Assembly: GCA_048940925.1 (NCBI GenBank)
Contig: JBHLOC010000001.1
Location: 32,001-96,000 of the forward strand
Direction: 5' to 3'
DNA length: 64,000 nucleotides
Source: Promethearchaeota archaeon
GTDB taxonomy: Archaea > Asgardarchaeota > Lokiarchaeia > Sigyniarchaeales > SOKP01
Shown: piece by piece, positions 1 to 64,000 of the stretch
Numbering within the stretch: the first letter of the stretch is position 1
Layout: each line of letters starts with the position of its first letter
Position numbers and translations under genes: made by a program
The notes under the pieces: generated by a model
Database searches by the model: none
Told to the model about the DNA's origin: nothing
The model's input: only the letters and a program-made list of their open reading frames with translations

Positions 1-2
1 TT

Positions 3-80
3 TCATATTATAATAAATATATTACTTTAGAAAATCTATGTTTACGTTTAGGATGGAATAAAGAAGAAGCTGAGGTTTAA
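3..80 (+). CDS. rplM: 50S ribosomal protein uL13, C-terminal fragment (5' end outside window)
   Basis: Own translation SYYNKYITLENLCLRLGWNKEEAEV* resembles the archaeal L13 C-terminus (KYITL..L...LGW). It lies directly upstream of uS9, the conserved order. Confidence 0.75.
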   Translation, partial: SYYNKYITLENLCLRLGWNKEEAEV

Positions 81-84
81 ATAA

Positions 85-495
85 ATGTCAATGAAAGTAG
101 TTCAAGCATCAGGCAAAAGGAAAACCGCAATAGCAAGAGCTGTATTAAGACATCCCGCAAAAGGACAAATAAAAATTAATAATATTCCATTAGATTTATA
201 TGAACCTGAGATTGCTCGGATGAGAATACAAGAAGTTATTGAAATAATAAATCATCCAAAACTTGAAAAATGTGATATTACTGTTCGAGTTAAGGGTGGG
301 GGAAAAATGGGCCAAACTGATGCTGTTCGGATGGCCATTGCAAAATCAATCTACAAATTTATTGGTACAAAAACAATAGAACGAGCTTTCAGAGAGTATG
401 ATGATTCATTGTTAAGTGGTGATTCAAGAAGAACTGAGCCAAAGAAATTCGGTGGGAAAAAAGCTCGAGCCCGAAGGCAGAAAAGTTTTAGATAA
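85..495 (+). CDS. rpsI: 30S ribosomal protein uS9
   Basis: SGKRKTAIARA, VKGGG..GQ.DAVR.AIAK and DSRRTEPKKFGG..ARARRQKSFR are uS9 signatures. Confidence 0.97.
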   Translation: MSMKVVQASGKRKTAIARAVLRHPAKGQIKINNIPLDLYEPEIARMRIQEVIEIINHPKLEKCDITVRVKGGGKMGQTDAVRMAIAKSIYKFIGTKTIERAFREYDDSLLSGDSRRTEPKKFGGKKARARRQKSFR

Positions 496-509
496 TTTCT
501 TTTAACAAT

Positions 510-1826
510 TCAAACTAATTCTAATTGAGCTCCTAATTTCTTTAAATCATTCAAGAAGGTAGGATAGGAGTCATTTACAATATCTATATTTTTTATTTGA
601 GATGAGGAAGAAGCATACAAAGCAGCAATACTGCAAGCCATAGCAATTCTATGATCGTTATCGTGATCTACATTAATACCTTTTAGGTTATTACAGCGCA
701 GTATTGTTAGCCTATCACTTTCTTCTATTACTTCGACACCCATTTTTTCTAATTCACGAGCTATAACCGATATTCTATCACACTCTTTACTTCTAAGATG
801 TAATGCATTAAAAAGTGTAGTTTTACCTTCAGCAAAAGCGCCTAAAACTGCTAAAATAGGAAAAAGATCTGGTATATCATGACAATCAATCTCCACCCCT
901 TTTAACGGGTAATTATTTAGGTTTCCTTCAATAATTACTTGATGACGACTTTCATCAATCTTAATATTAGCACCCATTTTATTTAGGATTTCAATTATTT
1001 TTGTATCTCCTTGAAAATTTTTTGTACTTAAATTGTTGATAATCACTTTTGATTCTTTACTACATAATACAGTTGCTGCGATGAGAAACGAGGCAGAAGA
1101 AAAATCTCCTGGAATTTCATAAGATTGGGCTCTATAATTTTGCTCGGTTGTTATATAAAATTTCCCCTCTTTGAAATTTTCTTGAATGTGTATACCAAAT
1201 GAGTTCAATACATCTAAAGTAATTTTTAAATATGGTGAAGATACTAATGGACTTGTTAATTCTATTTCAATATAATCTTTATTATCACACTTTAATAAAG
1301 GACATACTATCAATAAAGCTGTTATAAATTGTGAACTTATGTTTCCAGGAATCTTAACTTTGTTACATGAGACTTTTTTACGTTTAATTTGAAGTTTTTC
1401 ATTGGATAATTTAAATTTTGCTCCTAATGATTCAATTGAATTGAGGAGAGGAAGAAGAGGTCTTTTTCGCCTTATAAATTCACCAGTTAAAGTGAGTCCT
1501 CCTTTTACTAATAAACTTAAAACACTAAAAATTCTTATGGAAGTTCCAGAGTTTTTGCAATCAAGAGCTCTTTTATAGGGCTTAAATGAGCCTTTTGAAC
1601 GTTCTATTATATAAGAGCTATTATCAACTTTTAAGATTTTTATTCCTAATGACCTTAAAATATCTATTGTAACTCCGGCATCGCCAGAAACTAAAGGATT
1701 TTTAATTATAGAAATTCCATCTGCAAGGCTAGCAGCTATAAAGGCTCTATGTGAATAACTTTTAGATCCTGGTGCTGTGATTTCACCGTTTAGATTATTT
1801 GCTAATGGATTAATTTTGAGATCCAT
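510..1826 (-). CDS. aroA: 3-phosphoshikimate 1-carboxyvinyltransferase (EPSP synthase)
   Basis: PGSKSYSHR, NSGTSIR, SSQFITALL, GDFSSA, KECDRI and DHRIAM motifs. Confidence 0.96.
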   Translation of the reverse strand: MDLKINPLANNLNGEITAPGSKSYSHRAFIAASLADGISIIKNPLVSGDAGVTIDILRSLGIKILKVDNSSYIIERSKGSFKPYKRALDCKNSGTSIRIFSVLSLLVKGGLTLTGEFIRRKRPLLPLLNSIESLGAKFKLSNEKLQIKRKKVSCNKVKIPGNISSQFITALLIVCPLLKCDNKDYIEIELTSPLVSSPYLKITLDVLNSFGIHIQENFKEGKFYITTEQNYRAQSYEIPGDFSSASFLIAATVLCSKESKVIINNLSTKNFQGDTKIIEILNKMGANIKIDESRHQVIIEGNLNNYPLKGVEIDCHDIPDLFPILAVLGAFAEGKTTLFNALHLRSKECDRISVIARELEKMGVEVIEESDRLTILRCNNLKGINVDHDNDHRIAMACSIAALYASSSSQIKNIDIVNDSYPTFLNDLKKLGAQLELV

Positions 1827-1916
1827 TACATAATAAATAGAAATTAAAAGATATAATATTAATTAATATTGAAGAAAAATTATTATCTTATGAAGTTTAA
1901 ATGTATGTGATTTTAC

Positions 1917-3023
1917 GTGAATAACTCATTTGGAACAATCTTTAAAATAACTTCTTTTGGAGAGAGTCATGGTGAGTTAGTCGGTGTAATTATAGATGGG
2001 ATTCCAGCAGGTCTTAATTTTAATCTAACATTAATTCAAAAAGAATTAAATATGAGAAGACCTGGTCAATCTAACATTACCACTTCACGCAATGAAGAAG
2101 ATAAAGTAAAGGTTGTGTCAGGAATTTTCAAGAAAAAAACGACAGGAGCTCCAATTTGTTTAATTATAGAAAATGAAGATCTTAATTCCTTACCATATGA
2201 AAAATTTAAAAATTTTCTACGACCCTCTCACGCAGATTATACCGCATTAATAAAATATGGAGGAAATTCTGATTATCGAGGTTCAGGACGATTTTCTGGC
2301 AGAATTACAGCGGGGTTCGTAATTGCGGGAGCTTTGGCTAAACAAATACTACAAAAATACAATATTACTATATTTGCATACACAAAAAGTATTGGAGATA
2401 TAATTGATGATAAGGACTATACGTCATATGATTATCATGAATTGATCGATTTAAGAGAAAAATCTATAACTAGATCGTTAGATATAAATAAATCACGGTT
2501 AATGGAAGATAGAATCGTAAAAGTTAAAAATCTAAAAGATTCAATTGGAGGGACTATAAGATGTATAACAAAAAATTTTCCAGAAGGGAAAGGGGGTCCA
2601 ATTTTCAATGGTCTTGAATCTATTATAAGTAAAGCAATTTTTTCTATACCAGCTATAAAAGGAATAGAGTTTGGAGCAGGATTTAAATCAGCACAGATGA
2701 AAGGATCTGAACATAATGATCCCTGGATTATTAAAGATGGGAAAATACAAACTATGAAAAATGATGCGGGAGGCATAATTGGTGGAATTTCAACGGGAAT
2801 GCCTATTGAATTTACAGTTGTTGTAAAACCACCTTCTTCAATAGGTATCTCTCAAAAAACTGTAAATATTGAAACGAAAAAGAATGTAGAAATTGAATTT
2901 TCTGGAAGACATGACCCATGCATTATACCTCGAGTTATCCCCGCAGTTGAAGCTATGACTGCAATTGTATTGCTAGATTGCCTATTAATAGAAGGTTTTA
3001 TTCCAAAAGTCTTAAAATCTTAA
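1917..3023 (+). CDS. aroC: chorismate synthase
   Basis: GESHG, RRPGQS, RPSHAD, GIIGGISTG and GRHDPCI motifs; divergent from aroA. Confidence 0.97.
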   Translation: MNNSFGTIFKITSFGESHGELVGVIIDGIPAGLNFNLTLIQKELNMRRPGQSNITTSRNEEDKVKVVSGIFKKKTTGAPICLIIENEDLNSLPYEKFKNFLRPSHADYTALIKYGGNSDYRGSGRFSGRITAGFVIAGALAKQILQKYNITIFAYTKSIGDIIDDKDYTSYDYHELIDLREKSITRSLDINKSRLMEDRIVKVKNLKDSIGGTIRCITKNFPEGKGGPIFNGLESIISKAIFSIPAIKGIEFGAGFKSAQMKGSEHNDPWIIKDGKIQTMKNDAGGIIGGISTGMPIEFTVVVKPPSSIGISQKTVNIETKKNVEIEFSGRHDPCIIPRVIPAVEAMTAIVLLDCLLIEGFIPKVLKS

Positions 3024-3129
3024 ATTTCAACATAATCTACTTAAATTGATGATTAAACATCATTTTATATTCCAAAAAAAAAATAAAAACAATTAACTAT
3101 ACTAGTAAAATATTGTAATGTGATTCATC

Positions 3130-3363
3130 ATGACAACATCAATTCAAGAAGAATTTATAGAAAAAGTAATAAAATTAATTGATCGATGGTCTTTTGAGAT
3201 GTGTGCTTTCTGTGATAATGGGTCGATGGTTTCGATAGAAGGTATGCTTGATTTTAAATGTAGTAGATGTGGAAAACGAATGACTCCTGTTACATATTTG
3301 GGAGAAATTGCCAAAGAGGTTTTCAAATATAGAGATCAAGTGGAAAATTCAAATAATGAGTAA
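3130..3363 (+). CDS. small Zn-ribbon-like hypothetical protein
   Basis: ATG-start 77-aa ORF with CAFC and CSRC cysteine pairs. Confidence 0.65.
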   Translation: MTTSIQEEFIEKVIKLIDRWSFEMCAFCDNGSMVSIEGMLDFKCSRCGKRMTPVTYLGEIAKEVFKYRDQVENSNNE

Positions 3364-3461
3364 CCGAATGGCAATCTATTTTAAAAAAAATTAAATATTT
3401 TAATGTGTTGGAATCTTAAGATTCTCATGAATTCTTCTTCTATAGAATAACATCACTCTAG

Positions 3462-4895
3462 GTGTGTAAAATTAAATTACCAATTACTGCAGTAATGCTT
3501 GGGGCTGGGAGAAGAGGGCTTCAAGTATATGGAGAGTATGCTTTAAAAAATAAAAAAAAATTAAAATTTATTGCTGTTGCCGAACCTATTAAAACAAGAT
3601 GTCAAAAATTCGCTGAACAACACAAGATTCCTTCAAATCGGTGCTATAAAAGTTGGGAAGATTTACTTCAAGAAGAAAGATTTGCAGATGTAGCATTTGT
3701 TTGCACACAAGATCAAATGCATACAAAACCAACCTTATTAGCCTTAGAAAAAGGGTATCATGTGCTTTTGGAAAAACCTATGGCTCATAGATTAGAAGAT
3801 TGTATAAAAATTGTGAAAAAAGTAGAAGAAACAGGAAGAATCTTAGGTGTAAGTCATGTTTTAAGATATACTGGTTTTTTTTCAACTATATATGAAATAA
3901 TAAGGAGAGGATTATTAGGAGATATAGTTAATATTTCTCATAGAGAAAATATAATGTGGTATCATTATGCTCATAGTTTTATCAGAGGACCATGGTCAAA
4001 TGTTGAAAAATCTTCTCCAATGATATTAGCAAAATGTTGTCATGATCTTGATTTACTTTTTCATTTAGTAGGGTCACTTCCAAAGAAAATTAGTTCTTTT
4101 GGAAGTTTATTGCATTTTAAACCTGAAAATGCTCCAAAAGGAGCTCCAAAATATTGTTTAGATGGATGCGCTGCTAAAGATGAATGCCTCTATTACGCTC
4201 CAAGAACATATATTGATATTATCCCAATTATCCAAATGTTGGAAAAAAGTGATAATACGTTTCTAAAGTTATTAGGAAAGTTAAGAAAGAACTATGTGAA
4301 TTTCTTCACATTTTTGTCAAAAATAATAAAACCACTTAAAGAATTACGACACTATCGAGATTTTCCAATTTATTATTTATATCGTGGTCAAAAAGAAGAT
4401 TATAGCGATAAGGCTAAGCTTGAGATTCTGAAAAATAGCCAATATGGAAAATGTGTATATCATTGCGATAATGATGTAGTAGATCATCAAGTGGTTAATA
4501 TTGAATTTGAAAACGGAGTTACGGCTAATTTAACTATGCATGGTTTCAGTGAACAAGAAGGTCGAACTTTAAGAATTGATGGAACAAAGGCAACATTAAT
4601 AGGTGAATTTCATATAAGTGGTGAGAGGATTATTCTCTATGATCATTTTACTGGGACAGAAAAGCTTGTCTTTAAAAAAAAAATGACACGTGAATCCGGT
4701 GAGCATGGTGTAGGAGATTTTGAACTAGTAGATGCCTACATTACATCACTCATTAATAAAAGAAAAACTCAACCGTTAACAAGTGCACAGGAGACACTCG
4801 AAAGTCACTTAATGGCTTTTGCTGCCAATGAATCACGTTTAAAAGGAATTGTGGTTGATATGGAAAAATTTCGTGAAAGAGCTGTACAAATCTGA
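3462..4895 (+). CDS. Gfo/Idh/MocA family NAD(P)-dependent oxidoreductase
   Basis: GAGRRG Rossmann start, HVLLEKP, KCCHDLD and CVY.CDNDVVDHQVV motifs. Confidence 0.9.
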   Translation: MCKIKLPITAVMLGAGRRGLQVYGEYALKNKKKLKFIAVAEPIKTRCQKFAEQHKIPSNRCYKSWEDLLQEERFADVAFVCTQDQMHTKPTLLALEKGYHVLLEKPMAHRLEDCIKIVKKVEETGRILGVSHVLRYTGFFSTIYEIIRRGLLGDIVNISHRENIMWYHYAHSFIRGPWSNVEKSSPMILAKCCHDLDLLFHLVGSLPKKISSFGSLLHFKPENAPKGAPKYCLDGCAAKDECLYYAPRTYIDIIPIIQMLEKSDNTFLKLLGKLRKNYVNFFTFLSKIIKPLKELRHYRDFPIYYLYRGQKEDYSDKAKLEILKNSQYGKCVYHCDNDVVDHQVVNIEFENGVTANLTMHGFSEQEGRTLRIDGTKATLIGEFHISGERIILYDHFTGTEKLVFKKKMTRESGEHGVGDFELVDAYITSLINKRKTQPLTSAQETLESHLMAFAANESRLKGIVVDMEKFRERAVQI

Positions 4896-5008
4896 ATGGG
4901 TCATCAATAATTACTTATATAAGAATGTAATAATTATAGTTAATTTATTATAATTAACAATATAAGATATTATATATTTAAATTCAAATTTTGGATTGAC
5001 AACATATA

Positions 5009-5239
5009 ATGGATAAGAAAATTGATACATCAGAACAGTTTATAGAGTTTTACAAAAAAAAGGGAGATTATTTGGTAACTCTTTCTGAAAATCATTTTAA
5101 GAATATAGAATATCGAAAGTGTCTTGAATTACTAAATCAGGCATATAGTATGTATATGAAAGGTAATTATACTGATTTAGCTAATAAAACAAAAGAAAGA
5201 TTCATGGAAATCAAAAAGAAATATTTTACTAACAAATAG
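5009..5239 (+). CDS. small helical hypothetical protein (TPR-like)
   Basis: Clean 76-aa ORF with an amphipathic helical pattern (YRKCLELLNQAYSMY). Confidence 0.6.
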   Translation: MDKKIDTSEQFIEFYKKKGDYLVTLSENHFKNIEYRKCLELLNQAYSMYMKGNYTDLANKTKERFMEIKKKYFTNK

Positions 5240-5247
5240 AACTGAGT

Positions 5248-5739
5248 TTAGGTACTGAAATTCTTTTCTAACTTGTCTTCGATATCTTCAATATGAGTCC
5301 CTTTCCAAAAGACCTTTTTACAATCTAAATTAGAGCACTGAAAGAACTCATTATAATGCTTGAAGGTATCTTCTAAAACAATATTTTTTACCAAATTTTT
5401 GTCTTTAATTTTAATTAAAAGTGAATTACACTTTGAACATCTTGCTCGTTCAATTTTAAAATCAAAGGTTAATCCTAACCTTCTTTTAAGTTGATTTAAG
5501 TAATTATATACTCCTTCTCCTTTCAGGTATAGACTTCTACTTCTATAAGAATTATAGAGAGGGTAATCCTTAGTTATAATAATCCGATCATCTTTTTGAG
5601 CAAATTCAATTAATTTTTCATCCGGAACAGGATCAATTTTAAAACTTTTAATTAAATCGTTAGCATATATAGTATCGTAACCAAAAATTCTAAGGAAACG
5701 TGCTAGTTTTCCTAGCATTGCATCTACTAAGAATTTCAT
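5248..5739 (-). CDS. Mut7-C RNase domain (PIN-like) protein with Zn ribbon
   Basis: FLVDAMLGKLARFLRIFGYDT, RIIITKD, RCSKCN and C...CKKVFWKGTH. Confidence 0.9.
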   Translation of the reverse strand: MKFLVDAMLGKLARFLRIFGYDTIYANDLIKSFKIDPVPDEKLIEFAQKDDRIIITKDYPLYNSYRSRSLYLKGEGVYNYLNQLKRRLGLTFDFKIERARCSKCNSLLIKIKDKNLVKNIVLEDTFKHYNEFFQCSNLDCKKVFWKGTHIEDIEDKLEKNFST

Positions 5740-5844
5740 ATTTAGAAGTTAACGCTCTTGTTAATTCCTATTATATTAAATATATTTAAAACATGTAATA
5801 AATTATATAATTGAAATTTAATCAAAAAAAAACTAAAATTATCT

Positions 5845-6372
5845 ATGGAAGCTAAAGATTTAATGGAAAAAGCAGTCAAATTTCATGGGCATATATGTCC
5901 AGGTTTAGCAATAGGAGTCCTAGCGGCAAAATATCTGCTAGAGAATGGGTTTAAATATTCTCCTAATGAAGAAATAGTGGCACTCGTTGAAAATGATAAT
6001 TGTAGTATTGATGCACTTCAAGTTTTATTAGGAACAACATATGGGAAAGGTAATCTTATACACCAAGATTATGGAAAACTAAATTATTATTTCTATAATA
6101 GAGAAACTAAAAAAGCGGTAAAATTAACTATCAAAAATAAGGATTTTGGAAATAAAAAATTATCTAAAATGGAGCGGGTTCAAAAAATTTTAAAATCAAA
6201 GCCTAAGGATATTTTTAATGTATACGAACTAGAATTTAATCCTCCTGGATTAGCAGAAATAGAGGAATCTATACCGTGTGATATATGTGGTGAACTTACT
6301 ATGAATAGCCGGCTTATGTTCTATGAAAATAGCACGATGTGCATTCCTTGTTATAGGGCTCGTAGAAAGTAA
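5845..6372 (+). CDS. FmdE family protein (formylmethanofuran dehydrogenase subunit E-like) with C-terminal Zn finger
   Basis: FHGHICPGLAIG, C..DALQV..GTT.GKGNL and CDICGE...CIPC. Confidence 0.9.
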   Translation: MEAKDLMEKAVKFHGHICPGLAIGVLAAKYLLENGFKYSPNEEIVALVENDNCSIDALQVLLGTTYGKGNLIHQDYGKLNYYFYNRETKKAVKLTIKNKDFGNKKLSKMERVQKILKSKPKDIFNVYELEFNPPGLAEIEESIPCDICGELTMNSRLMFYENSTMCIPCYRARRK

Positions 6373-6380
6373 TTTTTACT

Positions 6381-6843
6381 ATAAGTGCACCTATAACTTG
6401 TCGTTCAATTTTAATTCATTTGGTTCCATTTTTTAAAATTTTCATGAAATTTCACCCTACCAATTCTGAAAAATTTAGAACGGAGAAAAATCAAAAATGG
6501 GTCTGTTTTGATAAGATACCCTTAAGCATCGTACCAAAAATAAAAAAAATTGATGAAAACAATGAAAAAATCGTTATATAAAATGAATTATACAATGTTA
6601 CTATTTCAGGGACGATTTGATGCTGACATTAAAAAAGAGAGCATGAATTATATTTACAATAACATTAATTCTAAAAAAAAGTGGAAAATTTGGTTAGAAC
6701 ATAATGATCATTCAATATTAAATAACCCAGATCATAATCAAATAGTTTTAGAACTTGTAAAATTTAAAAAAAATTTGTCCTTAAATTATTTATTATTAAA
6801 TAAATTACTTAAAATATCAAGATTAGACATTTGTACTTTTTAA
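6381..6843 (+). pseudogene. 5'-truncated, frameshifted alpha/beta hydrolase (carboxylesterase-like) remnant
   Basis: The frame from 6381 reads ISAPITCRSILIHLVPFFK...FDKIPLSIVPKIKK. It shifts in the A-run near 6542-6549 into LMKTMKKSL...LLFQGRFD...IWLEHNDHSI (acid/His half). There is no N-terminus or GxSxG motif. Confidence 0.65.
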
Positions 6844-6997
6844 AATCTAAATTATGAATAATATACTTTTTCTAAGAAGGATAGTTGAATATCTATACTT
6901 TATTTTTATTGTAAAAAAAGAGAGGAAATTAACGATATTAAAAAAAATCGTAATTAAACAATAATTTTAATTATTTTCTAACTAAGATGAATAACCT

Positions 6998-8230
6998 ATG
7001 ATTAAAAATATTGATAAGGGGAATACTTTATTGGTAAAAGGACCTGCTAGAATAACTGTTTTGGAGGGTAAAATAGACGTATTTAGTAAGATTTTTCTTC
7101 CCTTAAAAAAAAGAGATAGTCAAGTTGAATTTGATATTGAAGAGAAAAATGTAATGATAATTCAAAGTGCCCAAATCTTTCCTTTATATGCACAACAGAA
7201 TTCAAAATTAGAAATTTACACTAATGTTGAAGAAAATCTTAATATAGTAGAGGAAAATTCTGTTATTCCTGAATGGGCTGAAATTAAAGATGAAATTATC
7301 AAAAAGTTAAAAGAGGCACCTGATTCAAATTTAAAAATAATGGTATTAGGAATTAGTAGCGGAAAAACAACTCTTATTAAGTATTTAGCTAATAGTTTTA
7401 TAAAAGAGGGTCTAAAAGGAGGTTATCTTGATTCTGATCTTGGACAACAAATAATTTATCTTCCAACAACATTAAATATTGGTTCAATTAAGGACTATAT
7501 TATATCAAGTGAAGATGTCAATTCTGAAGAAACAGTTTTTATAGGAAACACTTTTCCAAAAGGAAATTATAAATTTATTGTTTCTCTTTCTTGTAAGAAA
7601 TTAATCGACAGATATTTTGAAAAAAATAAACATACTGATTTCGTCTTAATCGATACAGATGGTTGGATCAAAACTGAAGCAGGTATACTCTACAAAAATT
7701 TTTTCATAAAAACAGTTGATCCAGATATCCTGATCATATTTCATGATGATACAATTGAAGAACTAAAAGAAATAGAAAAGACAGCATCAAAATTAAGAAA
7801 AGATAGAAAAATCTACTTGATAAAGGAGATAAACAAATATTTTTATGATAAAAATAAAGAAGAGAGAAGATTCTTGAGACAAAGTCAATTTTCCAAAAAA
7901 TTTGAAGAGTTTAGAAAAATTTCAATTCCATTAGAAGATATAGAATTTATAAAAATGGATTATGATAAAGATAATGATACTTTGATTGAAAAGAAAATTG
8001 ATATTAATGAACTCATTAATCTTCCTTATCATTATGTTATAATAGGCTTATTTACAGAGAATTCTGAATTAATAGAAATAGGTCTTCTTTTTACTGTAAA
8101 TATTGAGAAAAACTACATATTACTTTACTCAAACTTGAGTTATAAACAACAAATTCAAGTGAAAAAAATTTCACTTGGGAGCCTGAGATTATCAATAAAA
8201 GGGAATCATCAAGGATATTTATATTTATGA
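6998..8230 (+). CDS. Clp1/Grc3-family polynucleotide 5'-hydroxyl kinase
   Basis: N-terminal LLVKGPARI, P-loop-like GISSGKTT, DSDLGQ, DTDGW and lid ERRFLR. Confidence 0.85.
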   Translation: MIKNIDKGNTLLVKGPARITVLEGKIDVFSKIFLPLKKRDSQVEFDIEEKNVMIIQSAQIFPLYAQQNSKLEIYTNVEENLNIVEENSVIPEWAEIKDEIIKKLKEAPDSNLKIMVLGISSGKTTLIKYLANSFIKEGLKGGYLDSDLGQQIIYLPTTLNIGSIKDYIISSEDVNSEETVFIGNTFPKGNYKFIVSLSCKKLIDRYFEKNKHTDFVLIDTDGWIKTEAGILYKNFFIKTVDPDILIIFHDDTIEELKEIEKTASKLRKDRKIYLIKEINKYFYDKNKEERRFLRQSQFSKKFEEFRKISIPLEDIEFIKMDYDKDNDTLIEKKIDINELINLPYHYVIIGLFTENSELIEIGLLFTVNIEKNYILLYSNLSYKQQIQVKKISLGSLRLSIKGNHQGYLYL

Positions 8231-8389
8231 TCATATCTTTAAAGACTTGAGAAAATTAAACAATTCAAATTTTTCTATTTTATTAATACATAAAGAAAGA
8301 GACTTTTTTTAGTAATGAGTAAAAAAATATAAAAAAAGATTGAATTAAAATTAATATAACATAAGTATATTGTCTTTTATTGATTTTTA

Positions 8390-9829
8390 ATGGAAGAAAA
8401 TTTGCTAAATAAATTTCTTAAGCTAATGTCTACTAGTATATCAGATTCTGATCTAGATCTAGTACAATTAGGACATTCATTAGGACTTAATTTAGTATCA
8501 TTTGCGGAATTAAGGGCTTCACAAGAAAATTCATTTATTGATTTGGTGAGAAGGAGAGCTTTAGAGAAAATGAAGAAAGATAATGATAATTTTCTTATCA
8601 ATAACGATTCTTTTTATGTTGGTAGTATCGATTTTATGGTTTCTGATGAACCAGATGGTAAAAGGTTTTTCTTATTAGAAACAAATGGAGGATCTCATCG
8701 GGGACTTTCCATAATCTCAAAAAAACAACAAGAACTATTATTTAATGGATATCTTGAAGCAATTAATCATGCAATTAGATTAAATAACCATGACATTGAT
8801 AAGGTATTTATATTAGTTGGGGTGCCTGTCAATGATGCATTAATTCACGAAAAAGTTATTATGATTGAATACTTTAGAAAAGCTTTAAAATCAAAATTTT
8901 ATTCAGTTAAAATTTTTAATACAGGAAACTATGATAAAGAATTTAAAGCTGATATTGTCTTTTTAATTGCTGATTATAAACAGCTTTCTAATAATCTCTC
9001 ATTTTCTAATAATTGGGTTAAATATAAGGGTGAAGAAGTAAGTGTTTTAATAGGGGATGGAATTGCTAGACGTTTTAATGATGAGAAATTCATAACACAA
9101 ATTAAAGAAAATTACCATCAAATTAACACTATTATTGTCAATCCCATATATAGAATCACCGATGATAAATCTTTAACATACTTGGCTAGTTATTTCTGTA
9201 AAGATATTTTAGAAAAATATAACCTTAGATACCTTCTATTCACTAAAGCATTTAGTGAAGCAGATTTACTAGAAAAGCTACAATATTTATTAAAAAAGTA
9301 TAGAAAATCATTTGTTATTAAACCTAGTGGAGGTTCAGGGGGTGCAGGAATAATTCCAGTATCTAGAGATGAAGATTCTGCAAGTATTAAAAACATAATT
9401 GAAGAGAGCAAGAAAGAATTTTTTGCAAAGTTTATGAAAAACCGTAATCCTTTTCCCTATACTATTCAAGAAAAGGCAAATTTTTCATTGATTGATTGGC
9501 AGAATAAAAAACATACTTTTGATTTAAGAATATATTTAACTCAACGAAATAATATGATAATCCCCATAGGGGGATTAGCTAGAATTGCACGTGGAAATTA
9601 TATTAATGGTTTAAAGAAACAGGAATTTGTAGTAAATTTATCTGGGTATAATGGTCAAATCGAAGTTAAGAGAGGAATTGGGTTCTCAGAAAAAAATTGT
9701 AAAGTATTAAATTTGATTAATGATGATTTAGTAAACATGTTTTGTATTGGTTGTGTATTGTTTGCTTATATGGTAAGAAATTACGAAAAAATTATAAATT
9801 TCTCTGATTGGAATACAATTGTTGATTAA
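8390..9829 (+). CDS. circularly permuted ATP-grasp amide/peptide ligase
   Basis: IKPSGGSGGAGI, IQE, FDLRIY...GGLARIA...VVNLS. The D...E-x-N metal-binding strands (IDFMV...FFLLETNGG) lie near the N-terminus. Confidence 0.8.
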   Translation: MEENLLNKFLKLMSTSISDSDLDLVQLGHSLGLNLVSFAELRASQENSFIDLVRRRALEKMKKDNDNFLINNDSFYVGSIDFMVSDEPDGKRFFLLETNGGSHRGLSIISKKQQELLFNGYLEAINHAIRLNNHDIDKVFILVGVPVNDALIHEKVIMIEYFRKALKSKFYSVKIFNTGNYDKEFKADIVFLIADYKQLSNNLSFSNNWVKYKGEEVSVLIGDGIARRFNDEKFITQIKENYHQINTIIVNPIYRITDDKSLTYLASYFCKDILEKYNLRYLLFTKAFSEADLLEKLQYLLKKYRKSFVIKPSGGSGGAGIIPVSRDEDSASIKNIIEESKKEFFAKFMKNRNPFPYTIQEKANFSLIDWQNKKHTFDLRIYLTQRNNMIIPIGGLARIARGNYINGLKKQEFVVNLSGYNGQIEVKRGIGFSEKNCKVLNLINDDLVNMFCIGCVLFAYMVRNYEKIINFSDWNTIVD

Positions 9830-9832
9830 ACT

Positions 9833-10999
9833 TTGGTGAGCTTAGAAACTTTAAAAGAATTATTAGATCTGCAAAATAGATACAAATTATACGAAAAAAT
9901 CTTAAATAAATTTAAGGAATTTAGTAAATTAGATGATTTAAGTTATTTAGAATTTGAGATCTCTGAAGGAAAAGTTCCAATTATTATTATCTCAAAAAAT
10001 TCGAATTTAAATAAAGTTAAGTTTGTAAAGGTGTTTGTGGGTGCACAACATAATGAATACAATGGATTATTTGGGATTTTGGAATTTCTTAATATGATTG
10101 AAACATCAAAGATTTCTATAAATGATATTATATTAAATTTTCAGATTCTAATTTTTGCTCCATTAATGAATCCCTATGGATTCTTATATCCTTCAAAAGA
10201 TAATAAATCAGGATATTATTTAGAAAATGGTAGAAATCTGAATCGTTTTTGGAGGAAAACTTTTGTCCCGGAATATAGTAAAGGAAAAAATGATATAAAT
10301 CAATTAGATATTCCAGAACATGCAAAAATCATAAAAAGCTTATTGGAAAAATACTGGAAAAATGAAGATATATCAATATATATACTTGATTTTCATGAAA
10401 CTTCTCTTCTTAAAAGATCTTCGATAGACTTGATTGAAAATCTAAAAATAGATTCAGTTACATACAAATTTTCACATTGGCTTAAGGAAGCTATAGTCTA
10501 TAACATTATTAAACTCTACAATATAGCTTATTATAAGAAACCTTTATTTTTTAAATGTAACCCTAATTCTAATCATACTCATATAAATTTATCAGTTAAA
10601 CAGTTAGATAAAGTATATGAACGATTGAAAGAGTATATATCTAGAAATTATAATAAACTATCATTCTACTTTTGTTATAGCAAAAAGAGCAAGGAATATT
10701 GTATGAAGCTTGCTCAAAACGTTTATAAAAAGTTAAAAGATTCATTATGGGAAACCTGTTTTCCAGCATTTAGTCATCACTTTCAAGACCATGGATGTCT
10801 AGTAAATATGAATGATGCTACAAACCGAAAAAGTATATTTTCCATGGAATTAGAGTCTGAAAAACAGTTTTTTGACATTTTCAAGGAAATTGAGAAATGT
10901 AAAAAAGATATAAATTATTTTAATGAGAAACTTAAAAAAATTAATGCAAGTATTACATTGGTTATCGAATCAATAAACGAAATGATCAAGCTTTTTTAA
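9833..10999 (+). CDS. M14-like zinc carboxypeptidase / AstE-AspA desuccinylase-fold protein
   Basis: GAQHNE, PLMNPYG, NLNRFW, ILDFHE and late MELE motifs; starts 3 nt after the ATP-grasp stop. Confidence 0.75.
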   Translation: MVSLETLKELLDLQNRYKLYEKILNKFKEFSKLDDLSYLEFEISEGKVPIIIISKNSNLNKVKFVKVFVGAQHNEYNGLFGILEFLNMIETSKISINDIILNFQILIFAPLMNPYGFLYPSKDNKSGYYLENGRNLNRFWRKTFVPEYSKGKNDINQLDIPEHAKIIKSLLEKYWKNEDISIYILDFHETSLLKRSSIDLIENLKIDSVTYKFSHWLKEAIVYNIIKLYNIAYYKKPLFFKCNPNSNHTHINLSVKQLDKVYERLKEYISRNYNKLSFYFCYSKKSKEYCMKLAQNVYKKLKDSLWETCFPAFSHHFQDHGCLVNMNDATNRKSIFSMELESEKQFFDIFKEIEKCKKDINYFNEKLKKINASITLVIESINEMIKLF

Positions 11000-11068
11000 T
11001 TCTAATATTCCAGAACTAAAGTTTATTCTTTAATTAATGGATTCTATTAATTTTAATATATTAGAACT

Positions 11069-11212
11069 TTATTTAGTTAAACAGTTAATGTGGTAATAAA
11101 AAGTTTCTTTACCAATAGATTTTCTAAAGTTAAGGTCTCTTAATGTGAACTGAAATGCATATTTTAAACTTACTTTTTCAATTTCTTTACCACAGATTTT
11201 ACATTTATATAT
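11069..11212 (-). CDS. 47-codon CxxC...HxxC zinc-finger ORF (PARP-finger-like), non-canonical ATA start or remnant
   Basis: Own translation: IYKCKICGKEIEKVSLKYAFQFTLRDLNFRKSIGKETFYYHINCLTK*. Not in the ORF track. Confidence 0.45.
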   Translation of the reverse strand: MYKCKICGKEIEKVSLKYAFQFTLRDLNFRKSIGKETFYYHINCLTK

Positions 11213-11313
11213 TTAAATTTCAGAAACTCTATATAATATGGATTTTTTAAGTTATTTTAAAAGGGTTCTATTTAAACTCCACAATTAAAGTTGAGTATTC
11301 ATTGATTTATCAA

Positions 11314-12312
11314 TTATGAATTAAAGAAGCTAAGCGTAGCACCTACTAATGAGCTTTCATTTTTCTTGTGAGAGTGCCCTCCTTTTCTCAAGATGATTAG
11401 ATTTTTTTCAGGAGTCTCTAGAAGTATTCTATTTTCTTCAAAATTTTTGAACTTTATAATTTTATCATTTTTACAATGAACCAACATTACTCTTCTTGAT
11501 AATTTTTTCCATTCTTCTTCAGTAAGGTCTTTTTTAGCATTCTTGATTACTAAGTATGGAGATAATTTCTCGTTTTCTTCCTTATTTGGGAATAATTTTA
11601 CATGTTTTAGGAAATAACTTAACATTACTACAGGATTATATTTTGGAATATTTTGTTTGTAATAAGACATTGATGAGATAGCAATAATTTTTTTAATTTT
11701 ATGGTTTAAAAAACCTCCACATAAAGTAGTTATTGCTCCAATACTAAAACCAATACTAAAGATTTTGAATTTAGAGAATTCCTTTTCTAGATTTATCCAC
11801 TCAATTACTTTCTTAAAATCTTCTATTCGATTTAAAAAATCACTTCTTTTCCCTAATCTTTTAGACTTTCCTGTTCCTCTAGCATCATACGTCAAAACAA
11901 CATATCCTTGGTAAGCTAATGGAAAGCAATAATACTGTAGTGATTCTTTTGTATCAGAGAATCCATGACAAATTACTATTATTGAGTTTTTTAATTTAAC
12001 TTTTGCTGAATTTCGATTTTTAATAATATTTGCTGTCAAAGTTCCATCCTTTAAATCAATTTTTACTTCAGAAACTTCAATCTCCTTAGAGCTGAGGTTA
12101 ATCCAACGATCAAACCAGAGATCTCGAAATGACCAATAAATTTCAAAGGGAGTATAAATTATTAAAAATGTAGTTGTTGATAAAATAAAACATTCAGAAA
12201 AAGCTGTAGAATAACATGGATTTCCTAAAGAAACATTTATTTGCCAAATAAATAAACTAAATAAAACATCAAAGAAGGCTAATATTATGCGTTTTTTAGT
12301 ATTTGAGAGCAA
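11314..12312 (-). CDS. membrane-anchored alpha/beta hydrolase
   Basis: Hydrophobic N-terminus, CHGF, YDARGTGKS, GFSIG nucleophile elbow, D and GGH. Confidence 0.88.
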   Translation of the reverse strand: MLSNTKKRIILAFFDVLFSLFIWQINVSLGNPCYSTAFSECFILSTTTFLIIYTPFEIYWSFRDLWFDRWINLSSKEIEVSEVKIDLKDGTLTANIIKNRNSAKVKLKNSIIVICHGFSDTKESLQYYCFPLAYQGYVVLTYDARGTGKSKRLGKRSDFLNRIEDFKKVIEWINLEKEFSKFKIFSIGFSIGAITTLCGGFLNHKIKKIIAISSMSYYKQNIPKYNPVVMLSYFLKHVKLFPNKEENEKLSPYLVIKNAKKDLTEEEWKKLSRRVMLVHCKNDKIIKFKNFEENRILLETPEKNLIILRKGGHSHKKNESSLVGATLSFFNS

Positions 12313-12479
12313 CTTATTTTCCTATAAGATTATAATCTGAAGAAATCTATGTCAATAAATGCCAAATGTATAAAATTGGAACAGATATAAAAACATTTAG
12401 ATTAAATAATTAGAATAAAACCTTTTAAGTCTATTTCTTTAATTCTTAACCTGTTTTAGAGATAATACATAGTTTATTT

Positions 12480-12800
12480 TTATTTTTTAGCTTTATCAGG
12501 AGGACAACCAAAATCATCTCTAACTTTACAATCTCGCTTACTTGAGCTACCTGGACAAGGAGCGCATTTGGTTTTTCTTAATAATGCTTCAACTTCATCA
12601 ATTTCATAACCAAATGATTCATCCTCAGTTTCATTAACAAGCATATCATCTTGAATTTTATCTAAATCATACTCAACATCTTCTTCTAGGTTATCTTTCC
12701 AATCATCTAAATCTAAAACCTCATCTCCATCCTCATCTACTTTTCCGGAAGGGATTTCTAAATCATCTTCTTCAACAGGAGCACTCTTTTTTTTAGCCAT
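12480..12800 (-). CDS. highly acidic small protein with C-terminal 4-Cys motif
   Basis: Likely start at ATG 12800 (MAKKKS); Asp/Glu-rich body followed by CAPC-x8-C-x7-C. Confidence 0.75.
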   Translation of the reverse strand: MAKKKSAPVEEDDLEIPSGKVDEDGDEVLDLDDWKDNLEEDVEYDLDKIQDDMLVNETEDESFGYEIDEVEALLRKTKCAPCPGSSSKRDCKVRDDFGCPPDKAKK

Positions 12801-12956
12801 GGGTTTCACATATATTGAACATATAATTTTACAATTGAAAGTTTTTAATATATAATATTTCCTAAAATTTAATTCTAATATATTTAAGGAAAGAAAAGTC
12901 AAAATTCATCTGAGTCATCCAACCTTAAATTTTTAAAAATAATTGAGATAAATCTC

Positions 12957-15026
12957 TTATGATAAATTAATATTATTGATCTCGTCAATTTGATACAAAA
13001 GAGATTTATTTTCGTGTATCATGTTTAGAAAATTCTTAACTCCATTTAAAATGTAGTCTAACTCTTCTAATGAATATGTGAAATACTTATTTATATTGTA
13101 TCGAGGCAGGAGGTATTTAAATTGAATACTTTTCAGGTTTAGTTCTGAGTATAATAATTCTCTTATTTCATTGAAATTCAGATTAGATTCTAAATAAAAA
13201 TCATCTAAATATAGTAAGTTTACTAAGCCGTTACTTATTTTTTTAAAAAATCTAATAAATCTAAATATTTCCGACTGATATTTTTCTTTTAAAAATTTTA
13301 GTTCTGATATTTCATTAGTATATTCAGAATTTAGATCATAATGTAATTGAGATAAAATTTGAAGTATTTTTCCGCAGTTTGATAAGGATGAGGGAAAATT
13401 TTGCGGTGCTGGTAGCCTTTTTATAAAACTCCCATTGAATCTTAAATAGCCTCCAGCCATATGAAGTGAACTAAACAATGTCTTAAATACTGTATCTAAT
13501 AATTTAGAGTTTAATATTGTTAGAAAACAATAAAGCTTCTTAGTGTTTATTGAAGGAATTTTAACGAAATATAAGCCAGTTATATTGGTAAAAATACCGG
13601 GGTCATACACACAGGTTAAATTTTTAGCAATTTCTCTAAAAATAATTTTTTCACTATTTAGATCTTGCCATATATGCTCAAAAGTAGGTTTATAATTAAA
13701 ATATGAAATTTCGAAATCTTTCTTGGCGATCTTTATTCTTTTATTATATTTAATATAATATTTCTCTACGTTTCCAGTCCCTATCAACAAGAGATCCTTC
13801 TCAGATCTGGGTTCTTTACTGACATTATCAAAATGCTTACTGTATTTTAAAAATCCAAAGGGTCGATAGATAATTTTTAAAGCCTTAAATGAATCTTTAA
13901 TTGATTTGTACTTATTATACAGAAATTTTATTAAATTGATATTGCCTGAAACAGGAATAACATTAGAAGGGAGACCTGTGATTAATTTCTGAGGAAATTT
14001 TATTATATTTAAACTATTATAGGTCAGAAGATCATCAAGATCATTAAATTTTGATATTGTAATCTCATTTTTATCATCATATTTACCTTTTTTAAAATAG
14101 AGAATTATTGGATAAGTTGCTGCTTTTTGAAATATATATAAAGAAGATATATTTACAATTTCCCTAATTTCAGTGTTCTTAATTAAAAGTTCTCGGATTT
14201 TAATTCCGAAATCAGCAGATAAAAATTTATTAGGTAAAATAAATGAAAGATAGCCATTTTCTTTCAATAATTCAATGGATTTTTCAATAAATACAATAGA
14301 AAGATCAAATAATTTATATGCAGATTTGAAATTTTCATATAATTTTCTTTTATACTCAAAATCTTTTATCTTCTTATTTTCAACATAAGGAGGATTTCCG
14401 AGGATTATATCAAACTTTTTAAATTCAAAGTCTAAAAGAAAATCTAAGTGATATATGTTAAGATTAATTTCATTTTTATTAATTATTAGATTAACTTTTT
14501 CTAGGCTTAAGCCTTTTTGATTGAAATTATGAAAGTTATATTTTTTCTCATTTCCAGAAAAAAGCCAAGAAAACAATCGTAATTTTGTGATAATATAAGC
14601 AGATTTGTCAATATCAATGCCATAAATATTATTTTGTATTATTTTTCTTTTTGTTTCATAGTTATTTAATCCAGTTTTTATAATTTTCCAAAATTGATAA
14701 AGTGTTTCAGCAGTAGATATAATAAATCTTCCAGAACCACATGCAGGGTCCAATATCTTAATATTTCTTAGTTTTTCAATAAAATTCTTTTTAAATTTAT
14801 CATTTTTAGATGATCTTTGCTTAATATAATAATAAAAAGAACCTAAATTAGAACAATCTGGAAAATTGAAATATTCTTTGAAGTATATTTTAAAAATATT
14901 AAAAACTATATTATCCACTACAGGTTTTGGTGTATAAATTATTCCAATGTTCCTATTATTAGTTGCTTTATTTTCAAAATCTATGATAACCTTCTTTATG
15001 TAAGTAAAAAAATCTTGAGCCGGCAA
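12957..15026 (-). CDS. N6-adenine DNA methyltransferase (Eco57I/TaqI-like, gamma class) with target-recognition domain
   Basis: YTP, ILDPACGSGRF (motif I), YGIDID, FDIILGNPPY (motif IV) and a TaqI-C-like tail. Confidence 0.88.
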   Translation of the reverse strand: MPAQDFFTYIKKVIIDFENKATNNRNIGIIYTPKPVVDNIVFNIFKIYFKEYFNFPDCSNLGSFYYYIKQRSSKNDKFKKNFIEKLRNIKILDPACGSGRFIISTAETLYQFWKIIKTGLNNYETKRKIIQNNIYGIDIDKSAYIITKLRLFSWLFSGNEKKYNFHNFNQKGLSLEKVNLIINKNEINLNIYHLDFLLDFEFKKFDIILGNPPYVENKKIKDFEYKRKLYENFKSAYKLFDLSIVFIEKSIELLKENGYLSFILPNKFLSADFGIKIRELLIKNTEIREIVNISSLYIFQKAATYPIILYFKKGKYDDKNEITISKFNDLDDLLTYNSLNIIKFPQKLITGLPSNVIPVSGNINLIKFLYNKYKSIKDSFKALKIIYRPFGFLKYSKHFDNVSKEPRSEKDLLLIGTGNVEKYYIKYNKRIKIAKKDFEISYFNYKPTFEHIWQDLNSEKIIFREIAKNLTCVYDPGIFTNITGLYFVKIPSINTKKLYCFLTILNSKLLDTVFKTLFSSLHMAGGYLRFNGSFIKRLPAPQNFPSSLSNCGKILQILSQLHYDLNSEYTNEISELKFLKEKYQSEIFRFIRFFKKISNGLVNLLYLDDFYLESNLNFNEIRELLYSELNLKSIQFKYLLPRYNINKYFTYSLEELDYILNGVKNFLNMIHENKSLLYQIDEINNINLS

Positions 15027-15155
15027 TTTTATTATTGGGAATTAAATTTTCTATTAATTTTGTTTTTATTTTAAATTTCCTTACTAATAAAAATTATAGA
15101 AACAATATTAAAAATAAGAAAAAAATATGATATCGAATTTGTACTAAGATAAATT

Positions 15156-16055
15156 TTGTTTGAATATAAAGATTTAAAGGATATGATTAAAAATCCACAG
15201 TTGTTTTCTAAATTAGAATTTAATGTTATTTCCAAAATTCTGTCAGAAGCTAAAAAAGTATTTGAAAATGAAAATATAATGTTAGAATTTAATTTAGATA
15301 ATGAAGATAAGAAAGTTTATGTAATTGGAGATATTCATGGAAATTTGGAGACATTAGTGAAATTAATTGAATTAATAGAGGAACAAAATCCAGAACTGGT
15401 TATATTTCTGGGAGATATCGTTGATCGAGGACTTAAACAGCTAGAATGTTTATTGATTGTATTAACTTTAAAAATTCTTAATCCTCAGAAATTTTATCTA
15501 CTTAGAGGAAATCATGAGACTCTCGAAATGAATAAATATTATGGCTTTTTTCAGGATTTTATGCATAAGTTCAAAGATTCTATAAAATTCAATGAAATCT
15601 TAACAGTTTATGATGTACTCCCTATATGCGTGTTAATTAATAGGACCATTTTATGTCTACATGGAGGGATCCCTCAAGATACTGAAATTCTTACAAAGTT
15701 AAAAGGTTATAAAACTAAAGATATGACAAGAATATATAAATCAATCTCTAAAGGTGTTTTTCAAATTATGTGGAATGATCCTAAATCAGAATTACAAGGT
15801 TTTGTTAACAGTTTTCGAGGTTCGGGGATTTTCTTTTTTGGCGAAGAAGTTTTTAATGATTTCATGAGGATTAACAATCTAGAATATCTTATTAGAGCAC
15901 ATGAATGTTTTCCAGAGGGATATCGTTGGTTTTTCAATAAAAAATTATTATCAATATTTTCTTCAGCAAATTATAGAGGATCTTATTCACCAAATCCAGC
16001 ATCATATGCAATCATAAGAAACAATGAAATATTTCCAAAAATATTATATTTATAA
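15156..16055 (+). CDS. PPP-family Ser/Thr protein phosphatase
   Basis: GDIHG, GDIVDRG, RGNHE, HGG, WNDP, RAHE and FSSANY. Confidence 0.93.
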   Translation: MFEYKDLKDMIKNPQLFSKLEFNVISKILSEAKKVFENENIMLEFNLDNEDKKVYVIGDIHGNLETLVKLIELIEEQNPELVIFLGDIVDRGLKQLECLLIVLTLKILNPQKFYLLRGNHETLEMNKYYGFFQDFMHKFKDSIKFNEILTVYDVLPICVLINRTILCLHGGIPQDTEILTKLKGYKTKDMTRIYKSISKGVFQIMWNDPKSELQGFVNSFRGSGIFFFGEEVFNDFMRINNLEYLIRAHECFPEGYRWFFNKKLLSIFSSANYRGSYSPNPASYAIIRNNEIFPKILYL

Positions 16056-16187
16056 CAAAATAAACTAGATCTGTTTGAATATCCTATAATCTAATTAAAA
16101 CTTCTCTTTTTATGTGATTTGAGAAGAGTTGGTTTTAATATACAAGGGATTTTATTCATATAGAATAAAAGAGCTTATAACCTTAGA

Positions 16188-16451
16188 TTAAGTGATTTGT
16201 GATGCATCAGGTTTTATGAAGAGTAGATTATTACCACGTATGAAAATCTCGTTATATTTCGCTACAGGGTTACCGTCTAATATTTCTGTAGCCGATTCTA
16301 ATATCATATTCATGTAAGCATCGATTTCTTTCAATAAACCTCTATATTCGGTTCCATCTTTTAATCTGAGTAAAATGATGGAATTTTGAGCATTCTGAAG
16401 TATTGTTAGAGGGTTCTTTGACCTCTGCTGATTATTATTTCTTGTTGACAT
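16188..16451 (-). CDS. Sm/Lsm family RNA-binding protein
   Basis: Sm1 LKDGTEYRGLL..IDAYMNMIL and Sm2 IFIRGNN. Confidence 0.93.
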   Translation of the reverse strand: MSTRNNNQQRSKNPLTILQNAQNSIILLRLKDGTEYRGLLKEIDAYMNMILESATEILDGNPVAKYNEIFIRGNNLLFIKPDASQIT

Positions 16452-16581
16452 ATTTATCCCTTTATTAAAAAAATCTTAAATATATCTATTAAAAAGATAA
16501 TTTAAAGATAGATTTTTTTGAATTAAAACCTTTCTTTATTACACATTAAAATTTGAAGATTAAATTTATCTGGTAATCTTT

Positions 16582-17169
16582 GTGGGAGATTTTTTTAAGG
16601 ATATCAATAAAAAGAAGAGAATTATTAGGAAATATAATTCTACAGCTTATTTTTATGATAAAAGGTATGCTACAATCCAAGAAATGAAATATGAAATTGC
16701 TATAAAAGAATTCAAACTCAATCGAAAAAGAATTTTAGATATGGGTTGTGGTACTGGATTGCTGTATGAATATCTAGTCAATTCAACGAAAAATTATGAG
16801 GTATCAAAGTATATCTACATAGGTATTGATATTTCTTGGAATATGTTATTAACATTTAAATCTAAAATGTCTCAAATGGGTCATTTAAATCCAATACTGA
16901 TATTATGTGACATAGAAAATTTACCAATTAGAAACAAAACCTTAGATTCAGTTTTTTCATTAACTTCTTTTCAAAACCTACCTTACATTGAGAAAGGAAT
17001 AGAAGAAATGTTGCGTGTAAGTAAAAAAGATGCAGAGCTTAAATTATCAGTTTTAAAGAAAATATGTGATCTAGTTAAATTACAAACTCTTTTTAAATCT
17101 GTAATAAAGAATTCTAAAATAATAAATATTGAAAGTTTAGAAGATTATATAATCCTTGGGAAGAAATAG
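16582..17169 (+). CDS. class I SAM-dependent methyltransferase
   Basis: ILDMGCGTG, GIDIS..ML and CDIENLP motifs. Confidence 0.88.
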   Translation: MGDFFKDINKKKRIIRKYNSTAYFYDKRYATIQEMKYEIAIKEFKLNRKRILDMGCGTGLLYEYLVNSTKNYEVSKYIYIGIDISWNMLLTFKSKMSQMGHLNPILILCDIENLPIRNKTLDSVFSLTSFQNLPYIEKGIEEMLRVSKKDAELKLSVLKKICDLVKLQTLFKSVIKNSKIINIESLEDYIILGKK

Positions 17170-17187
17170 CAGGATTAGTTATTTTTT

Positions 17188-18066
17188 TTACATCTTATAA
17201 AAATCTCTTATGATCCTGTTTACATTGCTTTCAACCTTGAATTTTCTATGAAAATAATTACATACATTTTTTATATCTCTTTTTAGAAGAGATTTAGCAT
17301 TAGGGTGATTAGTTGGTACCCATTGCAACCAATCGATGACTAATATATTCCCCTTCTCGTCTAAGATAATATTGAATTCACCCAAATCTCCATGAATCAT
17401 TTTTGCCTTTTGATAAATTTCTTTCATTTGTTTTATTATATTATTAAAAATTTTCAATGGATTTTTAATGTCTTTATAATAAACTAATTCTTTTCCTCTC
17501 AAATAAGACATAATAACAATATGTCTATTATAGGCTATAGGTTTTGGAGTATTCAGATTAAGTTCATAAATTTTTTCTAAGGCTTCAAATTCTTTTTTAG
17601 CTGCTAATCTATTTATATATAACCAAGACAGATGTCCTCTTTCACCTATGAGATCTCTCAAGTTTTTAATAGCTTTGAAACTGGTTCGGCCCATACGATA
17701 AATTTTTAATGCAAAAATGTTTTCATGATCATCCATACAACTATATACATCTGATTCTTTTCCCTTTCCTATTAAAGGTCCAAGTTGGCTTATAATGTTT
17801 TTTTCTACTAACGTGTGGAGTGCAAGCAAATCATATGCTTTTGAGTTAAGTGTATAAGCAATTTCATATTTTGAGGCATCTCTAATTATCAAATCTAGTT
17901 TGTGAACTTTATTTAAGCGAAATAAAGTCTCTTCCATTTTATATCTTGAATAAAATTTGATATTTTTTACGGTTACATATTCTGATCTCCTCATACCTAT
18001 TTCAATTGCCATTAATATCCTAAAATCTTCCTTTTCCAAGCTCGTGAGTAGTTTTGCTACTTCCAA
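17188..18066 (-). CDS. rio2: RIO2 family atypical Ser/Thr kinase
   Basis: N-terminal wHTH (DFRILMAIEIGMR), IGKGKESDVY, GRTSF, IHGDLGEFNI and IDWLQ. Confidence 0.92.
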   Translation of the reverse strand: MEVAKLLTSLEKEDFRILMAIEIGMRRSEYVTVKNIKFYSRYKMEETLFRLNKVHKLDLIIRDASKYEIAYTLNSKAYDLLALHTLVEKNIISQLGPLIGKGKESDVYSCMDDHENIFALKIYRMGRTSFKAIKNLRDLIGERGHLSWLYINRLAAKKEFEALEKIYELNLNTPKPIAYNRHIVIMSYLRGKELVYYKDIKNPLKIFNNIIKQMKEIYQKAKMIHGDLGEFNIILDEKGNILVIDWLQWVPTNHPNAKSLLKRDIKNVCNYFHRKFKVESNVNRIIRDFYKM

Positions 18067-18091
18067 AATCCATTCAGTTAAAAAATTTAAT

Positions 18092-18874
18092 TTACATTAT
18101 AAATTTTCGATAAGTTTTCAGAAAAGATACAAATTTATATATATTTGGAATTTCGAAAATTAGGATTGCTATCAAGTTTAGAGATAAAAAGAAAAAGAGA
18201 TCTTCACGTGAAATCAAGTAATTATTTAAAGTTGATCCTTCCTGAAATAAGAAAAGAAATATGCCAAAATTTAAATAAAGAATTATCCCAATAGAAATAA
18301 TTAAACCAATTGTAGAAATAATAATGACTTGGGTTTCTAATTCGATTATACCTATTATTATATTAAAAACAAACAGAAATATCGTTATAGTGATTAATAT
18401 CTTAGAAATATTTATCCACATTTCATATAATGTATTACTTACTTCGTAATTCCCATTAGAAACTGGCCATAATAAAGATAAGCTCAAATTTGTAAACAAG
18501 ACTATTGGAAATATTATTACACCTAATAAAAAAATAAAATAAAAACGTATTGTTGATAATCGACTGAAAAAAAGTGGTTCTATTTTCTCATTTTTTGCAT
18601 AGTTCAACATAGATTTAAGCTTTTTTTCAATATTAGTTGGAATATCTTTTTTTAATACAACAAGTTGGAGATCCAAATTAGGATAATTAGAAAGTATTTC
18701 TCCAATTAATTCATGACCTTTTTTGGATTTTTCCTTTGAACTTTTAGGACCATTCCATAGATAAATTTTTTTATTTGTTTCGTCTAAAAATACACAAACA
18801 TCATGTAGAAGGAGACGTTGATCTTCTTCTGTCCAATTAGATTTAGATTCATTGAAGATGTATGTTTTAAGCAT
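18092..18874 (-). CDS. gelsolin-like domain fused to four predicted TM helices
   Basis: DVCVFLDETNKKIYLWNGPKSSKEK matches the gelsolin-repeat core; four hydrophobic segments follow. Confidence 0.65.
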   Translation of the reverse strand: MLKTYIFNESKSNWTEEDQRLLLHDVCVFLDETNKKIYLWNGPKSSKEKSKKGHELIGEILSNYPNLDLQLVVLKKDIPTNIEKKLKSMLNYAKNEKIEPLFFSRLSTIRFYFIFLLGVIIFPIVLFTNLSLSLLWPVSNGNYEVSNTLYEMWINISKILITITIFLFVFNIIIGIIELETQVIIISTIGLIISIGIILYLNFGIFLFLFQEGSTLNNYLISREDLFFFLSLNLIAILIFEIPNIYKFVSFLKTYRKFIM

Positions 18875-18989
18875 AAATTCTCTATTTATCTTAACTAAAA
18901 TTACTTTTTATTCTTTTCTATACAATGTAAGTAATTAAAAAATTGTTAAAAAGTTATAAATCTATAGTATAAGTATTAGACTCTCAATA

Positions 18990-19889
18990 TTATTTATTTT
19001 CAAGTCTTTGCTTTATTTCACTCCATAACTTATTAATATATTCTTCATAGAGTATTACAGTTTTATCATCTACAGATCTAAATCTTTTTTGAGCGTTTAG
19101 ATACTCTTTAATTGGTGTTCTTTTTGATTGATCCAAATATCTATTACTTGACTTGGATAAAACGAAATTTCCATTTATAACCTCATATAGAGGCCAAAAA
19201 CCAGTTTGAGTAGCCAGTCTACCTATGAGGATTGTATCTTTTGGCTCATATCCCCACCCGGGTGGACAAGGAGAAAGTATATGGATATATTTAGTACCTT
19301 TAATAGTCTTTGCTATTTTGAATTTTTCATATAAATCAAGCGGGTAAGCAGCATTTGCAGTGGCAACATAAGGAATTCCATGGGCTTCTAAAATTTTAGG
19401 CATATTTTTCTTTTGAACCACTTTTCCCGTAGGTGTTGTAGTTGTTTGGACTCCAAGTGGTGTTGAACTACTTCTCTGAACACCAGTATTCATATAAGCT
19501 TCGTTATCATAGCAAGCATATATGAAGTTAGTTCCTCTCTCTGCGGCACCACTAAGAGCTTGGATGCCTATATCTGCAGTCCCACCATCTCCCGCAAATG
19601 CAACAACAGTTATCTTATCTGCTAAATTTTTCTCCTCTAATGATGCTAAGATTCCAGATGCTGATGCGCCTGTAGTTGCGAAGGGTGTATGATAAACAGA
19701 AACTTTAGTGGTACAAAAACCTTGCATACCATGAAGAACAGTTAAGCAAGATGCAGGAACGGTTATAATAGTGTTTGCACCCAGAGCTTTTAGAGCTATT
19801 CTATATATTAGTGCCATTCCACAACCAGCACAAGCACGTGTGCCTGGATATATATATTCTTTTTCAGGAATTTCCATCACATTTACCAT
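18990..19889 (-). CDS. porB: pyruvate/2-oxoacid:ferredoxin oxidoreductase beta subunit
   Basis: ACAGCG, TPP motif GDGG...DNEAYMNTG.QRS..TP and SPCPPGW. Confidence 0.92.
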   Translation of the reverse strand: MVNVMEIPEKEYIYPGTRACAGCGMALIYRIALKALGANTIITVPASCLTVLHGMQGFCTTKVSVYHTPFATTGASASGILASLEEKNLADKITVVAFAGDGGTADIGIQALSGAAERGTNFIYACYDNEAYMNTGVQRSSSTPLGVQTTTTPTGKVVQKKNMPKILEAHGIPYVATANAAYPLDLYEKFKIAKTIKGTKYIHILSPCPPGWGYEPKDTILIGRLATQTGFWPLYEVINGNFVLSKSSNRYLDQSKRTPIKEYLNAQKRFRSVDDKTVILYEEYINKLWSEIKQRLENK

Positions 19890-19895
19890 TGTTTT

Positions 19896-21188
19896 TCACC
19901 TTTCTTCAAAATAAGTTTTTTCATTATAATCTTGTATTTCTTCCAATCTTAATCCTAAAAATTCTGTCTTGTTAGTGAAAATTCCTTTTTTAAAATCCTC
20001 TAAAGCTCGATGAACACCAGTAACTATATGTTTAGTTTTTACATCTCTTCCGCCTAATCCAACAATAAATCCCTTAACATTTGGATTATTCTTTAATCCA
20101 TAAAGAGCAGCTTTCAATTCATAAGATAAAACACCCTCATAGCCATATCCAATATCTCTGTCAAAAACTACTATATTTTCCTTATCCTTGAAAAACTCTC
20201 TTAACTCCTCTGATGGGTATGGTCTAAAAAGTTTCAAGCTTACTAATCCCACCTTTAATCCTTCTTCTCTAAGTTTTTTTACAGCTATTCTAGATTGAGA
20301 TGCAACAGATCCCATACCAAAAATTATTGTATCAGCATCTTCTGTATCAAATGCCTTATAAACTCCATTCCCATAAGATCTATGAAATTTTTGTGCAAAT
20401 TCATCATGAACTTCTTTAATTATATTGATTGAATTTTCTAATGATTTTTGCAAAGCATATCTATATTCATAGTATCCTGGAGCAGTTCCCTCTTCACGTT
20501 TGATAATATTTGGTGTTGTAACAGGATCAATTCCTTTAACTGTTGAAAGATCTGATAAATTAATATGATGGTTAAGTGGTGGTAAAAATTCATCTATATT
20601 TTTTTGATTTTCTAATTTTACAGGCATAACTGTATGAGATAGTATATATCCGTCATATGCTACAACTGCAGGTAAAGAAACACGCTGATCCTCAGCAATT
20701 CTAAAAGCTTGAATGTTTGTATCATAAATTTCTTGATTATTTTCGCACATGAATTGTATCCAACCCACATCTCTAATTGTTATAAAATCTGAATGGTCTG
20801 TCCAAACCGACCAAGGAGCTCCAAGAGATCTTGTGGCTAGATTTATAACTAATGGTAATCTATTTCCCGCTGCCCATGGTAACATTTCATACATTAATTC
20901 TAATCCATGAGCAGAGGTTGCTGTGCCGACTCTAGATCCTGTTGCAGAAGCAGCACAGCATACAGCAAGAGCAGAATGTTCTGATTCAACCATTACAAAT
21001 CTGGCATTTAATTTACCTTTTGCGATAAATTCAGCAATTTTTTCAACTACAGGACTTTGTGGTGTTATTGGATAAGCAGAAACAACACCGACTTTTGCTT
21101 GTCTAAAAGCATGTGCAGCAGCATGATTTCCTGTTAAAATTTTAACATTTTCATTAACCAACGCCTTTTTATTTTCTGTAATACTCAT
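19896..21188 (-). CDS. porA: pyruvate/2-oxoacid:ferredoxin oxidoreductase alpha subunit
   Basis: AYPITPQS, VESEHSA, LFRPYP and GLGGRD. Confidence 0.92.
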   Translation of the reverse strand: MSITENKKALVNENVKILTGNHAAAHAFRQAKVGVVSAYPITPQSPVVEKIAEFIAKGKLNARFVMVESEHSALAVCCAASATGSRVGTATSAHGLELMYEMLPWAAGNRLPLVINLATRSLGAPWSVWTDHSDFITIRDVGWIQFMCENNQEIYDTNIQAFRIAEDQRVSLPAVVAYDGYILSHTVMPVKLENQKNIDEFLPPLNHHINLSDLSTVKGIDPVTTPNIIKREEGTAPGYYEYRYALQKSLENSINIIKEVHDEFAQKFHRSYGNGVYKAFDTEDADTIIFGMGSVASQSRIAVKKLREEGLKVGLVSLKLFRPYPSEELREFFKDKENIVVFDRDIGYGYEGVLSYELKAALYGLKNNPNVKGFIVGLGGRDVKTKHIVTGVHRALEDFKKGIFTNKTEFLGLRLEEIQDYNEKTYFEER

Positions 21189-21484
21189 TCAAACTTCACC
21201 TCTTCCATTGAGATTGCTTTCACAGGACATTCCTCCATGCATATACCACAACCCTTACAATATTTATAATCTATATTAGGTGGAATAGATCTAGTAATTA
21301 CGGCTTCAGGACAATATAACCAACAATTGAAACAACTTGGTTTTCCAGACTTAACAGGAATACATTTATTTAAATCTATCTTAGGTTTTTTAGAACTCCA
21401 GGTTCCAGTTTTGCCAGCTTCACCGATCACTGGTTTTTGAACTGAACCTAAAATTTTTTGATAATATTTTTTTGAGTCTGTCAT
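21185..21484 (-). CDS. porD: 2-oxoacid:ferredoxin oxidoreductase delta (ferredoxin) subunit
   Basis: KTGTW...KP, CWLYCPE and YCKGCGIC.EECP; overlaps the porA start. Confidence 0.92.
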   Translation of the reverse strand: MTDSKKYYQKILGSVQKPVIGEAGKTGTWSSKKPKIDLNKCIPVKSGKPSCFNCWLYCPEAVITRSIPPNIDYKYCKGCGICMEECPVKAISMEEVKFE

Positions 21485-21770
21485 TAAAATATCAAAATTA
21501 GTATTAATTAAGGTTCTTGTGTAAAATCAAACGCAGATAAGTTTTTATTTCTTACCATTAAAAAAATAAAGATATTAGCGAGAATTTTATTAAATTAAGA
21601 GGTTTAAGAAAATTGACTATGAATTTTTTAAAAATTTATAATGGAATAGAGTATAACTCTTTGTAAATAAAAGTTAAATAGTTTATATTTCATTATTGTG
21701 TTAAAAAAAAAATTGAGTTCTTCATTAGGATAAGTACTTTTATAGAGTAAGAGATTTTTAAACAAAATAG

Positions 21771-24065
21771 TTGGCTAAAGGAAAAAAAGTGGAGTTTTCT
21801 GAAAATAAATTTATACAAATAATAGATACAATAAAAGAATGTTATTTTGAAGTTGATTTAAAAGGTAATTTTACTTACTTTAATGATTCATTATGTAAGC
21901 TTACTGGATATTCCAAAGAAGAGTTATTAGGATTAAATTACAAATATCTTACAGATGAAGAAAATAGAAAAAAGATTTTTGAAGGATTTAAGCGTGTTTT
22001 TCAGACTGGAAAGCCCTTAACAGATTTTCAATATCAATTCATAAATCATAAGGGAGATAAAATAATTGGTGAAACTTCTGTATATTTAAAATATGATTCT
22101 AAGGGAAATAAAATTGGTTTTTATGGCTTATTTCGTGATATTACTAAAAGAAAGGAACAAGAAAAACAATTTAAAGAAGAAATAGCACAATTAGTTGATT
22201 TAAGAACTCAAGAGTTAAGAAAGTCCGAGGAAAAATATAGTAATCTTTTTCATCATTCAAATAATGCTATTTTTATTCATGATCTTGAAGGAAATATCAT
22301 AGATGTAAATCAAAAAGCATTAGATCAATTTGGTTATACTAAATCAGAGATTCTGTCATTAAAAATATCACAACTTCATCCTGAATCAGAAATTGAAAAC
22401 TCTAAAAAAGCATTTAATGAGATTTCTAAATCAGGAGTTATAAGATTTGAAATCAGTTTTAAAAAGAAAAATGGTAAAGTATTTTTAGCCGAAGTCTCTT
22501 CTAGTTTGTTTGATATTGGGGGGAAGCAAGTTATCCAAGGGATAGTTCGCGATATTACTACCCGTGTGTTAGCAGAAAAAATGATAAGAAAATCGGAAGA
22601 AAAGTATAGAAATATCATAAATAATTTAGATATGGGATTTTATCAAGTAAACTGGGAGGGGGAGTTATTAAATTATAATCCCGCATTTTGTGAATTATTA
22701 GGTTTTGATATATCTGAGAATTTAACAAATAGAGATGTAAATGATTTTTGGCAAAATCCTGAAGAAAGAAAAGTTTATTTAAATGAGATAAAAGAAAAAG
22801 GTTTTGTAAAGAATTATCTGGTTCATGCAATAAATAGAAATGGTAAAAAGTTAGTGTTTCAAATAAATTCTCATATATTGGAAGCAAATAAGGAAAATTC
22901 AGTCATTATTCAGGGATTAATTTCAGATATTACAGAAAAATTTGAGTTAGAACAAAAGTTAAAAGAATCTGAGGAACGGTATCGAAATTTGATTGAATCC
23001 GTTCCATTTTCGATTGTATTAATTGACCAGCAAGGTAAGTTAATTTATTGTAATCCTACTGTTGAAAAAATGCTGGGTTATAGTAGTGATGAATTGATCG
23101 GTAGGGAATTTAAAGATCTAACAACACTTCATCCAAAATATATCCCTACAATGCTAAAACGCTTTAATAAGGTTTTAAAAGGTGAAATGTTACCTCCACT
23201 AGATATTGAATTATATAGGAAGGATGGTAGTTTAATTTGGATGAGATATCAATCATCTTTAGTTAAATTAGGTGATACTGTCTTAATTCAAACAATTTTA
23301 AACGACATTTCAGAACAAAAACGGGCAGATCTTCTCATTGCAGAGGAGATTCAAAAATTAAAAGAATTAGATCAAATAAGAAAAGATCTCATTTCCAGAG
23401 TTTCCCATGAATTAAAAACTCCTCTTGTTTCAGTTTGTGGAGCATCTGAGCTTCTTCTAGATATGTTTAAAGCCCAATTTAATACGGAAGCAAAAGAACT
23501 AATTGAAATGATTGAAAAAGGTGGCACAAGGTTAAAATATCTCGTTGATAATTTACTTGATATAACTCGAATTGAATATAGAAAGTTTAAATTAGAAAAA
23601 GAGCGATATGATTTAAGTAAGATTATTAAAGAATGTGTTAATGAGCTGATGTATCTAGTTCGAAAGCGATGTTTGATTCTAAAGCTTGATCTACCCAATG
23701 AGATGCATGTAAAACTAGATAAAATAAGAATGGAACAGGTAGTTCTAAACCTATTATCAAATGCCATAAAAAATACTCCCCCCAATGGAACTATAAAAAT
23801 AATTTTAAAAAAATTGGATAATTGGGCTGTATTTTATGTAATCGATTCAGGAATAGGTTTTACAAGTGATGAAATGGATATAATTTTTACTCGGTTTGGA
23901 AAAATTGAAAGATATGGAGAGGGACTAGAATATATAGATATCCAAGGTTCTGGTTTGGGATTATATATATCAAAGGAAATTATAGATTTACATGAGGGTA
24001 AAATTTGGGCTGAATCTGAGGGAAGAAACAAAGGAAGCACATTTATAGTAAAATTACCATTTTGA
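21771..24065 (+). CDS. multi-PAS sensor histidine kinase (cytoplasmic)
   Basis: Four PAS/PAC repeats, H-box VSHELKTPL, N-box NLLSNAIK, and G-boxes DSGIG and GSGLGL. Confidence 0.93.
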   Translation: MAKGKKVEFSENKFIQIIDTIKECYFEVDLKGNFTYFNDSLCKLTGYSKEELLGLNYKYLTDEENRKKIFEGFKRVFQTGKPLTDFQYQFINHKGDKIIGETSVYLKYDSKGNKIGFYGLFRDITKRKEQEKQFKEEIAQLVDLRTQELRKSEEKYSNLFHHSNNAIFIHDLEGNIIDVNQKALDQFGYTKSEILSLKISQLHPESEIENSKKAFNEISKSGVIRFEISFKKKNGKVFLAEVSSSLFDIGGKQVIQGIVRDITTRVLAEKMIRKSEEKYRNIINNLDMGFYQVNWEGELLNYNPAFCELLGFDISENLTNRDVNDFWQNPEERKVYLNEIKEKGFVKNYLVHAINRNGKKLVFQINSHILEANKENSVIIQGLISDITEKFELEQKLKESEERYRNLIESVPFSIVLIDQQGKLIYCNPTVEKMLGYSSDELIGREFKDLTTLHPKYIPTMLKRFNKVLKGEMLPPLDIELYRKDGSLIWMRYQSSLVKLGDTVLIQTILNDISEQKRADLLIAEEIQKLKELDQIRKDLISRVSHELKTPLVSVCGASELLLDMFKAQFNTEAKELIEMIEKGGTRLKYLVDNLLDITRIEYRKFKLEKERYDLSKIIKECVNELMYLVRKRCLILKLDLPNEMHVKLDKIRMEQVVLNLLSNAIKNTPPNGTIKIILKKLDNWAVFYVIDSGIGFTSDEMDIIFTRFGKIERYGEGLEYIDIQGSGLGLYISKEIIDLHEGKIWAESEGRNKGSTFIVKLPF

Positions 24066-24233
24066 AAGAAATTATTGAAATGAATTTTTTTCATGTCATT
24101 CTTAGATTTTTTAAAAATAAATCAAAGAATGAAATGTGAGGTTAGAAGGAACAAATATATAGTGGAAATTTCCATGTTTTTTTTAGAAATGATTGGGTAT
24201 TTGAATTAAGAATAAAGCTTTGAGGTTATAATA

Positions 24234-26840
24234 GTGGAATATAATAGACAAGTGATAAGAGAAAAATTTGATATTTTATTTGAACAGTCATTAGATTTAA
24301 TTTATGTGAATGATTTAAAAGGTAATTTTCTGGATGCGAATGATATTGCCTTGATTTCGTTAGGTTATGAAAGAGAAGATATACCAGAACTCAGATTTGT
24401 AGACTTGGTTGAAGGTGATGAGCTAGAGAAAGCTTTCAGTGCTTTGAAAGAAATATTAAAGTCGGGTAAACAATCCAAACGTAGAGAATTTAAATTAAAG
24501 ACAAAAAATGGTAATTATTTATATATAGACACTTATGCTATTCCATTGAAAAGAAATGGTGAAATATATGCAGTCTTAGGCATAGGTAAAAATATTACAG
24601 ATCGCATAAAAGCAGAACAAAAATTAAAAGAATCTGAGGAATTATTTAGAGCACTTTATAAAGAAGGCCCAATCGCTACTTATACATGGCAAAAATTTGA
24701 GAATGATTTTGTTTTTATCAATTTTAATAATGCTGCTGAAAAAATAACTCAAGGGAATGTTGTAAGCTTGTTAGGTCATAGAGCAACTGAAATGTATAAG
24801 GATAGACCAGATATTTTAGAAGATTTACATCAATGCTTTAACCAAAAAATTAATATAACGAGAGAGATGAAATATAAATTTCAATTATCTAATGAATATA
24901 AATACCTTTTAGTAAATTATGGTTATGTTAGACCTAATCTGGTTATAGTTCAAACAGAGGATATCACAGAAAAAAAGAAAGCAGAAGAAAATTATAGGAA
25001 CCTAGTGGAAAATGCTCAGGAAGGTGTTTGGGCAGTAGATGAAAATAATGATACTATCTTCGTTAATCCAAAAATATGCGAAATGCTTGGATATTCTAAA
25101 GATGAGATGATGGGTAAAAATTTAGATTTATTTTTAGATGAGACAATGCTCAAATTGACCAAAACTTATCGAAAACGTAGGGTAAAAGGTTTGAAAGACA
25201 CTTATGACCTTGATTTCATAAAAAAAGACGGATCTGTAATATACACAAGTATAAAAGCAGCTCCAATTTTAGGAGAAAATGGAGATTTTATGGGTTCTTT
25301 TGCATACATTAATGATATTACAAATAAAAAATTAACTGAGCAAAAACTAAAAGAATCTGAAGAAAAATTTAGAAATATTGCTGAACAATCATTATTAGGA
25401 ATAGCTATCTTACAAGATGGGAAATTTAAATATGTCAATGAAAGATTTGCCAGTATTGCAGGGCGATCAGTTGAAGAGTTGAAAGATTGGGGACCAGGAG
25501 AATTTCTTAACACTATTCATCCTGAAGATAGAAAAATGGTTGCTGAACAATCAATGAAAAAACAAAGAGGGGAAAGTGATGCCATTACATGTTACCAATT
25601 TAGAGGTTTTAAAAAAACGGGAGAAATAGTTCATGGAGAGACTTTTTCAAAAACTATAAATTATCAAGGAAGGCCTGCAGATTTTATTACAATTATTGAT
25701 ATTACTGATAAAGTGGAAGCAGAGAGAAAGCTTTTAGAATCTGAAAAAAAATACCGCTTCTTTTTTGAGAATACTCCATTTTCTGTTGTTTTGATAAATT
25801 CTAAAGGAAGAATTATAGAGTGCAATCCAACAACAGAATTAATGTTTGGCTATTCGAAAGAAGATTTAGAAGGTAAGAAATTTCATAAAATCTCAGTAAT
25901 ACATCCAGATTATTTACCAACTATAATGGAACTTTTCCAAAAGTTTATAAAAGGAGAGAGAGTTCATCGTATTGATCTACTTATGTATAAAAAAGATCAA
26001 AGTCTAATTTGGGTAAATCTACAGGCTTCTTTAGTTAAGTTAGAAGATGAATATTATGTTCAAGCTCTATTTACCGATATTACAAGACGAAAGGAAGCAG
26101 AATACCTTTTTAATGAAGAAATTACAAAATTGAAGGAGCTTGATCATATTAGAAAAAATCTAATATCTAGAGTAGCGCATGAATTAAAAACTCCTCTGGC
26201 AACTGTTTGCGGAGGCGCAGAACTTTTTTCAAGCCTTTATAAAAAAAAAATAGAAAATGAACAATTTGAATTAATCAAATTAATTGAGAAAGGAGGAGAG
26301 AGATTAAAATATCTAGTTGACAACCTTATTGACATATCCAGAATAGAATATGAGAAATTCAAGTTAAAAACACAATATTGTGATTTATCTGAAGTACTTA
26401 GAGAATCTTCTAAGGAGATGATGCACTTTACAAAAGAAAGGATTATTACTCTCAGTTTAGCTCTTCCAGACACATTATTTTTAAACATTGATAAAATTAG
26501 AATCGAGCAAGTATTATTGAATTTATTATCAAATGCCATAAAAAATACACCTCCAAAAGGCAATATTGATGTTAAACTGGAAAAAAGTGATAATTGGGCT
26601 ATTATCTCAGTAAGCGATACAGGAGTAGGGTTAACAAAAGAAGAGATGGAAATCCTTTTCACTAGATTTGGAAAAATAGAACGATATGGAGATGGTTTAG
26701 AATATATAGATATTCAAGGATCAGGACTTGGATTATTTATATCAAAAGAAATAGTAGATTTACATGGAGGTAATATAAGAGCAGAATCGGAAGGCAGAAA
26801 TAAGGGTAGTACCTTTATTGTAAAATTACCAGTTAATTAA
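24234..26840 (+). CDS. multi-PAS sensor histidine kinase (cytoplasmic), paralog of the upstream gene
   Basis: About five PAS repeats, VAHELKTPL, NLLSNAIKNTP, DTGVG and GSGLGL. Confidence 0.93.
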   Translation: MEYNRQVIREKFDILFEQSLDLIYVNDLKGNFLDANDIALISLGYEREDIPELRFVDLVEGDELEKAFSALKEILKSGKQSKRREFKLKTKNGNYLYIDTYAIPLKRNGEIYAVLGIGKNITDRIKAEQKLKESEELFRALYKEGPIATYTWQKFENDFVFINFNNAAEKITQGNVVSLLGHRATEMYKDRPDILEDLHQCFNQKINITREMKYKFQLSNEYKYLLVNYGYVRPNLVIVQTEDITEKKKAEENYRNLVENAQEGVWAVDENNDTIFVNPKICEMLGYSKDEMMGKNLDLFLDETMLKLTKTYRKRRVKGLKDTYDLDFIKKDGSVIYTSIKAAPILGENGDFMGSFAYINDITNKKLTEQKLKESEEKFRNIAEQSLLGIAILQDGKFKYVNERFASIAGRSVEELKDWGPGEFLNTIHPEDRKMVAEQSMKKQRGESDAITCYQFRGFKKTGEIVHGETFSKTINYQGRPADFITIIDITDKVEAERKLLESEKKYRFFFENTPFSVVLINSKGRIIECNPTTELMFGYSKEDLEGKKFHKISVIHPDYLPTIMELFQKFIKGERVHRIDLLMYKKDQSLIWVNLQASLVKLEDEYYVQALFTDITRRKEAEYLFNEEITKLKELDHIRKNLISRVAHELKTPLATVCGGAELFSSLYKKKIENEQFELIKLIEKGGERLKYLVDNLIDISRIEYEKFKLKTQYCDLSEVLRESSKEMMHFTKERIITLSLALPDTLFLNIDKIRIEQVLLNLLSNAIKNTPPKGNIDVKLEKSDNWAIISVSDTGVGLTKEEMEILFTRFGKIERYGDGLEYIDIQGSGLGLFISKEIVDLHGGNIRAESEGRNKGSTFIVKLPVN

Positions 26841-26861
26841 TCAGATTATATTTAAGGGATA

Positions 26862-27449
26862 TCATAATATTTTAGCTAAATTATATCCTTGCTCAATCAA
26901 ATCATAATTAAGTTTTCCTAATTTTTCACCCATACGTTTATATAAAACCATTTTTAAATTTTCTAAATATAAATCTGGAAGTGCTTTTGAAAGTAAGCCT
27001 AGAATAGGTGTATTAATTACTGGATTTCCATCAATCGTTAAATTCTTCTCTATTGCCAAAGTACTTATATCTGCTACAACAATTTTGATCTCATCACTTA
27101 AATTATATTTATTAATAAAAAATTCAGGATCTTTTTCAGAGTTGATAATAAAAATGCCATTTTTCTTAAGTGAAGATACAATCTCCTGGTTTAAGACTGA
27201 CTCATCAAATATGATTAGGACATTTGGTTTTTCTATTTGAGCTCTATCCCATATTGTATCAGTTCTAGAGAGCCTGGCGTAAGCTTGAACGGGAGCACCT
27301 CTTCTCTCTGCTCCAAATGAGGGATATGCATGTACATCAACAAAATTACCACTTAAATAGGCTGCTTCAGCAATAATTTCACAAGCTGTTACAGCACCTT
27401 GTCCTCCTCGACCGTGGATAATAATTTCAATATTTTCTGTTTCATCCAT
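26862..27449 (-). CDS. porG: 2-oxoacid:ferredoxin oxidoreductase gamma subunit
   Basis: HGRGGQGAVT and PSFGAERRGAPVQAY. Confidence 0.9.
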   Translation of the reverse strand: MDETENIEIIIHGRGGQGAVTACEIIAEAAYLSGNFVDVHAYPSFGAERRGAPVQAYARLSRTDTIWDRAQIEKPNVLIIFDESVLNQEIVSSLKKNGIFIINSEKDPEFFINKYNLSDEIKIVVADISTLAIEKNLTIDGNPVINTPILGLLSKALPDLYLENLKMVLYKRMGEKLGKLNYDLIEQGYNLAKIL

Positions 27450-27616
27450 CTAAAAAACCTATGAAATTTGGACAAATATTATTTAATATGAAGTATATCG
27501 ATTAATATAAAATTTTTTTAAGTTTAAGCTCCAAAATCTCTTCAAGCAATAATAATAAAAAAGAAATGATTTTATTAATAATAATTAATCTGAAAAGTTT
27601 AGATTTTTTAATTTGA

Positions 27617-28477
27617 GTGATACTAAAAATGAAAAATGAAACGGGATATTTTGAAGGAAGAGAATTGAAGAAATTATTTTATCAATGGTGGTTACCTGAA
27701 TCTGGAGAATTAAAAGCTTATATCATAGCTATCCATGGATGGGGTACTCATTCTGATAGAATGAAAATTCCTGCTGAGTATTTTACAGAAAAGGGATATG
27801 CTGTTTATTCCTTTGATTTAAGAGGACATTATAGAAATGCGGGTGATATAGTGGGGCATATCGATAGTATGGATCATATCCAAAAGGATTTAATTCTCTT
27901 TATGGATGTAATCAGAGAAATTGCAAAAGATAAAAAAAAATTTCTAATGGGACATTCTTTTGGAGGTTTAATAAGTTTAATTTATGCTATAAATCACCCT
28001 ACTTTAGATGGTGTGTTAGTATCTTCTCCATTATTAGGAATGTTTATGAAATTATCAATGGGTAAAAAAGTAATAAAGTCAATATCTAAAACACTAGGAA
28101 AATTATCACCTAATAAAATTCTAAATAATATAATCGATCAGAATCAATTAACAAGTGATTTAAAAATATTAAAACAACATATAATTGATAAAAATAAAAT
28201 TGATATAATTTCAGCCAAATCAGTTTCTGAGATTGATACATATTCAAAATGGACTGTTGAAAATGCATCACAATTAATTTGTCCGGTACTAATAATGCAA
28301 GCGGGTAAGGATAAAATAGTTGATAAAGGAAAAACCAGAGATTTTTTTGAGAGCATTAGTAGCAAAGATAAAGACTATAAAGAATATGCAGGTTTCCTGC
28401 ACGAATTATGGAATGAGAAAGGACGAGTTCAAGTATTCCAAGATATGTATGTATGGTTTGAAAAACATTTAAAATAA
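27617..28477 (+). CDS. lysophospholipase/monoglyceride lipase-like alpha/beta hydrolase
   Basis: IHGWG.HS, FDLRGH, GHSFGG, DKIV and HELWNE. Confidence 0.9.
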   Translation: MILKMKNETGYFEGRELKKLFYQWWLPESGELKAYIIAIHGWGTHSDRMKIPAEYFTEKGYAVYSFDLRGHYRNAGDIVGHIDSMDHIQKDLILFMDVIREIAKDKKKFLMGHSFGGLISLIYAINHPTLDGVLVSSPLLGMFMKLSMGKKVIKSISKTLGKLSPNKILNNIIDQNQLTSDLKILKQHIIDKNKIDIISAKSVSEIDTYSKWTVENASQLICPVLIMQAGKDKIVDKGKTRDFFESISSKDKDYKEYAGFLHELWNEKGRVQVFQDMYVWFEKHLK

Positions 28478-28733
28478 ATGAGTATAAAATTCTTAGTGAT
28501 AAAAACCTAAATTCATGGCTCTTTTATTAAATTAACTCGGAATTTAGAAATTTTATCCTTAAATATTGAATTTATCGAAATCATGGATTAAGATTTTACA
28601 TATAACTCCTTGTATTTATAATACTATATAGAATTATTAAATTTATAATAAATAGAAATATTTTCAATAAAATACTAATACACTTATACTATTTAATTCT
28701 AAATCAAGATTCATTTTATAAAAATTTAAGGAT

Positions 28734-31598
28734 ATGTCATATAAAGATATTAAATTCAAAGATTTAACTCCTATGTTAAAGCACTGGTATTCTATTCGTA
28801 AAAGGTATCCTCCAGAACATCTTATTGCTTACAGAATGGGAGATTTTTATGAATTCTTTTATGATGATGCGAAAAGAATTTCAAAATTATTAGGAATAAC
28901 TTTAACTAAAAGAGGAGATGTTCCTTTAGCAGGGATTCCTCACCATTCGGGACATAATTATTTCAATAATCTTATGAATCTTGGTAAAACTTTAGTAATA
29001 GTAGATCAGTTAGAGGATCCCTCTACTGTGAAGGGAAGAATTGTTAAACGAGGAGTTACAAGAATACTTTCACCAGGTACATTAATAGAACCAAATTTAT
29101 TAAAATCGAATGAGAATAATTATATTGCATCAATGGTAAAAGAGAGAAGTGGATTTGGAGTTGCTTTCACAGATATATCAACAGGAGAATTTGTCACAAC
29201 TGAATTTTCTTATAAAGAAAAGGATCCCCAAGAAAAATTACTTAGCCTATTTTCTCAATATGACCCTGTAGAAATTATTATTCCTCCTGAACTGAAAGAA
29301 GATGAGAGACTTTTTATAATATTAACAGATTTAACAAAAGCAATTCTTAAACCCTACGAAGAACATTATTTTTTATATGAGGAGGCTCACGCATTAATTT
29401 CTCGTCATTTCAAAATTTCAAATTTGAAAAGTTTTGGTTTAGACGATAAAAAACTAGCAGTTCAAGCCGTAGGAGGATTATTAGCATTTTTAAAAGATAC
29501 CCAAAGAGATGTAGTTCCAAATATTTTTAAAATAATTCTTATACAAGAAAAAAACATACTACACTTGGATTATATTACACAAAGAAATTTAGAATTAATT
29601 AATTCTTTATGGGACAGAGGAAAAGATGCTACACTTTATTCTATTTTTAACCATACGAGCACTCCAATGGGAGCTCGTTTATTGAAGAAATTTATCCTCC
29701 AACCTCTAACAAAAATTGAGGAAATCAATCAAAGATTAAATATTGTCCAAAAATTTAAGGATGATATATTTTTAAGATCTGATCTAAGGGAAGAATTAGG
29801 AGTTATTGGCGATCTTGAAAGATTTATAAATAGGATTAATTATATTGGTCGTAGTAATGCTAGAGACTTAATAAATGTCAAAAATTCTTTACAAAAAGTT
29901 CCCATTATCAAAGATATATTAGAAAAGGCAGATATTCCAGAAATTTCACAATTCATCGAAAAAATTCAATCTTTTAATGAAGTAAGGGATCTAATTAATA
30001 TTTCAATTAAAGATAATCCACCTACCACCATCATGGAAGGAAATTTAATTAAAGATGGTTTTAATAATGAAGTAGATGAGCTTAGGGAAATAATTCGCAA
30101 TGGAAAAAAATATATTTTAGCATATGAAGAAGAACAGAAGAAAAGATGGAATTTATCTTCAGGATTAAAAGTTGGTTATAATAATATTCTTGGGTATTAT
30201 ATTGAAATAACTCTTAAAACTCTAAAGAATTTAAAAACTCTTCCTGAAGAATACAATGAAAGAGCTACTCTTAAAAATGCCAAAAGATACACCACGAATC
30301 GTTTAAAAGAACTTGAAGAAAAAATAGTTAATGCAGAAGAGAAAATAAATGATTTAGAATATGAGATTTTTAATACTATTCGTGAAAATGTTGAGAAAGA
30401 AACTGAAAATATACTTGAAACTGCTAAAAATATTGCTATTATTGATGTTCTCTCATGTTTTGCCGAAATTGCGGAACAATATAACTACTGTCGACCTATT
30501 ATTAATAATGAAGACAAAATCATAATTAAAGATGGAAGGCATCCCGTAATTGAACAGATAAATTTGGATGAACAGTTCATTCCTAATAACTGCTATATGG
30601 ATAATGATAATGATCAAATATTAATAATTACAGGTCCAAACATGGCAGGTAAAAGTACATATCTAAGGCAAGTGGCTTTAATATGTATTATTGCGCAAAT
30701 GGGATGTTTTGTTCCTGCTAAATCTGCCACAATAGGCGTGATTGATCAAATTTTTACTCGAATTGGAGCTTCAGATGATCTTGCGAGAAAATTGAGTACA
30801 TTTATGATAGAAATGACTGAAACTGCAAAAATATTAAACTTTGCAACAGAGAAAAGTCTTGTCATAATTGATGAATTAGGACGGGGAACGAGTACGAGTG
30901 ATGGTCAGAGTATAGCAATGGCTACTCTTGAAAAGCTACATGAATCGCAAATTAAAACTTTATTTAGTACCCATTATCATCAATTAACAGAAATTTCATT
31001 GCCGAGAGTAAAAAATTATCACTTAGATATTATTGAAAATGATGATGGTAGTATAAATTTTGTAAGAACATTGAAACCGGGAGGTACAGATAAATCCTAT
31101 GGAATTCATGTTGCGAAGTTAGCAGGAATCCCCGATGATGTAATAATAAGAGCTTTTGAAATACTTGAACAAATAGAAGATAAAGATCCTTTTATCACTG
31201 CAGTTAGAGAAAACGGGGAAATAGCTTTCTCAGATAAATACTATAATAAAATTATCAATGAAAAAAAGGTTGAACTTGATAAATTAAATGAGGACCTAAA
31301 GATGATAAAAGAATCCTTAAACGAGTGTAAAGCAGATTTAAGTAAAAGTAAAAGTGAATTAGAGCATAAAAAAAATGTAATAAAAGAACTAGAAATTAAA
31401 AAATCAAAATTTTCCGAAATAAAAACTCAAAAAAGGAAACAATATGTTCAAACTAGCCTATTTGAACCTCTAATCAGTAAAAAAGAAATGTTAGATTTAC
31501 TTCATTTTATCAAAGAAATTGATATTAAATCTGATACCTTGGAAAAATTAAAAGGAAAATTAACAGAACTCAAAAAAAAAATAGAAAAGTTCAACTAA
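28734..31598 (+). CDS. mutS: DNA mismatch repair protein MutS (MutS1)
   Basis: TPM..., RMGDFYEFF, GRHPVIE, GPNMAGKSTYLRQ, STFMIEM, DELGRGTST and SYGIHVA. Confidence 0.96.
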   Translation: MSYKDIKFKDLTPMLKHWYSIRKRYPPEHLIAYRMGDFYEFFYDDAKRISKLLGITLTKRGDVPLAGIPHHSGHNYFNNLMNLGKTLVIVDQLEDPSTVKGRIVKRGVTRILSPGTLIEPNLLKSNENNYIASMVKERSGFGVAFTDISTGEFVTTEFSYKEKDPQEKLLSLFSQYDPVEIIIPPELKEDERLFIILTDLTKAILKPYEEHYFLYEEAHALISRHFKISNLKSFGLDDKKLAVQAVGGLLAFLKDTQRDVVPNIFKIILIQEKNILHLDYITQRNLELINSLWDRGKDATLYSIFNHTSTPMGARLLKKFILQPLTKIEEINQRLNIVQKFKDDIFLRSDLREELGVIGDLERFINRINYIGRSNARDLINVKNSLQKVPIIKDILEKADIPEISQFIEKIQSFNEVRDLINISIKDNPPTTIMEGNLIKDGFNNEVDELREIIRNGKKYILAYEEEQKKRWNLSSGLKVGYNNILGYYIEITLKTLKNLKTLPEEYNERATLKNAKRYTTNRLKELEEKIVNAEEKINDLEYEIFNTIRENVEKETENILETAKNIAIIDVLSCFAEIAEQYNYCRPIINNEDKIIIKDGRHPVIEQINLDEQFIPNNCYMDNDNDQILIITGPNMAGKSTYLRQVALICIIAQMGCFVPAKSATIGVIDQIFTRIGASDDLARKLSTFMIEMTETAKILNFATEKSLVIIDELGRGTSTSDGQSIAMATLEKLHESQIKTLFSTHYHQLTEISLPRVKNYHLDIIENDDGSINFVRTLKPGGTDKSYGIHVAKLAGIPDDVIIRAFEILEQIEDKDPFITAVRENGEIAFSDKYYNKIINEKKVELDKLNEDLKMIKESLNECKADLSKSKSELEHKKNVIKELEIKKSKFSEIKTQKRKQYVQTSLFEPLISKKEMLDLLHFIKEIDIKSDTLEKLKGKLTELKKKIEKFN

Positions 31599-32521
31599 TC
31601 AATGATAACAGGAATTATAAAGACTATTGTGGTCAGATATATATAATATAGTGATACTATAGAAACCAAGAAAATTCTAGATAACTTTTTCCTGTTTTCA
31701 TTTTTGATATTTTCTAAAAGTATTATTAATAGCAAACCGATGAACATTAAATGTGAAGGCTGTAAAGCTTTCCACATAATTGAGTCTAAAATTAAAATGC
31801 CATGGATTTCCTCATCACTATAAAGCCAGTTATTGAACATTTGAAAGAAATAATTAGGGAATATCATATAAGGAATACACATTATAATAAAAGGAACCAA
31901 ATAATAGATGAGATCTTTCCATTTTATTTTTTTAATCACAAGTAAGACAGGAAGATATAAAATTGCAGTTATTTTAAATGTAGCTAATGTAAAGAGAATA
32001 CCAGCAAACCATTTTTTATCATTTTCTAAATAAACATATGAATAAAATAAGAAGAACACAATTAAAAAGTTGACATTATTATAATAGGCATCAATACTAT
32101 ATCCTACTGTGCCAAATATGTAAAAAATAAGTAAATCCTTTTTATTTTTAAACATTTTTGGAGATTCCTTAAGAACCCAGATTGCTAGTATCAATCTTAA
32201 CGTATCCCATACATAAACACCTATTAATTCATTTAGAGGAATAATATATATTGGAAAAAATAAAAAATACCAAAAATAGAGATAATATGGAGGCCATTTA
32301 ACACCTTTAGGATGCTCATAGAAATTAACTAGCCCATTTTTCATGCCTTCTAAAAGGATTTTAAAATCGATATCCTTTGTTTGTTTTATCCAAGGTAGGA
32401 TTTCAAAAAAATATAACAATATCCTTAAAGTAATAAGGAAAATAGTAATTGTTATGAATATATAGATGAAATATGTGTGAATTGGATATTCTTTCTGATT
32501 CTCTTGTTTTTGTTCTAGCAT
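31595..32521 (-). CDS. polytopic membrane protein, glycosyltransferase family 87 (DUF2029)-like
   Basis: About 8-9 hydrophobic segments with D-F, PPYY, NNVN and AGIL.TLATFK patterns. Confidence 0.6.
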   Translation of the reverse strand: MLEQKQENQKEYPIHTYFIYIFITITIFLITLRILLYFFEILPWIKQTKDIDFKILLEGMKNGLVNFYEHPKGVKWPPYYLYFWYFLFFPIYIIPLNELIGVYVWDTLRLILAIWVLKESPKMFKNKKDLLIFYIFGTVGYSIDAYYNNVNFLIVFFLFYSYVYLENDKKWFAGILFTLATFKITAILYLPVLLVIKKIKWKDLIYYLVPFIIMCIPYMIFPNYFFQMFNNWLYSDEEIHGILILDSIMWKALQPSHLMFIGLLLIILLENIKNENRKKLSRIFLVSIVSLYYIYLTTIVFIIPVIID

Positions 32522-32686
32522 AAATAGTTAATATATATTAAATGAGATTTAAAAGCCTTACTTATATATGTTAATTTATTTAAATCATAATAGAGTAGTA
32601 TTTTAAATTTGAAAATAATGTGAAATATATTAACTAAAGATAATTATCATTTCATTGAAAAAGATTAAAAATTATTTGATAATACT

Positions 32687-34549
32687 TTGAAATCAAGAAA
32701 AATTGTAAAAATCTTAGATGCAGAAAAAATAGCTGCTGGAGAAGTTGTTGAACGCCCAGCTAATGTTGTAAAAGAACTTATAGAAAATAGTGTAGATGCA
32801 GAAGCTACAGAAATAAGAATAATTGTTAAGAAAGCGGGAAAATCATTAATTCAAGTGATTGACAATGGATTAGGAATCTCACCTGAAGATATAGAAATTG
32901 CCTTTGAAAGGCATACAAGCAGTAAAATAAGGAGTATTGAAGATTTAGCAGATTTATCTACTTTAGGTTTTAGAGGAGAAGCACTTGCTAGTATATGTGC
33001 AGTGAGCCAAGTTAAAATTACTTCACGAATCAAAGGAAATGAAACAGGTGTACATTTAGTTATTGAAGGAGGTAATATAATCTCTAAAAATGAAGTTTCT
33101 TGCCCTATTGGGACTAATATTATAGTAAAAAATCTTTTTTATAATATTCCTGCGAGACAGAAATTTCTTAAAAAAGATTCGACAGAATTGGGACATATAA
33201 CCGATATAGTTCAACGATATTCTTTAGCATTTCCAGAACTTCACTTTATTTATCGACACAATGATTTAGATATTTTGAATTGTCCAGCTAATAATGATCT
33301 TAAGACAACAATATTTCATATATATGGAAAGCAGACTGCTAACTTAATGGAGCATATAAATTACTATAGCGAAGATTCCCCATTTAGATTATATGGGTTA
33401 TTAGGACATCCTCAAATAGCAAAAAAGAGTAGAATATATTCAAGTTTGTTTTTAAATCGTCGTTATATTGTCAGTGACATATTGTATAGATCAGTAAAAG
33501 AAGCATATGAAGGAACAATGATGGTAAGTAGATATCCGTTTTATGTAATATTTATTGACCTTGATCCCTCCACAGTAGATTTTAATATTCATCCTAAAAA
33601 ACTTCATGTCAGATTTGAAAAAGAGGAAGAATTGTTTAATAAAGTCTACAGAATAATTCGAGATTTTATTGAAGATAAATTTATAACAAAAGAAGCTAAA
33701 TATATATCTACTGAATTGGGAGAATTTCTACCCCTCAAAGATAAAAAAGAACAATCATCTAGAAAAGATTTAGAGTTAAAAGAAGATTTGTTAGAAACAA
33801 ATGAAATTTTAACACAAAAAAATCAAAAAATTGAAGAGAGTGTTCAGTTGAGCTTAATTGACCAAGTCCTTAAAGAGAAAAAGGGAAGTAAAATTTTATC
33901 AGAATCATATTTAAGGGAAAAATATATAATTTCTAAAGACTTTCCTAAAGTACGTCTAATTTCTTACACAGGTCAACTAAGCAACAAAACTTATGTTGTT
34001 TTGGAGGGCATTAATGAAAATGATGAAGAGGGTTTATTTATTTTAGATCAACATGCTGCCGCAGAAAGAATTAAAAAAGAACAACTTCTAGAATTATATG
34101 AAGGTACTAAAAAAAATATACAAAAATTAATTTCACCTTTAAAATTCGAGGTTGCCCCAAGTGAAAAAATCTTTTTAACAGATAATCTAGGTGAAATAAA
34201 GAAACTGGGATTTTTATTTGAGTATTTTGGTGGAAATACCTTTCTTTTAAGAGGGATTCCTGTTATTATGCATAAAGTTCCAGAAGTTAATATTATAAAA
34301 GAAATTATTAGCGATATTACCTTGATTGGTAAAGATAAAACTTTTTCAGGGGTGAAGGAGGAAATTATTAATTATTTAGCGTGTCACAAAAGCATTAGAG
34401 GTGGAGATGATCTAACATTAAAAGATATAAGAAACTTATTATTGGATTTAGCTGATTGTAAAGATTCGTATCATTGTGCCCATGGCAGACCTACTTTAAG
34501 ATTTTTTTCTTTTAAAGAGTTAGACAAATTATTTAAAAGAACTGGTTAG
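32687..34549 (+). CDS. mutL: DNA mismatch repair endonuclease MutL
   Basis: IAAGEVVERP, TLGFRGEALASI, VDFNIHPKK, DQHAAAERIKKE, ACH and CAHGRPT. Confidence 0.96.
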   Translation: MKSRKIVKILDAEKIAAGEVVERPANVVKELIENSVDAEATEIRIIVKKAGKSLIQVIDNGLGISPEDIEIAFERHTSSKIRSIEDLADLSTLGFRGEALASICAVSQVKITSRIKGNETGVHLVIEGGNIISKNEVSCPIGTNIIVKNLFYNIPARQKFLKKDSTELGHITDIVQRYSLAFPELHFIYRHNDLDILNCPANNDLKTTIFHIYGKQTANLMEHINYYSEDSPFRLYGLLGHPQIAKKSRIYSSLFLNRRYIVSDILYRSVKEAYEGTMMVSRYPFYVIFIDLDPSTVDFNIHPKKLHVRFEKEEELFNKVYRIIRDFIEDKFITKEAKYISTELGEFLPLKDKKEQSSRKDLELKEDLLETNEILTQKNQKIEESVQLSLIDQVLKEKKGSKILSESYLREKYIISKDFPKVRLISYTGQLSNKTYVVLEGINENDEEGLFILDQHAAAERIKKEQLLELYEGTKKNIQKLISPLKFEVAPSEKIFLTDNLGEIKKLGFLFEYFGGNTFLLRGIPVIMHKVPEVNIIKEIISDITLIGKDKTFSGVKEEIINYLACHKSIRGGDDLTLKDIRNLLLDLADCKDSYHCAHGRPTLRFFSFKELDKLFKRTG

Positions 34550-34586
34550 AAATAATAATAATCATAGCAAAACTTTTTATTCCATC

Positions 34587-34853
34587 TTACGCTTTTGAAA
34601 AAGCGATAGCTTCAATGGCTTGTATCCCGCCGACTTGTCCGAATAGTTCTTCAAGTCTATCAGTACCACCCCATTCTTCAGGATATCTAACTCTAACTCT
34701 TGCTTTTTTTAATCCAAAAGCAACAGGTATAATTTCATAACGTTCAATAATACATTTATCAGCTATCGCTTTTTTTAACTTTTCAACAAGATTTTCAAAA
34801 TCTATGTCAGTTTCATCTGGAATTACATCAATTAAAGCAATATATTCTCCCAT
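34587..34853 (-). CDS. ef1b: translation elongation factor 1-beta
   Basis: PVAFGLK and GGTD.LEE, 88 aa; lies next to a DUF1610 gene as in other archaea. Confidence 0.9.
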   Translation of the reverse strand: MGEYIALIDVIPDETDIDFENLVEKLKKAIADKCIIERYEIIPVAFGLKKARVRVRYPEEWGGTDRLEELFGQVGGIQAIEAIAFSKA

Positions 34854-34967
34854 TTTAATTTCCTTTTCAATTTTTTAATAAAACTTGACTTAAAATTATA
34901 ATATTCTTTTTTTAGTATTATAAAATAAAGTCCAATTCATTCTAGTTAGATTTTTCTATTTCTTATT

Positions 34968-35141
34968 TTAAGGCCCTATAAATTCGCATTTTAAGCATTT
35001 ATACGAATTTCCTGATTGTCTACAACGTTCACATCTCCAAATAGTAACATCTCCGCATTGAGGACAAGGAAAATGAACTGCTGCTTCATAAGGAGCAATA
35101 GGTCTTCCACAACCGAAACAAATGTTTTTCTTGTAACTCAT
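34968..35141 (-). CDS. DUF1610 / HVO_2753-like Zn-ribbon protein (missed by ORF track)
   Basis: Own translation MSYKKNICFGCGRPIAPYEAAVHFPCPQCGDVTIWRCERCRQSGNSYKCLKCEFIGP*: four CxxC pairs and the F.GP end, directly upstream of EF-1beta. Confidence 0.9.
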   Translation of the reverse strand: MSYKKNICFGCGRPIAPYEAAVHFPCPQCGDVTIWRCERCRQSGNSYKCLKCEFIGP

Positions 35142-35385
35142 AGATAAATCAATTATTACTTTAATAAGACTTGGATTTTAAAATAAATTATAATTTTAAT
35201 TATTTTTGGTTTTGATAATTAGAACTGATTGAAAAACTTTTATATGATTAACTGTATAAATTTAATTTAATTATTATAGGAAAAAGAGTAAATTAAATTT
35301 TAAATTAATTAACAATATTATTAGTATATACATCATTTGAATATTTTTAAAGAATTTCTCTAAATATAAGGAAGGTAAGAATTCA

Positions 35386-35916
35386 ATGCCAGAGAATAAA
35401 GTAAAAAAATATTTTTCTTTGATTGAAGCATGGGCTTGGTGTGATATCTGCGAAGATATGGTGGCTTTGAGAATTGACAAGAAAGAAATCATTGATGGAT
35501 TGAAGATGGGTATATATACAAAGGAATATAGACATTCAAACCCTTATCCTAATCCTGATGACACAGAAGACCTTTCTGGTCAAGAACATACTGTGTATGT
35601 CTATATTAATGATAATTTTGATGTTACGGGTGTAAAAACATTCTTTGGAGAATCTCTTAGCACTGAAGAAATTGTTGCAGAAACTGTTCAAGCAGGAGGT
35701 GAAGTAAGGATTCCAATAGTTGTCAAAGAGATTTCACCAATGGCGGTTCAATTAGGAATGCTTACAAAAGAAGAATTTATGGTCTTAAAGATTTGCGATG
35801 GTATGAATTCCCTTGAGCAAGTAGCTGAGATTGCTCAGAAAAGTATAGAGGAAATTGAAACAATGATGGATAAGCTAAGAAAAAAAGGTTTAGTTAAAGT
35901 TATTAGAAGAACTTAA
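35386..35916 (+). CDS. hypothetical protein: putative CxxC/His metal-binding N-domain plus C-terminal winged HTH
   Basis: WCDIC...H...HTVYVYIND; C-terminal LKICDG.NSLEQVAEI...LRKKGLVK. Confidence 0.7.
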   Translation: MPENKVKKYFSLIEAWAWCDICEDMVALRIDKKEIIDGLKMGIYTKEYRHSNPYPNPDDTEDLSGQEHTVYVYINDNFDVTGVKTFFGESLSTEEIVAETVQAGGEVRIPIVVKEISPMAVQLGMLTKEEFMVLKICDGMNSLEQVAEIAQKSIEEIETMMDKLRKKGLVKVIRRT

Positions 35917-36078
35917 TCTTTTACTACCCAATTTTAGTTCTAATTTTTTTGGGTTTTGAACTCCTTTTTAATATTTAATATTTAGAATAAAATTTACCAA
36001 TCAAATTATAAAAAGAGATATAATTGTATTTTCTTTTGTTAGAATTCAATAGAATGTTATTGTATTAACCCTATTTGA

Positions 36079-36738
36079 TTAAGAATTTTTTTGCGATTTT
36101 ATTTTTTTTCCACCCTCTTTTAATCCTAAGTGAAGAGCTTTTATATTTTTATCAGGATCTCTAAGCCATTCTTTTATTACTTCTTCGTAATGTTCAATTT
36201 CAATAAAAGGCAATTTACCAGTTGGGATGGCGAAACCAAGCATGATGAGATTCATATATAGATTCGAATTAAATTCTCTCAAAGCCAATTCTGTAGCATT
36301 TATAAAATATACATTATTAGAATACTTACTAAGTATCTCTTTTATATTATCTAAGGAGGGATATGCTTCTAAATTTGCAGTAATCATAATTCCTGGAATA
36401 GTTCTTGAGTTTAAAACAAATGAGGTCTTAGTCGAAGCAAATATTCCTCTACGTAACGCTTCTACTGGTTCAAAACAAATATAGAGATCTGCATCTCCAT
36501 TACATACAAGAGGACATTGTAGATTTTTTCTTTCATCTTTAAGGATTTTTTTTTGATAACGTGTATGGCTCATGATAGCTCCCTCTCGCTGTGCAAGGCC
36601 ATGATCTTCAGATCCAAAACTTCTTTCAACACCAGCCTTCTGTGAAGCAAATTCAATTAATCTCTTTAAGGTTATTACACCCTGTCCTGCAGTACCAGCA
36701 ATTACAATATTTACTATATCTGTTTCTTTAAACTTCAC
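36079..36738 (-). CDS. iorB: indolepyruvate:ferredoxin oxidoreductase beta subunit
   Basis: AGTAGQGVI, HGLAQREG and FEPVEALR. Confidence 0.88.
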   Translation of the reverse strand: MKFKETDIVNIVIAGTAGQGVITLKRLIEFASQKAGVERSFGSEDHGLAQREGAIMSHTRYQKKILKDERKNLQCPLVCNGDADLYICFEPVEALRRGIFASTKTSFVLNSRTIPGIMITANLEAYPSLDNIKEILSKYSNNVYFINATELALREFNSNLYMNLIMLGFAIPTGKLPFIEIEHYEEVIKEWLRDPDKNIKALHLGLKEGGKKIKSQKNS

Positions 36739-38671
36739 GGAAAGGCACCTCTGTGTCTAATGAGTTATAGATAGTTTTGTGAATTGCTCCGTTTGGGCAA
36801 ATCTCATAACATACTCCACATTTTATACAACGATCTTGATCAATTTGCATAGACTCAATTCCATCAACTTCAGTTCTTCTTATTGCTGGGCAACTTAAAA
36901 TTCGTGCACAATCATAACACATTTGACATCCATGAATTAGGTATTCTATTTCTTGCACTTTCTTGTCTTGTTCCTTAATTCTGCGTATTTGATCCATTCT
37001 CCATCTATGTGCTTGTAGCCCACATTCACGTTTTATGATTATTACTTTTAAACCATCATTATGTAAAGCTTCCTCAATACTTTTTATCAATTTTTTTGGT
37101 TTATATGAATCTTCTACTCGTATCCATGGAACGCCTATTGCTTTACATAAACTTTCAATTGAAAATCCTTGATTAATTAAGTATCTAAGGACGTCATTTT
37201 GATGACCAGTCATTGCTGTCCAAGAGTTTTCAAAAATAATAAGTAAGATGTTTGAGTTATATCCAACTGCTTCTGTTAATGGAGACATACCGGTATGAAA
37301 GAATGTAGAATCCCCAATCATAGCAACTACTTTTTGATTTGTTTTTGTTGACATCCCAATTGCTGCACTTAATCCTCCCGACATGCAAATTACTAAATCT
37401 GAACATTGTTGAGGTGGGAAAAAGGACATTACGTAGCATCCAATATCTCCACAAATTATAGTGTTTTCTAAATGATTAGTTGCCTTTAATATTGAATAAA
37501 GAGTGGCGCGTTCAGGACACCCAGCACAAAATGTTGGAAACCTACTAGGGATAATATCTTTATATGAATTGAAATATTCAATACTTTTTATCAATTGTAT
37601 ATTAGGTTGTTTATTAAATATCTTAGCTAAACGTTCTGCTACTAATCCCGTAGAATATTCGTTATATTTAGGGAAGTACTTTTGTCCAAGGATATCAACA
37701 TTTATTTTATAATTATGTGCGATTTCGGATATTTTGGTTTCTAAAAATGGTTCTAATTCTTCGATAACAATTACTTTTTCAAGATTTTGAATATAATTGA
37801 TAATTTGCTCGTAATTTAATGGATACACCATTCCAAGCTTTAAAACTGAGATATTATTTAACTCTAATTGATTCAATGCTTCTAACGTATATCCAAAAGG
37901 CATTCCGCTTGTTATTATACCTACATTGTTTTCTCCAGGAATTATTTTGTTTAGTCCTAAGCGTGGAATTGTCTCTCGCAATTTTTCAATGCGTTCATAT
38001 AATCTAATATGGTTATTAATCGCATGTGGTGGTAATGAATTGAATTTAGGAATATTTCTAATAAATTCCCCCTTGTTTTTGCCTTTTACCAATGGATTTA
38101 ATTCAACGTACCCTCTAGAATGAGCACTTCTAGTTGTGGTTCTGATATTCATAACTAAATCATATTTTTCTGAAAGATCAAATGCTAATTTAATCCAATC
38201 CTTACATTCTTGAGGTGAATGGGGCTCAATAGTGGAAAGGTGGAGCATCCATGCATAAAACCGTTCATTTTGTTCCTGATGAGAACCAAGTGATCCAGGA
38301 TCAGCACCAACAGAGACAACCATCCCGCCTGGATTCGGACCATTTAACGCAATTACGCTTAAAGCATCACTAGCTACATTTAATCCAACATGTTTCATAG
38401 GGTTAAAACTTCTACATCCTGTCCATGCGGCTCCCGCACAGGAAGAAGTTGCAACTGCTTCATTTACAGCCCATTGATGAGTTAAATATTCTTTTATTTC
38501 TGGATTGGTTCTTAATATTTGATGAAAATATTCTCCAATATCGCTAGTAGGGGTACCAGGATACTGAGATACATAAGATACACCTGCTTCTAAGCAACCT
38601 CTTACAAGAGCCTCATTTCCAAGCATCAAAACTTTACCTTCATCAACTCTAAAGCGGTTATCTTTTTCCAT
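36728..38671 (-). CDS. iorA: indolepyruvate:ferredoxin oxidoreductase alpha subunit
   Basis: GNEAL.RG, YPGTP, MKHVGLNVA.D, FCAGCP, GDIGCY, GDSTFFH, TAMTGHQ and a C-terminal ferredoxin. Confidence 0.93.
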   Translation of the reverse strand: MEKDNRFRVDEGKVLMLGNEALVRGCLEAGVSYVSQYPGTPTSDIGEYFHQILRTNPEIKEYLTHQWAVNEAVATSSCAGAAWTGCRSFNPMKHVGLNVASDALSVIALNGPNPGGMVVSVGADPGSLGSHQEQNERFYAWMLHLSTIEPHSPQECKDWIKLAFDLSEKYDLVMNIRTTTRSAHSRGYVELNPLVKGKNKGEFIRNIPKFNSLPPHAINNHIRLYERIEKLRETIPRLGLNKIIPGENNVGIITSGMPFGYTLEALNQLELNNISVLKLGMVYPLNYEQIINYIQNLEKVIVIEELEPFLETKISEIAHNYKINVDILGQKYFPKYNEYSTGLVAERLAKIFNKQPNIQLIKSIEYFNSYKDIIPSRFPTFCAGCPERATLYSILKATNHLENTIICGDIGCYVMSFFPPQQCSDLVICMSGGLSAAIGMSTKTNQKVVAMIGDSTFFHTGMSPLTEAVGYNSNILLIIFENSWTAMTGHQNDVLRYLINQGFSIESLCKAIGVPWIRVEDSYKPKKLIKSIEEALHNDGLKVIIIKRECGLQAHRWRMDQIRRIKEQDKKVQEIEYLIHGCQMCYDCARILSCPAIRRTEVDGIESMQIDQDRCIKCGVCYEICPNGAIHKTIYNSLDTEVPFREV

Positions 38672-38786
38672 GAAAAAACCCTCTTATACTGTTTTAAATT
38701 AATTTATCTTTTAATAAACAATATAAAAAATATAATTTACTATTATCAGAAGTTAAGTTAAAAACTAATAAATAGATAATCTAAAA

Positions 38787-39320
38787 TTAGACAGTATCTT
38801 CTAGCATTTTTCTCGTTATGTTTTCAAAAAGTATTTCTACATTTTCACCAGTTTTAGAAGAACATTCATAAAATCCCTGTAAATTGTAATTGTTTGACAG
38901 TTCTTGGGCTTCTTCTGCTTCAACAGATCTTTTATCCTGTAAGTCCGCTTTTCCTCCTATCATAATTATTGGTATTTTTATTTGTTCATCGGAAACAAAG
39001 TATTCAAAAATAGAGAGCCAATCTTTCATGTTATTAAGACTAGAATATCTTGTTATATCATACATAAAGATTCCTCCGTCTGCTCCCTTTGCAAAGCTTG
39101 GTAACAGCACTCTAAAGCGTTTTTCTCCTGCAAAATCCCATATCCGAAGAGTAACTCTTTGACCATCTATTTCTAAATTTTTTACACTAAAATCGGCACC
39201 AATCGTCATTTTTATATCTTTTTCAAATACTCTAGTGACAAACCGTCTAATTAATGTAGTTTTCCCTACTCCACCATCTCCAAATATACACAATTTAAAA
39301 GCTCTCTTTTGTTCTGTCAA
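38787..39320 (-). CDS. Rab-like small GTPase (Ras superfamily)
   Basis: GDGGVGKT, TIGADF, IWDFAG, GKADL and ECSSKTGENV. Confidence 0.92.
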   Translation of the reverse strand: MTEQKRAFKLCIFGDGGVGKTTLIRRFVTRVFEKDIKMTIGADFSVKNLEIDGQRVTLRIWDFAGEKRFRVLLPSFAKGADGGIFMYDITRYSSLNNMKDWLSIFEYFVSDEQIKIPIIMIGGKADLQDKRSVEAEEAQELSNNYNLQGFYECSSKTGENVEILFENITRKMLEDTV

Positions 39321-39380
39321 TTTTAACGCCTAATTTCTAATTAAATTATAAATTTGTGTAAAGATAAAAATTCTTGAAAT

Positions 39381-39812
39381 TCATTTTATTATATCAGTTA
39401 TAAAGCAAGTTTCAATAATCTTTATTCCTTGGATTTGAGAAATTTTCTTTTCGATCAATGGGTTAAAATTTTCAATTGATGGAATATCAACTTTTAAAAT
39501 TAATCCACAATCTCCAGATAAACGCCAAATATTAGATATCTCATCAATTTCTTTTAATTCTTTCAAAATCCGTTTAATATTTTTAAAATCAGGCTCGATT
39601 TTTATGGTAGCACTAATATTTGGTGTTATATTATTTTCATATTCAATTGTAAAATGTTTGATAATTCCCTCTTCAATAAGTTTTTTGACACGTCTTCTTA
39701 CTGTAGCTTCAGTTTTATTAATTTTTTTACTAATATCATTAAATGAGATTCGGCTATTATTTTTTAATTCCTCTAATATCTTTTCGTCAATTACATCTAC
39801 TTTTTTAGGCAA
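39381..39812 (-). CDS. Lrp/AsnC family transcriptional regulator
   Basis: DEKILEEL..NSR.SF..I...TEATVRRRVKKL...GII HTH plus a RAM domain (LSGDC). Confidence 0.9.
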   Translation of the reverse strand: MPKKVDVIDEKILEELKNNSRISFNDISKKINKTEATVRRRVKKLIEEGIIKHFTIEYENNITPNISATIKIEPDFKNIKRILKELKEIDEISNIWRLSGDCGLILKVDIPSIENFNPLIEKKISQIQGIKIIETCFITDIIK

Positions 39813-40205
39813 TTTTAACCTACTATTATAATAACTATGTAATTTTATCTAAACTAGGTATAAATTGTGAAAATTTGTTTATTAAATTAATTTTTTCCAT
39901 AAAAATATGACTATTCTATCAAACTTTCCCTTTATTTAATTTTTATAATGAATAGTTAGAACCATTTATAAGAAGACTAAAGATAAGGCTTATTTTAATT
40001 TATCTAAAGAATTTATTATAATAATATAATTATAATATGATCATATGATGTAAGATTTCAAAAATATAGATGACTAATTTTGAAAACAATTTAATATTTT
40101 GATTAATTTTTCTAACTTAGATTTATTTATTATTAAAATTATTGTGCAATGATTTAATTCTAAACTTAACTGTAAAAAAAATATCAAATTATTTTAGATG
40201 ATTAT

Positions 40206-41687
40206 ATGACCGAAAATCAATATGATTTAGCCATAATAGGAGCAGGTCCTGGAGGATACCATGCAGCTATAAGAGCTGCACAATACGGAGCAAAAGTTGC
40301 TTTAATAGAAAAAGATAAATTAGGAGGGACCTGTCTTAACTGGGGTTGTATTCCGACAAAAGCATTGTATGCATCAGCTCATTTGATTGAAAAACTAAAA
40401 GATGCTAATAAATTTGGATTAGAAATCTCTAATTATAATTTAGATTTTAGAAAAGCGGTTGAAAGAAAAAACGAAGTTGTAGAGGAACTCGTTGGTGGAA
40501 TTGAACAGTTAGAGAGAGCTTGGAAGAATGATTTATATAAGGGTCATGGTAAAATTATTGAAGGCGATATTAATAAAGGGTTTGAGATTTCAATTGAAGG
40601 AGATGATATTTCCCTAATTAAAGCAAAAAGAGTAATTATCGCGACAGGCTCCTCACCTGCTCTAATTCCTTCATTTAATATTGATCATGAACGTATTCTA
40701 ACAAGTGATGATATTTTACATCCCGATTTTAAAACTGTACCAGAGAGACTTTTAATTATTGGTGCTGGAGTTATTGGCTGTGAATTTGCTAATATTTTCA
40801 CAAGATTTGGTAGCAAGATAACTATGCTTGAATACCTTCCTTCTGCAATTGCTACAGAAGAACCTATGATTGTAAAGGTTTTAATGAAAAAATTTGAAGA
40901 ATTAGGAATTGAACTACACACTTCCAAAAATGTATTATCCGTAGAAAATACCGGTTCTGGAGTAATAGCTACAACATGTGATGCGTCTGTTCCGCGAGAT
41001 CAAACTGATTCTGTCGAAAAATCTATCTACGAAGCTGATTTATGTCTGGTCTCTATTGGACGCGCAAAAATATCTAAAAACCTTGGATTAGAAAATATTG
41101 GAATAGAAACTGATCGTGGCGCTATAAAAGTTAATAGAGATACATTAGAGACTTCGGTGAAAGGAATTTATGCAATTGGAGACGTGACAGGAGGACTTAT
41201 GCTTGCTCATGTTGCCAGTTATGAAGGGGATATCGCAGTTGTAAATGCTTTAGCTAGTATTGGAGGTTTCCCTGTTATTGAAATGAAACCTGATTACACT
41301 GTAGTCCCGGCAACAATTTTTACATCACCCAATATAGGTTCTGTAGGCTATAGAAGGAAAGTTGCTAAAGATATGGGTATGGACGTCTTAATGGGTCAAT
41401 TTCCTTATCAATCCCTAGGTAAAGCTAAATGTATGGGTGAAGAATTAGGATTTTTGATGGTATTATGCGAAAAGGAAACCCATAAAATTATTGGCGCCTC
41501 TTGTATTGGCGCTGAAGCACCCGAATTAATATCTGAGATCGCATTAGCAATGCAAAATGGCTTAACAATTCATGATGTCGCAGACACCATCCATAGCCAT
41601 CCCACAATATCAGAAATGGTATTAGAGGCATGTGAAGCAACAGTAGGTAAAGCTATTCATAAGAAAGGACGTCCGATTCATAATTAG
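40206..41687 (+). CDS. lpdA: dihydrolipoamide dehydrogenase
   Basis: GAGPGG, GGTCLNWGCIPTK, GAGVIGCE, LAHVA and HPTISE. Confidence 0.93.
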   Translation: MTENQYDLAIIGAGPGGYHAAIRAAQYGAKVALIEKDKLGGTCLNWGCIPTKALYASAHLIEKLKDANKFGLEISNYNLDFRKAVERKNEVVEELVGGIEQLERAWKNDLYKGHGKIIEGDINKGFEISIEGDDISLIKAKRVIIATGSSPALIPSFNIDHERILTSDDILHPDFKTVPERLLIIGAGVIGCEFANIFTRFGSKITMLEYLPSAIATEEPMIVKVLMKKFEELGIELHTSKNVLSVENTGSGVIATTCDASVPRDQTDSVEKSIYEADLCLVSIGRAKISKNLGLENIGIETDRGAIKVNRDTLETSVKGIYAIGDVTGGLMLAHVASYEGDIAVVNALASIGGFPVIEMKPDYTVVPATIFTSPNIGSVGYRRKVAKDMGMDVLMGQFPYQSLGKAKCMGEELGFLMVLCEKETHKIIGASCIGAEAPELISEIALAMQNGLTIHDVADTIHSHPTISEMVLEACEATVGKAIHKKGRPIHN

Positions 41688-41718
41688 TTCTTCTTTTTCA
41701 AGAAAAATCTTGAAATGA

Positions 41719-42639
41719 TTATATATTTTTTCTTTTTTTTTGATATTTTATTATAAAAACTATTCCTACGATGAACACGGCTATTATAATAAAAATTACC
41801 CATGTGTAGCTATTATCTAAGGCCATGATATCAATGAATTTTTCTAATGTTGTTAATTCTCTATAAAATCTCATTCCAACACTCATCCTGAAAATATTTA
41901 TATTATCCCATTCATATGCAAAGGTTTTTCCTCCATTAAATTCTATAACATAAGGGCCTGAAACATTAGGAATTTGATCGACTTTATAGTAAGCTGTAGA
42001 AAATATTGGTTGTTTTCCGTACACTTGAAGTTCTACTCTTCCTGTGGTATTACCTATCCATTTTTGCGAAGTTCCTAAATAATACATTAAAAAGAAAAAA
42101 TCTCTAGAATCTAAAGGATTCTCCAATAAACTTTTGAATTGATATCTTATAATTAGAGTGCTATTTCTTAGAAATGTAATATTGCTTTTAATAAATGTAA
42201 GTGGATAAATATTAACTGATCGTGGTAAGAAATATATGTCTACTTTAGCAAAATTTGTTTTCCAAGTTGGTATATCAAATAAATCGTAAGGAATTTGAGT
42301 TTGATTAGTAAGTATTTGTACTGTAAATTCAGTGATATTGAGGGCTAGTGAGAAAGGGAGTATTACAGTTACAGTATTAGTATTTCCGTGATTAGATATT
42401 GTATAGTTTGCATTAAAAGAAATACTCGCTTTTCTCAAGGACTTAGTTGTGTTAATTGTAATAAGAGTACTAGTGTGAGAAAGCTGAAGGGGTAATGTAC
42501 AATTTGGAAAAATTTCTCCAATAATTTGGTCTGGGAGAGGTGCAGGATTAGGAGCTGACACATAAGGAGTAGAAATTGATGCATGTAGAAATAATATAAA
42601 AGAAAATAAAATAGCATAAATTTTTTTTTGGGTCTTCAT
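41719..42639 (-). CDS. exported, C-terminally membrane-anchored hypothetical protein
   Basis: Signal peptide, beta-rich body with several N-x-S/T sequons, C-terminal TM helix and basic tail. Confidence 0.75.
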   Translation of the reverse strand: MKTQKKIYAILFSFILFLHASISTPYVSAPNPAPLPDQIIGEIFPNCTLPLQLSHTSTLITINTTKSLRKASISFNANYTISNHGNTNTVTVILPFSLALNITEFTVQILTNQTQIPYDLFDIPTWKTNFAKVDIYFLPRSVNIYPLTFIKSNITFLRNSTLIIRYQFKSLLENPLDSRDFFFLMYYLGTSQKWIGNTTGRVELQVYGKQPIFSTAYYKVDQIPNVSGPYVIEFNGGKTFAYEWDNINIFRMSVGMRFYRELTTLEKFIDIMALDNSYTWVIFIIIAVFIVGIVFIIKYQKKRKNI

Positions 42640-42881
42640 AATTCACACGCTTCAAAGGATCAGATTCTATATTTAAATCTATCGGTAGAGTTTATTAGAA
42701 TTATCTAATATTATGAAAAGAAGAGCAAAAAGAAGATAACAATCTTGAGATTATTTAATAATCTTGATATTTTTTTTCATCCTTATTTGTAAAGATTTAT
42801 ATAATATAGTGTAAGTTATATCAATTGCATAAATTTCAATTTTAAAATTATTCCTAAAAATAATAGAGGGTAATACAAAAA

Positions 42882-43187
42882 ATGATATTTATAGTTACCC
42901 AATGGACCCCATATAATAAAACAAATGAATGGTTCGACGTATTTAAAGAGGTTCAAGGCAAACTGCCATCCTTCATAAAGAAATGGCAAACCTTTGCGGT
43001 TCCTGACGAAGATCGAGGCATTAAAGGATACAATGTTATTATGGTCGAAAAAGGTAACGCTGACGAGGCTATGATTGAGATTTCTAAATTAATTGCTCCA
43101 TTTTGGAAAATCGAAGGTTTTGCCATGAAAACCGAGACAGCTTTCGCAATGAGAGACGCACTAAAAGTAATCGGGAAAAGTCTTTAA
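42882..43187 (+). CDS. hypothetical protein
   Basis: Clean 101-aa ORF with GAGG upstream and a T-rich terminator downstream. Confidence 0.75.
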   Translation: MIFIVTQWTPYNKTNEWFDVFKEVQGKLPSFIKKWQTFAVPDEDRGIKGYNVIMVEKGNADEAMIEISKLIAPFWKIEGFAMKTETAFAMRDALKVIGKSL

Positions 43188-43215
43188 GTTTAATTTTTAA
43201 ATTTTTTTTTTTAGA
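43188..43215 (+). terminator. oligo-T archaeal terminator
   Basis: T5 and T11 runs immediately after the 43187 stop. Confidence 0.5.
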
Positions 43216-43560
43216 TTTCTCTATTTTTCCTTCAACAATCTACTTTTAAATTATTTTTTATTATAATATATGAATAAAAACTTGAGAAGAGAGATCCTAC
43301 TCTTCTTTCATGACATTTCCTTTTCTTGAAAATTAATCTAAAATTTGAATCAGTATTGATCGAAACTCTAGTTAAATGATCAATTTTCGCGAATAATGGC
43401 GAAATCCGTTATCATAATTATTGTATTTTAATATATATCCTATGTGTTTTTCATCTGATGACTATTTCAGTAAATAACAAATAAGTGAAATGGCAGTATG
43501 GCGACTGATCCCATTATATGGTTGTCCATTATGCATAGTAATAATTATTGAGATTGATCA

Positions 43561-43608
43561 AGTTTATATACGAAAATTCATATATAGTACTTGAGGTGAG
43601 TAAGAAAA
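43561..43608 (+). promoter_or_regulatory. TATA box (TTTATATA) and strong Shine-Dalgarno (GAGGTGA) for 43609
   Basis: TTTATATA at 43563-43570 and GAGGTGA at 43593-43599. Confidence 0.6.
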
Positions 43609-43887
43609 ATGACTAACTCAAATTATGTAAACAGATCAACCGAAAAGGCAGTGAGCAATTTTGAGAACATAAAGACTGCCTTAAAGGGATTGTATGAGAT
43701 TATGGATTTAGGCATGAACGAGGATGAATTTTATCGTGAGGCGGGGAAGGAGAATATCGAAGCGTTGTATAAGAATCTCATCGAGTTATTATTGAATGAA
43801 TATGGGTTAAGGCAGTTGGTCAAGAAGATCAACAGTTCCGAAGTGGATTTAAACATCGTGCTGAATGAGTATTTAGCGAATGCATAA
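43609..43887 (+). CDS. small helical hypothetical protein
   Basis: 92-aa ORF with TATA box and RBS. Confidence 0.8.
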   Translation: MTNSNYVNRSTEKAVSNFENIKTALKGLYEIMDLGMNEDEFYREAGKENIEALYKNLIELLLNEYGLRQLVKKINSSEVDLNIVLNEYLANA

Positions 43888-43960
43888 ATAAATTTTTCTT
43901 TATTGATTAGTTTTTCTTAATAATTCTTTCAAATCAGTCAATTTGTCATCTCGTTTATTT

Positions 43961-44058
43961 TGATAACGGTTCCCTGATGTTATCCGTTGAATACTCACCT
44001 CACACATTGGTTTTCCTTATTTTCAAGGATATTTCAGGGGGCTGACCTTTATATAGTT
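43961..44058. repeat. conserved ~95-bp intergenic element, copy 1
   Basis: Aligns without gaps to 45651-45730 (54/80 identities by hand count); exact core ACTCACCTCACACA. Confidence 0.75.
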
Positions 44059-44071
44059 CTGAACAACAATA

Positions 44072-45352
44072 TTAGTTTGAAAAATTCTCTTTAAAAGATT
44101 CTTTCTTATTTTTTTTCTGAGATTGGTCAGAGGGTGAAATTTCTTCAATTTCTTCTTCCTGTTTCAATGATCGGACTGGTTTGGACTCATCGAACGGATG
44201 ATTACACACCCAACAGATATTTTCTAAATTTGATAATGTGTCAGCGCATTTATTACAATAAAAAGTATCACACTCAGGGCAAATATATATCTTTCGTTCT
44301 AATTTTCCTTTGCATACTAGGCAAATTTTCTTTTCCTTGGAAACAGTAACCTCCTCTTCAGTGATTTTTTGACGTCTGGTAAATATCCCTAAAACGTCAG
44401 TATCTACTTTTTTTTCTTTTTCTTCTTTCTTTGAGGCTAATTCTGACCGTGTATTTCGTATTATAAGATAAAATAGAGTATAAACATATATGACTAAAAC
44501 CAAAATTTCTATGATATAAAGGAAACTAAAAGCTTCAGGGCGCCTTTCAATAAAAATAGTTATGTCAACAATTAATATAAATACAATTAAAGGAATAGCT
44601 AAAAATGCAAAAAATACCCAGTAAAATAAGGCTCGTGTAATCAATTCGGGTTTAATAATCATTGGTATAACAATGATGATACAACCTAGTATTAATAGAA
44701 TTGGACTCAAAAAGAGAGAATACCAATTCAGTGATTTATGAGCTCTTAGTGCTAGGATTAATGAAAAAATGAAAGATAAAAAACCGAATAAAAAGAATGA
44801 AGAAACTGCTTTAAACTCAGGGCGAGACCATTTTGTATAAAGATATAACACGTATGGGACTATAATTACTAATCCGGGTATTATAAGAAAATTAAAGATG
44901 CTTCTCGCTGTCGACAGGGGTTCCATAGTAATTAAGGGTAAAAAAAATAACAGTGCTATAAAAATAGAAAACATAATTGTCAGAATATATTTCGTACGTC
45001 TTACAATCAACTCAAAAGATAAAACAAAAAACAAACCCCCTATTCCTAATATGGCATTACGTATTATCTCAAGAACAACATAGACTGATGAATAATTGTT
45101 ATAATCGCCGTAAAATGTAAAGTTAGCATAGTTAAAGATTCCTCGAACTTGAATAACTTGAATGCTGGTAATAATCAAACTAGAAGCGAAACCAAGAGGT
45201 AAACTAGCTAATCCAAACATTATCATCTTTTCATTGAAAACTTCTTTCTTTCTTCCCTTAAGTATAAAGTAGATCCCGCACATTAGGGTTAATGTTATCC
45301 CAATTCCCCATATAAACCTTTCATAAGGATCCCAGATCATCACATCTGCCAT
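44072..45352 (-). CDS. polytopic (about 7-8 TM) membrane protein with C-terminal 8-Cys RING/C1-like zinc finger
   Basis: Multiple TM segments followed by CLVC...CPEC...CNKC...CWVC. Confidence 0.8.
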   Translation of the reverse strand: MADVMIWDPYERFIWGIGITLTLMCGIYFILKGRKKEVFNEKMIMFGLASLPLGFASSLIITSIQVIQVRGIFNYANFTFYGDYNNYSSVYVVLEIIRNAILGIGGLFFVLSFELIVRRTKYILTIMFSIFIALLFFLPLITMEPLSTARSIFNFLIIPGLVIIVPYVLYLYTKWSRPEFKAVSSFFLFGFLSFIFSLILALRAHKSLNWYSLFLSPILLILGCIIIVIPMIIKPELITRALFYWVFFAFLAIPLIVFILIVDITIFIERRPEAFSFLYIIEILVLVIYVYTLFYLIIRNTRSELASKKEEKEKKVDTDVLGIFTRRQKITEEEVTVSKEKKICLVCKGKLERKIYICPECDTFYCNKCADTLSNLENICWVCNHPFDESKPVRSLKQEEEIEEISPSDQSQKKNKKESFKENFSN

Positions 45353-45650
45353 AATAGACTCCTTTAGCTTAAAGTTTTTTAAAGAAATATTGAATTTACT
45401 TCAGTTTGATCAAATCTAGATAATCTTAGTTTTAACTCATATTTATATATTAACCTAAAAGATTTAGAGCGTCAATTAAAGGAATTAGTTTGATTCAACT
45501 TCCATAAGCTACTCATCCAGCCATTTTCAAACTTTTTTTCATCCAAAATTTATTACATATTACTATAATTTAGCGAATGTATAAATGTTAGGATTTGCTT
45601 AAGTAACTTTTTTATATTAAGATTATCAGCAATTGATATTAAGTTGACAT

Positions 45651-45754
45651 TTGTAACAGTGCCCTGATCAATTCCGTAGGGCACTCACCTCACACACTTA
45701 CTCAACTTTTATTCAAGGAAATATCAAGAATCTGTAACATTTTTTATATAGTAA
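45651..45754. repeat. conserved ~95-bp intergenic element, copy 2
   Basis: Direct repeat of 43961-44058; contains a perfect 8-bp stem AGTGCCCT-N12-AGGGCACT at 45658-45685. Confidence 0.75.
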
Positions 45755-45781
45755 TTTTGAAAAATGATTAAAAGACAAATT

Positions 45782-46039
45782 TTATTCAGAGCTAAATTGC
45801 CTATCAAGGTCAATAACTAGAGGAATCTCCTTGTTATCTTTCTTCACAACTACTTTTAAAACCCCATCCTCAATTTTAGTACTGATAGGTTCTATTTTAG
45901 AGACTTTTCCTTTCAAAGATGCATGTAAACATGTTTGTTCCTCATCATAAAGAACACATTTGGTGCAACAGAATCCTACAGGCATAAATCCTACTATTGA
46001 ACATCGATCATATGCTTCACAATTACAATTATTACACAT
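45782..46039 (-). CDS. small Cys-rich hypothetical protein
   Basis: MCNNCNC...C...CCTKC...C: 8 Cys in the first 38 residues. Confidence 0.7.
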   Translation of the reverse strand: MCNNCNCEAYDRCSIVGFMPVGFCCTKCVLYDEEQTCLHASLKGKVSKIEPISTKIEDGVLKVVVKKDNKEIPLVIDLDRQFSSE

Positions 46040-46147
46040 TTTTCTATCACTTATCTTATTTTTTATGTATTTTTTTGTAATTTTTTTTTTTTTTAATAAG
46101 TATTTATTTCCACAATATTATAATATAACGCATTCATATTTAAATTT

Positions 46148-46384
46148 GATCATTCTCAGACATTTATTGTTTTGAAAAGATAAATTTAGCAAAAATTAGA
46201 TCATGTGATTTAATTTTTGGCATGATCATTACGATTTTGATCATATCGATCCGAGATCTATTGATATTTTTGGAAAATGTAAATTGATTTTAAGAATAAC
46301 GATCAAATATCTTATTCTTATTGATCATCAAAATCGCGACGTAAAGGAACAAACATTTTTAACATATTTTGATCGCTTTTGATC
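46148..46384. promoter_or_regulatory. GATC-dense intergenic region upstream of the hdr operon
   Basis: GATC at 46148, 46199, 46224, 46239, 46248, 46255, 46301, 46323, 46371 and 46381. Confidence 0.6.
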
Positions 46385-46609
46385 ATGAAATCTAATAAAT
46401 TTGTCATATTCTAAAAAGTAAGAGAGAAGATTTATCAACATTAAAAGAAATATCCGAGAAGATAAGTTTTATTGTTCTAATTGAACTTATCTAGTGTGAT
46501 TTTGATAACATAAAACACATTTAAACAATTTAGTTATGGAAATTTTCTAAAAAATTTATAATATTTATATTATTATCCCAATCAACAGAAAATAAAAAAG
46601 CATGATGAC

Positions 46610-47107
46610 ATGAGTGTCATAAATTTTGAATTTCGGAATGAGGTATTAAAACATAATGCCTCTTTAAGTTATTGTTATCAATGTTCAACGTGCTCAGGTG
46701 GTTGTCCTGTTGCTCTAATCACTCAAGGGCGTTATAATCCGAGAAAAATCATAGAAGAGGCTATCTTGGGCTTAGAAGATAAATTAGTAGCAAAACAAGA
46801 TCCGAATAGTTGGCTTTGTTCAACTTGTCAAACATGCGTTGAGTTATGTCCTCAAAAGGTTGAACTAACGGAAATTTTTACACTAATTAAAAATCGATGT
46901 TTTGAGACAGGCAATGTTCCTGAAGCATTTATTGCACAGGGTAAAGCTGTTTTAGAGAATGGAGTTGCTATTCCATATTCTAAGGCGATCTTAAGTCGGA
47001 GAGAAAAATTAGGACTTCCTATAATCAAAACAGCTTCTATTGATGAAATCGGGAAGATTATGAAAGAAACAAATTTTGCAAATCATATTCCCACGGAGGG
47101 TACTTAA
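46610..47107 (+). CDS. hdrC: heterodisulfide reductase subunit C
   Basis: CYQCSTCSGGCP and WLCSTCQTCVELCPQ; precedes hdrB. Confidence 0.92.
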   Translation: MSVINFEFRNEVLKHNASLSYCYQCSTCSGGCPVALITQGRYNPRKIIEEAILGLEDKLVAKQDPNSWLCSTCQTCVELCPQKVELTEIFTLIKNRCFETGNVPEAFIAQGKAVLENGVAIPYSKAILSRREKLGLPIIKTASIDEIGKIMKETNFANHIPTEGT

Positions 47108-47110
47108 AAT

Positions 47111-47974
47111 ATGTCTTATGATTTATTCTTAGGTTGCGTTATTCCAGCTAGATTACCGTTTTTAGAAGCCTCATCAAGGAAAGTATTTGAAACACTTGGT
47201 ATTAATTTAAGAGATGTTGATGGATTTAGTTGCTGTCCTGATCCAACGGGAATAGAGCTTATAGATCATAATACATGGTTAGCATTAGGAGCGAGAAATT
47301 TAAGTTTATCAAATAATAATGGAGGAATTATATCTTTTTGTTCAGGTTGCGTTGAAACGTTAAAGGGTGTAAATTATGCTATTAATAAAGATCCTGAAGT
47401 AAAAAAGGAAGTCAATGAAACTTTGAAAAAAATAGGGAAGAAGTATGATGGAAGGACAAAAGTAGTTCACTTCGCTCAGGTACTTTATGAAAATCTTGAT
47501 AAAGTTAGAGAGAATGTAGTACATCCTTTAAGTGGATTTAAAGTAGCTGTACATTATGGCTGTCATTATTTAAGACCTTCTGAAGTAATTAATTGGGATG
47601 ATCCTTTTAATCCAGTCACTATTGATGAAATTATTCGAACAATAGGAGCAGATTCAATAGATTATGAAATGAAGATGGAATGTTGTGGAAATCCACTTGA
47701 TAAATCAGATAAAGAGCTGTCTCTTCAAATGATTGATAATAAATTCAAAGCAATTCAAAAATCTGGCGCAAATTGCGTTACTTTAGTATGTCCCGCATGT
47801 TTTCAACAATTCGATTTTAATCAACGAGAATTAAGTAAAGGAAAGGAAATTGGTTATGATTTTCCGATCTTCTATCTCTCAGAATTAGTAGCTTTGGCTT
47901 TTGGGTTTAAACCTGAAGAGTTAGGGTTTAATTTTCATCGAGTACGACCTACAAAACTTTTAGATGGATTTTAA
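47111..47974 (+). CDS. hdrB: heterodisulfide reductase subunit B
   Basis: Two CCG domains: GC...CCPDP...CSGC and HYGCH...CCG...CPAC..QFD. Confidence 0.93.
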   Translation: MSYDLFLGCVIPARLPFLEASSRKVFETLGINLRDVDGFSCCPDPTGIELIDHNTWLALGARNLSLSNNNGGIISFCSGCVETLKGVNYAINKDPEVKKEVNETLKKIGKKYDGRTKVVHFAQVLYENLDKVRENVVHPLSGFKVAVHYGCHYLRPSEVINWDDPFNPVTIDEIIRTIGADSIDYEMKMECCGNPLDKSDKELSLQMIDNKFKAIQKSGANCVTLVCPACFQQFDFNQRELSKGKEIGYDFPIFYLSELVALAFGFKPEELGFNFHRVRPTKLLDGF

Positions 47975-48022
47975 TTTTAAATAATAGTTAAATTGAAATT
48001 TTTAATTTAATTAAGAAATATA

Positions 48023-49126
48023 GTGGAAAAGATGGGATTGGCAGAAGTAAAAACATTCAAAGATCTTGAAGATGATGTAATTGCAGTAAATAGATGCTGT
48101 GCTTGCGGTGCTTGCATAGCTTATTGTGAGAATCAGGCCTTTAATGTTATTGAGATGGATGGGTATACTCCTAAATTTAAATCTGAAAAAACTGTAGAGA
48201 ATTGTAAAGAATGTGGATATTGTTATTATATTTGTCCCCAAACAGAACCGCTACTAGATAGGTTAAAAGAAACTCATCTCGTCAAAGATGAACTAGGGAA
48301 TATTATTGATATTTTTGCTGCTAGGACGACAAATGCAAAAATTAAAGAAGTTGGACAAGATGGTGGTATAGTATCGACAATTTTGAGCTATTTGTTTGAT
48401 ACTAATAATATAGACGCCGCAATTGTATCTGAATATGATGAGAATTTTAAACCAGTACCGACCATTATATATACGAAGGATGATTTGGTAAAGTCAGCAG
48501 GTACGAGATATTCAATATCCTCTAATATTTTGCCATTAAAAGATTTGACGCAAATTGCAGAAGAAATAATTTCTCAGAAGATGAGAATTTATGATCCTGA
48601 TCAATTACGTATTGCTTTTATTGGAACACCTTGCCAATGTAGAGCAATAAGCAAGATGAAACTTTTAAATATTAAACCCGCACACGTTATAAGTATAGTT
48701 ATAGGTCTTTTTTGTTTTGAAAATTTTGAGTATGATAAACTAATAGAAATTTTGAAGTCAAAAACAGAAATAGATCCTTCCGATATTAAAAAAACCAATA
48801 TTAAAAAGAATTTTTTCGTTACTTCGAAGGCAGACCAAGTTGCTGAAGTAAATATAAAAGATCTAGATGAAGCTGTGAGAAACCACTGCCATGAATGTGA
48901 TGAATTTGTAGGCAGATTTACAGATCTTAGTATTGGAGCGTCTGGTGCTCCCACAGGTTACTCAATGATTCTTACTCGTACTGAAAAGGGGCGTAGTTTA
49001 ATTGATTCTTTATTAGCAACTGGATATATTGAAAGGTATATTATTCCAGCTGATCAGATTTCAGAATGGAGACCTAAAAAAATTAATTGGTTAAAAAGAA
49101 TGACTTCACGAAAGGTGAAGAAATAA
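48023..49126 (+). CDS. coenzyme F420 hydrogenase/dehydrogenase beta subunit family (FrhB/FpoF-like) with N-terminal 2[4Fe-4S]
   Basis: CCACGAC...C, CKECGYC..ICP, GQDGGIVS, SAGTRY, GTPCQ, GLFCFENF and CHEC. Confidence 0.88.
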   Translation: MEKMGLAEVKTFKDLEDDVIAVNRCCACGACIAYCENQAFNVIEMDGYTPKFKSEKTVENCKECGYCYYICPQTEPLLDRLKETHLVKDELGNIIDIFAARTTNAKIKEVGQDGGIVSTILSYLFDTNNIDAAIVSEYDENFKPVPTIIYTKDDLVKSAGTRYSISSNILPLKDLTQIAEEIISQKMRIYDPDQLRIAFIGTPCQCRAISKMKLLNIKPAHVISIVIGLFCFENFEYDKLIEILKSKTEIDPSDIKKTNIKKNFFVTSKADQVAEVNIKDLDEAVRNHCHECDEFVGRFTDLSIGASGAPTGYSMILTRTEKGRSLIDSLLATGYIERYIIPADQISEWRPKKINWLKRMTSRKVKK

Positions 49127-49142
49127 GTAATAGGTGAGATGA

Positions 49143-50447
49143 ATGGAAAAAAACTCTAAAAGTGCTTTAATTATAGGGGCAGGTATTGCTGGTATTCAGG
49201 CTGCTTTAGATTTAGGAGATATGGGTATAAAAGTTCATTTAGTCGAAAAACAACCAGTAATTGGGGGAAAAATGGCACAATTGGATAAGACTTTTCCTAC
49301 ATTAGACTGCTCAATTTGTATTTTAGCACCTAAGCTTTCTGAGTGTTATCGGCATCCAAATATTACATTGTATACTCTCTCTGAAGTACAAAATGTAGAG
49401 GGTACAAGTGGAAATTTTTCAGTAGAAATTCTTAAACGAGCACGATATGTAAAGGAAGATGTATGTACAAATTGTGGAGATTGTGCTACAATTTGTCCAG
49501 TGCGTGGTGTTCCTAATTATTTTGATGCAAATTTAAAAAGTATGGCTGCTGCATATATTCCCTTTCCTTCTGCAGTTCCTCCTGTGCATATTATTGATAA
49601 AGATTCATGTGTATACTTAAATTATGGCATTTGTGGATTATGTGCTAAGACTTGTGGTGCTGAGGCAATAGATTTTTCACAAAAAGATGAAATCTTAAAG
49701 ATTGATAACGTAGGGTGCATAGTTGTAGCTCCAGGATATGGATTATTAGAAGATGTCACTCCACTTACAAATTATGGCTATGGAAAATTTAAAAATGTAG
49801 TCTCAGCATTAGAATTCGAACGATTAATTTGTGCTTCTGGACCTTTAGAAGGACACTTAAAAAGGTTATCTGATGGGAAAGATCCTATGAAACTTGCGTT
49901 TCTACAATGTATAGGATCACGTTCAGATCGAGATAAAAAGTATTGTTCTTCTATTTGTTGCATGTATACCACGAAAGCGGCCATGATTGCTTATGAACAT
50001 AATAATGAATTAGAATCATACGTTTTTTATATTGATATGAGAGCAGGAGGTAAAGGTTTTCAATCCTTCCTACGTAGAGGAGCAAATGAATATAATATTG
50101 AATATATCAAAAGTAAGATATCTCATATTGATATTGATGATGAGGAAAACCCTATTATTACTTATGAAGATTATGATACATCTGAAATAAAACAATTAAA
50201 GGTGGATTTAGCCGTATTAGCAACATGTATAATCCCATCAAAAGGAATTGAGAAGTTAGCAGAGGTATTAGGGATTGAATTAAATGAATATAATTTTGTA
50301 AAGACAAACCCATTTTTACCAGTAGAGACGAGTGCAGAAGGTATTTTTACATGTGGGTGTGCTCGTGAACCAATGGATATACCACGTTCTGTTGCTGAAG
50401 CTAGTGGAGCAGCAGCAAGAGCTGCAGAAGTTATTAGAGGAGGATGA
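49143..50447 (+). CDS. hdrA: heterodisulfide reductase subunit A-like, N-half of split pair (FAD domain with inserted ferredoxin)
   Basis: GAGIAGI.AAL, MAQLDKTFPTLDC..C, LEFER, QCIGSR, CSSICCMY and PMDIP.SV. Confidence 0.9.
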   Translation: MEKNSKSALIIGAGIAGIQAALDLGDMGIKVHLVEKQPVIGGKMAQLDKTFPTLDCSICILAPKLSECYRHPNITLYTLSEVQNVEGTSGNFSVEILKRARYVKEDVCTNCGDCATICPVRGVPNYFDANLKSMAAAYIPFPSAVPPVHIIDKDSCVYLNYGICGLCAKTCGAEAIDFSQKDEILKIDNVGCIVVAPGYGLLEDVTPLTNYGYGKFKNVVSALEFERLICASGPLEGHLKRLSDGKDPMKLAFLQCIGSRSDRDKKYCSSICCMYTTKAAMIAYEHNNELESYVFYIDMRAGGKGFQSFLRRGANEYNIEYIKSKISHIDIDDEENPIITYEDYDTSEIKQLKVDLAVLATCIIPSKGIEKLAEVLGIELNEYNFVKTNPFLPVETSAEGIFTCGCAREPMDIPRSVAEASGAAARAAEVIRGG

Positions 50448-50454
50448 AGAGAAA

Positions 50455-52128
50455 GTGTCTGAAAAAGAAATTAGAATTGGGGTGTTTGTATGCTCTTGTG
50501 GGAGCAATATAGGAGGTTTAATAGATGTTAAAAAATTGGCTGAATATGCTAGTACCTTACCTAATGTAGTTTTTACAGAGGATAATCTCTATACATGCTC
50601 AGAAACAGGTTTAGCACAGATTAAAAATGGTATTAAAGAACATAATTTAAATCGTGTAGTTGTTGCATCCTGTACACCAAGAACTCACGAACCATTATTC
50701 CGAGATTGTATATCTGAAGAAGGGGTTAACAGATATCTCTTTCAATTCGTAAATATAAGAGATCAGGATACATGGGTACATCAAAAACAGCCAAAAGAAG
50801 CATTTGAAAAAGCTAAAGACTTAGTAAGGATGGGCGTAGCAAAAGCTGCTAAACTTGAAGCACTTGAAAATATTGTCGTGGATGCTACTCCAACTGCTCT
50901 TGTGATTGGTGGGGGTGTAGCTGGAATGAATGCTGCCTTGAGTTTAGCAAATCAAGGATTCGAAACACATTTAGTTGAAAAAGAAAATCAGTTAGGCGGC
51001 AAATTAAATATTTTAAATAAATTATTCCCAACAGGTCAAGATGCCTCTGAACTTTTAGAAAGTCTAAAGAAAAGAGTTAGAAGTAACCCAAATTTAACTG
51101 TTTATACTTCAGCAAAAGTGAAAAATATAGAAGGCTTTGTTGGCAATTATGAGATAGAAATAGAACAAAAAAGTAAAAATATTGATTTAACTATAGGAGT
51201 AATTATTGTAGCTGTTGGTGCTTCTCTCTTTACACCAACTGGAAAATTTGGTTATGATGGGAAAATAAGAATTACTCAACATGAATTAGAAAATAAGTTA
51301 AAAAATAATGAAGTAAAAGCAAAAGATGTTGTAATGATCCAATGTGTAGGTGCTCGCAATGATGAACGAGTATACTGTTCAAATGTATGTTGTATGAGTG
51401 CCTTGAAAAACGCATTACTTATTAAGGAAGAAAATCCTGAAACTAATGTAACAATATTATTTAGAGATTTGTATACCCCTGGGACATATTATGAAGAATA
51501 TTATAGAAGAGCGAGAGAGGCAGGAGTTATTTTTATTGATTATAAACTTGAAAAAGAACCTTTAGTAGAGGATAAGAATATAAAAGTATTTAATGAATAT
51601 ATTGGAGAGGAGATGATTATACCTTATGATCTCCTTGTATTATCAACTCCTTTAGTTGCGAATGATGATAATAAAGATCTTGCTCAATTGCTAAAAGTTC
51701 CTTTAGAAGAAAATAAATTCTTTTTAGAAGCTCATGTAAAATTACGTCCTATGGACTTTGCTACGGATGGAGTGTTTGTATGTGGTGCAGCAAAATGGCC
51801 TGTAGATATTACAGAATCCATAGCTCAAGGTTATGCTGCTGCCGCAAGGGCAAGTACTATTATATCTCATGATACTATAGAAGTAGAGGGCGCCACATCA
51901 TATTTACCTGAATATAACAAGAGTTTATGTACTGGTTGTGAAGTATGTGTAACTATTTGTCCATATAAAGCTATAAGTAAGAATGAAGACGATGAAATTG
52001 AAATAACTCAGGTACTTTGTAAAGGGTGTGGAGTATGCGGTGCGACTTGCACGAATCATGCGATTATTATTAGACATTTTACAGATGAGCAGATTTTATC
52101 TGAAATATATGCATTTGGAGGCAGATAA
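50455..52128 (+). CDS. hdrA: heterodisulfide reductase subunit A-like, C-half of split pair
   Basis: Probable GTG start at 50455 after GAGGAGGA. Motifs RIGVFVCSCG, VASCTPRTHEP.F, GGGVAG, QCVG, EAHVKLRP and a C-terminal ferredoxin. Confidence 0.9.
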   Translation: MSEKEIRIGVFVCSCGSNIGGLIDVKKLAEYASTLPNVVFTEDNLYTCSETGLAQIKNGIKEHNLNRVVVASCTPRTHEPLFRDCISEEGVNRYLFQFVNIRDQDTWVHQKQPKEAFEKAKDLVRMGVAKAAKLEALENIVVDATPTALVIGGGVAGMNAALSLANQGFETHLVEKENQLGGKLNILNKLFPTGQDASELLESLKKRVRSNPNLTVYTSAKVKNIEGFVGNYEIEIEQKSKNIDLTIGVIIVAVGASLFTPTGKFGYDGKIRITQHELENKLKNNEVKAKDVVMIQCVGARNDERVYCSNVCCMSALKNALLIKEENPETNVTILFRDLYTPGTYYEEYYRRAREAGVIFIDYKLEKEPLVEDKNIKVFNEYIGEEMIIPYDLLVLSTPLVANDDNKDLAQLLKVPLEENKFFLEAHVKLRPMDFATDGVFVCGAAKWPVDITESIAQGYAAAARASTIISHDTIEVEGATSYLPEYNKSLCTGCEVCVTICPYKAISKNEDDEIEITQVLCKGCGVCGATCTNHAIIIRHFTDEQILSEIYAFGGR

Positions 52129-52133
52129 GAATT

Positions 52134-52895
52134 ATGAGTTTTGAACCGAAAATTTTGGGTTTTTTATGTAATTGGTGCTCATATGCGGGGGCTGATTTGG
52201 CTGGAGTAAGCAGAATGCAGTATCCTCCTAATATCAGAGTAATACGAGTAATGTGTAGTGGCAGAGTTGACCCAAAATTTATCTTTGAAGCTCTCAGAGT
52301 TGGAGCTGATGGAGTCATTGTGCTAGGATGCCATCTGGGAGATTGTCACTATCTTGAAGGGAATTATGAAGCTGAGAAGAAATTTGACATGGTTAAACGA
52401 TTTCTTAAGCTAATCGATTTCGATAGTAGGGTTCGGTTAGATTGGGTATCAGCATCTGAAGGTGCTCGATATGCTGCTGTTATAAAGGAATTTACAAGTC
52501 ATATTAAGACATTAGGACCATCTCCTGTAGGTGGTGATAATCCAGATAAAGAAATCCTCGAGAAATTGAGGGCTATAGAGGAAGCTGCGGCAGGTGATCG
52601 AATGAGAGCACTTGTAGGAAGAGAAAGAAAAATTACAGAACAAGAAAATGTTTATGGTGAGAAAGTTCCAATTGAAAAATTTAATGAAGTTTTCGATTCG
52701 GCAATTGAAGAAGAGTATAATAGACATAGAATATTAATTTCTTTAGAAAATGATTCTAAGTCCGTAAAAGATTTAGCAATTGAATTAAATATAGATCCAA
52801 GCGCTGTTTTAGAACATATGGTAATTTTAAAAAGTCGAGGTCAAGTAGATTTCGGACAACTTGTTGGATTAACACCAATGTTTCATAAAATATAA
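52134..52895 (+). CDS. mvhD: MvhD ([2Fe-2S]) fused to a C-terminal winged HTH-like domain
   Basis: CNWCSYAGAD, MCSGRV, GCHLGDCHY and WVSASEG; tail SVKDLAIEL..DPS.VLEHM..L..RG. Confidence 0.88.
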   Translation: MSFEPKILGFLCNWCSYAGADLAGVSRMQYPPNIRVIRVMCSGRVDPKFIFEALRVGADGVIVLGCHLGDCHYLEGNYEAEKKFDMVKRFLKLIDFDSRVRLDWVSASEGARYAAVIKEFTSHIKTLGPSPVGGDNPDKEILEKLRAIEEAAAGDRMRALVGRERKITEQENVYGEKVPIEKFNEVFDSAIEEEYNRHRILISLENDSKSVKDLAIELNIDPSAVLEHMVILKSRGQVDFGQLVGLTPMFHKI

Positions 52896-52907
52896 AGAGG
52901 ATAAAAT

Positions 52908-55900
52908 ATGGATAAAATAGGAGCAGTCATGGTTGTAGGCGCAGGAATAGGAGGCTCACAAGCAGCACTCGATCTGGGTGATTCAGGGTTTAGAGTTTAC
53001 TTAATTGAATCTTCAACAAGTATTGGTGGCGTGATGGCCCAATTGGATAAAACTTTTCCCACAAATGATTGCGCTATGTGTATAGTAAGCCCTAAGCTCG
53101 TAGAGACAGGTCGACATCAAAATATTGATTTGAGTATTAATTGTGAGATTTTAGATGTCGAAGGAGAAGCAGGAAATTTCACAGTTAAAGTAAAAAAAAA
53201 TTCTTTATATATTAATCCAGATAAATGTACTGGTTGCGGTGTGTGTGGTCAAAACTGCCCAGTAGAGGCAATTGATGTATTCAATGAGGGATTATCTAGA
53301 TATCATGCTACTTCTGTAAAGTATCCACAAGCTGTTCCACTCGTATATGCTATCAATAAAGAATATTGTATAGGATGCGGAGTATGTGCTGGTGTATGTA
53401 AAGCAAAAGCGGTAGAGTATGACCGAGAAGATGAAGAAGTAGATATTAATGTAGGAGCAGTTATTCTTGCTCCAGGTTTTGATGAATTTGTTCCTCAAGC
53501 AGCAAACAAATATGGTTATGGGGAGTTTAAAAACGTAGTGACCAGTATTGAGTTTGAACGTATCTTGTCAGCTTCAGGACCATTTGCTGGAAGAGTTCTT
53601 AGACCTTCTGATGGAGATATTCCAGAAAAAGTAGCTTTCCTTCAATGTATAGGATCCCGAGATTATTCGGGAAAAGGTCAACCATATTGTTCTTCAGTAT
53701 GTTGTATGTATACAGCGAAAGAGGCAGTAATTGCTCACGAGCATCAGCATGAAGTAAAACCTACAATTTTTAGCATGGATATAAGAGCATACGGAAAAGA
53801 TTTTGATAAATATATCATTAGGGCTCAAGAAGAGTATGGTATCCGATATATTAGAAGTAGAGTATCTTCAATAACAGAGATTCCTGAGACAAAAGATTTA
53901 AAACTTTGTTATGAAACTGAAGATGGGAAGGTAATTGAAGAAATTTATAATATGGTGGTGTTAAGTGTCGGATTAAATCCTCCTGATGATGCGAAATACC
54001 TGGCTGAAAAATTTAATATTGAATTAAATGAATTTGGTTTCGCAAAAACAGAAATTTTCAACCCTGTACAAACCTCAAGACCTGGAATTTTTGCTTGTGG
54101 TGCATTTTCTCAACCTAAAGATATTCCTGAAACTGTTACTCAAGCGAGTGCGGCTGCCGGTTGTGTTGATCAACTTCTATTTGAAAAGAGAGGTACATTA
54201 ATAACAGAAAAAACATTACCTCCAGAGATTTTTGTGGCAGGACAACCTCCGCGTATTGGAGTATTTATTTGTCACTGTGGTATAAATATTGGTGGATATG
54301 TAGATGTTCCTGAGGTTACTAAATATGCGAGTACTCTCCCAAATGTTGTCATGTCAGATCGTAATCTTTACACTTGTTCTGCCGATACTCAAGGGATAAT
54401 AAAAGAAAAAATTGAAGAATACCATCTTAATAGAGTTATTGTTGCCTCATGTACTCCTCGAACTCATGAACCATTATTCCAAGAAACCATTAGAGAAGCG
54501 GGCTTAAATCGGTACTTATTTCAAATGGCAAATATCCGTGATCAATGTTCATGGGTGCACATGAACCAACCTGAGGAAGCTACTCAAAAAGCAAAAGATC
54601 TTGTAAGAATGGCGGTTAATAAAGCTCGACGAATAGCCCCTATAGATAGAATAAAACTGGGAGTGACAAAGAAAGCAATGGTAATAGGGGGAGGAATAAG
54701 TGGTATGGTAGCTGCTCTTAATTTTGCCAGCCAACAAATTGAGACTCACCTAGTTGAAAAAGCAGGAGAATTAGGAGGTTTAGCGCGAAAAATTTTTCAT
54801 ACTCTTGAAGGAGGAGATGTTCAAGCTTATTTAAAAGATTTAATTGAAAAAGTCGAGTCTAATAAATTTATTCATGTATATACAAATGCTGAAATTGAAA
54901 CTTTAGATGGATATATTGGAAACTTCAAAACTACAGTTATTCATGGACCAAAAAAAGAAATTGCAGAATTTGACCATGGAGTTGTTATTTTAGCTACAGG
55001 AGCACATGAATATAAACCAAAAGAATTTCTTTATGGCCATAATAAAAATGTTATTTTGCAATCAGAGTTCGAAGACCTATTAAATACTGATAGTGTTATT
55101 AAAAATAAAAAATCAGTTGTCATGATTCAATGCGTTGGTTCAAGAAACGATGAACATCCATATTGTAGCAAAATGTGTTGTGCAGAAGCTATAAAAAACG
55201 CATTATTAGTTAAAAAACTAAATCCATCAACAGAAGTTACGGTTTTATTTAGAGATATCCGAACATATGGATTTAAAGAAAAGTATTATAGAAAAGCAAG
55301 AGAACAAGGAGTAATTTTCCTTCGATATGATGAACTGAATCCGCCTGAAATTATTACGAAGGATTCATCATTAAATGTAAAAGTTAAAACTCCAAAAGCA
55401 GGAGTTTTATCAATCCCCACGGATTTATTAGTATTAAGTGCAGGAATAGTTGCATCTCACGAGGAAAATGAAGAGCTTGCTAAAATGTTAAAAGTTCCTT
55501 TAAATGATGATAATTTTTATCTAGAAGCCCACGTTAAACTTCGTCCGGTTGATTTTGCAACTGAAGGAGTATTTGTTGCTGGCTTAGCACACTGTCCAAA
55601 AACAATTGAAGATTCAATTTCACAAGCTAATGCAGCAGTTTCAAGAGCATGTACAATTCTCTCAAAAGATGAAATTGAAGCTGAGGGAAAAACGGCAGTT
55701 ATTGATATGTCTCGCTGTATCGGATGTGGGATGTGTATAGAAAATTGTGCATATAATGCTATAGAATTAATTGAAGATCGAAGGTTCGGTTTAGTAGCGT
55801 CAATTAATCAAGCACTTTGTAAAGGTTGTGGAGCTTGTAGTGGGAATTGTCGATGTAGTGCCATCGATATTTTAGGTTTTACAGCAGAACAGATTTATTC

Positions 55901-55922
55901 GATGATCACTGCAAGATTATAA
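52908..55922 (+). CDS. hdrA: large heterodisulfide reductase subunit A with two FAD modules
   Basis: The N-part is collinear with 49143-50447 and the C-part (from PRIGVFICHCG) with 50455-52128. Confidence 0.92.
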   Translation: MDKIGAVMVVGAGIGGSQAALDLGDSGFRVYLIESSTSIGGVMAQLDKTFPTNDCAMCIVSPKLVETGRHQNIDLSINCEILDVEGEAGNFTVKVKKNSLYINPDKCTGCGVCGQNCPVEAIDVFNEGLSRYHATSVKYPQAVPLVYAINKEYCIGCGVCAGVCKAKAVEYDREDEEVDINVGAVILAPGFDEFVPQAANKYGYGEFKNVVTSIEFERILSASGPFAGRVLRPSDGDIPEKVAFLQCIGSRDYSGKGQPYCSSVCCMYTAKEAVIAHEHQHEVKPTIFSMDIRAYGKDFDKYIIRAQEEYGIRYIRSRVSSITEIPETKDLKLCYETEDGKVIEEIYNMVVLSVGLNPPDDAKYLAEKFNIELNEFGFAKTEIFNPVQTSRPGIFACGAFSQPKDIPETVTQASAAAGCVDQLLFEKRGTLITEKTLPPEIFVAGQPPRIGVFICHCGINIGGYVDVPEVTKYASTLPNVVMSDRNLYTCSADTQGIIKEKIEEYHLNRVIVASCTPRTHEPLFQETIREAGLNRYLFQMANIRDQCSWVHMNQPEEATQKAKDLVRMAVNKARRIAPIDRIKLGVTKKAMVIGGGISGMVAALNFASQQIETHLVEKAGELGGLARKIFHTLEGGDVQAYLKDLIEKVESNKFIHVYTNAEIETLDGYIGNFKTTVIHGPKKEIAEFDHGVVILATGAHEYKPKEFLYGHNKNVILQSEFEDLLNTDSVIKNKKSVVMIQCVGSRNDEHPYCSKMCCAEAIKNALLVKKLNPSTEVTVLFRDIRTYGFKEKYYRKAREQGVIFLRYDELNPPEIITKDSSLNVKVKTPKAGVLSIPTDLLVLSAGIVASHEENEELAKMLKVPLNDDNFYLEAHVKLRPVDFATEGVFVAGLAHCPKTIEDSISQANAAVSRACTILSKDEIEAEGKTAVIDMSRCIGCGMCIENCAYNAIELIEDRRFGLVASINQALCKGCGACSGNCRCSAIDILGFTAEQIYSMITARL

Positions 55923-55943
55923 CGATAATGAGGTTTAGAAAAA

Positions 55944-56396
55944 ATGACGGAAACAGTTTCAAAAGAAAAAGAGATAAGTGAGAAATGGGAACCAAAAATC
56001 ATCGCTTTTTTATGTAATTGGTGTTCTTATGCTGGAGCAGATTTAGCTGGAGTAAGTAGAATCCAATATCCACCGAATATAAGAATTGTCAGAGTTCCCT
56101 GTTCTGGAAGAGTTAATCCCTATTTTATTATAAAAAGTCTGACAGATGGATGGGATGGTGTTCTTGTATCGGGATGTCATCCTGGTGATTGCCATTATAT
56201 TAGTGGAAATTTAGTGGCTCGAAGACGTTTTGCAATATTGAAAGAGCTTCTGAAATTCTTTGGAATTGAACCCGGGAGAGTTAATTTTATGTGGGCTTCT
56301 GCTGCCGAAGGAGAGCGATTTGCTACCTTGGTGAAGAAGGCTACAAATATAGTAAAAGAATTAGGACCAAATAAAAAATTTCAAAGAGAGTGGTAA
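55944..56396 (+). CDS. mvhD: MvhD/FlxD-like [2Fe-2S] subunit
   Basis: CNWCSYAGAD, PCSGRV, GCHPGDCHY and WASAAEG. Confidence 0.92.
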   Translation: MTETVSKEKEISEKWEPKIIAFLCNWCSYAGADLAGVSRIQYPPNIRIVRVPCSGRVNPYFIIKSLTDGWDGVLVSGCHPGDCHYISGNLVARRRFAILKELLKFFGIEPGRVNFMWASAAEGERFATLVKKATNIVKELGPNKKFQREW

Positions 56397-57412
56397 TGAA
56401 TATGAGTATTGAAACAGAAAACAGAGAAATTGAAAATTCAATAAGAGAATTGGCTAAAAAGTTATTCAATGAGAAACAAGTAGATGTGATCATTGGATAT
56501 TCAAAGGGTACACTTCCTTTAAGCTCTACACCAATAATCATTAGGAAAGCAGAAGATATAGACAAGTTAGTCTGGAATAATTTATGCTATATTAATTTAG
56601 CTAGATATTTAGCCCCTCTAATGCCCCAACTTTGTGATACAGAAGGAAATTCTTTGAGAATTGGAATTGTTGCTAAAGGTTGTGTTGCCAGAGCAATAAA
56701 TCTTTTAGCGGTTGAGAAGCAAGTAAATCTAGATAACATTAAGATGATTGGGTTTAATTGTAATGGTAATATTAACAGAAGTAAAATAGATATGGAAATT
56801 GGGGAAAAAGAGATTCTTGATGTTTCAATATTAGGGAGTGATATCATTGTAAAAGGAAAAGATTGGGAGAAAAAATTCCCCTATGATCAATATATTAATG
56901 AGCTATGTAAAGTTTGTAAAATAAAATCACCTTCTGCGCCAGAAGATCTATGTGTAGGTGAATGTCACGAATTAGAATCTGTATATGATGAATTTACAGA
57001 TATTGATGAGTTTGAATCGAAAACATCTGAGGAGAAATGGGCATATATTAAAGATACTTTAGGAGTGTGCACTTTATGCTATAGTTGTCGCCAAGCCTGT
57101 CCTGCGTGTTATTGCAATCTATGTTTTGTTGATCAAAATGCACCTATATGGTTCAACAAAACTACAGAATTTAATGACATACTTGTATTCCATTTAATAC
57201 GCTCGATGCATTTAGCAGGAAGATGTATAGGATGTGGAGCATGTTCATCGGTATGTCCAGTCGGTATAGACCTGTATTTTATCAATAGAAAATTGGAAAA
57301 GATCGTTAAAGAAAGATTTAATTATACATCAGGTCTTAATGCTGAAACTTTACCTCCAATGATGGATTTCAAAATGGAGGATGCACAAGAATTTATGTTA
57401 GAGGAAGATTAA
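56390..57412 (+). CDS. FlxC/FdhB-like iron-sulfur protein
   Basis: GIVAKGC, CKVC, CTLCYSCRQACPACYC..C and HLAGRCIGCGAC..VCP. Confidence 0.8.
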   Translation: MVMNMSIETENREIENSIRELAKKLFNEKQVDVIIGYSKGTLPLSSTPIIIRKAEDIDKLVWNNLCYINLARYLAPLMPQLCDTEGNSLRIGIVAKGCVARAINLLAVEKQVNLDNIKMIGFNCNGNINRSKIDMEIGEKEILDVSILGSDIIVKGKDWEKKFPYDQYINELCKVCKIKSPSAPEDLCVGECHELESVYDEFTDIDEFESKTSEEKWAYIKDTLGVCTLCYSCRQACPACYCNLCFVDQNAPIWFNKTTEFNDILVFHLIRSMHLAGRCIGCGACSSVCPVGIDLYFINRKLEKIVKERFNYTSGLNAETLPPMMDFKMEDAQEFMLEED

Positions 57413-57428
57413 AAGGGTGAATTAAAAT

Positions 57429-58490
57429 ATGGAACAAAAAATATTAAAAAAAGACCAAGTTGGAAAATTATACAACGAATTAGCAAATGAATATAACTTT
57501 TATGCTCCGATTAATAAAAAGGGTAATCTAGTCTTCGAGAAGATCGAAAATCCTGAAGATATTGTTTTAGATTACCTGAATTCAAAAATTCCACCGAAAT
57601 CAATATTATTTCCTCAAGAAGAGGTGCTTTTTGAATATTCTTTAGATGAGAAAAATGTTGAAATCACTGATAGACAAGATCTAGATCAAAAATACTTGAT
57701 ATTTGGAATTCGACCATGCGACGCTTACAGTTTTGAATTGTTCGCTAATTTCTTTTCATTTCATGGAGACTGGAAGGATGAGATATATTTAAAGAAGAAA
57801 GAGAATACAACACTCATAGGTATCGGGTGTAATACTCCAAGAACTACATGCTTTTGTACATCTGTAGGTGGAAATCCTTTCAAAAAGGAGAATATGGATG
57901 TTTTTTTGACAGATTTAGGTGAATCTTACTTAGTTGAGGGTATTAGCGATAAAGGGAAAGATCTTTTAAAGCAATTATCGTGGCTTACGGGTGCTACAGA
58001 AAAAGATGTGAAGAAAGCGAAAGAATTAGCTAAAAAAGCGGAGGAATCAATAGTTACAAAAATTGATGCTGATACAGTTGTAAAGAATTTAGAAACTTGT
58101 TTCGATCATCCTGTTTGGGAAGAAATCAGTGAAGCCTGTATAGGATGCGGATCGTGCGCCTATATGTGCCCAACATGTACATGTTTCGATGTGATCGACG
58201 AGACAGACCAGTATAATAATCGAGGCAGAAGAATTCGAATTTGGGATACTTGCCAATCGTGTCTTTATACTCTCGAAACGAGTGGTCACAACCCACGAAA
58301 TACTAAAATTCAACGTTGTCGTAATAGAATAATGCATAAGTTTAGTTATTATCCAACAAATTACGATTTACTAGGCTGTGTTGGATGTGGGAGATGCGTT
58401 TTTGTATGCCCTGCTAATAATGATATTCGTGAAATATTGCATAAAATAGAAAAGATTGAAAAAGAGGAGGATGAGAAAGTAGTTGCCTAA
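57429..58490 (+). CDS. FlxB/AsrA-like 4Fe-4S protein
   Basis: FGIRPCD, CFCTSVG, CIGCGSC...CPTCTCF, RIWDTC, HKF.Y and CVGCGRC...CP. Confidence 0.85.
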   Translation: MEQKILKKDQVGKLYNELANEYNFYAPINKKGNLVFEKIENPEDIVLDYLNSKIPPKSILFPQEEVLFEYSLDEKNVEITDRQDLDQKYLIFGIRPCDAYSFELFANFFSFHGDWKDEIYLKKKENTTLIGIGCNTPRTTCFCTSVGGNPFKKENMDVFLTDLGESYLVEGISDKGKDLLKQLSWLTGATEKDVKKAKELAKKAEESIVTKIDADTVVKNLETCFDHPVWEEISEACIGCGSCAYMCPTCTCFDVIDETDQYNNRGRRIRIWDTCQSCLYTLETSGHNPRNTKIQRCRNRIMHKFSYYPTNYDLLGCVGCGRCVFVCPANNDIREILHKIEKIEKEEDEKVVA

Positions 58491-59322
58491 TCCTTATATA
58501 CCATATCTTACTACAATTAAATCGATAGTATCAGAAAACAAAGTTAATGATATTAAAACTATCGAGTTAGAGTTTAAAAAAGAAGAAGAATATAAGCAAT
58601 TTAAATATGTACCAGGACAATTTGCCGAAATTAGTCTAATAGGAAAAGGAGAATGTCCTATAGGAATTGCTTCATCTCCTACAGAGGAAGGTACTATAAA
58701 GTTTACCATAAAAAAGATGGGAACGGTTACCACCGCGTTTCACAATGGTGAAATTGGTGATATTGTTGGAATTAGAGGTCCCTGTGGGAATGGTTGGCCT
58801 GTTGAAGAGATGAAGGGTAAGAATATTGTTGTAATTGGTGGGGGTTTTGCATTTTCTACCTTACGTTCCTTGGTATTATATTTACTTGATGAGAAACATA
58901 GAAAGGATTATGGTGATATAACTGTAATCTACGGAAACCGTGATCCAGGCGAGGTATTGTATAAAGATGTGTTGGAAGAATGGAAAAAACGAGATGATAT
59001 TAAAGTGGTATTAACTATAGATCGTGAAGCGGAGGGATGGACAGAAAAAGTAGGATTTGTTGCACCAATTGTCAAAGAAGTAGCACCAAGTGCCGATAAT
59101 GGCATCGCAGTTGTCTGTGGACCACCAATAATGATTAAAACTACTATTGATGTTTTAGAAGAACTAAACTGGAAAGATGACCAAATTTTAAACTCTTTAG
59201 AGATGCGAATGAAGTGTGGAATTGGTAAATGTGGAAGATGTAATATCGGAAATAAATTTGTTTGCGTTGATGGTCCCGTTTTTTCTCTTGCCGAACTTAA
59301 GGAATTACCAGATGAATATTAA
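58483..59322 (+). CDS. FlxA/AsrB-like FAD/NAD(P)-binding [2Fe-2S] subunit
   Basis: PGQF, RGP.GNGWP, IGGG, CGPPIM and MKCGIGKCGRCNIG...C.DGPVF. Confidence 0.88.
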   Translation: MPNPYIPYLTTIKSIVSENKVNDIKTIELEFKKEEEYKQFKYVPGQFAEISLIGKGECPIGIASSPTEEGTIKFTIKKMGTVTTAFHNGEIGDIVGIRGPCGNGWPVEEMKGKNIVVIGGGFAFSTLRSLVLYLLDEKHRKDYGDITVIYGNRDPGEVLYKDVLEEWKKRDDIKVVLTIDREAEGWTEKVGFVAPIVKEVAPSADNGIAVVCGPPIMIKTTIDVLEELNWKDDQILNSLEMRMKCGIGKCGRCNIGNKFVCVDGPVFSLAELKELPDEY

Positions 59323-59368
59323 ATTAAAAATGTTTTTGTTAATAAAATAAAAAAATAGGTGAAAAGTA

Positions 59369-60490
59369 TTGGCTAAAAGTGAAATCTCAAAAAGTTTTGA
59401 GGATTTAATTAAAGAAGTTCATGAGCCTGGACTATGTGGAGAATGTGGGGGATGTGTCAGTTTTTGTTCAGCAGGAGACATAAAAGCTATTGAAATGTCA
59501 GAATCGGGACCTCCTAAGTATGTTAACGAGGAAAGATGTCTTAAATGCGGTATATGTTATTTTGTATGTCCTCAAACCCACATTTTAAATGATCAATTAA
59601 ATAAAAAATTCAAATATGAACCTCCTATTGGGAATCAAATTAAAATTACTTCTTGCAAGGCTACTTCTGAAGAAATTAGAACCAAAGCGACAGATGGTGG
59701 TGTTGTTACTGCTATCTTAAGTTATCTATTAGACAATAAATTAATAGACGGAGCAATTGTGTGTAAGAGAAAGGGTCCTTTTAATCGAATTCCTTTTTTT
59801 GCGACAACCAATGAAGAATTAATAGAAGCCGCGGGTTCTCATTATGATTTTTCGAGCCAAGTAGTTGGATTAGAAAAGTATAGTACTTTTATTCCTACAA
59901 ATATTACTTTAAAAAAAATTATGGGCCCAGACTTATTAAACATAGCTGTGGTTGGAACCCCTTGTCAAATAAACTCAATAAGAAAGATGCAAGAGTTAAG
60001 AATTCTACCGGCTCATATTGTAAAATATACATTAGGACTATTCTGTTATCTTAACTTTTCATTTAATGATGAAGACAGGAAAAAATTGGAGAATAAGTTC
60101 AACTTTACCTTTGAAAATGTAGAAAGTATGAACATTCGAGAAGATCTTATCTTATATTTCAAAAATGGAGATACATTACATATTGATTTTAGAGATTTAA
60201 AAGAAATAGGTCGTCCTGCTTGTTTCGCATGCCCCGATTTTTCAAATATATATGCGGATATTTCTTTTGGGGGGCTTGGATCCGAAGAAAAACTCACAAC
60301 AACAATAATTCGTACCAAAATAGGAGAAAAAATCTATAAAAACGCCTTAAATAAAAGTTATATTCAAGAACCAACTGAATCTAACACATCAGCCAAAAAA
60401 TCAGAAATGTTAGAAAAAGTAAAGGTTTTTAGCAAAAGGAAAATTGAAAGGGCAGAAAAAACGCTCCAAAATAAAAACTTGCAAATATAA
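59369..60490 (+). CDS. second FrhB/FpoF-like F420-binding subunit
   Basis: CGECGGC...C, CLKCGIC..VCP, TDGGVVT, GTPCQ, GLFC and CFAC.DF....ADISFG. Confidence 0.88.
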   Translation: MAKSEISKSFEDLIKEVHEPGLCGECGGCVSFCSAGDIKAIEMSESGPPKYVNEERCLKCGICYFVCPQTHILNDQLNKKFKYEPPIGNQIKITSCKATSEEIRTKATDGGVVTAILSYLLDNKLIDGAIVCKRKGPFNRIPFFATTNEELIEAAGSHYDFSSQVVGLEKYSTFIPTNITLKKIMGPDLLNIAVVGTPCQINSIRKMQELRILPAHIVKYTLGLFCYLNFSFNDEDRKKLENKFNFTFENVESMNIREDLILYFKNGDTLHIDFRDLKEIGRPACFACPDFSNIYADISFGGLGSEEKLTTTIIRTKIGEKIYKNALNKSYIQEPTESNTSAKKSEMLEKVKVFSKRKIERAEKTLQNKNLQI

Positions 60491-60844
60491 AAATCGATAG
60501 TTTGTTTAATTATTATCCTTATTTTCTTTTTCTATATTGTAAGTCTCAGCTAAATGCAACATTAAAAAGTTTACTGTTACTAAATATAATGGAATTAACG
60601 ACAGTTCTACGAAGATTGATATTATAAATGGAAATTGAGGACTGATAAAATGCCAGATCATTCCTCTCATCATCGGACAAATTGCCCTCCCTAGAAAAGC
60701 AAAAGAATCACCTACCCCAAAAATCTTCTCCTATGTTCGGTAGAAATTCTACTATGTAAATTTTGGAATACTAAATCTGCTGACATCCCAAGTGCATAGT
60801 CGGCTAAGAATAAAAGTGAAAAAATTAGAAATAACGACTAAATC

Positions 60845-61819
60845 TTAAATATCAAAGATGTTTCCCGTGTTATATATTGTTTCGTCCAATTCGAGATGAA
60901 TTTGACCTCCTGAAGCAATTTCTATCGCGTAATTAATCCCTTCTAATACTCTATTCATCATAAATTCATATGCTCTAAAACAATCTTCAAGTTGAGTCAT
61001 ATTTTCCTCGGCATAGCAGTTTGATATTGCTGGTATTAATTCAGGAATGAAATCTTGGTTAATCATCATTTCTTCCGCATCAATCATCATTTCTTTTCCT
61101 ATAGTAAACGGATTATACACATCCATTTTTGCGAACATTATTCTACACACAAATAAAGAAGCTTTAATTTCCTTCATAATAAACTTAATTCTATTTTTAT
61201 CATCTAAAAATTTCTTAAATGTTAAAGCATTGACGATATCTTCATTAGTAATAGTGTTTGAAGTATCCATCAATTTACTAACTCTTTCTGACATTCTTTT
61301 TGAAGATAACATTAATTTGAGATTCATTTTATTTTTGCTATGATAATCCTTATAAAAAGCAGAAAGAAAAGTATGAATCCCTAGATCTTTTTGGTTTTTT
61401 GTGAGATCCAATTTATAATTTTTTTTCTTGAAATTATCCATAAAATTCTTTATGATTAAAAACTTTAGCTTTAATCGATGAAGTGCAAAAAATAAACATA
61501 ATCTTGTCTTGGTATATGCTTCAACATTACCCCTTCTAAATCTATCATGATGATCTCTTTCATACATAACGACAGGTTTTAACTTATTTACCAAAACATC
61601 CATAAAATATTCAATAATACGTTCGAGGGGTTCACATTCGATAACCCGAAACTTTTCTATAAGTTTTTGACTTGTTGGCTGACTTGGGGGTAACTCTTTA
61701 ATTTCATCATAGTTATAATACTCTAAAAATAAAGAGGTTAGTGCCTCCATTTCCAAAACAGTTCTACACGGAATAAATACCTTATTTAAATCATATAAAA
61801 TAGTCCCACTTTCGGGCAT
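60845..61819 (-). CDS. hypothetical protein (helical, Met-rich)
   Basis: 324-aa ORF with AGGAGGT RBS upstream; no recognised motif. Confidence 0.8.
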   Translation of the reverse strand: MPESGTILYDLNKVFIPCRTVLEMEALTSLFLEYYNYDEIKELPPSQPTSQKLIEKFRVIECEPLERIIEYFMDVLVNKLKPVVMYERDHHDRFRRGNVEAYTKTRLCLFFALHRLKLKFLIIKNFMDNFKKKNYKLDLTKNQKDLGIHTFLSAFYKDYHSKNKMNLKLMLSSKRMSERVSKLMDTSNTITNEDIVNALTFKKFLDDKNRIKFIMKEIKASLFVCRIMFAKMDVYNPFTIGKEMMIDAEEMMINQDFIPELIPAISNCYAEENMTQLEDCFRAYEFMMNRVLEGINYAIEIASGGQIHLELDETIYNTGNIFDI

Positions 61820-62014
61820 TCATTTTTACCTCCTTTTTTCTGTCTACAATGATTTGGAAATTAAAATCACGCTGAATTCAAAAATTTTTAACTTTTTCTA
61901 TGAAAACAAATATCCAATCATGTATAACAGTATTTACTATATAAAATGAAAAAATTCTATAATATAAATGAGTGATATATAATTTTTATTTTATCGATTT
62001 AGATGCTTTTTTGC

Positions 62015-62170
62015 TTAATTATTAACTTCAAATTGATGATTTTGTCTTTTAATTTCAATAGTACCTTTTATTCTTTCTTTTTCTAGATATTTTTCCTGAA
62101 AATGTGCATTTCTGTAACTGCGAAGATAGTCCCATACCTCTCGTTTCATTTCTATTTTTTCATCTTTCAT
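62015..62170 (-). CDS. possible 51-aa hypothetical protein
   Basis: Own translation MKDEKIEMKREVWDYLRSYRNAHFQEKYLEKERIKGTIEIKRQNHQFEVNN*; below the ORF-track cutoff. Confidence 0.35.
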   Translation of the reverse strand: MKDEKIEMKREVWDYLRSYRNAHFQEKYLEKERIKGTIEIKRQNHQFEVNN

Positions 62171-62398
62171 TTTATATAATTACATTTTACTCTATACTTA
62201 TATGAATAAAAAATGAATATGCAATTATTAATTACTTTTATAGGCCAATTTTTAAAAATATGGACTCCAGATATCTTTACTCTAGAATCTTAAAATTTTA
62301 TTTTGTGTATATCTCTACTATTGAAATTATTCTCAATTATTGGACTCTTAAAAGAATTAATTTAACATTTTTTTAATTCTATTTAGGAAAGAATAATT

Positions 62399-62692
62399 TT
62401 GAAGGCTATACAAATGAGTGAAACAATAGTTCTGCATTATAATGAGTTTATTCAATCGAGGAAATTAAAATTAGTTGATATACTAATGAGTGAAATTATA
62501 TTTTTAAAATCAAATTTTAAGAAAGCTAAAACCAAGGATGATTTAGATCATCTTGAATATGCATTAGAAAAATTAGAAGAAATTTTGAATAAATTAAAGC
62601 ATTATGGCTCTAATATGAAAGAAAAAGAGTTTGATGAGATCTTAATGGTCATATATCGTCTCTTTAAAGATATTAGCATGAATTTAGATTAA
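62399..62692 (+). CDS. small helical hypothetical protein
   Basis: 97-aa ORF, co-oriented with the next gene. Confidence 0.6.
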   Translation: MKAIQMSETIVLHYNEFIQSRKLKLVDILMSEIIFLKSNFKKAKTKDDLDHLEYALEKLEEILNKLKHYGSNMKEKEFDEILMVIYRLFKDISMNLD

Positions 62693-62715
62693 ATAATTTT
62701 AAGTAGGAGAATAAT

Positions 62716-63141
62716 ATGATGTGTTCTATTTTCTCATTGGGAAAAACGGTTCAGGATATCACAAGAGAGATATTAAATATATTGGATCAATATGACTTTC
62801 CAGATTTTCCTTTTGTTATTAAAGGATATGAAAATCTACTGCTTTCTGAAGTGAATCACTTAAAATCAGACATTCTTTCTTTGAAAAATCTGATTGAATT
62901 ATGGTATGGAAACAGAATAATGGAAAAATGGGAGATGAAAGATACTAAACAATCTCTACAAATTTTACATAATTTAAACTCCGTTAAATTGGAAGATATA
63001 AGTCTTTGTAGCATATTAGAAGAAAAAATAATAGATTCAAAAGATTATGAAAGAATGATGATTTCTTATATCCTTAAATTAAACAAAATAAAAACCAGTT
63101 TGTCAAATTGGATGTGGTACTTGTTTATCCATGATTCTTAG
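62716..63141 (+). CDS. hypothetical protein
   Basis: 141-aa ORF with AGGAG RBS. Confidence 0.65.
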   Translation: MMCSIFSLGKTVQDITREILNILDQYDFPDFPFVIKGYENLLLSEVNHLKSDILSLKNLIELWYGNRIMEKWEMKDTKQSLQILHNLNSVKLEDISLCSILEEKIIDSKDYERMMISYILKLNKIKTSLSNWMWYLFIHDS

Positions 63142-63639
63142 TGTTGTTAAAATATTTATTACCGATAGAGAAACAGTTTTATTTCTACTTTATATTAGAA
63201 AATTTAGAATTCAATCATTAACCCATACTCTTAAATAATTGAGTCATTAACTGACATACTAATGCTAATTGAGTAATATATTCTTCCCGTAATAATCTTA
63301 TACTATTGTTTTTAATCTTATAGAGAATATTCTCTAAAATCTGCATGGTTTTTAATAAATTTTGAAGTTATTGCTGTGATCTTGGTCGATCGTGTTCTTA
63401 GATAGGATGTTGATCCATATCAACAACATTTTTACAGTCTTGAATTAATGTCATCGATACTACTAAGTTCCATTTTATGTTCCGATAAAAATCCTATTAC
63501 TAGTTAACAAAAATGTAGGGTGTAGATATTTAAATAAAAAATGAGTGCTGATTTTTCTTTTTAATATTAATAGATGATTGTGATAACCTCTCAAAACAGA
63601 AACCACAATTTTCTTACATTTACTACTTAATAAACGCAA

Positions 63640-63680
63640 TAAAAAAATAATCAATAAAAAAAAGGGGTAAATAAAAAAAC
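63640..63680 (-). terminator. oligo-T terminator region of the actin gene
   Basis: Several T7-T8 runs on the minus strand just after the actin stop. Confidence 0.5.
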
Positions 63681-63699
63681 TTTAATATTATTTGCTGAA

Positions 63700-63999
63700 C
63701 TAAAAGCAGCGGTGAATTACTTGAGGGCCCATCTCTTTATACTCTCTTCTCGTGACCCACATCCTATGAAAGGTTTTAAGTGAACTTAAAATAGAACCAC
63801 CAATCCAGACAGAATACATACGTTCAGGAGGGGCAATAATTTTCACGTCAACACTCTCAGGAATTTGCTCTTTTATCTCTTTAGTAAGTCGTTCTTTTAT
63901 ACCAGGAAACATAGTGCTTCCGCCTGATAGAACGATGTTGCTATAAAGATCTCTGCGGAGATCTACATCACACTCGGAAATAGAACCAACAATTACATC
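63700..63999 (-). CDS. actin (Lokiactin-type), C-terminal ~99 aa; 5' end outside window
   Basis: [69 protein letters not shown]: closely matches the eukaryotic actin C-terminus. Confidence 0.96.
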
Positions 64000-64000
64000 G

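What the first reader, a model, noticed from the sequence alone, without database searches (positions are those of the whole stretch)
18092..18874. Gelsolin-like domain fused to a four-helix membrane anchor: possible actin-membrane linker
Seen: the N-terminal ~90 aa carry the gelsolin core pattern (D-hhh-LDE...IYLW.G..SS.EK), followed by four hydrophobic segments. An actin gene lies in the same window. Known: characterised Asgard gelsolin-domain proteins regulate actin and, to my knowledge, are soluble; cultured Lokiarchaeia have actin filaments in membrane protrusions. Inference: an integral membrane actin-binding, capping or nucleating protein, an architecture I do not recognise from the literature.
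Basis: partly seen in the sequence, partly recalled or inferred. Interest (0 to 1): 0.75.

Follow-up and report, generated by a model that had tools for sequence, protein, structure and literature searches.

The report
Membrane-anchored gelsolin-fold protein of Lokiarchaeia
This gene from an Asgard archaeon encodes a four-pass membrane protein whose inward-facing head has the fold of the actin regulator gelsolin; no searchable paper describes this design, and it could be how these archaea fasten actin to the membrane, but actin binding is untested.

Summary
Window 18092-18874 (-) is an intact 260-aa gene.

- **Gelsolin head:** residues 1-95 are a genuine gelsolin-homology domain. Pfam Gelsolin scores just over its cut-off. 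A family profile hits villin and gelsolin at 1e-14 to 1e-12. The AlphaFold2 model (pLDDT 93) best matches Thorarchaeota ProGel (7c2f).
- **Membrane part:** residues 106-245 form four transmembrane helices. Charge distribution puts the head and the C-terminus in the cytoplasm.
- **Distribution:** more than 200 homologues exist, all labelled hypothetical. Full-length copies occur only in the window's own order (130 of 153 genomes), including cultured Lokiarchaeum ossiferum (UYP46179.1).
- **Selection:** the gene is under purifying selection (dN/dS 0.2-0.3) but evolves faster than its neighbours.

In a same-family control, the actin-gripping helix of the soluble 2DGel is nearly invariant, whereas here it is the less conserved part of the head. 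The head resembles the weak binder ProGel and lacks the calcium-site glutamate.

My best reading (about 0.45) is a low-affinity, membrane-fixed actin docking site. The main rival is a gelsolin fold that docks something else.

This scan has flagged the same family before in other genomes. I found no paper describing it.

The parts
18590..18874 (-). Cytoplasmic gelsolin-homology (GH) domain, aa 1-95. Secondary structure: strands 2-8, 13-16, 26-31 and 36-41; long helix 47-62; strand 70-73; helix 80-95. Carries the D25...W40-x-G42 signature.
   Evidence: Pfam PF00626. Profile against PDB. AF2 model pLDDT about 92. Foldseek and VIA match to 7c2f ProGel. D25 and G42 invariant in 55 sequences.
18560..18589 (-). 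Short basic linker, aa 96-105, between the GH domain and TM1. It is the least confident part of the model.
   Evidence: pLDDT 66 for block 91-100. Mean 3.3 K+R in the pre-TM1 stretch.
18470..18559 (-). Transmembrane helix 1, aa 106-135.
   Evidence: Hydropathy. AF2 helix 106-135, pLDDT 97-98.
18410..18469 (-). Outside loop 1, aa 136-155, with a short beta strand (142-146) and conserved W136, V145 and Y150.
   Evidence: AF2 secondary structure. Few K/R residues, mean 0.78. Conservation.
18341..18409 (-). Transmembrane helix 2, aa 156-178.
18329..18340 (-). Very short cytoplasmic turn, aa 179-182. It is acidic in this subfamily and basic in the longer subfamily.
18266..18328 (-). Transmembrane helix 3, aa 183-203, with conserved G196 and Y200.
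18203..18265 (-). Outside loop 3, aa 204-224. This is the most conserved non-head element (G-I-F-L-F-x-F-Q ... Y-x-I). Strand 218-222 is the only other strand on the outer face besides loop 1's 142-146; whether the two pair could not be checked.
   Evidence: AF2 secondary structure. F208 is at least 90% conserved. Conservation. Few K/R residues.
18140..18202 (-). Transmembrane helix 4, aa 225-245.
18095..18139 (-). Basic cytoplasmic C-terminal tail, aa 246-260. In relatives it is extended to 20-120 residues rich in Lys and Glu.
   Evidence: mean 7.2 K+R in the family..

Best explanation
**What it is.** The gene encodes an integral membrane protein with both ends in the cytoplasm.
- A single ProGel-like gelsolin-homology domain (aa 1-95) sits on a roughly 10-residue basic linker directly under the inner leaflet.
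- It is held there by a four-helix transmembrane bundle.
- The two outer loops each carry a short beta strand with conserved aromatic residues.

**Proposed mechanism.** The head acts as a low-affinity, cofilin/ProGel-type docking site for Lokiactin filaments or monomers. Because it is fixed in the plane of the membrane, many weak sites could together tether or locally regulate actin at the cell envelope and in protrusions.

**Shown:** the gene is real and under selection, the fold, the architecture, the inferred topology, and a distribution restricted to one Lokiarchaeial order that includes cultured species.

**Inferred only:** that the head binds actin, and what it does to actin (tether, cap or sever).
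For: **Fold and family**
- Pfam Gelsolin is over its cut-off.
- The head profile hits villin at 1.1e-14 and gelsolin at 3.5e-12.
- AF2 pLDDT is 93.3.
- Foldseek's top 50 hits are all gelsolin domains; the best is the actin-bound ProGel 7c2f_B, TM 0.70. VIA gives Z 10.7.
- The D...WxG signature is invariant or near-invariant.
- The helix aligns without gaps to ProGel's (G, L, N-Y-P shared). ProGel binds the gelsolin/cofilin site of actin, although weakly (PMC7444086).

**Topology**
- There is no N-terminal hydrophobic segment.
- Mean K+R is 3.3, 1.1 and 7.2 on the proposed inside segments, against 0.78 and 0.85 in the two outside loops.
- In the L. ossiferum orthologue model, a strand before TM1 (97-99) and one after TM4 (248-250) are the only strands outside the head and the outer loop; both flank the membrane bundle on the proposed inner side.

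**Real, conserved gene**
- 209 homologues of nearly constant length and 73 clusters at 50% identity.
- Full-length copies in 130 of 153 genomes of the order.
- dN/dS is 0.19-0.29 in both halves.
- Both subfamilies keep the architecture.

**Context**
- The genome has Lokiactin and soluble gelsolins. This is its only gelsolin-domain protein with TM segments.
Against: - No direct test of actin binding was possible.
- The long helix, which is the main actin contact in gelsolin G1, 2DGel D1 and ProGel, is less conserved than the rest of the head (0.68 against 0.74). In 2DGel D1 from the same archaeal family it is nearly invariant (0.92 against 0.85).
- Its exposed positions are polar and variable. 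The position that aligns by my count with gelsolin G1 Ile103 is E or K.
- The Glu of the type II calcium site is K or R in 24 of 27 members of this subfamily.
- The family profile matches gelsolin repeats G3 and G6 best and G1 worst.
- Gelsolin-like domains without known actin binding exist, for example in Sec23 (PMC7444086).
- The gene is missing from some near-complete genomes of the same family (genus g6 0 of 4, g11 3 of 10), so it is dispensable.
- There is no conserved neighbourhood with cytoskeletal genes.
Confidence: 0.45

Rival explanations
1. The gelsolin fold is kept as a scaffold but docks something other than actin, as the gelsolin-like domain of Sec23/24 does. The partner could be another cytoplasmic protein, a lipid head group or the protein's own tail. 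The protein would then be a membrane receptor or adaptor unrelated to actin.
For: - The canonical actin-binding helix is the less conserved part of the head, whereas it is nearly invariant in 2DGel of the same genomes.
- The best-conserved head residues (W14, E16, H24, D25, D31, Y38) lie in the strands and turns rather than on that helix.
- There is a basic cluster at the helix N-terminus (K47-K52) in this subfamily.
- The gene evolves 2-3 times faster than its neighbours.
- There is no cytoskeletal gene neighbourhood.
Against: - The nearest structures by both sequence and fold are actin-binding Asgard gelsolins, ProGel first.
- ProGel itself has a mostly polar helix and binds weakly, so low helix conservation does not exclude ProGel-type binding.
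- No alternative partner is indicated by any result.
Confidence: 0.35
2. The four-helix membrane module is the working part, for example a small channel, a scaffold or an envelope-contact module using its conserved outer loops. The gelsolin head would be a cytoplasmic regulatory or sensor domain for it.
For: - TM3 and outer loop 3 are as conserved as the head: G196, Y200, F206-F210, Y219 and I221.
- The two outer loops each carry a short predicted beta strand.
- The membrane half is under purifying selection.
Against: - The membrane domain matches no Pfam or NCBIfam family.
- Structurally it resembles only generic four-helix bundles.
- It has few conserved polar residues inside the helices.
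- Nothing points to a transported substrate.
Confidence: 0.12
3. The ORF is a chance open frame or an annotation artefact in AT-rich DNA.
For: The window has 26-30% G+C, where long AT-rich frames rich in I, L, F, K and N can arise.
Against: - More than 200 full-length homologues of constant length exist.
- dN/dS is 0.2-0.3.
- The position between the POR beta subunit and Rio2 is conserved.
- AF2 pLDDT is 93.
Confidence: 0.01

Closest known systems
Thorarchaeota ProGel (PDB 7c2f chain B; Akil et al. 2020, PMC7444086)
   Same: - Single gelsolin/cofilin-type domain of about 90 residues.
- Best match by phmmer, Foldseek (TM 0.70, 24% identity) and VIA among gelsolin folds (Z 10.7).
- Shares the WxG motif, the helix glycine and the N-Y-P that ends the helix.
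- No calcium-site glutamate.
   Different: - ProGel is a free soluble protein. Here the domain is permanently fused to four transmembrane helices.
- ProGel has Lys where this family has the invariant Asp25.
- Actin binding is shown for ProGel and not for this protein.
Asgard 1DGelX (Thor KXH72031.1; L. ossiferum B35_GelX)
   Same: One gelsolin-homology domain followed by a non-gelsolin C-terminal part ('X').
   Different: - Published X is described as coiled-coil or disordered and the proteins as soluble.
- Here X is a four-helix membrane bundle.
- The own genome's 1DGelX-like proteins have no hydrophobic segments.
- Membrane forms may have been counted as '1DGelX' in gene tallies; I could not check this.
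Asgard 2DGel and eukaryotic gelsolin/villin repeats
   Same: Homologous repeat (profile E 1e-14 to 1e-11) with the same fold.
   Different: - Here there is one repeat instead of two to six.
- There is no WH2-like linker motif and no type II calcium-site Glu.
- The long helix is not conserved, unlike 2DGel D1 in the same genomes.
- All of the known proteins are soluble or peripheral.
Eukaryotic actin-membrane linkers (ERM proteins, talin, supervillin); comparison from general knowledge
   Same: The proposed job is the same: coupling actin to the membrane. Supervillin is a membrane-associated member of the gelsolin superfamily.
   Different: Those are peripheral proteins recruited through lipids or receptors. 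To my knowledge none is an integral membrane protein with a gelsolin repeat. This was not tested here.

Membership tests
Gelsolin repeat / gelsolin-homology domain (Pfam PF00626) | Sequence match to the family model above the curated threshold | tested here: met
   22.1 bits against a cut-off of 21, E 1.3e-4, which is marginal. A family profile gives villin 1.1e-14 and gelsolin 3.5e-12. The L. ossiferum orthologue alone does not reach Pfam at E 0.001.
Gelsolin repeat / gelsolin-homology domain (Pfam PF00626) | Fold: central mixed beta-sheet packed between a long helix and a second helix | tested here: met
   AF2 pLDDT 93.3 with strand-strand-strand-strand-helix-strand-helix order. The top 50 Foldseek hits are all gelsolin domains. 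VIA gives Z 10.7, rmsd 2.5 over 85 aa to 7c2f. The same holds for the L. ossiferum orthologue.
Gelsolin repeat / gelsolin-homology domain (Pfam PF00626) | D...W-x-G signature | tested here: met
   D25 and G42 are invariant in 55 sequences. W40 is W in 46, Y in 8 and F in 1.
Gelsolin repeat / gelsolin-homology domain (Pfam PF00626) | Binds actin at the cleft between subdomains 1 and 3 through the long helix | not testable with these tools
Indirect evidence: the helix is less conserved than the domain average, unlike 2DGel D1.
Calcium-regulated gelsolins (type II site) | Asp at the start of strand C plus Glu at the start of the long helix (gelsolin D66 and E97) | tested here: not met
   The Asp is present (D25). 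The position that aligns by my count with E97 is K or R in 24 of 27 members of this subfamily. It is D or E in only 9 of 28 members of the longer subfamily.
Asgard ProGel | Stand-alone soluble single domain of about 90-100 aa | tested here: not met
   260 aa with four transmembrane helices. No soluble close relative appeared in the exhaustive search; the short hits are fragments of the same family.
Asgard 1DGelX | Gelsolin domain followed by a coiled-coil or disordered domain X | tested here: not met
   The C-terminal part is a hydrophobic four-helix bundle.
Known tetraspan membrane families (MARVEL, claudin/PMP22, tetraspanin and others) | Sequence or fold match of the membrane domain | tested here: inconclusive
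   No Pfam or NCBIfam match. VIA and the Atlas give only generic helical-bundle matches.

The most novel reading that the evidence does not exclude
This family is the first integral-membrane member of the gelsolin superfamily and a direct actin-to-membrane tether in Lokiarchaeia. It would be part of the machinery that builds and moves their actin-filled protrusions. That would mean actin-membrane coupling by gelsolin-type domains existed in the archaeal relatives of eukaryotes.
Probability: 0.4. Interest if true: 0.8.

Novelty: new variant of a known kind. Interest (0 to 1): 0.62.

Why it matters
Cultured Lokiarchaeia have actin-filled, dynamic protrusions. The papers I could search name only soluble regulators (profilins and gelsolins), and the authors of the L. 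ossiferum co-immunoprecipitation study note that their method under-samples membrane proteins. How Lokiactin is attached to the membrane is therefore open.

This family is a concrete candidate that can be cloned and tested:
- It has a small head that can be expressed alone.
- An orthologue exists in L. ossiferum (UYP46179.1), a cultured species with proteomics, an actin antibody and live imaging.

If the head binds actin, the family gives a minimal archaeal solution to actin-membrane coupling. If it does not, it shows the gelsolin fold being reused for another membrane-proximal job in Asgard archaea.

Tried and rejected
- **Complex prediction** of the head (alignment A3) with the genome's own Lokiactin (alignment A2) was returned 'NOT FOLDED'. 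The tool does not pair chains that look eukaryotic with microbial ones. The job was counted, so there is no verdict.
- **Sequencing runs:** no RNA holder was listed for the gene.
- **L. ossiferum proteome** (bioRxiv 10.1101/2025.11.30.690169, Suppl. Table 2). The table uses GNAMCCOK identifiers and neither UYP46179 nor NEF87_002464 occurs in it.
  - By position I infer that GNAMCCOK_02486 (54.8 kDa) is RtcB, which lies two genes upstream.
  - The orthologue would then be GNAMCCOK_02484, which does not occur in the stored text. That text is truncated.
  - The neighbouring 02483 occurs at low abundance. The mapping is uncertain, so this is inconclusive.
  - The orthologue is not among the five gelsolin-homology proteins named in that study.
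- **ProGel control:** a search with an Odinarchaeal ProGel returned only 4 proteins, too few to use. I used 2DGel D1 from the same archaeal family instead.
- **Membrane domain:** Pfam, NCBIfam, VIA wide search and the ESM Atlas gave no family, only generic helical bundles.
- **Weak Pfam hits:** RbcX and YdjM are far below their cut-offs and were rejected.
- **Linkage with the actin gene in the window** was rejected; the gene is 45 kb away and truncated by the window end.
- **Bacterial-type promoter and terminator scan** of the flanks was uninformative for an archaeon.

Full report
**1. Observation**

The window has 25-35% G+C. An ATG-started ORF of 260 codons lies at 18092-18874 on the minus strand.
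- Pfam assigns aa 18-66 to the Gelsolin repeat at 22.1 bits (cut-off 21, E 1.3e-4).
- The best solved-structure hit by sequence is 7c2f chain B, the Thorarchaeota ProGel, at E 0.0015.
- Hydropathy gives four hydrophobic stretches and none before residue 103.

It runs off the window and lies 45 kb away.

**2. Family**

The word-indexed search found 209 homologues. Nearly all are 257-263 aa and all are named 'hypothetical protein', from Promethearchaeota/Asgard assemblies. The exhaustive HMMER search found 73 clusters at 50% identity. These fall into two groups:
- the 260-aa type of this window;
- a more distant 280-320-aa type (21-32% identity) aligned over the whole length and carrying a charged C-terminal tail.

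The short hits are fragments of the same family, not soluble relatives. In a 55-sequence alignment D25 and G42 are invariant, and E16, P79, Y200 and F208 are at least 90% conserved.

**3. Structure**

AlphaFold2 on that alignment gives mean pLDDT 93.3 and pTM 0.65.
- The head has four strands, a long helix (47-62), a strand and a second helix (80-95).
- A short, less confident linker follows.
- Then come helices 106-135, 147-178, 181-201 and 223-259, with short strands at 142-146 and 218-222 in the two outer loops.

Fold searches gave the following.
- Foldseek against the PDB returns only gelsolin domains in the top 50. Thor ProGel bound to actin comes first (E 4.4e-5, TM 0.70, 24% identity).
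- The independent VIA search gives Z 10.7, rmsd 2.5 A over 85 residues for the same entry. It matches the membrane half only to generic or designed four-helix bundles, which is not informative.
- A profile of the head alone hits villin at 1.1e-14 and gelsolin at 3.5e-12.
- The ESM Atlas search by shape finds the same unnamed Promethearchaeota cluster first (TM 0.72). Most of the remaining rows are gelsolin-type clusters, all at TM 0.40 or below.

**4. Topology**

There is no signal-peptide-like segment. Across the family the mean K+R counts are:

| Segment | Proposed side | Mean K+R |
|---|---|---|
| Stretch before TM1 | inside | 3.3 |
| TM2-TM3 turn | inside | 1.1 (1.6 in the longer subfamily) |
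| C-terminal tail | inside | 7.2 |
| Outer loop 1 | outside | 0.78 |
| Outer loop 3 | outside | 0.85 |

Both outer loops are net acidic. This fits N-in/C-in. In the model of the L. ossiferum orthologue, short strands at 97-99 (before TM1) and 248-250 (after TM4) are predicted on either end of the bundle, which fits both ends lying on the same side. Topology is inferred, not shown.

**5. Distribution and context**

The family profile was searched in 400 Asgard genomes. Full-length matches are confined to the window's own order:

| Family | Genomes with a match |
|---|---|
| f1 | 111 of 134 |
| f2 | 1 of 1 |
| f3 | 14 of 14 |
| f4 | 4 of 4 |

- Of the hits outside the order, the four I inspected cover only the gelsolin part (ProGel-like 97-104-aa frames or soluble proteins). 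One is a chimeric frame.
- The order includes Ca. Lokiarchaeum ossiferum (283 aa, UYP46179.1 / NEF87_002464) and Ca. Harpocratesius repetitus.
- Some near-complete genomes of the family lack the gene (g6 0 of 4).
- Within family f1 the order POR-beta, this gene, Rio2 is conserved.
- In family f3 the gene lies between TFB and an Eco57I-like methyltransferase plus an alpha/beta hydrolase. The same pair lies 3-6 kb downstream in the window. This suggests the same ancestral locus, but none of these neighbours is cytoskeletal.
- dN/dS against three congeners is 0.19-0.29, similar in both halves, against 0.05-0.12 for Rio2 and POR-beta.
- The genome has five actin-family genes and seven gelsolin-domain hits. 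The five other gelsolin-domain ORFs I translated have no hydrophobic segments.

**6. The orthologue in a cultured species**

The L. ossiferum protein does not reach Pfam Gelsolin on its own. Its AF2 model (pLDDT 91.1, pTM 0.75) has the same architecture, and ProGel is again the best PDB match (TM 0.73).

**7. Does the head bind actin?**

The indirect evidence cuts both ways.

For:
- The nearest relatives by sequence and by fold are actin-binding Asgard gelsolins.
- The D...WxG signature is kept.
- The helix aligns without gaps to ProGel's, sharing the glycine and the closing N-Y-P.
- ProGel binds the gelsolin/cofilin site on actin, but loosely (PMC7444086).

Against:
- Per-column conservation shows that the long helix is the weaker part of the head.
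- I built a control from the same archaeal family. For 30 2DGel orthologues, the D1 long helix scores 0.92 against 0.85 for the domain. For 30 orthologues of this gene, it scores 0.68 against 0.74.
- The hydrophobic positions of the helix follow the buried face, while the exposed positions are polar and variable.
- Counting from the WxG tryptophan, by my own alignment rather than a tool output, the position matching gelsolin G1 Ile103 is E or K here. The position matching the type II calcium-site Glu is K or R in 24 of 27 members.
- The profile matches gelsolin repeats G3 and G6 best and G1 worst.

A tight, G1- or 2DGel-D1-type, calcium-controlled grip is therefore unlikely. A weak ProGel/cofilin-type contact remains plausible, and fixing many copies in the membrane could make weak binding effective. 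That last step is inference.

**8. Literature and earlier scan notes**

The papers on Asgard gelsolins list ProGel, 1DGelX and 2DGel. Domain X is described as coiled-coil or disordered.
- None mentions membrane-spanning forms.
- The L. ossiferum co-IP study names five gelsolin-homology proteins. None is UYP46179.1, and the authors note a bias against membrane proteins.
- Gene tallies such as 'two 1DGelXs' in MK-D1 might silently include this family. I could not check this.
- This scan has flagged the same family repeatedly in other genomes, with follow-up reports reaching similar conclusions. My tests were run independently on this window.

**9. Verdict**

The architecture and the inside-facing gelsolin head are well supported. 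Actin binding is an open and testable hypothesis (about 0.45), and a non-actin docking role is the main rival (about 0.35). The finding is a new variant of a known kind: a gelsolin-homology domain in an integral membrane protein.

Noticed in passing
L047 (G058:C98), ORF 646-1782 (-): In a genome of another Asgard class, a frame begins inside the 260-aa-type head (from the I-Y-x-W-x-G-P-K-S-S motif) and runs through the linker and TM1. It then continues into a membrane protein with about nine further hydrophobic segments that looks like a drug/metabolite-transporter type. It could be a fusion, a rearrangement or a mis-binned or chimeric contig.
   Followed up: partly
window 11314-15026 (-); L043 959-5024 (-); L044 527-4914 (-): A large Eco57I-like N6-methyltransferase followed by an alpha/beta hydrolase lies downstream of the membrane gelsolin gene in the window (3-6 kb away). 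In L. ossiferum and Harpocratesius the pair is directly adjacent. This conserved pair looks more like a housekeeping unit than a mobile restriction system.
   Followed up: partly
L046 and L052 (G279:C1:1436807-1440128): In one family-f4 genome the diverged membrane gelsolin (252 aa) lies about 1.3 kb from a divergently oriented 422-aa soluble gelsolin-plus-coiled-coil gene. An ORF between them looks by eye like a ubiquitin-conjugating E2 (H-P-N ... C-L motif); I ran no family search on it.
   Followed up: no
L054 (G000:C67:21664-22668) and G000:C39:32041-32217: The genome's 2DGel carries a C-terminal Cys-rich (CPECG...CGECG) zinc-ribbon-like extension. Most of the family-f1 genomes sampled also hold a separate 62-87-aa frame that matches only this C-terminal piece at 55-83% identity, so it appears to be a free-standing paralogue of the 2DGel tail.
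   Followed up: no
window 9833-10999 (+) and 44072-45352 (-): Two sizeable ORFs (388 and 426 aa) have no Pfam family at E 0.001.
   Followed up: no
window 17188-19889 (-) and loci L013-L042: The membrane gelsolin gene evolves much faster than its fixed neighbours. Across the other genomes of the family in L013-L042 it is 46-83% identical, against 68-92% for Rio2 and 69-91% for POR-beta.
   Followed up: yes
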